The notes under the pieces are model-generated. The model made no database searches. It was not told the origin of the DNA and saw only the letters and a list, made by a program, of their open reading frames with translations. Both the position numbers and the translations under genes were made by a program. A DNA stretch of 39,171 bases, from NCBI GenBank assembly GCA_000388065.2, contig KB932204.1; one strand, 5' to 3'. This DNA comes from Fonticula alba ATCC 38817 (lineage: Eukaryota > Protista > Nucleariida). The first letter of the stretch is position 1; the number at the start of each line of letters is the position of its first letter. Shown piece after piece: positions 1 to 39,171 of this stretch.

Positions 1-55
1 CCCCCCGCCTCTCTCCCGAGCTTTTGTGCGCCCTCCCGCCCCCGCCCTTCGCACG

Positions 56-592
56 ATGTCCTCTCGTCTTGCCATGTCCCCTGTGCTTCTCGGTGCGCGC
101 CTTGTCGGCTCGACCCCGCGCTCGGCAGTTGCCCCGGCGGCGGTGCGCCTCTTTTCCTCCTCTCCATCTGAGGAGCGGCGCCCGGCTGCTGTGGCTTCGT
201 CCGCCGGGCTGGCCATGCGGCCGATGACCCCGGCGGCCTTTGGCGCTTCGCCGGTGCCCGCCATGCCGCCGGGCATCTGGGACGTGGCCATCATCGGTGG
301 CCTGGCCGCGGTGATCATCATCGGTATGTTGCCCTTGCGGTGGGTGGCGCATGTGGCGTTGGCGAGGAAAAGCATGTTGACTCTAACCAATCTACCCTGG
401 CCCTGTGTAGGCCCGAAGAATGTCATCCCCAAGGTGGCCAACATGATCAAGTCCACGCGCGAGGCCATCCAGGACCTGGAGACCGAGGACTCCAAGAAGT
501 CGACCGACAAGCAGGCCGATGCCCCGGCGGCTGGCGAGAAGAAGCCCGAGCCCCCTACCCCGCCGACCGACCCCACCAAGCCCAGCAACTAG
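56..592 (+). CDS. Putative mitochondrion-targeted TatA/TatB-like (twin-arginine translocase) subunit, 149 aa; exons 56-323 and 411-592
   Basis: ATG at 56. The intron 324-410 (GTATGT...CTAAC...TGTAG, 87 nt, in frame) has a donor, branch point and acceptor. The spliced product has an Arg/Ser/Ala-rich, acid-free N-terminus (MSSRLAMSPVLLGARLVGSTPRSAVAPAAVRLF/SSS), then GIWDVAIIGGLAAVIII-GP-KNVIPKVANMIKSTREAIQDLE and a charged/Pro-rich tail. This matches the TatA/B layout of short TM, G(P) hinge, amphipathic helix and disordered tail. Confidence 0.65.
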   Translation: MSSRLAMSPVLLGARLVGSTPRSAVAPAAVRLFSSSPSEERRPAAVASSAGLAMRPMTPAAFGASPVPAMPPGIWDVAIIGGLAAVIIIGMLPLRWVAHVALARKSMLTLTNLPWPCVGPKNVIPKVANMIKSTREAIQDLETEDSKKSTDKQADAPAAGEKKPEPPTPPTDPTKPSN

Positions 593-607
593 ACGCAGGT
601 CCCCCCC

Positions 608-817
608 NNNNNNNNNNNNNNNNNNNNNNNNNNNNNNNNNNNNNNNNNNNNNNNNNNNNNNNNNNNNNNNNNNNNNNNNNNNNNNNNNNNNNNNNNNNNN
701 NNNNNNNNNNNNNNNNNNNNNNNNNNNNNNNNNNNNNNNNNNNNNNNNNNNNNNNNNNNNNNNNNNNNNNNNNNNNNNNNNNNNNNNNNNNNNNNNNNNN
801 NNNNNNNNNNNNNNNNN
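608..817. other. Assembly gap (N run) flanked by poly-C and poly-G
   Basis: N run seen directly, between the convergent 3' ends of the Tat-like and huntingtin-like genes. Confidence 0.99.
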
Positions 818-1028
818 GGGGGGGGGGCCCTTCTCGCCCCTTGGTCTGGCACTGCCCTTCCCCCTTGCTGGCAAATACAATGGACCCCTTGTTTCACTGT
901 CTCCTTTTTTTTTCCCTCACCAACCTGGATGTATAGGGACATGGGCAAGCATGCGGGGGAGGAGGGACGGATCGAAGGACGAGACAGGCTCTATGAAAAA
1001 GGGGGGGGGGGGACAAGCTTGACAAGAG

Positions 1029-4000
1029 TCAGCGCAGGCGACTGTCACGGCTTTGAGCAAGGGCGGCGGTCACCGACGCGGGAACACTTTCCGGGACCTG
1101 GCCAAAGAAGTGCTGCCCATTCAGGGCCGCCAGGAGGAAAGCCCGCCGCGCGCGAAGCCCCTCGCCGGTCGTATGTACCCGGCGTGGGCGGTCGACCGCC
1201 GGCGGTGCGGCGGCCGGCTCGGCGCAGATGGCCGTCGCCGAGGTGGTCTCCACGGTGGCCGCGAGTGCGGCACTCACGCGCCACTGGATGTCGGCCGGTC
1301 CCGCCGGCCCGGTGGCCGCCTGGGTCAGGGTCTCCTGGGCGGAGATGATGAAATTGAAGATGTGTGCCGCCACATCGGGGCTGTGACTGGCGCCCGCGGC
1401 CCCGGCCCCAGCGGCCCCGACCGGCAGGGTCTTGCCCTCGGCCGTGTGCGCGCGCAGGGTCACCGGCAAGGGGCCGAACTTCGGCAAGCGGCCGTACAGC
1501 TGCTCAGCCGGGGGCTGGGTCGAGTCAAAGGCGCCCAGGGGCCAGATGTCGGTAATGCGCAGTGGTGCGGCCGGGGCGGCGATGCCGGCACCGGGTCCCG
1601 CCAGCTCGAAGGCCCCAGCCTCCGATCCGCCGGCCGACCGACACAGCCAGTATCCCTGAAGGCGGAAGTCCAGGGCCAGGTCGCGCAGTGGCTGCATCTG
1701 CGCCGCCGGATGGGCATTGCGCAGTCGCAGCAGGTCGCAAGTGTCGAACAGCAAACGGCACGCCTCGGCTCGTACATATTGCGCCGAATAGGTGGTGCTG
1801 GTGTCATCGGAGCCGGGCCCGGAGGGGGCCGAAGTGCTGGCCATGGTGGACGGGCTGGGGGTCGGCAGGACGAGCGTATGCCGTGACATGTACGATACCA
1901 CGGTGGCCAGAGCCTGGGAGGTGGGCAGCCAGGAGACGATGCCTCGCGCGCGGAAGGGATCCGTCATGCTCAGCAGGTCCACATCCACCGACCGGTGGAG
2001 GTCCCCCACGGCCACGGATCCGGTGAGCAGGTAGGGCAAGGCCGCGGCCAGGTGCTCGCGTGCCGGGACCGGCAACGTGGGCAGATGCTTCAGCAGCACC
2101 AAAACCTTCTCCATGGCCGACAGGTGGACCTCGCTCAGGTCCTCGGTGCAGGTGAGGAAACGCAAGTGACAGGCCAGGAAGCGCAGGGCCTCGCGCGGGG
2201 CCAATGTCAGGCAGGCATTGTGGCCCGTCGGGCCACGAGCCGAGGAGGGGGCAACGGCGGCCGAGGTGGCCGCCAGGGGTTCCGAATTCAGGGCCGTCAG
2301 GAGCGTGGCACAACGCTGGGCATGGAACTTGATCAACTGCAGGACCGTTGGTGAGCGGGCCATGCTCAGGAAGGCCAGCGAGTCGAAGGCATGTCGCAGG
2401 AGACCCCGGCGCATGGGGGCCGACTGGACACCGGCACTGCTGCAGGCCCAGGCGGCCAGGTCGTACAGCTGCTTGGCCAGAGACTCCACGGCCCCGGCTC
2501 CAAGCCCGGCATATGGCGACAGGCCAATGGCCCCCGGCGCGCGGAAGGCCTCCGGCACCAGAGCCAGGGCCAGGGAGGTGGCCCGTAGGGACAGCCCCAC
2601 AAAAGCATCGCACAGGCTGGGAGCGGCGCCGTCAGACCGGGCCGAGGCCAAGGTGGCCCCGAGCAGGGCCCCCACCTCCCGCCGGCAATGCAGGCTCAGC
2701 AGCGGGGCCAGCCACCAGGCCACCACGCCGCCGGCCACGGCCGGGCATCGACTGGCCAGGGACACGGACTCCAGCAGGTCAGTTTGGCAGCCATCACTGC
2801 AACGGGCCCGGCCCAGGAAGCTGGCCGCGTCCAACAGCAAGGCCAGGCTGCCCTCGAGGATGGATTGCTGCACCCCGCGGTGGGCATGGCGCAGGCCGCG
2901 GTCCAATACGGCGGCCAGCTCGCGGAAGATGCCAGCTGTCTTGGTAAGCTGGCTGCCCGGCTGGTCCAGGCTCAGGTCGGTCCGGCGCAGGGCTGCCAGC
3001 AGGATGCGCAGCAGCCAGCCAAGGGCCTCCGCATCATCCAGGCTGACCAGCAACCGGGCCGGGCCGGGGGAGGCGCCGGATCCGAAGGCCGCCGAGGCCG
3101 CGGCCGCCGGGGCCCCAGACACCGACACATTTCGGTCGACATACTCCCCCCCAGGCGGGGGCGACGGGCCGAAGAGGCTCACGGCGGCCGATGACCCCGG
3201 GGCGGCGCCCGCCCCCCCGGGGGGATGGGCCTCCAGGCGCTGGAGCTCCTGCAGGGAAGACACGATGCCCGGCGTGAAAAGCATGCTGGAGAACGGGGTC
3301 GGCAGGGTCATGCCGGCCTGGCGCAAAATGCCAAGGCTGGCATTGAGGGCCCACTCGGCCAACGGGGCCGTGGCATCATCATAGAGGCCAGTGGTGGCGG
3401 CCATGTCCGAACCGGGCCCGGTGGGGATGATGTCCATCCGGGCGTAGCGCCGACCACACAGCGGCAGCCCCGGGGTCCCGGCTGGGCCAGGGTCGAAGAG
3501 CAGCTCCGCCAGCCGGCCGGTACATTGGAGGGTTGTTCGCCGGAGGAGGTCCTGGTCGAAGGCCCGCCGACCTGCCGCATACCGGAGGAGATGCTCCAGG
3601 GTGGGCTCATCACCGGCGAGGGTGGACTCCTCGGGGGCCCCTCCGCCGGGGGGGACCTTGTGGCTGGGGGGGAATTCCCCACCAGCACCGTGCATGGTGG
3701 CAGCGCCACCGGCCAGGAAGGACCCGCCAGCGGAGCTGTACATCGAGCTGGCCGAGGAGAGGAGGCCACTGGCTGTGTCGGCCGCGTTGGAAGTGGAGCC
3801 GGCGGCGGCGGCCGCCGCGGCCGAGGCCGCTGCCACCAGGGCCGCCTGCTGGTGCAGAGCATGCGGAGGTGTGGTGGCTGCCAGCACCGGGGCCGCCAGG
3901 ACATCGCAGAAGTGGCGCAGGGCTCGGTCGAGAGCCGGCTGATAGATCCGCCAGCCGGGGGCCAAGCCGGCATCGGCCCAATCGATCGAAGCGCCACCGG

Positions 4001-7000
4001 CAAGGCGCAGGGGGCCGGGCAGGCCGACCGTCGCGCGATGGTGTGTCCCGAGGACGCTGGCCACCGCGTGCAGCAACAGCCGCCGGGCGGTCCAGCGGTC
4101 ATCAACCAGGCGCCGGTTCCACCGGTCGAAGCCGAGGGCGTCCAGCTGGAAGAAAAGATCCCCATCATCGGCGTCGGCCAGCGGCGGGCTGCAGGCGGCC
4201 AGTAGCCGAAGGGCCGCGTCCACGGGGATCGGCCCGGCCGGCACCGCCAGCCAGAGGAGCGCATCCACCTCGGGGCAGGGGGCCTCCGAGGCCAGAAGTG
4301 TGGCAAGTTGGCCCTGGGCTCGGACCAGGCAAAGGTCAACCTGGGAGGCGCTGGTGCCGGGGGCGTTGCTGGTGGTGGAGGCGCCATGGGCGCCAGGCGA
4401 AGTGCCCGTCGCTCGGGAAGCGCCACCGGCAGGAGGAGTGCCGGCAGCCGGGACGCTGTCGCTAGATGCCACCCCCGGTGGAGATACACCTGTCACATCA
4501 TCAGCGCGCCGACGCTCGACCATGTCCATCCAGTAGGAGGCCGAGGCGCCGGCCGAGGAGCGCCGCGGCGCGTCCAGCGACTCGGACAGCCGCCCCAGGA
4601 CCGGGGATTCGAGCGGACCGACATCGGAGGCATCATCGGCCGCCAGGTCGCCGGTGTCCGAGGGGGCCCCCACGGCCGGACGCATGCCAAGGAGCAGTTG
4701 CCGCGCGCCAGTCGACCCATCAGGTGACATGGCCAGATCCAGGTCCGACCCGACGGCGAGAGGCACGGTGCCCAGGTCATCGGAATCGGAGAAACAGACC
4801 GCCGGCTGTGAATCCCCGGGGGCCAGCTGCAACGCCTCCAGCCCGGTGGCCAAGTCACCGAGATCACGGTCGCCTTGGGACACCCTCGGCGGGGCGGACG
4901 CCGGGGTGGTGGGCCCGGAGATCGGACTGCGCGGAGGCGAATCCAATACCAGCAGGCCGGCTGGCGCATCGGCGAGGGCCGATCCCCGGCGACCGGTATC
5001 CGCCCCACCCGGCACCGACCTGCCGGTGGCCAGTGCCGACAGACGCCCGGGCAGTGGGCCGGCCGTGCCGGCCAGGGCAAAGACCGCGGACAGGGCTCGC
5101 AGGCGCGCCAGCCCCCGGAAGGAAGGGTTATCCACAGGGACACGAGCCCCTCGAGGGAGGAAGGGCAGCCCCGCGGCCGGATCCTGATGGTCCGAGCCCC
5201 CGGGGCCGGCTTCATCGCCGCCGACCATGGCCGACGGCTCGTCATACATGGCGGCCGGGCCCAGCTCCGAGGCGGTTTGCGCGATGTTGGCCGGGTGCCA
5301 GGCGCGAATGTAGTCCGACCCGGTGGCAGAGCCGGGCATGTCGTCCATGGCCAGTCCAAACTGAGGGACATGGCCCAGCCCGAGGATCAGGGCCACGAGG
5401 GCCGGGCTGGCCCAGCGTGCACACCCGGCCAACAGGCGCCGGGAGAGGGGGTGCGCCCCGGCCAGGGGCGAGCTTGTCGCCTGGCCGAGACCGGCCACGC
5501 CGGCATCCGCACCATATGCCACATAGCAGGCGGCTGCCAGGCCGCCGAGCCAGGCCCGGTCCCGGTGCAGGGGGGCCAGGGCATTGGCAAAGCGCCTCCC
5601 CAGCAGGTCCCCCACAGGGGGGAGCTCCAGGGCCGGCAGATGGGTGGCCAATTCCGGGCACAAGCGCCGGCCAGCCTGGCTGAAGGCTCGCATGGAAGTG
5701 TCCAGGTAGAAGCTGTTGCCCAGATGCCCGGCGTCCAGGTCGCCAGCCGAGTGGTCCGCACAGGCGGTTGCCACAAGCAGACTGCCCAGGAGCAGTGATT
5801 GCCCGGCGGAGGCCAGGTCAACCGGCCCGGAAGCCGGTCCCAAGGAGAAGGTTGCACAGAAGCGCAGGCAGCTGGCCCGCTCGTGGGCCGTCCACCAGCC
5901 AGGGAACAGGTGCAGCATGGCCCCGAGCAGGCTGATCACCCGGTCGATGAGGCGACCAAGCACCGGGTCTCGCAGGACATCATGCAACTGCGCGGCCAGC
6001 TGGCCGGCCGGGGCCGCTGCCGCCAAGCTTGTGGCGCCCTCATTGAACAGGGCCACCGCCTCGAGGAGACGCTGCAGGGCCGCCCGTAGCCAGAGGGGAA
6101 TGCTGGCGCCGGGGCCGTCGACATCCGGGAGCACATTGCGCGCGGGGTGCAGGGCGTCACGGCTGCCCTGGAGCAGGGCCACATGCAACAGAGTCAAGTC
6201 CAGGGCCGCATCCGCCTGGGGAGTGCTGCCAAGCAGCCGCCGGACCATGGTACTGGCGCGGCCACCGAGACACAGCCCACAGGCGGGGTCCGGGTCGGAC
6301 AGCTGGCAGGCGGCCGAAGTGCCCAAGCTGGCCGCCATGCAGGGGCGCGCACTCAGCAGGCTCGCGGCCTGGGGCGAGCTGGCCGCCTGGGCCGCAGTGC
6401 CCGGCGAGGGCTTGGGCCCGGGCAGCCGAGCCGCCAGCCGGGCGTCCATATCAGCACAAAGAGCCGAACGCTCGCCAGGCAGACGGCCACCAAGCGTCTG
6501 CCGAAGGTGAAGAGCCGCCTCGAGCAGGGGGACAACCGGCCCGGGCTCCGGGCAAGCCGAGTCGGAGGCTCGCGCCTGATAGTGGGCCTTGAGGGTGCGG
6601 TGGAATGGGCCGAAGCTGGTGGCTAGCAGGGTGGCCAAGCCGGCCGCCGGGTCAGGAGGGGCACCCTCCCCGGGCAGCATGGCATCCATCACGGCGACAA
6701 GGTCCACCGATGGCAGGAAGCTCAGTGCCAGCAGCTGGTCAAGACGCGCATCGGCAGTGACCATCCCGGCGCCAGGGCGAAGCCGCAGGAGCAAGGTCAC
6801 AGCCTCGCAAGTAGCTGGGCAGGGGGCCTGCTCGGGGGCCGTGGCCCAGGCGGTCGACAGGGCCGCCAGCAGGGGCGCCTCCTCGCCAATGTGGTCACGC
6901 GTCAAAAGGGCCGCCACATCCGAGTAAGAGGCGGTGCTCGGCAAGTTCAGGGGACCGCCCTCGAGCAGGAGTCGGGACCGTGCCTCGCGCAGCCAGGCAC

Positions 7001-7327
7001 GCAGCATCAGGAGCCAGTGTGTCCCGGGACGCTTGCCAGCCTCGGCTGCCAGAATGCGCATGGCCTGGCCCAGGGGGATGCCAGCATGTGCTGCCAATCT
7101 GGCCCAGTGTACAAGTGGCGAGCCGGTGGCCGGACCGGCTCTGGCCAAGATGGCGCGACAGGCTTGCTTGGCAGCCGCGTGGTCCATCGACGAGGACAGG
7201 CCGCCGGGATTCGGGTGTTTGGCGGCCAATCGCCGCAGAACGCCGACATCCACACCGGCCTGCGCGGCCATCAGCAACCACCAGGCAAATGAGGGGCGGC
7301 CATGTGCATCGGCCGAGCCGGGAGCAT

Positions 7328-7359
<32 letters not shown>

Positions 7360-10300
7360 GCCGGGCCCTGGGCACTGGCAAGGTCCAGCCGATGCCCGGC
7401 GTCCACGGCCTCGGCCAGAAGCTCGGAAAGCACATGCGCGGAATCCTGGGCCCCAGTGCGCACGGCCGAGCGCCAGGCATCCGCCAGCGGGGCCGGGGCC
7501 GTCCGGCCGAAGCACAACCGGCCCAGGCGCAGCATGGTGTCACGCCAGGCGGCGCGCTCGGACGCGGCCGACATCATGCCAACCGACCCGTCGGAGGGGG
7601 GTCTAATTGCACGGAGGAACCACTGGCTCGCCTCAACCAGGGAGAAGCTGGGCTCCAGCTGGCCGGAGGGGTCGAGCTGCCTGGCGGCCGTGCTGGCTTG
7701 GCGGATTTCCTCCAACCGCGGCCGGGCGGGCAGCGGCAAGTCCGCCAAATACAACAGGGCCCCAGCCCCGATGGAGCATGTGCAGAGGGACAACATCTGC
7801 CGGCAGACCTCGCGCAGGCGAACCAGCGAGCCAAAGGGAAAGACCGCATCCTGGGGAACGGTCGTGTCGGCGGCCCCGCCGACCGGCCGAGCCCACCCCC
7901 CGGGCCAGGTGTCCGGACTGCTTGACAGCAGCAGCAGATATAGCGAGTAAACCGGCAGCAGGGTGGCAAACAGGGCAGCGCACCAGGCCCCGGAGCCCGC
8001 GTCGCCGGCGGTGGCACGGCAGGTGTCCCCCGGGCAGAGAGCGCCAGCCAGGCCACCTGGCGCCAGGCCGGTCTTCCAATCCCCGGTGGCCGGGCGAAGT
8101 GGCTGCAATGCCAGCTCCAGGGCTTGAATGATGGACTCCGGTCGGAGATTCCCCACGGAACAGTACCGGCCCAGAGCAAGCAGCGTACAGGTTAGCTCGG
8201 CCAGGCAGGCGGCCAGGCCGGCCGCCGCGTCAGCCGGGCTCCAATGAAGACCGGTCACCCGGTCGCCGGACAGCAGGACCGGGCCGCGCCAGCCGGTCAG
8301 CCAGCCGGCCGCTGACACGAGGCCCAACTTGTGGAGCTCCACCAGCAGGGCGTCGGCGAAGGCCGGATTGATGATGTCCACCCGGGCGCGCAGGGCCTGG
8401 CGCACGAGCAGCAGCGACACACGCCGAGGCGTGGCCAGCTCCGGGCCCCGGCGGAAGGATCCCAATTGGGGGAAGATGTGCATGAACTGCACGATGACCT
8501 TTTCGAAGGACCCGATGTCCACACCCCCGGCATAGGGGACCAAATCCATGCGATCATCCGGGTCCAAAGCCAAATGCCGAATGGCAGAGGCGCCGGCCTG
8601 GGCTTCGGCCGCTTGCAAAACCCCTTGCAGGGCAGCCGCGGCCCCGCCGCTGGGGAGAGCCGAATCGAAGATGCCCTCGAAGTAAAGCGGCTGACCGGCA
8701 GCGGTCATGGCCATGAAGGCCGACCTGGCCGAGGGGGGAAGATACATGGCGGCGGTACGCCGGCCGAGGGCCAACTCCGGCGTGGCCCCATCGGCCGGGC
8801 TGCCGGAGGCGGACCCGCGCGAGCCGGGTCCCGGGCTGCTGGCCATGGCCAAGAGCACGGAAATGACAGACCCGCAGGCGGCCGGGGCAATGCGTGCGAG
8901 ACTCTGCGCATCGGACAGCAGTGACCGCGAGTAGAGGGAAATATCTTCGGCCGGGCTGCCAGGCGCCGTGGGGGCCGGGCGCTGAGTCGAGTCGGCGCGC
9001 CTGTCGCCAGCTGCCGCCGACCGGTGGTGCTGGCGACGGCGGTGCTCCTGCTCTCGCAGGCGTTCCTGCTCGCACAGGAGCTCCGGAATCAGGCACGACA
9101 GACAGCCGGCCACCGTGGTCACCAAGTGCAGGAAGGGATCGCGCGCGTCTTCCAGGCCGGCCGTCCGTCCGGCGGCAGGGATGAACTTCGCATACCAGGT
9201 GCGATAGGCCGCGGCGATGGACTGCGACAGGCGTCGGTGGGTTTCCAGCGACGAGGCTGCCGCCCGTGGGGGAATGGAGCCGCCGCTGGCGCCGGCGGGT
9301 CCACTGCCAGCAGACCCACCGCTGCCCGAGGCCGTCGGCAATGGCGGCAGGGACCCCGGTCCGCCGGCCAGCGGGACGGCCAACAGCGGGGGCGACTGGA
9401 TGGGCATCTGCTCGGAATCCGCGAACGACAGCCGGAGAGACGCCTCGGCCGCTGGAATCCCGGCCGAAAAGGACACCGGCACCTCAGGCCAAGACCCGGA
9501 CGAGGTGTTGCCGATGGCGATCGACCCGGCAGCCTGGCCATAGCCATGATACGCCGCCAGGGAGGAGATGGCACCGGGAACCGTCAGCCCGCCAGGGGGA
9601 ACCGGGGCCCCCGGTAGCCCGGTGGCATTCACCGGGGCCAGGGTCGGGAGCGACACACCACCAAGCCCGGTGCCCACCGCACCGCCATGAGCCTGATACG
9701 AGTGTACCAATAACAGGGAGGAGGTGGGGCCGGCCCCGGGATGCATGGCTCCCGGGCCCATGGCATAGGTCACCTGGCTGGAGGCCGGGACCGAGGAGCC
9801 AGTGGTACCGATGCCACCGGCCGCCGAAGCCCCGGCGGCGTTGGCCCCCGATCCGGTGGCAGGGCCCCCGGTCGAGCCATTGCCCCCTGGCTGGATGACC
9901 GAAGTGGACAGCGGCTCGCGGATGACATCCGCCGCCGCACGCAGCAGGTGCACGCAGTACCGGAAGAAGGGCCAAAGCCACGTCCGTGAGGGAAGATCCC
10001 GAAGAGCCGAACTCCCAACCCGGCGCAAGCCCCCAGCCGAGAGAGCCAGCAGCAGGCGCATCAGGGCCACATGGTCTTCCAGGCTGAGAGTGACGGCCAG
10101 AACCGGGCCGTCGGACATGACGCCGTCGGCCGATCGGAGGGACGACCCGAAAGCTGACACGGCCAAATCCGCCTGCAGCGACCCGGCAAGCAGGCTGAGG
10201 CAGAAGTGCGCCAGGGTGCGGGTGGCCGTCGGGTCGGCGCCAGGAGGTGGACACGCCAGGAAGGAGGCCGACTGGCCCGGGGCGATGTCGGCGAAGATGG

Positions 10301-13300
10301 CCGGCAGGGCACGAAGGAAGGCCGGATGGAAAGCCAGCGGCGGGTCGGCGTCGGCGTCGGCCGCGGCGCCGGCCGCCCCAAGGCCAGATGCCACGCCGGA
10401 GGACAACAGCGGGAGGCCCTCGGCCGTGTTTTGCCCAAAGCTGGCCAGGCTCGGGTCATCGTGCAGAGCTGCCAGCGCGCGGAGGAGGGCCCGATCGCCG
10501 GTGGCCAAAATCGGCGACTCATCGGCCAATGGTGACAGGTGCACCGCAAGCGGCGTCACCCCGGGGGAAATCGGCTGCCCGGCGAGAGGACCACTGGCAC
10601 GAAGGCATCGGCCATGACGTGCCATCGAAGCCAGGGTCCCCCGCCAGAGGGAGTGCCCCAGGCCAGGAGGGAGGTGCGGCGACCGACCGGCAGCCGGGGG
10701 GGTGGGCTCATCGGGAGCCCCCGGGCCGGCTGGCACCGCGGTGGCCAGGCTCAGCAACAGATCCACCAGGCGGAGGAAGAGCCCGGCTGACTCGCGCGGG
10801 CCGTCTTCCACTCGGCGATCTTGCACCTGGGCCAGCAGTCCGGCCACCAAAGCCCCGGCGCGGTGCTGGTACTGACGAAGAAGGGTCTCCTGCAGGGGGG
10901 CATGGCCATCCAGCTGGGCAGTCTGGCCGGCTGACACATGGACAAAGATGCCAACCTGGAGGATGGCGCGATGGCGAGGGGTGGCCCCACGCGCGCGCGG
11001 GGCTCGCAAGTGCAACCGGAGCAGAGCCGTCAGAGCGCGTTCATTCAGCTGCTCCACTTCTGACAGGTGGTCCGGAAGGAGGACTCCAAGAAGGCTGGCC
11101 GGTGCGAGGGGGTCAGTGGAATGAAGAAAGGGCAGGGGTGGTTTTGGGGGGGGGGGGCGGGTGGCATTATTGCCATAACCGGTGCCAAGCAGTTGACCGG
11201 CTGTACGCACCCCCAGTCCATGCGGCTGAGAAGGTCGACCGCCTCGCTGATCACAAGCCAGTAGGTGCCCTGATCGGAGGAGGCATCCAACACCCAAATG
11301 GCCGAGGCGAGCAAATGGAGCAGCAGGCTCAGGAGCACCCGATGAATGGTGTCCGGCGGGGAAGAAACGGTCGAGGTAGGCCCGAGGACGGCCAGAGTCC
11401 GGAGAATGGCACGCGTGGCCCGGCCACAGGCAGCCAACACCAAGCGCTGACAGACCGGGTCCGCCAAGGATTCGGCCAAGTTCCCGGCGCCGATTGGGCC
11501 GGGGTCGAGCCACGCCGGCAGTGTCCCGGCCCCAGAGAAGCCGGCATTGGCAAGACCGCGTGCGGCCGTCGATAGGAAGACTCCGACCGGCTCGATCCAG
11601 GCCGGGAGAGCGGCAATGCCGGTGCTCCCGGCGGCGGTGTACCGCTCGGACAGGACGGCCAACTGGCCGGTCAGGGCGGCGCCGTACACCGTGCACAGGC
11701 GCCCCACCAGCAGGGGATCACCGACTCCCAGCATCGGCCGAAGGAGTGCCAGGGGAGGGGCTCCGTCCGGGGCTCCGCCCAGGGTGTCTGTGGGCCACCG
11801 TGCCGCGAGGGTCGCCAGGCATTGGAGAGCTCGCACACGAGCCGGCACCGGGAGTCGAGGGAACCGAACCACCGGACGATCGACACCCACGGAGATGAAG
11901 GTCCCTGGTGCATCGGCCCCGGCCAATTGTGCCAAGCGTCGAGCCAGGAGCCCCGGGCCGAGGGGAGCCCCCTGCCAGGCGGTCAGAGCCGTGCGGGCTG
12001 GCGCTCCGGCGGGATCCAGCACCGCCAGCAGGGACAAGATTGTGAGCAGGAGATCCAGAGCCGCGGAGGCCAGGCGCAAATCCATCAACAGGCCTTGCGC
12101 CAGGCGCAAGAGGGCCGCCAGGCGTCGTGGCCATTGGCATTCGGTCGGATCGGCACCGGCCTGGACGCCGACCAGGCGGAGCCAAGTGAGGATTTGCCCA
12201 TCATCCGAAGGGGGAGAAGCCCCGAGGGCCAGAGCATCGGCCGAGGCACCACACTCGAGGGCGGCCACGATTGAAGCCGCTCCGATGTCGACAACGGCGC
12301 GCACCGCGCGCAAGTGCGAGCTAATCACGGCCACGCTGGCACTGGAGGCGGTGGAAGCCGCCGAGTCGGCGGGGCTATCTGGCGGACTGCTCGGGCTGGC
12401 GGCCAGCAGGTCCAAGCAGCCAATAGTCAGGCGATCGGCTGATCCATCATCCGGATGGAGAGCCCGAGTCACATACTCGGGCAGGGGATCCTTCTCGGCA
12501 GCCGGGGAGTCAGGCAACAGCACGCCAAGGATATGCCCATCCAGCATTGGCAGGCAGGACTCCAGGAGGATGTCAACCAGGCGCCCGGTAGAGCAAGCGA
12601 CCGGGGACCATCCGCCGCAGGTCGGCATCTGGGGGTGATCTTCCGGCAGGAAGGATGCCGCCAAGGCAAAGGCCGCCAACGAATCGACGGCCGTGCGCAA
12701 GACCGCCGGATTGGCTGACGACAGGAAAAGCGACTGGGTGAGGGCACTCAGGAGTGGCATGCAGGAGACCGGTTGCGCGCTGGCCGCGAGCTGGGTGGCA
12801 ACCTCCTCCTCGGGCTCGGAGCCGGCGCTGGCTGCCGGGCGAAGGGCAAAGCGCGTAGGGCAGGGGATCATCGAGAAGTAGCCACGGAAGAAGGCAAAGA
12901 TGCTTGGTCCGGCCGAGCCGAGGGTCTCCTGAGGAGAGTGGGAGAGCAACCGGGGCAGGGAGCGGGGAGGGGGGGGGGGTGATCAGATGATGGGATGACA
13001 GACAAGGGGAGGAGATGCTCCATTGCAGGGGGGGGGAATGGAGTGCTGAATCCCGGGAGATGAAGAACGAGGAGAAGGAGGAGGAGGGGAAGGAGAAGGA
13101 GAAGAGGGAGCGCACTTGGAGAGCTGTGTCCGAGGTGAGGGAGAAGAAGCGAATCAGCTGCGGGGTAATCATGGAGGCCGTTCGGAAGGTAAGGCTGGGC
13201 GGAGGGCGTGGACGATTCGGCGCCGGGGGGCGAGGATTGATGGGGGAGTGCTCCAGCAGGAAGTTTGACGCGTCGGAGAGGCTGGTAATCGGCATCGGGT

Positions 13301-14271
13301 CGATGGTCCAAAGGATGGAGGACAGCAGGCTGAGGATGGCACGGGCCATGCGAGAGGGGGAAGTCCGCTGGCGTGCGTGTGTGGGATTTCATGTAAGAGG
13401 GGGGCCGGAGGAGACCCCAAATGCCAAGGAGGCCGGCGTGCCGAGCATGCAGGGCCAATCTCAGGCCAATGGAAACGCACGCGGAATTCCTTGATCAGGG
13501 TGGTCAAGAAGGAAACCGTATATGTCTGGGAGAGGCGACGCCCAAGGATGGAGAGACATTGGGTGGCGGCCAGCCGGACAGAGATGTCCTCTGAGCGATG
13601 AGCACGAAGTAGGCATGACACCGCCAGGTCGAGGGATTCCATGAGTAGCGCCCGATCGGATTCCCGAGGCTTGGGGGGGTTACCGGCCGAGGTGGGGAAG
13701 CCGTCGGCCCCGGCAATCGACCCGGGTGCAGGACCAGTAGTTCCAGGACCGGAGCTTTTGAATTGGTGCGAAGAGAAGGGCAAAAAGTGTAGCCAGAGAA
13801 TGGAGGGACAGATGCAAAAGGCCAGGAAGATTAGCGAAGAGGGCGGGAAGGCGGGCGAAATGGACACATCCGAGGGAAGATCCCCGATCGGAAGACGCAC
13901 TCGAGGTAGTCCGTCAGGAGGATGACCACGCCACGGCAGAGTTGAATGAGCATCATCGAGTTGGAGGGCCGGGAACCGGCATCAGCGTTCGACCCAGCGC
14001 CCGGGGTGCCATTCAGGTCGGTGGTGGTGGCCACTGCGGCCAGGAAGGCCGTCGAATGGCTGGTATCGCCGGCGGCCCGGCGCGAGGCGAAATAACCAAC
14101 CACCTCCAGGAGGTTCTGCTCCAAATGGGCCTGCTCCGCAATGCCGGACGATGTCAGGGCAAAGTGGAGCTGGCGCATTTTCGATGCCAACGAGGCAAAT
14201 GGGGCCGAGTGGTCATCGGCCGGGCGCGTCAGAGAGCCAGACCGCCCGGGATTTGTGCGAGGAGCCGCCAT
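1029..14271 (-). CDS. HTT: Huntingtin-like giant HEAT-repeat protein, ~4,226 aa; exons 14271-13901, 13754-13481, 13367-13116, 12928-11211, 11094-1029
   Basis: Four GTGCG...AG introns join the ORF segments in consistent phase (12,681 nt, divisible by 3). Several segments match recalled human HTT in the correct order. LLMESLDLAVSCLLRAHRSEDISVRLAATQCLSILGRRLSQTYTVSFLTTLIKEFR resembles [67 protein letters not shown] resembles QETLAAAVPKIMASF, SSANPAVLRTAVDSL resembles SSSPTIRRTAAGSA, and the C-terminal LSAMEKVLVLLKHLPTLPVPAREHLAAALPYLL resembles [33 protein letters not shown]. Further small introns inside the 10-kb last exon cannot be excluded. Confidence 0.82.
7328..7357 (+). repeat. (CAG)10 microsatellite on + strand, read as GCT (poly-Ala) in the HTT-like CDS
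   Basis: Ten perfect CAG units counted; the - strand frame translates GPAAAAAAAAAADAPG. Confidence 0.97.
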
Positions 14272-14530
14272 CTCGGAAGGGAGTGCACCCGGATCGGCGG
14301 CGAACTGGCTCGCGTGCTGGCGTGAAGGGTACGAAGGGGGGCAGAGAGGGGGGCAATGGAGGGAGGAGAAGCAAGAGGGAGGGAGAGAGGGGGGGGGGGG
14401 TCGAGGGAGGGCCGGAGAAGGGACTGAGAGAGGGCGACGAGAGAAGGAGGAAAGGTGCAGGGGCTTGAATCCGACACCCCACCCGTGGAGCGCCCCGAGG
14501 AAACCGGGCCCCCTTGAAGACCTGCCCCCC

Positions 14531-14790
14531 NNNNNNNNNNNNNNNNNNNNNNNNNNNNNNNNNNNNNNNNNNNNNNNNNNNNNNNNNNNNNNNNNNNNNN
14601 NNNNNNNNNNNNNNNNNNNNNNNNNNNNNNNNNNNNNNNNNNNNNNNNNNNNNNNNNNNNNNNNNNNNNNNNNNNNNNNNNNNNNNNNNNNNNNNNNNNN
14701 NNNNNNNNNNNNNNNNNNNNNNNNNNNNNNNNNNNNNNNNNNNNNNNNNNNNNNNNNNNNNNNNNNNNNNNNNNNNNNNNNNNNNNNNNN
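14531..14790. other. Assembly gap (N run) flanked by poly-C on both sides
   Basis: N run seen directly, just upstream of the HTT-like start codon. Confidence 0.99.
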
Positions 14791-15805
14791 CCCCCCCCCC
14801 CCCCCCCCCCCGTGTCTGGCCCCTGCCTGTTTTCCCGGGGCGCAGCCCAAACAACTGCCTTCGCCTGCGAGCTCCGTCCCAGTGCTGGGCGGGCGTCGAG
14901 AGGGCGATCCGCTGGCATCTTCCCTCCTGACAATCGCACACCCAATCGATGGCATCTAGTGGTTGAGAGGGGGCATGCCAGTGTCAAATGGGCGCGGGTG
15001 CCGCCGGATTGAGCGAGGCAAGCGGGGTGCACACGGCCGCACGAGGGTGGGGCCGAAGAAGAAGAAGAAGAAAAACAAAAACATCCCGCCCACACCAGGC
15101 CACACGAAAGGGGCGGAGGAGAAGGAGGGAGAGAGAGAGGGGGGGGAGGTTTGTAGATTTTATTGGTTTTCAGGTTGGGTCCAAAGCCGAGAGAGGGGGA
15201 TGAGCGGAGGGGGGGTGGTGTGCGCGATACACTTGAAAGCGGATGGCTCTATCTCGTTCCCCGGACAGGGAGATGATCGCGGAAAGGGCAGGAGGAACGA
15301 CGGGCAACGGGTACATCATCTTTCAAGGGGAGGGGGAAGGGAGAGAGAGAGAGAGAGAAGACGGGTCTCAAGGGCTAACCCAAGGACAGGGATATTCTCA
15401 TGCAAAGGGAGGGGAGAGAGAGGGGGGGGGGGAAGGGGAAAACAGGATATCCTCCCAAGCGGATACTCCAGGCGCTGGGCGGGTATAGGACGACACATGT
15501 GCAATCCCCACTTCTACAAGGGGTCCCTCTCGCCTGGAGACCCTCGTCCGCATGGACACCTTTCTCCCTGACTCTGCCCCCCGCCGCAGCTGCCCCCCCC
15601 CCCCTCCATCGGTCTCTCCCAAGGGCCAGTCATCTTGGACGAAGCGCGGGAAAAATGACCAGGCACGAGGAGGAGGAGGAGGAGGGGGCAGGGAGAGGAG
15701 AGGAGGACATTGCATGCGCGCCGACAAGCATACGCACATACACATGCATACTCACAGGAAGAAGAGACAGGGAAGGGGCCGTGGTGCTGGCAATGCATAT
15801 GGCCA

Positions 15806-17806
15806 TCAATGCAGGGGGTTGAACATGACCGAGCGGATGACGGCCTCGAGCTCCTCCTCGCCAGCGGCGCAGGCCTCGATGACCTTCTGGTTGGTGGCAT
15901 GGCCACCCTCGACCAGATGCCGGACGACGGCCATGGCGATGCGGACACTGAGGTTCTGAATGTCACGCAGCGGGGGGAAGAGGCTGCCGCGCTCCAGGCG
16001 AGCGGTGTCCTTGACACTGATGTCGGCCAGGACCTCGGCAGCGAGGAGGAAGACCGAATCCGGAACGTGGTTGGCCTCGCAGGTGATGATGCCGAGAGCC
16101 ACACCGGGGAAGATGTAGGAGTTGTTGCACTGGCCGGGCAGGCGAATGTCGCCAGGGGCCACCTCCACCGGGAGGAAGGGGCTGCCCGAGGCGAAGATGG
16201 CGCGGTTCTGCGACCAGGCGTACGCCTGGGAGGCGGTGCACTCGGAGTTGGCGGTCGGGTTGCTGAGGGAGAAGATGATCGGGCGCTCATGAGCGGCAGA
16301 CACACTGCGAATGATGTTCTCGGTGAAGACACCACCGGTGCCGGACACGCCAATCAGAACCGAAGGCTTGATGGTGTCCACAATCTCCTGGAGGTTGTCC
16401 ATGAAGGGGATGTCCTGGGCCAGGGCGGCCTTGTTGGGGGCCATGGTCTCGTTGGCCAGGCGGCTGCGAGACACCAGACCACTGGAGTCCACGAGGAAGA
16501 TGCGACGGCGGGCATCATCGGCAGTCATGCCGGCATGGACCATGGACTCGACCAGGAGCTCGGCAATGCCGGTGGCCGCAGTGCCAGCACCCACGAAGAG
16601 GAAGGTCTGCTCGCCGAGGGACCGGGGCCCGGTGAACTGAGAGGCGGAGGCCGCACCGGCGCCCATCTGCGAGGCGATCAACAGACCGGCCACGGCAATG
16701 GAGGCAGTGCCCTGGATGTCGTCATTGAAGCAGGTGATCTGGCTCTGGTACTTGTCCAGCAGGCGGAAGGCATTGGCATTGCCGAAGTCCTCGAACTGGA
16801 CGAGCACACGCGGACCCCACCGGCGGCGAGCGGCCTGGATGAAACGGTCAACCAGCTGCTCGTAGGCATCGCCGGTGACACGGTGCTTCTTGAGGCCGAT
16901 GTAGAAGGGATCGGCCAGGAGCCGGGAGTTGTTGGTACCGGCGTCGAGGGTGACCGGGAGGAGGAACTTCGGGGGGATCCCGGCGCAAGCCGAGTAGAGG
17001 CTGCTCTTGCCGACGGGAATGCCCATGCCATTGGCACCGAGATCGCCAAGGCCGAGAATGCGCTCGCCATCGGTGACGACAATGGCGCGGACATCATCCT
17101 CCGGCCAGTTGTCGACCATGGCGTCGATGCGGTCCAGCTGGTCGACATTCAGGTAGAGACCCTGCGGGCGCATGAACATCGAAGACCAGTTCATGCAGGC
17201 ACTGCCGACGGTCGGGGTGTAAACCACAGGCAGGAGGGCCTCCAGGTCGTCAGTGAGGACGGCATAGAAGAGGCGCTCATCGACGGAGGCCAGGTTCATG
17301 AGGAACTCATAGCGCTCCAGGTCGCTGCCCTTGGAGGCGAGCTGCGCATGGACACGGCGAAGCTGGAGCTCGCGCGACTCCTCGGCCGCCGGGAGGAGGC
17401 CCTCGATGGAGAACTCGGCGCGCTGCTGCTGCGAGAAGGCAGTCCCCTTGTTGAGCCGAGGGTCGGCAAGGACGGAGGCGCCCTTCATGGAGGTGGAAAT
17501 AAAGCGCGGCATGTCGGAGTGCTGGGGCTGGGCCTGGAGATTGGGAGCGGCAGTGGAAATGGAACGCTATGGAGCGGGGGGGGGGAGAGGGAGAGAGCGC
17601 CACCGAGAGAGAGAGGAGAGAGAGGGGGGGGGGAAAGAGGGAGGTCGATGGAGGAGGGAGGGTAAGTTGACCACGGACGATGAAGAGGGGGAGGGAAGAG
17701 GAGGAATGCGGGTGGATACCAGCAGAAAGAAAAGGAGGATGGGGACCCCAGCCAGGAGGAGGATGGATGGAGTCGACCGGACGACCACCAGTCGAGAGAG
17801 GGACAT
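15806..17806 (-). CDS. ME: Malic enzyme (NAD(P)-dependent malate dehydrogenase, decarboxylating), ~615 aa; exons 17806-17720 and 17566-15806
   Basis: Family motifs DPRLNKGTAF, LLPVVYTPTVG, VVTDGERILGLGDLGANGMGIPVGK, VQFEDF, FNDDIQGTA, FVGAGTAATGIA, IFSLSNPT, GQCNNSYIFPG. The catalytic exon is certain. The upstream 29-codon exon (ATG 17806, phase-0 intron 17719-17567, GTATCC...CATAG) is inferred with lower confidence. Confidence 0.96.
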
Positions 17807-19808
17807 GGTATCTCGGGAAGCGGGAGGGGGCGCAGAGGGGAGGGCAAGGAGGAGGGAGGGGCGAAGCTAGGGGAAGAAACATACGGTGACATGGGAGCCG
17901 GCGACGCGGAGGAGACGCCCGGTTGAGGCGGAAGAAAAGAGGGTGCGGCCGGCGCGGGTGAGGAACATGGTCGCGGGGAAAGGGGGAGAAGAAGTCGGAA
18001 AAGGGAAGAGGGGGAGGGAGGGAGATGGAGGGCAAAGCCCGAGCGGGAGGCTGTGGCGCGCGGAGGATAGGAGAATCCCCTGTTGGTGGTTGGTGCCGAC
18101 AACGGGGATACCCGAGGGGAGCTTGAGGTGGGGGGCCGAAAAACGTGAAGGTGGGGGGGGGGGGAACTTGGCGAGCGGTCCGAGAGCGCATGGCTCCCAC
18201 GCAGGACCCCAGGCAGAGGAAGGACACACACACACACACACACGCAAATGAAGAGGGAAGAGAGAGGGCAAGAGAAACAAAAGAACACAACGTGGGGACA
18301 GACAACCAGAACACCACACAAGGGGTTGGCCTACGGCTCCTGCTCCGGTGGAGAGCGAGCGGCAACTGGCAGGCTGGTCGAGCACGGCAGAAACGGCCGC
18401 CTGGACTGCGGGGGATGGAATTTTTTCTTCGGCACCAGAAACACGGGCCATGGATTATTCCCCCCCCCCCCCCCCCCCCCCCCCCCCGGGCGTGGTGCCT
18501 ATACCACCTTCGCGCCCCTTCCATCGCACCCGCCCGGGAGGGAGGACTGTGACCGCCGAACGACCGCCGCATGGACACAGCAAAGGGAATAATACTGGAA
18601 TGCGAAAGGGTGGGGGGCCGGGGGATTCTCGAAGAGGAGCACCGCTTCTCACGGCGAGCGCCTCGACCACGGGGGGGGGCAAGCCCCCCAGGGTGGGGGG
18701 CGAATTGCCGAGAAGGGGGCCAACGGAAGGGACCAGATGATCGTGCTCCGGGCGCTCGCCTGCCAACGAGCGGGGCCACCCCGAGTCATGGGAAGCAAGG
18801 AAAGGCAACAGCGACAGAACTAGGAAGGGAAAGACGAGGGAGCACCGGCCGGAAATCCACCACACGTCCAGGGCCGTCGGGGGATGGAAAAAGCCCGGAA
18901 GACGGGGCACCCCTACACGTGTGAGGAAGTACACCGGGCTCCACACCGAGCGATCAGGTGGTGCAGGCAAAAATACCCAATTGACCGGGCACACTTGATG
19001 GGGCCAGGGGACGGGAGAAGCAAAGGGGCAGAGAGAGAGAGAGACAAAGAGAGAGCCCCGTGCGCTTGACGGGGCGGGCGGAAGGCCCGCATACGCACAC
19101 CACCATGACGCGGACTAGCCCCTTTGTGTACGCACATACGCCTGAAGTGAGAGAGGCGCGGGGAGACCAAGTACCTCCCCCCCCCCCTGGCCGTTGGTGA
19201 CCAGGGTTACCCCACACCGGGGATGGGGGCGGGGCCGGGGCCGTCTGTTGGAGGAAACGCCAGAGCAAGGGGGCAAAAAAAGCTCGGCGCCCCAAGACTC
19301 AGCATGCCCGCGGCGATAACCCAGGCCGGTGGGCGAACATGAAAGCGCTCACGCCAGCCCTAGACTGGAAAACCCTCAAAAGAGGGGGACAGGCAGAGCG
19401 AAAGTGGTTTCTCGCCGCCCCCCCCCCCCCCCCCCACCCCCCCCCCCCCCCCCCTCACATGGGACCAGAGAGACGGGGTGTTGCAACCGATCATGGCGTT
19501 GGCGCATGACAGAAAGAAAGCCCAAGCGCCGGGCGAGGGACAAGAGTGACCAGGGGGAGGGGGGGGGAGAACAAGACGGGGAACAAATTCCGGCGCCTGA
19601 GAGGCCGCCGCGAAAAGCAAAGGAGAGTGGGGCACGCGGCGCCCCGTGGAGAAGGGACTGGCACCAACGGACAGACCACAAGGAAAACACCCTCATTCCC
19701 TGGAGCGCACAGGGATGGTCATGTGGCCCATCGCATCATCGTACATGTGATTGGCGTGAATGTGGGGCTGCCCACGCTCTTTGCGCACCCCGCCATGGCG
19801 CAAAATAT

Positions 19809-19830
19809 GCGCGCGCGCGCGCGCGCGCGC
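19809..19830. repeat. (GC)11 alternating dinucleotide tract
   Basis: Perfect self-complementary GC alternation seen directly. Confidence 0.95.
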
Positions 19831-20018
19831 CTGTCAGGCGAGCCTCGGCGCGCGGGTCGGGGCTGCTGACCAAGCCACCGGCCCGCCAAGGGGGGGGGGG
19901 GGGGGAACGGCACAGGAAAAAAGGGCACCCAAGCTCCCTCCAAGAAGGAGGCGGGCGCCGAGGGGGAGAGGGACAAGGAACACTCGGTGACACAAGGGGC
20001 CGAGACACACTCGGGAAC

Positions 20019-20021
<3 letters not shown>

Positions 20022-20058
<37 letters not shown>
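20022..20058. repeat. (AG)n microsatellite
   Basis: Perfect AG run of about 37 nt; shorter AG/GA runs recur in introns and intergenic DNA. Confidence 0.95.
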
Positions 20059-20065
<7 letters not shown>

Positions 20066-22095
20066 CCACGCGCTCCGCTGGGGATACAGAACGCATGAGT
20101 CGCCCCCCGCTGGGCATGCTTACGCGATGCACTTCGTTTGGGCACCATTTCCAAGGGAGAAAAATGGGGAAGGGCGGAGGGACCACACCAGTCTCAAGGC
20201 AGTGCGCTACCCCCAACCGCGACTGGTGGAATAATTCGAGGGAGCCTAGCCCAAAATGGAGGGAGACCAGCGGCACTCGAGATCCGGGTGCTGTCGGAAA
20301 GGAATTGGACACATACTCCTGAAGGGGGAAAGGGCGGGGGGGGGGGGGGGCGGGGCACTGAACAAAAGCGACGAGACGCCGCCCGAGAGATGGACATCGG
20401 TGGCGGCACATGGCCAGAGGGATGTGCGAGCCAGTATACCCAGCGGAAGCATCGGCCCTCTTTCGGAAAGGGGAGAGGGGGCCGCACAGCCGCAGCGAGG
20501 CGCAGGAGAAGAGGAGGAAGAGTAGGAGAAGGACCAAGAGAGGAAGAGGGGGAGGGAGAGGGAGGGAGGAAGACGCACCTACTCCGGGCGGAGAGTTGCA
20601 TCGAGTGGAGATCCGGACGGTCGGGACAACGAGCAGGTCAGAGGGCATGTGGGCATCGATGTTGACGTAAGAAGGGAGGAGAGGGAAACGCGCGGAGGGA
20701 GGGATCGAGCGTCGAGGCGAGGTGAATGGCGAGAGTGGCCAGTCCCAGAGGCAGGCCGGCAAACAAGCGGCCAGGCAGGCCGGCAAGTGGCGAGAGGGAC
20801 CGACAAGCGGAAGAGCATATGGCAAGACAGGAGGCAGGGGAGGCTCTTGTGACACGCGGCCGCAGGTCGCAGATTGCACACACCAGTGCAATACACGAGA
20901 CAGGCAAGCCGTACCGAAAGAGAGGAGGCAAAATGCAAGGGAGAGAGAGGCTCAGGAGGGGAGAGATGACGAGGTGGCAGGGGCGAGGGGGCCGCTCGGG
21001 CGCTTTTATAGGGGTGAATATCCGCTCGGCCCGTGCCCGCTCGAGGCGAGGAGGCTGATTCCCTCCTCGCCCCGCCCCCCTCAGAATGCAAGGATCCCCG
21101 AAGGATCCCCCTTTTCCAGGGCCCACACTGTCGCCACGCCCCCGAAGACCTACCGAGGGGCGAATATCAGCTCAGGCCCCGGGGGAGGGGAAAGTCCCTC
21201 CAAGAGCAAGCTGCGTCATGGTGAGCAGAGGGCAGCAGGGCGAAGGGAGATCGGGCTCCCCGTGAAAAAAAAAAAAAGAAAAAAAAAAGGACGCCTACTC
21301 CTTGCCCCGCCCCCAAGACGATCGGCCATCCACCTCGGCTCGCCGGGATAACGGCCAGCACGCCCAGATCTTTGGGGGTGGCCGGGTGCCCGTGTCGCTG
21401 TGCACATCAGGCCACAACTGGAAGGGTCGTCTGGTGGGGCGATCGACCACCGGGACCGGGGGGCGCGGCCTTGGGCGCTCCGAGAAGCGGGAGTTCGTCG
21501 CCTGCACCGTCGTTGTCGGGGGGGAGGGGGGGGGGGGGCGAGGGGTCGAACCGAACAGGGGAAACGAGGGGCAAGGTGAAGTCCGATGAAAAGTAAATAT
21601 TGTCGTCGAGAATACGGCAGAGCTTTCGGTCCTTCGGGTAAATTACCCGCGCCAACGGGAGGTGGGGTTACAGGGGACGAGGGGAGCCGGGCGCGGGGAG
21701 AAGGAAGCCCGTGGCTTGGCGGCGGCGGACGAAGTGCGAGGGCACCGCAAGTGATGCCGGAAGACGGTCCGCCCCAGGGCTATCACAAGGCCGGTCAAGT
21801 AGCCGATCGGAGCGTGGCCGTCGGCCGCCGTGGGGGCCACCCTGGGGATGGGCAGGGGGGAGGGGCGATACTTCAGGACCCCCGCCGCCTTGACCTCCGG
21901 AAAAGACCAAAGCCACTCGGTCTTCGTCGGAGGTGAAGACGATCCCCACCCCGCCAAGATGACCCAGAAACGGCCCCGCCATTGGGAGTTGAGTCTTGTG
22001 ATTTGTGGGCGTGTGATGCATCGTCACCCGGGCTTCGGCACCCTTCTGGATATCAAGATCGCCAACTCATCTTCGGGCCTCGGGGCGTGTGGGCC

Positions 22096-22177
22096 GGGCC
22101 GGGCCCAAGCACGGGGAGCGGCCAGCCCCGGNNNNNNNNNNGGGCCGGGCCCAAGCACGGGGAGCGGCCAGCCCCGG
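22096..22177. other. 36-nt direct duplication around a 10-N gap; probable unmerged contig overlap
   Basis: GGGCCGGGCCCAAGCACGGGGAGCGGCCAGCCCCGG occurs at 22096-22131 and 22142-22177, on either side of N10. Confidence 0.85.
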
Positions 22178-22413
22178 TCGTCGACAGATGGCGGGGGGGG
22201 GGGACCACATCGGGCTCATTTTCAGCCCCCAGCCCTGGTCTTCCCCGGGGCCCGGCGCCCGGGCCATGAACTCCTCCTCCCCTCTTCCCCACCTCGACCC
22301 CACGCCGACACTCCGTGCCCTCTCCCCCGCCTCTTTCTTCTTCAACTTGCCTCCTTCGCTCTCTTGCACGAAGTTTTGGACCCCCTCTTCGCTCTTTCCC
22401 CTCTTCCGCCGCC

Positions 22414-23141
22414 ATGGACCAGCTCAACAACCCCATCATCACGCAGATGATCCAAAATGCCACGGAGACTTGCGTCTTCAAGTTCGGCATGAGTGGCGTG
22501 ATGGGTGCGCTCGCACTGCCCTCTCTCTGACCAATCTCCGTGCCTTCCTGCTGTCTTACCCTTCCCTCTATCGAATCTCGCCCTCCCCCCCTCCCCCCCC
22601 CCACCCCCCCACCCCTGCCCCCCCCCCCCGCCTTCCTGGCGCGTTCGGTCTGTTCATGTCCTCCACATCCCCGGTCCCAGTGGGCGTGGCTGGCGAGCCG
22701 CTCAAGTTCCGTGAGATTGCCCGCGACATGTACCGGACCTCGTCCAGCTACGCTCGCAACTTCGCCTACGTGGGCGCCATCTATGCTGGCACCGAGTGTC
22801 TAATTGCCTCATACCGTGCTGAGCATGATGTTGGGAACTCCGTTGCGGCTGGCTGCTTCACTGGCGCGTTCCTGGCGCGCAACGGTACATATCCATCATG
22901 CCGACCCGCCTGCGCGACCGCCCGCCCGCCCGCCCGTCATGTTCGCACATTTGATCATTGCCTCTCTGGGGATGATGTCCTCCAGCCATCGGCATAATCA
23001 TGACAAAGCACTGACACTTCCTTCTTCCCTCCTGCCTCAGCCGGTCCCCAGGCTATGGCTTTGGGGTGTGCAGGCTTCGCGGCCTTCTCGGCGGCCATCG
23101 ACCATGTCCTGGAGAACTACAGCTCCCCCAAGGATGAGTGA
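22414..23141 (+). CDS. TIM22: Mitochondrial inner-membrane import translocase subunit Tim22 (Tim17/22/23 family); exons 22414-22504, ~22630-22884, 23041-23141
   Basis: ETCVFKFGMSGVMG...GAFGLFMSS...[70 protein letters not shown] is the Tim22 signature, including the two conserved Cys. Intron 2 (22885-23040, GTACAT...CTCAG) is in phase. The 5' boundary of exon 2 is uncertain (see findings). Confidence 0.93.
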
Positions 23142-23933
23142 TATTTCAACCGGGTCATGCTTTGCCGCGCCCAGATCTCGCCCCATGGATGGCCTTTGTT
23201 TCCCTTTTTTTTATTCCCGCGATAGACCTTTCCTTTTTCTTCCTTTTTTTTGCCACCCAGGAGTGTGTGCTATACGTGACCGAACGTGAAGATGGCATAG
23301 GGGGGGGGCGAGGGGAGAGAGGGGCCAATTCCCGCATATGCTGCGTCTTTGCGGGGAATAGCACACCGTGCACCGGAGAGTGAGGGACCCAGATGGCATA
23401 CCCAAAAAAAAAGAGAGGGGAAGGGATGGCTGGCATGTTGTACAGACGGGCGGCGGGGGACCCCTTCCAAGATGTCTGCGACAGATGGCACACCTGGCTG
23501 CCTGAAAAAAGGCCCACGTTCCTGGCCGGCGACCGGCTGGTCCCCCCCCCCCTCCCGTCTGGACTCTGCGTGGGCGCTGATCGACCCCACCGTTGGCACT
23601 CATTTGGAAATCATGTGCCAACGCGGTCGGGGAGCTTCACAGTTTATAAGTGCCGCCCCGGCGCGGCGGCCCGGGGCTACCCGCCCTGGAGAAATCAGCT
23701 CGCCCCATCCGCGCCCTCCCCCCTTCCCCCTTTCTACCCCCTCCCTCGTACCTCCGCGCCCCTTCCCCCTCTTGCCTTTTTTTTTTTTCGTCCTCCCTCC
23801 CCCTCCCTCCTCCCTGCAGGCTCTGACTCTCGCCTGCTCCCCTTCTCCTCCTTCCCCCTCTGGCACAGCTGCTTGTGTATCTCCCCGACGACGCTAGACC
23901 GTCTTCGCACGCACCCACGCACCCACCGTCACC

Positions 23934-24898
23934 ATGTCGCACGTTAAGAAGACCATGATCCAGCCCATCGTGCGCCCCTGCCTCCTTTTCACCCTCTTCA
24001 ACAGCGGGGGGAACATCGTCTGACATACCTCCCTCCCCATCTGGCCGGCACTGTAGCACCTCACCTTCCGGTTCCTCCAGCATGTGCGTCCTGCTCTCTC
24101 TCTCTCTCTCCTGTCCTCTCCTTCCCTCCCCCCCCCCCCCCCCCCCCCCCCCCCCGTCCGACAATAGGAGTCCGAACCCACGCAGCCAACCTGGCCTTCT
24201 CCTTTGCCCTGCCCGGCCCGGGCTCCCGCCCCCCCTGGCCGGGCTGATAGCGCACTCCCCCCGCCATCCCATCTTCAAGGGTGCGTCCCGGCATGCCTCG
24301 CGCCTTTTCCTGGCCCCTCCGGGAGCATCACTCTTTCCCGGCACGACGCTCTTCCCACCCCCTCGCCAGCCTGCGTGCCAAAAACACGCGTCTTCCCAAT
24401 TGTACACAAATATCCACGTCCTCCTGACAGTCATGCCCCTCTGTCTATTTGCAGAACACTCGGCTGCAAATTTGGCTGCATGAGCGCAGCGACCAGCGTA
24501 TCGAGGGTATCCTGGTTGGCTTCGATGAGTTCATGAACCTCATCCTGGACGAAGCCGTTGAGATTCGCATCCCTCGCGGTGAGAATGGCGGCCCCGAGTC
24601 CTCTACCCCTCTCGGTGCGTCATGGCGTGTCATCTCTTCGCCCTCCTCGCCCTCCTCGCCTTTCTTTCGTATTTCTGCAATCCCTCCCCCTTGCCCCTCC
24701 CCCTCTCTCCGCCTCCTCTGCAATTCTCCCTGACGAGTTGCTTGCTTGCTGCTTGCCTTCTCCTCCCCCCCCCCCGTCCCCTCCCTCTCCCGGGCAGGTC
24801 GCATCCTCCTGAAGGGCGAGAATGTCTCCATGATTGGGCCGGCCCCCTCTGAGCTTGTCAACCAGCAGCCTCCTCCCGATGCGCCGATGGTCAACTAA
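23934..24898 (+). CDS. SNRPE: Small nuclear ribonucleoprotein SmE, 107 aa; exons 23934-23969, 24057-24083, 24455-24614, 24798-24898
   Basis: Spliced product [58 protein letters not shown]...[16 protein letters not shown]... carries SmE-specific Sm1/Sm2 motifs. Three in-phase GTGCG...AG introns; 324 nt total. Confidence 0.96.
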
Positions 24899-25313
24899 AT
24901 CCCATTGGCCCTCCTCCTCCGAGGGAAAGCAATATGCTCCTCTCGCGCCGGACTGCGCGCCCAGTCGCGCTCGCGCCCCCTCCTTCCCGAATGTCCTTGC
25001 TCATGGCCAGAGACGGACGCAGTCTGCCTCAGGCGTCATACAAATACAGAAAATCACGCATATACTCTTTGTTGCTTTTTTTCCCCCCCCTCCCCCCCCC
25101 CCTCCCGGCCTCCACTCATCTTTCCCTTCAATGCATTGTTGTTTCCCCTCGCCTCGACGAGTTGTCCTGAGAAACCGGTCCGCATGCTCGAGTGGTCGCC
25201 ATTACGCAAGGAAAGAGTAGTGAAACGCTCGGACTGATTCACCGAGGCTTGTTCTCCGATATGGAGATCACGCCTCGGAAGAAAGCATTTCGTCTCGAGA
25301 GGTACAAGAAGGC

Positions 25314-26231
25314 NNNNNNNNNNNNNNNNNNNNNNNNNNNNNNNNNNNNNNNNNNNNNNNNNNNNNNNNNNNNNNNNNNNNNNNNNNNNNNNNNNNNNNN
25401 NNNNNNNNNNNNNNNNNNNNNNNNNNNNNNNNNNNNNNNNNNNNNNNNNNNNNNNNNNNNNNNNNNNNNNNNNNNNNNNNNNNNNNNNNNNNNNNNNNNN
25501 NNNNNNNNNNNNNNNNNNNNNNNNNNNNNNNNNNNNNNNNNNNNNNNNNNNNNNNNNNNNNNNNNNNNNNNNNNNNNNNNNNNNNNNNNNNNNNNNNNNN
25601 NNNNNNNNNNNNNNNNNNNNNNNNNNNNNNNNNNNNNNNNNNNNNNNNNNNNNNNNNNNNNNNNNNNNNNNNNNNNNNNNNNNNNNNNNNNNNNNNNNNN
25701 NNNNNNNNNNNNNNNNNNNNNNNNNNNNNNNNNNNNNNNNNNNNNNNNNNNNNNNNNNNNNNNNNNNNNNNNNNNNNNNNNNNNNNNNNNNNNNNNNNNN
25801 NNNNNNNNNNNNNNNNNNNNNNNNNNNNNNNNNNNNNNNNNNNNNNNNNNNNNNNNNNNNNNNNNNNNNNNNNNNNNNNNNNNNNNNNNNNNNNNNNNNN
25901 NNNNNNNNNNNNNNNNNNNNNNNNNNNNNNNNNNNNNNNNNNNNNNNNNNNNNNNNNNNNNNNNNNNNNNNNNNNNNNNNNNNNNNNNNNNNNNNNNNNN
26001 NNNNNNNNNNNNNNNNNNNNNNNNNNNNNNNNNNNNNNNNNNNNNNNNNNNNNNNNNNNNNNNNNNNNNNNNNNNNNNNNNNNNNNNNNNNNNNNNNNNN
26101 NNNNNNNNNNNNNNNNNNNNNNNNNNNNNNNNNNNNNNNNNNNNNNNNNNNNNNNNNNNNNNNNNNNNNNNNNNNNNNNNNNNNNNNNNNNNNNNNNNNN
26201 NNNNNNNNNNNNNNNNNNNNNNNNNNNNNNN
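25314..26231. other. Assembly gap (~918 N) likely hiding the 3' exons of PEX5
   Basis: N run seen directly; the PEX5 TPR exon ends at a donor site (26317) whose intron runs into the gap. Confidence 0.97.
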
Positions 26232-26317
26232 GGGGGGGAGGCTCAGTATGTGTTGGCGAAGGAAGAGGAGCAAGAGAGAAAGAGAGACAGACAGACAGAC
26301 AGACAGAGATTACGGAC

Positions 26318-28543
26318 CTTTGTCGGAGAAAGCTCGATCGCTCGAGTGAAGTAGGTGACTGCCGAGGAGAAGTCCCCGATCAAGTGGCAAAGCGCGGCCA
26401 TGGCCTCGACAATGCTGGAATCGGCCGATGACGACCAGTGCTCCTCGAGATCGCCCATGTCCTCCGGGGTGACCAGGCGCTGGAGATATTGCTTGCTCAG
26501 ATCGGGCGACGCATCGTCCATGAGGCCGGCCACGCCGGAGATGACACGGCCCAGGTTTTGAAGGACCTCCTTCGAGGCAATAAGCCCGGGAGGAAGAGTC
26601 GGCAGGGGGGAGTCACTGGCGGCGCTGTTGTCTTTCTGCAGGTTGATGCCATAACGGGCTGTGGCCCATTTGGTGGAGGCCATGTACGCGAGGTCAAAGC
26701 TGTCGCTGTTTACATAGGAGATGATGAGAGGCAGCCCCGCGAGCGCCCAGCCGATGGGGATGCTCGACTGCTCCGGGACCGAATTGACGAGCGGCGATTG
26801 ACAAACGAAGGTGGAGGCAATTTCAAGCGCACTGCGTGACGGCTGGTCCTTCTCATTGTCGGCATGACAGATGCCGAGGCTCGTCCAGTACCAGGCCAGG
26901 CGGATGGTTGAGCTGGCTGAATGATCGTTCGTCTGCTCCATCTCCCGACGCAGCAGGGACACCGCCGCTTCGAAGGCTGCGGGTGGAAACCGAATGGCCA
27001 GATGGCCGGGGGCAGTCCAGCATTAGTCAACATGACACCCCCGAGGGAGAGGGTCAAGCAGGGGAAAATCCGCACCCAGTGTGGCATCACTGAGATTCCC
27101 CTCGCGCTTCAACTGCAAAGCTCGCTGGTAGGCCCCACGCGCAGTTTCAGCCTGATGAGCCCCCTCCTCGAGGAATGGGTTGCGTGAATCGAAGAGATAG
27201 CTGTTTGGAGGCTCGGAGAAGATGGATGTCGAGTCAAGGGTCGGTGCGGTGGGCTGCAACGACTCGAGTGGCCGCCCACCGGCAAGCGCCGCGAGTCCAT
27301 CCTGCGTCGACATGGAGGTGAGTCAGGGACAGGTGCACAGAGAGACAGAGAGAGAGAGAAAGAGGAGGGGGGGGGGCACGCGGGAAGTTGATACATCAGC
27401 ACACCATGGAGAACATTTGGCCGTAGATCTCGGGGTCGAGATCTTCCCCGAAAGCATCCCAATCGGTGACCGATTGCGAGTCGCTGTCCTCACCGAGGTG
27501 GGCATTGTTTATCATGTGGAAGGCTCCGTCGAGCTCGGCGTCGAAAACTCGGGGATCAAAATCGTCCTCGTCCATTACTGTTTGATACGGGCAGAGAGAG
27601 AGAGAGAGAGGAAGAGGGAGAAAGTTGTATCAGCAGATAATCAGTCATGGCTGGCTGCCAATCGGGAGGTAGCACGTACCCTCAGAGTCTGGCCCATGAA
27701 GGAGAGTCGTGATATCGGCGGGGTTTGCCGGGACCTCGAGGTATCGGGCCATGGCCGCCTCCTGGGCCTGGTGTGCCTGAAGCATGCGGAGATGGGTCTG
27801 GAGAAGCTCCGGGGGCACGGACGATCCGATGGCCAGTGGCAGTTGAGACGCGTGATGAGGGCCAGGAACGAGGGCGGCCAAGTGCTGGGGGGGGATCTGG
27901 TACCGAGGGTCAACGGGGCCCAGGAGCTCCGGGGCTGAACCATTCGAGACCGCTGTCAGAAGAAGCACATCACCCCTGACAGCCGAGCAAGGGAACATAC
28001 CGGTCTTCGAGGTGAGAAGCTCAGCGGGGGCCGAATGGGCTTGCGAATTGGCTTCTCCGAGGTTCAAGCGCTCCGCAAAGGACTGATGAAACTGCGTGGG
28101 AGTGTTGATCGTCTTCGAGTGTGAGCAGCAGCAGCAGGCTGAGTCGCAGGGGGTCAACTTCCCATGTACCTCGACGGCGAGATCAGCGGCAATCGGCCGA
28201 GCCGAAACGCTGGCCACTGGCCCAGATTCAAAGATGGGAGCGGCGGGGCGAGGGTCGCCTCCGATCAAAGTCGGACGGGAGACATCCTTCGACGCCGGAT
28301 GCTGTTGCTGTTGCCGGTAGAGCAACAGGCGGAAACAGGGTTAGTGGATGGGAATGGGACAGCGGCCGTAGGAGGCTGGAGTTTGGGCAGCACAGGCGAG
28401 GACAGGCAAAGAGGGAAGGAAAGAAAGAAGCAACACACTGCTTGAAGGGCCAGAAGCGAACTTTCGGCGGTCGCCGCTGCAGCACCCTGAGCGAATGACT
28501 GGTAGGCCGGGCGCGAGCTCGAACTGCACAACGGCCCGGACAT
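26318..28543 (-). CDS. PEX5: Peroxisomal targeting signal 1 receptor PEX5-like, 3' incomplete; exons 28543-28439, 28307-27680, 27577-27405, 27301-27076, 26976-26318
   Basis: N-terminal Cys6 (MSGPLCSS). YLFDSRNPFL precedes the TPR region, followed by ALQLKREGNLSDATLAFEAAV (LAFEAAV formed across the splice junction), WTSLGICHADNEKDQPSRSALE and AALCHLIGDFSSAVTYFTRAIELSP. All intron phases are consistent. The last TPRs are missing in the gap. Confidence 0.85.
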
Positions 28544-29240
28544 GATGCGCAGAGAGAAAGAAGGAAGTCGGGGGAGGGGGAAGGGGGGAGGAGGGGAGAG
28601 AGAGAGAGAGGGAGAAAGAAAGAAAGTGGAGATGGGGCGAGGAAACTCTGGGAGATTAGTGGTGAGATCTGGAAGGTAATTCCAGGTCTTTCAGCAGGTG
28701 TCCAGCTGCCGATCAGTCCCCTGCCCCCATCAGCCCCCCCCTGTCTCAGCGCACAAAAGTTGTGTCGCAGGCTTTCACAATAAGAGACGTTCGAATAACA
28801 TCATCACCTCGTGAGGGAGAGAGAGAGGCACACACACACACACACAGACACACAGACACTGAGGATGCGGGTGAAGATCGGCCAAAAATGGGGACACATC
28901 ATAGCCGACTTGCTGGCCAGGGCACGGGGGGGATGAGAAAGCAATAAAACAGGAAGTTGATTCGTATTTTCAGTCGGAATGGGAAGTGTGTGCAGGGGGG
29001 GGGGGGGGACACACAGAAGAAGTGGGACAGACAAGAGTAATGTGAAGGTGTCAGCCGCCCTCCAGGGGGGGGGGGTCACGATCCCTCCGTCCGGGGACAC
29101 AAAAGACGGAGGGAGAGGGGGAGAAGGAAGGAAGCCCCGCAAAGTCTCCAGGGGGGACAGACATGAAATCGAGGAGGACCCAAACGGGGCGTCTTTTGCG
29201 GGAAGTGTCACTGCCAACGCAAATGGCGCAGAATTTGGGC

Positions 29241-32200
29241 TCAGTGACCGGAGTGGGGAACGCCGGTGGCATGCTGCTGCCCCGGGACCAGAGCCCCCAG
29301 GGAGTGGAGGAGATTCAAAGCGGCGGGGGTCGGTCGAACTGCGGGGGCCCGGGCGCCGGCACCACCATCGGGAATCGGAGCCATGCCCACGGGAGGAACG
29401 GGTGCCGGAGGGCCGCTGCTGGGCACTGGTGTCGAGCCAATGGCTGGTAGCCGTGGCAAGGACAGATACCCGACCAACGGGGCCGAGAGAGGGGCGCCCG
29501 CTGGGGTGCTTGTGGCGGTCGCGGATGTGACAGTCGCCACCGACGCCGCCGACGCCGACGACGCCGACGCCGACGCCGCCGAGGGCGGAACCCCTCGACG
29601 AGCAACCGCCGTGGTGGATTGCCACCACGAGGGAAGCTGAGGCTCGGCGCTTCCAGCCCCCGAGTCCGAGGCAGATGCCATGCTGGTGGCCGCGGAGGAA
29701 CGCGACCGCGACCCCATCGCGGCCTCGGCTACACCGGCACCACTGCCGCCAGATGGGATGCCCGTGGCGGGAGCAACATGCCCGAGAGTGGCCATGTTGA
29801 AGTGCGCAAACTCCGTCACCAGGTCCAATTCCTGCTGAACAGCATAGCAGTAACTGACGATCGTGCTGGCGGTCTCGAGCCAGGCCGGGGCAAGATCCTC
29901 ATCACAGGCGACAAAGCAATCGGCCCCGGCCGAGGTCGACCTGTCAGCGGCTGAGGAGCACACTTGGCCGGGAGGAGGGCCCTCCTCCTGCGGCCGGAAG
30001 GCCCGGGCAAGGGACACACGCGCCGGGTCTGCGGGGCCCCGAGTGGCCATTGTCGAGGCCGAACTGGCAGCCAGGCGAGAGAAGGGGGCCCAGTCTTCCA
30101 GCAGGGGTAGAACCACCACCAAGGCCAGGGTCACAAGGCGTGCCGAGGCCAATGACGAGGCCAGGGCCAGACGCAGGGCATGGCCCGGATCATCTGGCGG
30201 CCCGTGGATCAGTAGGGCTCGAAGACAGCGCTGGCAATTGGACCGGCGAACACATGCGGTCCGCCGGTCCTGCGGGAACACCGGCAGAGGAGTATCGCCG
30301 GTGCCCTCCGACACACCGAGGCGCAGGTGGAACAGGAATTCCGGCGTAAGCAGTTGGTATGAGTGAAGACGGAAGGCGATGAAACGCGCGGCGCAGAGGG
30401 GCCTCCCGGACAGGGTTAGCGCCATGGCCCAGAGACGATCTACCGCTCGGCGAAGATCAGATGGCAGAGCACGCTCGATGGCCAGCGAGCCGATGGGCAG
30501 GAGTCCGGATTGTTCGGAAGCCCCGGCCAACAATGCGGCCGCAGAGGCCGGCTGAGTGGCCAACGGGGGCGGCCCATTCGGTGGACACAGGGGAATCGTG
30601 CGCAAGAGGGGAAAGTGCTCCGGGTGCACAGCGCACAAGCCAGCCGGCGGGGGGGGGAGTGTCGTGCCGATGCCCTCATGCATGTGGAAGAAGCCCAACA
30701 GCTCCGCATCGATCTCGGTGTCAATGAGACGCAACGATCCGAGCGCGCGGATGGGATCCCCGGCAATCACCGACGCCGAAGCCATGATGGCCAGGGAGTG
30801 GAAGTCCGCCAATCGCCGGCGGTAATGCGATCGCATCCGACGATGGTGATGCAGTGCCAGAGCCAGGGTCGACTCGTCGAGACTTGATCCCGGAGGGGCT
30901 GGCCCGCTGGGGGTGGGTGCCCCGGGGAAGGGGGCCGTCGCTCCCGAAGCTCCACCGGGGGTATGGCCAGTGGTGGAGGTGGCCGTGGGGATGCCGGCGC
31001 CGGCGGCACCGGCGCCGGTCCCTTGTGTGCGCGGGAAAGGCGGCAGAGGCGAGGCAGCGGCCCGTTGCTCGGAGGCGATGAGCAGGGACCGGGCATTGAC
31101 AGCACACTGATAGGCATATTGGGCCTGCCCAATGAAGTCGGGCTGAGGATCGGAAGGCCGATGGCCGGCTGTCGGCTCGACGCCAGAACCACCATCAATG
31201 ACCATTGGGAAGGCAAAGAATCCCGGAACCGGTGGCATTGCCGCGAGGGTGGTCGCCTCACGCCGGGCCCGAGTGATAAGGCTGTTGCGAAGGGCCTTCT
31301 CGGCACAGCGCAGCCACCCGGTGGCGGAAAGGGCCCGGTCCCAAGAGATCGCCTCCTCGAGGCTGTCATCTAGTGGCAGGATCGGAGCTGTCAGGCCGGG
31401 GATTCCCCAGGCGGCCGGGGAGGGAAGCCGACGCTCCGACATGCCGACCGGGCGATTCATCAAGCCCACGGTTCCCAAAGACCGGACCACATCGTGAAGG
31501 TCACCGGCCGGGTCAGTCCATTCCTGGGCAATGCGTCGAGTAGGGGGAGCGGCACTCGCCGAGGGGGGAGGGGTGGGATCGGTTGAATCGGTCGATTCGG
31601 CCGATTCAGTTGAATTGGGCGAGTCTCGGGTGCGACCAGCGACATCGGCCGGGGAAGCTGACGTGGACGAGGCGCTCGAGGGGACGGGCTCCGAAGGAAC
31701 GGGGGCCGATCGCGAGGCAGGCGGGCTGCCGGGAGCCGCGCGGGCCAGCTGCCGAGATGCTTGGTACTGGCGGAGGACCTGCCGAGCGTAGGAGTACCAA
31801 AATTCGGACTCACGGCCCTGGCCGCGTGCGGCGGCGACCGCACCAAAGGCCGACAGCACACGCGACTGGTCGAGAAGACCCGCCGGGCCGGTGCCAGAGC
31901 TGGCCAATGAAGAGATGGACACCGGGGTGCCTGGGGCCGGAAGGCCAACCAGGGCCCCCGCCTGGCGGAGGAGCTTGTCGAGAGTGTGATCCGCCCGGAG
32001 GAGGGATTGGACACTGTGGAGCCCAAGGCGCTCCAGGCGCGGGGGCGGGGAGACCCCGGGCGCCACGGCGGCGAAGCGCTTCAATTCCCGAGCCGCACCC
32101 CCGGCAATTGCCACCCGTGCCGCCCGGTCGGTCAGACCAAATTGGATGCGCAGAAGCAGGACAGTCAGGTCGGACTCGCCATCCGGCGCGGAAGAGGCGG

Positions 32201-35200
32201 CCGATTCGATGGATAGACGGGCTTGAGCCCGGCGCCGAGCAGCTTCGGCCGACACGAAAGAAGCCAACAAGAGCCCATTGGTCCGGAGCCCGAGCGAACC
32301 ATCGGTTATCGGGGGCGAAAGAATGGGAATCAGGTCCGAAAGGGAGGCCCCCTGTGAGAGGAAGTTCCCCACGGCACCGGCCATGGCCACGTCGATGCGA
32401 GCACGGTAGGCGGCCACGACGGCGGCCACGCCACGCCCGCCCAGCGCAAATGGCCCGACATCCAGGGCATTCTCGATGCATGAAGCCACCTCCCCAAGAA
32501 AGACATTGTCCCCGGAGAGGGAGGGCGTGATGGCCAGATGCCGACCGAGATCCGCCCCGGCCAGGGGCACCGGATGACCATCAGGCCCGGGGTCCTGGCG
32601 GACCGACAGGACATGGCACGCCGCATCGACCGCATGCGACCAGGCCTCGGCAAGATAGGACTCGACGCGTGCCAGGCGCCGGCTGGCGGCGCCGGCCCGA
32701 CCAAGACGCAGCAAGGCATCCACCCGAGTCAGCTCGGCTCGGACGATGAATCGATCGATGGTCAGGGTGGCGATGGTCGAGGGTGATGCCCCGCCACCGG
32801 GGGGAGGTGCGCCGGACGGCAGGGAAGCATTTGGGCCGTTGTCTGCGCCGGGCAGAGGCCCTGGCACGGGGACCGTGTCGATTCCCTGGGGCAGGCCATA
32901 AAACTGAAAGACCGCCGAGGTGATGGCCTCGGCAGCGGCCGACAGCCGGAGCTCCGGCGTCACGGAAAAGAAGCCGCGGAGATACTCGAAGCAGGCCCGC
33001 CACCGGCATGCCTGCCAGTGTACCACGGCCAAGTTCCAGATGATCACCCGAGACCCGGCGTGGTGGTCGTCCGTTGTGGGAAGGCCAGCTGACTGGGCTG
33101 GCAAAAGGGGCTCTGTCGGCAGGCGCGGGTAATGGCTTGGCTGTTCGGCGGCGGCTGCCGCCGCGGCTGCTGCCGCCGCGGCCGCCGCCGGCACCACATA
33201 ACACTGGTGGGGCTTGGGATTGACACAGGTGAGTGGTCCAGGTCCGGGGTTGGGGGCAGGTGCACAGGCAGTGGCCCCGGCGCCCGTGGCAGCCGCTGCC
33301 GCGGCGGCGGCTGCTGCAGCGGCCGCGGCCGCCGCCGCGGCAGCGGCCGCTGCTGCAGCCGACGAAGAGCCCCCTCGGGACCGATTGGCCCAGTATTCGC
33401 TGAGGATTTCACACAGGAGAGAGGACAGTTCGGCAGCGAAGCGACTCCTCTGGCGGTCACCCATGAAAAGCGCCAGCGAGAGGTTGTGCCGCACACGAAG
33501 CCCGGACTGCCGAGCCACGATGCCAGCGGTCCGCTGCGAGTGAATGTGTGTGATGTGGGCTGCTTGAGCCAACGAGGTGGCAGCATTGGCTACCAGTGAA
33601 GCCAGCAATGAGGGGGATGTTTCGGCACCCGGGGCGCCCCCGGGCAAGCGACCGGCTGTGGAGAGCATCGGTGCGGTGCCCAAGTCATGGGAACTGTCGG
33701 ACATGGCCGTGATGTCCCGGCCCACAAGTTGGCAGATGCGCTTTGATAACTCGGCCGGGATGGTATCCGATTGGAAGGATGGACCGGAGGCGAGGGCCGA
33801 CATGGCTGGGGACACTAGGTGGGACGGCGAGGCCAGGGATCGACTCGGAGGACAGGCATCACCGGGGAAAGGGGCATCGGTCGAGACCGGTGATGAGGGG
33901 ACAGCCCCCGGAGACGCGGGCGAAGTACTGATGGAAAAGGAGGCGGCAGTCGAGGCGGCAGTCGAGGCGGCCGCATCGGACATGAGCAACGAGTGCATGG
34001 ACATCTGCGCAAGAGACTCCTCCTCTTCCTGCGGGGCATCGAAGTGGAAGGGAATTTGGGCAGGGACGTGTCCACCGGCGTCGGTGGCGGAGGGAGGATC
34101 GGGCACCGGAGGATGTGAGGCACCGGTCACGGCAGGCCAGGTGGGAGCCGGGGTCGAGTCCGGTGAGGCTGCGGTTCGGCCCATGGGGAAGGGTCGGCGA
34201 GTGGCACGATGAGGACGGCATGATCCCACCGAGCCGGGAGTCGAGCTGCCAGAGGAGGGGGAGCCAAGTCGGCGGAAGTTGAGGGCTGAAAAGAAGCTGT
34301 CAACCGAACGTGAGCGCCGCATGATGTGAAGCTGATGATGGGGGACCCTGCGCGGGAGGGAACCCGGGGCGGGGGGATGCTCGCCGGCAGCTGCAATAGC
34401 AGCCATTCCCTGAGGTCCGGAAGGGGTGGCATTTTGTGGCAGCGGGTGGTGGCCAATGCCCGAGGTGGCATCCGGCAGTTGGGATGCCCCCTGCACTCCC
34501 TCCCCTTCCCCATGCAATGGGAGTGAAGAAGGAGCCAAAGAGGCAGACGGCATTGCCGGAGAGGAAGAGGCGAGACGGGGGTCGGCCCGTGGCCCGGCGG
34601 TCGGGTGCAGCTGGTGGAGTGGCCGGGAATGGGGGAGATCCAGGGTGGCAGGAACCGCACGGGGGGAAAGAGAGGTGCCACCGGCCTCGGGCGACCGGAT
34701 GATCCCCATCTGGTGGGATGCGCCAAGGGAAGGAAGGTGTCCATGTGACGATGACCCGGGCCCGGCACCGGGCTGCTCATGGCGGGAGGCTCGCCCTGAT
34801 CGGGACCGAGGGGGATTGGAAACTGTCCGGGCGATTGTGGCGTTAGGGAAGAGTAGCTTGCGGGAGTGGGTCTGACCGCGCGGTGGCTGGTGAAAAGGGC
34901 ATGAAAATGCGCACCCGATGGGGTGGGGGATTCAGAGGGGGAGATTTTACAGGCGATTGAGGCACGATCAAACAAGGAATCAGCCGGATCGCCCTGGAGC
35001 TGGGCTGCTGCTCCAGGCCGGGTCACATGCAGGGGCCGGTGTGCTGAAGACATCGGAGCGAAGGGGAAGAGAGGGATCGGGAGGGGGGGGGGAATGATGA
35101 GATATGTGCATGGGAGTGGACCGGCAATGGAGAAGGCCAAATGCAGAGAGGCGAAGGGGGAGGCCAAAGGGGCAACCAACTTCCGGCGCACCTTGACCGA

Positions 35201-36180
35201 GCGGCTCCGTGCTCGGAAGAGGAGCTGCAGTGAAGAGAGACTCACATCCCGGGCAAGAGCATTGGGAAGTGCCCTGGAGGACGCTCGTCGGAGAGATAGT
35301 CCCCTGGTGGACAGGCCTGGCTCGAGGGGGGAGCAAGCAAAGAGGGCATGGGCAGAAGGCATGCCAGGGGGAGAGTGGTAAGTGGTACGAGAGGGGGAAA
35401 TGGAGGGAGAGAGAGAGAGAGAGGCGGAAAGGAAAGATGGATGTGTAGTGAGAGAGAGGAAGTGAGAAAACTATGGGCGCACAAATGGCCCGCTGAGGCG
35501 ATGGAAGTTGGCGCGGGTGGGTCGGTAGAAAAGTGTGAGGAAGCCCCATCGGGGCCGGAGGCAAGGCCAGCCAGCAGCGGGGGCTTCGGGAGGGCATGCC
35601 CGGGGCCGGCGGTGGCCAGGGGGGCTGGAGCCGGCACCGGCACCGAGGTCACCGTAGTCCCGATTGGTGAGTGGGCCAATGGAGGAGGCGGCGGGAGAAA
35701 GGCTGCTGAGGGGGGCGGACCGGCCTGCAGCGAAACCGTGGGATCGGGGAAGTTCCCAGGCAGGGAGAAGAGCGACAGGTCCAAACAGAGGGATGCCAGG
35801 TCATTGAGGGTGGCGGCGGCCTGGGAGTAGCTGCCACGAGCGAATGCCTCCCGGGCACTGAAACTCAATTGCGCGGCGCTACTGGCCAGCATGTCTGACG
35901 GGGTGACCGTCAGTTCGGCCAGGCGCGGGGGGGAGGAGCCGGTAGGCAGGAGACCGGGCGGTGGACGTGAGCCAAGCGCAGCCGGGGGAGCTGGCGGAGG
36001 GGACCGGCTGAAGTGCGTCATAATAGGGGGGCGCGTGGTCTGGGGGGCATGGGATGGGTGCGACGCCGATGTCGGTGCAGAAGATGGCGACAAGGGGGAC
36101 GCAGTAGCCGGAGCCGAGATGGGAGTCGAGTCGGGAGGACAAAAGGACGCGGTGGCTGTTGGGGGTGGCTCGCGGGACAT
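29241..36180 (-). CDS. CNOT10-like (CCR4-NOT subunit 10) TPR protein expanded by low-complexity inserts, ~2,196 aa; probable exons 36180-35483, 35303-35122, 35043-34915, 34822-29241
   Basis: Ordered islands resemble recalled CNOT10 segments: QLSFSAREAFARGSYSQAAATLNDL (cf. AFQAFTSGNYDACLQHL), VRHNLSLALF (cf. VLHNIAVAEF), IIWNLAVVHWQACRW (cf. FYNQAVILYHLRQY), WLRCAEKAL (cf. WLRLAECCI), QYAYQCAVNARSLL (cf. EYAAICLRNALLL), SLAIMASASVIAGDPIRAL (cf. ILACSAYVALALGDNLMAL). Exon phases sum to 6,591 nt; the boundaries of exons 2-3 are less certain. Confidence 0.62.
33288..33359 (-). repeat. Mixed-codon GCN repeat encoding 24 consecutive Ala in the CNOT10-like CDS
   Basis: 72 nt of GCN codons counted; a second ~13-Ala run lies about 100 nt downstream in the same frame. 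Confidence 0.93.
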
Positions 36181-38407
36181 TGTGTCTTTGAGGGCGCCGG
36201 CACACGGTCCGGGCACCGCAACGGAGAGCTTGTGAGGCAGGCGAATGTGGGATCGGGCGATTCAAAAATGGGGGGAGGCAGGATTACACAATCTCGGAAG
36301 GCATGTCGCCCGTTGGAGGGGGGGGGGGGAGGGGGGGAGGAGGGGGGAGTGGCTCACTCTCCAGGAGAGATGATAGTGGCGGCGACGGGGTGTGCAAAGG
36401 GCGGATGGGGAGGGGGAGGCAGCGGGAGAGGAGGGGGGGGGGGGGTGCGGACAAGGGAGGTCCCTTGAGGCGCTCTGGAGGGGGGTAGACACCCGGTGTC
36501 GCGCCCGGCGATCCCGAGCCGATGGCCTTTGTGGCTCAGAGTCTGAAGTAAAAGAGAGAGAGAGGGGGGGGGGAACAAGTAAGAAAGCCAGGGTGGGGGG
36601 AAGCACGAACGCTGCTGGAAGACTCGAAGGCACAAGCGAATGGGGCGATCCGACGAGTACTTTCATCCCGGGGTGCCTGGTGGTGCGCGGCTCAGGCCTG
36701 GAAAGAGCCCCCTCCCGGCTGGCCAATCGCCCCCCAGGCTATCATCCTCCGCCAGTCGATGTTCGTGGATGCTCGGCTCTTTGGTCTGAAGAGCGGGTCT
36801 GGCGGACTGCCAGGGCTAATGAGAACTTGGAACAGAGCGACCATGACTCAGGCAACGCCGCAAACCAAACCCACCGCTTCCTCCCCCTTGGAAGACAAAG
36901 GGCACGGAGAGTCAACCGCCGGAGTCGAGCGTCGCATTAAGCTCGTCGCCGAGGGGGGCGATGAATGCCAACGAATGGAGCCCATCCAATTGAGGGATCG
37001 CGGCCTGTTGTGGCGGGATCATGTGTGTGTTGCTTTTTACATGATCATCTGGATGGAAATCAGGATTTTGTGGCGAGTCATGTGTATGTGGGTGTCGCCA
37101 CGGAGTAGCACGGCCACCGGAGCCGACCCCCCACCGCCCTCCCAGCAAGACCGGTCATAGAGCCGACGGTGGAAAGGGCACGCTCCGGGAGGGGCCAACA
37201 TTCGAGGCGCTTCACGAAGCCGCCGGATCGGCCCTCACATCATGCTCGGGTCTTGGGGAGGCAACAGCGCGTGGGTGGGGGGCGGGGGCGGGAGGAGGGA
37301 GTCCCCATGGGCCATGGTTGGTAATTCACGCGGCCCGGGGGGTGCACGCACGCAGCATCCGAGTGTACGTTGGCGCCTCACATGGTCCAGGGGGGCCCTT
37401 TTTCCGGGCATCTGCCGTCTTGTGCGGGCGGTATAACGCCATCTTCGGAGCGAGAGCGTCGGAGAAGCTCACTCCCCGAGGTTTCTCTCGGCGTAGGTCT
37501 GCATGCCCGAGTGATGCGGGCGCGCACGGACGGGGACGGACATTTCCCCAGGCATATTGGCCTTGGAAGGGAGAGGGAGGAGGGGCCCCCCGCGCCCGCA
37601 TGGGCGTCGCGGGAATCGCCGTAGCCTCTGTAGGGGGGATCCCTCAGCGCATTCTGGGTCCGGGGGTGCGCGGGCCGACCGGGGGAGGGCATCTAAATAT
37701 GCTCTGGCAAGAAAGGGCCGGGCGCGTGGGCGCACCCACAGGCCCCCCGGCGAGGGGCGGGGGGGGGGGCCGGGCGAGTGCCGCCAAAAGAGGCGGAAAA
37801 GCAACTCACACAAGAGGAAGAAAGAGAACCATCCAGACCCCCGAGGGCACGTAACTCACGACGTAGCCGGGCCCTGCCCGGCCCCGGGAGCAGACGCGTC
37901 AAACTGGTCAGACTCTCCAGGGGCACCTCATGGCGCAATGCGCGAGGGCCAGGCTTGGCCGTGGCCGTTAGCCGGAGGCGGACGCGGCCGGCCTGGTGGC
38001 GCCCCCCCCCCCCGGCTGGGCAGCGCGAGGTGGGGAGACGCCCTCGCACCGCCGGAGGAGCCCGCATGCCGAGGGGGGTAGTACCACGCCGGCGAGCCGG
38101 CGGAATCGCCCGGTGCAACGCCAGATCGATACGTCGATTGGGGGAGGATGTCACAAGTTCTGGCAATAAGGGGTCATAAAAATAATGGGCCAATATTACT
38201 TCCTCTTTGTGCCTTCAGACCGAGCTCTCGGGCTGGTGGGGGGGGGAGGCCGGCAGGGGTTGTGTGCCTTGCCTCCCGCTTGGGCGGGACCTTGTCACGG
38301 ATATTCCCGCCCTTTCGCGGGCGGTTCTGCGCGCCTGGTTGGTGGCTGCCAGAAGCGCGCGCACAACAAGCCAACTGGGTGGAATTTTCGCGCCCTGACT
38401 TGCGGGT

Positions 38408-38426
38408 GCGCGCGCGCGCGCGCGCG
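38408..38426. repeat. (GC)n alternating tract, 19 nt
   Basis: Perfect alternation seen directly, in the region upstream of the CNOT10-like gene. Confidence 0.93.
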
Positions 38427-39135
38427 TCATAACCAACGGTGAGAAAGGGAAATGCCCGCCCTTCTTGGCTGGCGCGACCCTTCTGGCTGTGGCCGATGGG
38501 GGGGCGGGGGGGGGGGAGGGGACATGGCCGTGAGACGCGCGTCGAGAGGGCCTGTTCATTTGAGCGGCTCGGAGGTGCTCGGCCGCGCTGTGGGCGGCTG
38601 CACAGGCCGGGCCGGGCACTTGGGGCCTGACGCTGTCCGTGCGAAGCTCCTGTGTGGGCATGTGCAGGAACCTCGGGCGTCCACGCGCCAGGTGGCGTGT
38701 TGGAGGACCGCGTGTTCGCGCGGGCACTCCGCGCTCGGAGCTGGTTGCGTCCTGGCGCCCAGGTCCCCGAGCGAGAGACTTGCCCCGGGGTCCGGAGGCG
38801 CATGACTCGCGTGGGTCCTTTGCATGACCCCTCCTTGTCGGAGGGGGCGGAGGCCGGGGCGAGTCCGGCGGGCGGGCGGGCGGGCGGGCGCATCAGTCGA
38901 TTGCTCGGTCGGTGGTGCGGCCGGGCGAGCTTCCCGGGGGCAGGCACTGGCCAGGCTCAAGAGCTCTGGCGGCTGGGACGTGCGCGGGCGGGGGGTCCGG
39001 CTTGTGCTACAGGTGGTTTCGCCGCTCCTTCCCCCGCTCGTGGGCGGTCGCAAGCAGGGCGCCCCCCCGGGAGGTTCTCTGTCGGCGACAGGCGCACGGC
39101 CGGCGCGCGGGGGCGAGGGGGACGGGGGAGAGAGG

Positions 39136-39171
<36 letters not shown>

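What the first reader, a model, noticed from the sequence alone, without database searches (positions are those of the whole stretch)
56..592. Nucleus-encoded, mitochondrion-targeted TatA/TatB-like protein: candidate missing subunit of a mitochondrial twin-arginine translocase in a probable opisthokont
Seen: after splicing, the protein has a classic matrix presequence (4 Arg, no acidic residue in the first 38 aa, RLF/SS cleavage-like site). This is followed by PGIWDVAIIGGLAAVIII-GP-KNVIPKVANMIKSTREAIQD: a short TM with an acidic residue near its start, a GP hinge, an amphipathic helix and a charged tail. Established: this is the layout of bacterial TatA (SIWQLLIIAVIVVLLFGTKKL) and TatB (GFSELLLVFIIGLVVLGPQRLP). 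TatC is mtDNA-encoded in plants, many protists and a few holozoans, a nuclear TatB-like protein is known in plant mitochondria, and animals and fungi mostly export the folded Rieske protein with Bcs1. Inference: this lineage may keep a hybrid mitochondrial Tat pathway (nuclear TatA/B plus mitochondrial or nuclear TatC), which I am not aware of being described for opisthokonts.
Basis: partly seen in the sequence, partly recalled or inferred. Interest (0 to 1): 0.9.

Follow-up and report, generated by a model that had tools for sequence, protein, structure and literature searches.

The report
Nuclear TatA/B-like gene in Fonticula
A small, expressed and spliced nuclear gene of the slime-mould-like fungal relative Fonticula alba encodes a divergent member of the bacterial TatA/TatB protein-export family behind a mitochondrial-type targeting peptide, and it has unreported relatives in choanoflagellates, so some relatives of animals and fungi may keep more of the ancestral mitochondrial Tat machinery than was thought.

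Summary
The window is Fonticula alba nuclear DNA. The gene (exons 56-323 and 411-592) is H696_03070, a 149-aa "hypothetical protein".

The protein alone barely touches Pfam TatA_B_E (6.4 bits). An exhaustive search found six relatives: four choanoflagellates and two metagenomic eukaryotes, one lying on contigs beside a mitochondrial carrier gene. Several of these match Tat models directly (Pfam 20.0 bits, TIGR01410 tatB E 3.6e-5). The family profile matches bacterial TatA+TatB (hhalign 96%, P 2.7e-9, far above block-shuffled controls). Its only sub-threshold hits among 5.8 billion proteins all carry PF02416.

All seven eukaryotic members share a one-residue-longer membrane helix and a GPKxV(L/I)P hinge.

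I rate TatA/B membership at about 0.9. Mitochondrial targeting rests on presequence features only. A TatC partner in Fonticula could not be tested. No paper in the library reports Tat in Fonticula, and Petru et al. 2018 searched this proteome and listed none.

The scan holds two unchecked first-reader notes (s1-065355, s1-065370) on a separate TatB-like gene on another piece of this genome.

The parts
1..55 (+). 5' untranslated region; no ATG in it
   Evidence: Transcript contigs start at or within about 4 nt upstream of window position 1. The frame is open upstream but holds no ATG.
56..323 (+). Coding exon 1 (M1 to the first base of the Gly90 codon)
56..154 (+). Residues 1-33: presequence-like segment with 4 Arg and no acidic residue, amphiphilic, ending in R31-L32-F33|S34
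   Evidence: Composition and hydrophobic moment. The cleavage site is inferred, not tested.
155..262 (+). Residues 34-69: Ser/Ala/Pro-rich remainder of the N-terminal extension, absent from the choanoflagellate relatives
   Evidence: Alignments A1 and A2. The choanoflagellate proteins begin at the position of Fonticula M70.
263..280 (+). Residues 70-75 (MPPGIW): short N-tail, aligned with MPIGLG at the start of the relatives
281..322 (+). Residues 76-89: D76 (at the place of the conserved Glu/Gln of TatB/TatA) plus a short 13-residue hydrophobic helix
   Evidence: (AF2 helix 74-89)
324..410 (+). Spliceosomal intron, 87 nt, GT..AG, with a CTCTAAC branch-like motif; it splits the hinge Gly90 codon
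   Evidence: The joint is seen in all four runs.
411..592 (+). Coding exon 2 including the TAG stop at 590-592
411..418 (+). Hinge: the rest of the Gly90 codon, then Pro91 and Lys92 (G, P and K are invariant in the family)
419..481 (+). Residues 93-113: amphipathic helix (NVIPKVANMIKSTREAIQDLE)
   Evidence: Hydrophobic moment 0.44-0.50. The AF2 helix spans 91-122 with pLDDT about 80 in its first part.
482..589 (+). Residues 114-149: an acidic patch (TED), then a Lys/Glu/Pro/Thr-rich tail predicted to be disordered
   Evidence: pLDDT below 50
593..607 (+). Start of the 3' untranslated region, cut off by an assembly gap (N run 608-817)

Best explanation
H696_03070 is a nuclear gene for a divergent member of the TatA/TatB (PF02416) family. 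It belongs to a small eukaryotic clade not reported in the literature I could search, shared with choanoflagellates. The proposed mechanism is as follows, and all steps after the gene model and family assignment are inferred. The 149-aa precursor is made in the cytosol. Its Arg-rich N-terminal extension of about 69 residues takes it through TOM/TIM23 into the matrix, where the extension is removed. One cut probably falls after F33, and a further trim near M70 is likely because the relatives start there. The mature protein of about 80 residues then inserts from the matrix side, as chloroplast Tha4 does from the stroma. Its N-terminus would face the intermembrane space. The short helix (D76 to I89) would span the inner membrane, and the Gly-Pro hinge, amphipathic helix and acidic, disordered tail would lie on the matrix face. 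There it would act as the TatA/B-type subunit of a Tat translocase, docking through D76 to a TatC receptor and helping to export a folded substrate. The iron-sulfur domain of the Rieske protein is the expected substrate.
For: Gene and expression: the spliced product equals P0001, and the intron is removed in transcript contigs of four runs.

Relatives: phmmer of residues 64-130 against 1.84 billion representatives found three true relatives (P0003, P0004, P0005; E 5.9e-5 to 9.5e-4). The profile search added P0006, P0007 and P0008 (E 8e-23 to 5e-13). The sources are Hartaetosiga balthica, H. gracilis, Microstomoeca roanoka, Barroeca monosierra and two metagenomic eukaryotes. P0008 lies between a cytochrome b5 gene and a mitochondrial phosphate-carrier gene. 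An HMM of the six non-Fonticula members hits P0001 at 54 bits.

Link to Tat:
- P0004 scores 20.0 bits (E 3.9e-4) and P0007 scores 15.2 bits against Pfam TatA_B_E.
- Six of seven members hit TIGR01410 tatB (best E 3.6e-5) and TatA/E models.
- In the PDB profile search, six of the eleven hits are TatA or TatB; the best is chloroplast TatA 7b7o at E 0.0064.
- hhalign against 135 bacterial TatA+TatB sequences gives Prob 96.2, P 2.7e-9, score 44.6. Within-block column shuffles give 15.6 +/- 3.2, with a maximum of 26.4.
- All seven next-best hits of the profile in the 5.8-billion-protein database carry PF02416.
- In the window's six-frame background only P0001 is significant.

Defining anatomy: the polar residue, short helix, invariant G-P-K hinge, amphipathic helix and a hydrophobic residue at the place of TatA F39 are all conserved.

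One other member, P0005, also carries an Arg-rich N-terminal extension.

Context: tatC is mitochondrially encoded in the choanoflagellate Monosiga brevicollis, in Oscarellidae sponges and in the ichthyosporean Sphaerothecum (PMC7194472, PMC7027106). The opisthokont ancestor therefore had a mitochondrial Tat.
Against: P0001 itself fails the direct family tests. It scores 6.4 bits against a cut-off of 21 in Pfam and hits no Tat model in NCBIfam, so membership rests on transitivity and profiles.

The spacing between the polar residue and the hinge Gly is 13 residues, not the canonical 12, and one extra residue sits between GPK(x) and the conserved Pro.

No TatC is known in any holomycotan. The Nuclearia simplex mitochondrial genome is described without it (PMC7194472), and I could not search Fonticula's. 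Petru et al. 2018 searched the Fonticula proteome and listed no Tat component. A BCS1-type ATPase is noted in this genome (s1-066713, unchecked), which could make Tat dispensable.

The choanoflagellate relatives have no presequence, so their location is open. Localisation and activity are untested. The structure searches were not significant.
Confidence: 0.55

Rival explanations
1. It is a true TatA/B-family protein in mitochondria that has lost its TatC partner. It would be either an evolutionary relic or a protein recruited to another inner-membrane job, such as membrane remodelling or stress relief, or assistance to Bcs1 or Oxa1.
For: Family membership rests on the same evidence as above. 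No tatC is reported for Holomycota (PMC7194472). Fonticula has the most divergent member: D instead of E, and no direct hit to any Tat model. A BCS1-type ATPase is noted in the genome (s1-066713, unchecked).
Against: In all surveys so far, TatA-type proteins occur only where TatC occurs (PMC6251230). The residues that matter for docking and hinge function are kept under conservation across Fonticula and choanoflagellates. These are the acidic residue at the helix start and the G-P-K hinge. The gene is expressed.
Confidence: 0.27
2. It is a TatA/B-family protein that works outside mitochondria, for example in the ER or plasma membrane. The N-terminal extension would not be a matrix-targeting signal.
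For: Four choanoflagellate relatives start directly at MPIGLGE with no presequence. Targeting was judged from composition only.
Against: The Fonticula extension is Arg-rich, free of acidic residues for 38 residues, amphiphilic and carries an R-3 motif. It lacks the hydrophobic core of a signal peptide. P0005 also has an Arg-rich extension. Tat systems are known only in energised membranes of bacterial origin (PMC13673990).
Confidence: 0.1
3. It is not related to Tat. It would be another small single-pass mitochondrial protein, for example an ATP synthase b- or subunit-8-like stalk remnant, that resembles TatA by convergence.
For: P0001 alone gives weak hits to an ATP synthase b/delta model (NF009961, E 0.006, 15.9 bits against a cut-off of 328) and to the mycobacterial b-delta chain in PDB (E 0.96).
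Against: Only one of seven family members gives that hit, whereas six of seven hit Tat models. The family profile finds TatA/B and no ATP synthase chain in PDB. Shuffles that keep the layout of a membrane helix followed by an amphipathic helix score far lower. The helix after the membrane is far too short for a peripheral stalk.
Confidence: 0.05

Closest known systems
Chloroplast TatA (Tha4; PDB 7b7o, Zea mays Q9XFJ8)
   Same: It is nuclear-encoded with a cleavable N-terminal organelle-targeting peptide in front of a TatA domain. It has an acidic residue at the start of the helix, a G-P-K hinge, an amphipathic helix and an acidic tail. It is the best PDB sequence hit, the first structural hit and the nearest by language-model features.
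   Different: It serves a different organelle. Fonticula has no plastid, and its extension is of the mitochondrial type. The Fonticula family has one more residue in the helix and one more after GPK. The similarity is too low for a direct Pfam call.
Nuclear-encoded mitochondrial TatB of plants, oomycetes, ochrophytes and cryptophytes (Carrie et al. 2016; PMC6251230)
   Same: It is a nuclear gene for a TatA/B-family protein imported into mitochondria, with an acidic residue in the membrane helix. It is the only established precedent for a hybrid Tat with a nuclear subunit and a mitochondrial TatC.
   Different: Those proteins are described as longer than bacterial TatB, with a long amphipathic helix. 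The opisthokont proteins are of TatA size (66-88 residues when mature). I had no sequence of that group to compare, so orthology is untested. All TatB-positive species in that survey have a mitochondrial tatC, which is unknown for Fonticula.
Mitochondrially encoded TatA of jakobids, cryptists and ochrophytes (PMC6251230)
   Same: It has the same small size and is the presumed dual TatA/B subunit in a two-component TatAC system. The first eight residues of the Andalucia and Reclinomonas proteins can be read from the synthetic-gene primers in that paper's Table S3 (MSLGLGQI, MSIGIGQI). They resemble MPIGLGEL and MPIGIGEG of the choanoflagellate members.
   Different: Those genes lie in mitochondrial DNA. 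This one is nuclear, with a spliceosomal intron and a presequence. The comparison covers eight residues only.
Bacterial TatA and TatB (E. coli b3836, b3838; PF02416, TIGR01410, TIGR01411)
   Same: They share the overall layout and the key positions.
   Different: Residue pattern (Glu/Asp and Gly-Pro) places the family nearer TatB, and length places it nearer TatA. The gammaproteobacterial TatB profile fits better than the TatA profile (hhalign 91% against 59%). The conserved Gly of the amphipathic helix is missing. The family carries two one-residue insertions.

Membership tests
TatA/TatB/TatE family (Pfam PF02416) | The protein itself reaches the curated family threshold | tested here: not met
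   P0001 scores 6.4 bits (E 7.3) against a cut-off of 21, although the match spans profile positions 2-51 of 53. It hits no Tat model in NCBIfam.
TatA/TatB/TatE family (Pfam PF02416) | Homology shown through intermediate sequences and profile-profile comparison | tested here: met
   P0001 links to six relatives (54 bits against their HMM). The relatives link to Tat models: P0004 at 20.0 bits, just under the Pfam cut-off of 21, and TIGR01410 at E 3.6e-5. hhalign against TatA+TatB gives Prob 96.2 and P 2.7e-9, with block shuffles reaching at most 26.4 against 44.6. All sub-threshold database hits of the profile carry PF02416.
TatA/TatB/TatE family (Pfam PF02416) | A short N-terminal membrane helix with a polar residue (Gln or Glu) near its outer end | tested here: met
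   D76 in Fonticula, Glu in the other six members, followed by 13 apolar residues.
TatA/TatB/TatE family (Pfam PF02416) | A hinge Gly directly after the helix (FG in TatA, GP in TatB and Tha4), followed by a basic residue | tested here: met
   G90, P91 and K92 are invariant in all seven members and align with the bacterial hinge. The AF2 model breaks the helix at G90.
TatA/TatB/TatE family (Pfam PF02416) | An amphipathic helix after the hinge, then a charged unstructured tail | tested here: met
   Hydrophobic moment up to 0.50. The AF2 helix runs from residue 91. A hydrophobic residue sits at the place of E. coli TatA F39, and an acidic patch follows.
TatA/TatB/TatE family (Pfam PF02416) | Canonical spacing of 12 residues between the polar residue and the hinge Gly | tested here: not met
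   The spacing is 13 in all seven eukaryotic members and 12 in all six bacterial hits measured; the E. coli TatA and TatB sequences also read 12. This is a shared derived trait of the clade.
TatA/TatB/TatE family (Pfam PF02416) | A TatC partner encoded in the same organism | not testable with these tools
   No tool here searches the Fonticula nuclear or mitochondrial DNA. The scan's notes hold no TatC. The literature is silent for Fonticula and negative for Nuclearia simplex (PMC7194472).
TatA/TatB/TatE family (Pfam PF02416) | Transport of folded twin-arginine substrates | not testable with these tools
   This needs an experiment.
Nuclear-encoded mitochondrial TatB (plants, stramenopiles, cryptophytes) | A longer protein with an extended amphipathic helix, and sequence clustering with that group | not tested
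   No sequence of that group could be fetched. The size (about 80 residues when mature) argues against simple orthology.
Matrix-targeting presequence | An N-terminal, Arg-rich, acid-free, amphiphilic segment with an MPP-type cleavage motif | tested here: inconclusive
   The features are present: 4 Arg, no Asp or Glu in residues 1-38, hydrophobic moment 0.36-0.44, and RLF|S. No trained predictor or import assay was available.
ATP synthase peripheral-stalk subunit b / subunit 8 | A membrane anchor followed by a long stalk helix, and a family profile match | tested here: not met
   Only P0001 gives a weak hit (15.9 bits against a cut-off of 328). The other six members give none. The helix after the membrane is about 30 residues long.

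The most novel reading that the evidence does not exclude
Opisthokonts did not reduce mitochondrial Tat to 'TatC-only' or to nothing. The TatA/B subunit moved to the nucleus before Holozoa and Holomycota split. It survives in choanoflagellates, as the missing partner of their mitochondrial TatC, and in Fonticula. Fonticula would then be the first member of the fungal side of the tree with a working mitochondrial Tat pathway, and the first case of a nuclear TatA-sized subunit dedicated to mitochondria.
Probability: 0.35. Interest if true: 0.8.

Novelty: new member of a known kind. Interest (0 to 1): 0.68.

Why it matters
Surveys of mitochondrial Tat state that TatA and TatC are always mitochondrially encoded. 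They place nuclear TatB only in plants, stramenopiles and cryptophytes, and report only TatC in opisthokonts (PMC6251230, PMC8662606). The tested 'TatC-only' systems could not transport a substrate, and how they work is an open question. A nuclear TatA/B-type family in choanoflagellates and Fonticula offers a concrete candidate for the missing subunit. It can be tested directly by complementation with the cognate TatC, as was done for the jakobid TatAC pair. It also asks whether a lineage on the fungal side still uses Tat beside or instead of Bcs1 to assemble complex III. Finally, it shows that short divergent Tat subunits escape standard HMM annotation.

Tried and rejected
1. Pfam on the unspliced reading frame and on each exon alone gave nothing.
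2. A first word-based database search with the unspliced frame found only the protein itself.
3. P0002, a 550-aa repeat protein, was the second-best phmmer hit (E 8.7e-10). It matches only the PKVAN...QDLET stretch, repeated eight times, and has no membrane helix, so I rejected it as spurious.
4. PDB chain 8h17_A (Tlr1989) scored E 0.008 through an IGPQHVVP stretch inside a 200-residue protein. I treat it as chance.
5. The ATP synthase b/delta likeness was rejected, as set out under the rivals.
6. Metagenome locus L008 has no reading frame around its 20-residue match, so it is chance.
8. Foldseek of the AF2 model against PDB found nothing. Against Swiss-Prot models, 14 of the top 30 hits were TatA, but none had E below 0.26.
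9. Nucleotide records for the choanoflagellate proteins were not on file. Their nuclear origin is therefore inferred from Ala/Gly/Pro-rich composition and from the nuclear context of P0008.
10. The supplement of PMC10809612 is cut before any tat column.
11. Literature searches linking Fonticula with TatC or twin-arginine found nothing.

Full report
**What is there.** The window is very GC-rich eukaryotic DNA. The reading frame from ATG 56 runs uninterrupted to TAG 590-592, but it contains a textbook intron at 324-410 (GTATGT, a CTCTAAC branch-like motif, TGTAG; 87 nt, in frame, no stop). A database search with the unspliced frame returned one protein, P0001. This is 'hypothetical protein H696_03070 [Fonticula alba]', 149 aa, and it is letter for letter the spliced product. 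The organism is therefore Fonticula alba, a nucleariid-related amoeba on the fungal side of Opisthokonta. Logan contigs of four small transcript runs of the same organism cover positions 1-600. All of them skip 323/324-410 with GT..AG ends, and none retains the intron. ATG 56 is the first ATG of the transcript.

**Anatomy.** Residues 1-33 carry 4 Arg and no acidic residue, are amphiphilic, and end in R31-L32-F33|S34. Residues 34-69 are Ser/Ala/Pro-rich. From M70 the sequence reads MPPGIWD, then 13 apolar residues (V77-I89), then G90-P91-K92. An amphipathic helix follows (hydrophobic moment up to 0.50), then an acidic patch, then a Lys/Glu/Pro/Thr-rich tail. An AlphaFold2 model built with the family alignment gives a helix at 74-89, a break at G90, and a second helix from 91. 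pLDDT is about 80 over these parts and below 50 in the tail.

**Direct family tests on the Fonticula protein are weak.**
- Pfam TatA_B_E scores 6.4 bits (E 7.3) against a cut-off of 21, although the alignment covers nearly the whole model.
- NCBIfam gives no Tat hit. Its best match is a weak one to an ATP synthase b/delta model.
- phmmer against PDB sequences puts chloroplast TatA (7b7o) first at E 0.12 and a mycobacterial b-delta chain second at E 0.96.
- BLASTP against E. coli TatA gives 18 bits (pairwise E 0.006).
- The ESM Atlas feature search lists only TatA_B_E clusters among its best twenty, but the score of 0.79 is a lead only.

**Relatives settle it.** An exhaustive phmmer of residues 64-130 against 1.84 billion representatives gave three true relatives at E 5.9e-5 to 9.5e-4, plus one repeat artefact. 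A profile of these found three more at E 8e-23 to 5e-13. The sources are the choanoflagellates Hartaetosiga balthica, H. gracilis, Microstomoeca roanoka and Barroeca monosierra (EukProt), and two JGI metagenome proteins.

One metagenome protein, P0008, was already named TatA by JGI. It lies on four contigs between a cytochrome b5 gene and a mitochondrial phosphate-carrier gene, which is eukaryotic nuclear DNA. The other, P0005, has an Arg-rich N-terminal extension. The four choanoflagellate proteins begin MPIG(L/I)GE, exactly where Fonticula has MPPGIWD. This suggests that the mature Fonticula protein starts near M70. An HMM built without the Fonticula sequence scores it at 54 bits.

**The family is TatA/B.**
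- P0004 scores 20.0 bits (E 3.9e-4) and P0007 scores 15.2 bits on Pfam TatA_B_E.
- Six of seven members hit TIGR01410 tatB (best E 3.6e-5), TatA/E models and, for four of them, a Rickettsial TatB model.
- In the PDB profile search, six of the eleven hits are TatA or TatB chains; the best is 7b7o at E 0.0064.
- In the 5.8-billion-protein database, the seven hits that follow the family members (24-28 bits) all carry PF02416.

I also took 80 bacterial tatA-tatB loci and extracted 70 distinct TatA and 65 distinct TatB N-terminal domains. hhalign of the family domain against them gives Prob 96.2, P 2.7e-9 and score 44.6 for TatA+TatB. TatB alone gives 91.4% and TatA alone 58.6%. Shuffling the alignment columns within the N-tail, membrane helix, amphipathic helix and tail blocks keeps the layout of a hydrophobic stretch followed by an amphipathic helix. 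Those shuffles score 15.6 +/- 3.2, with a maximum of 26.4 in 150 trials. The match therefore lies in the order of residues and not in composition. Against 521 six-frame segments of this GC-rich window, the bacterial HMM singles out the spliced protein (14.8 bits, E 5.6e-4). The next-best segment is the unspliced frame, at 6 bits.

The joint alignment shows the acidic residue, the hinge G-P-K and the Pro after the hinge in register. A hydrophobic residue sits at the place of TatA F39. Fonticula even has I-W before the polar residue, as E. coli TatA does.

**A clade signature.** All seven eukaryotic members have 13 residues between the acidic residue and the hinge Gly. All six bacterial hits measured have 12, and the E. 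coli TatA and TatB sequences extracted read the same. All seven also have one extra residue in GPKxV(L/I)P compared with GPK(R/K)LP. These two single-residue insertions explain the poor scores against standard models and argue for one origin of the eukaryotic clade. Fonticula's copy is the most divergent, with D for E and GIW for GLG.

**TatA or TatB.** By residues (Glu/Asp and Gly-Pro) and by profile preference the family is nearer TatB, or chloroplast Tha4 and Hcf106. By size (66-88 residues when mature) it is of TatA type. In two-component TatAC systems one protein does both jobs, and I regard that as the likeliest reading. I could not fetch plant or oomycete mitochondrial TatB sequences, so the relation to that group is open.

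**How it probably works.** The gene model, expression and family membership are shown. The remaining steps are inferred: import by the presequence, processing, insertion from the matrix side with the N-terminus out, and service as the TatA/B subunit of a TatC-based translocase that exports the folded Rieske domain. This copies the established route of chloroplast Tha4 and the plant mitochondrial TatB-TatC system (PMC8662606).

The choanoflagellate members lack a presequence. A membrane helix followed by a basic amphipathic helix is also the internal import signal of Bcs1 (general knowledge, not tested here). They might therefore enter mitochondria without one, but their location is unknown.

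**What speaks against a working pathway in Fonticula.**
- tatC is known in opisthokonts only from Monosiga brevicollis, Oscarellidae and Sphaerothecum destruens (PMC7194472, PMC7027106).
- The Nuclearia simplex mitochondrial genome is described without tatC (PMC7194472).
- Petru et al. 2018 included the Fonticula proteome in their search and report no Tat component there (Table S2). That is readily explained by the 6-bit Pfam score.
- The scan's own notes hold no TatC for this genome, but they do hold a BCS1-type ATPase (s1-066713, unchecked).
- No tool available here could search Fonticula DNA for tatC, so this decisive point stays open.

**Earlier notes of the scan.** Two first-reader notes (s1-065355, s1-065370) describe a nuclear 'TatB-like' gene on another piece of this genome. 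My profile searches did not return a second Fonticula protein. That locus is therefore either more distant, unannotated or not real. If real, Fonticula would have two TatA/B-type genes, which would favour a working pathway.

**Novelty.** The library holds no paper that links Fonticula with Tat. The reviews I read place nuclear Tat subunits only in plants, stramenopiles and cryptophytes, and say that mitochondrial TatA is never nuclear (PMC6251230, PMC8662606; PMC13673990 does not mention opisthokonts). The finding is a new, divergent clade of a known family in an unexpected lineage. Its value lies in making the 'TatC-only' problem testable.

**Confidence.**
- TatA/B-family membership: about 0.9.
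- Mitochondrial inner-membrane location: about 0.7.
- A working Tat pathway with TatC in Fonticula: about 0.4.

Noticed in passing
window 324-410: The intron is 87 nt long, in frame and free of stops. Retention would insert 29 residues exactly at the Gly-Pro hinge. No transcript contig shows retention.
   Followed up: yes
window 608-817, 14531-14790, 22132-22141, 25314-26231: These are assembly gaps (runs of N). The first begins 15 nt after the stop codon, between a C run and a G run, so the 3' UTR of the gene is incomplete in the assembly.
   Followed up: partly
window 1029-11696 (- strand): An uninterrupted 3555-codon frame lies on the opposite strand, starting about 440 nt downstream of the gene. 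Another first-reader note (s1-065958) calls it huntingtin-like. I did not examine it.
   Followed up: no
L003 2264-2485, also L004-L006: The metagenomic family member P0008 sits between a cytochrome b5 gene and a mitochondrial phosphate-carrier gene on AT-rich contigs. Its called stop lies inside GCT|GTAAGT, a perfect splice-donor motif, so the true C-terminus may continue in another exon. The organism is unknown; the carrier's nearest clusters are opisthokont.
   Followed up: partly
L002 603-908: The metagenomic family member P0005 has an N-terminal extension. From an internal Met it reads MLQAFRASRIARA before PFGLGE, which looks like a short presequence. It is a second member with a targeting-type extension.
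   Followed up: partly
P0002: A 550-aa protein made of repeats containing NLAPKVANRSKGLYQDLETKKFGTKS matched the amphipathic-helix stretch eight times (E 8.7e-10). It has no membrane helix and appears to be a chance match amplified by the repeats.
   Followed up: partly
PMC6251230 Table S3: The primers for the synthetic jakobid tatA genes give N-termini MSLGLGQI (Andalucia) and MSIGIGQI (Reclinomonas). These are close to MPIGLGEL and MPIGIGEG of the choanoflagellate proteins.
   Followed up: no
same genome, other pieces (scan notes): Unchecked notes describe a possible multipartite mitochondrial genome (s1-065381) and an orphan mitochondrial membrane protein (s1-066662). These would be places to look for a divergent tatC.
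   Followed up: no
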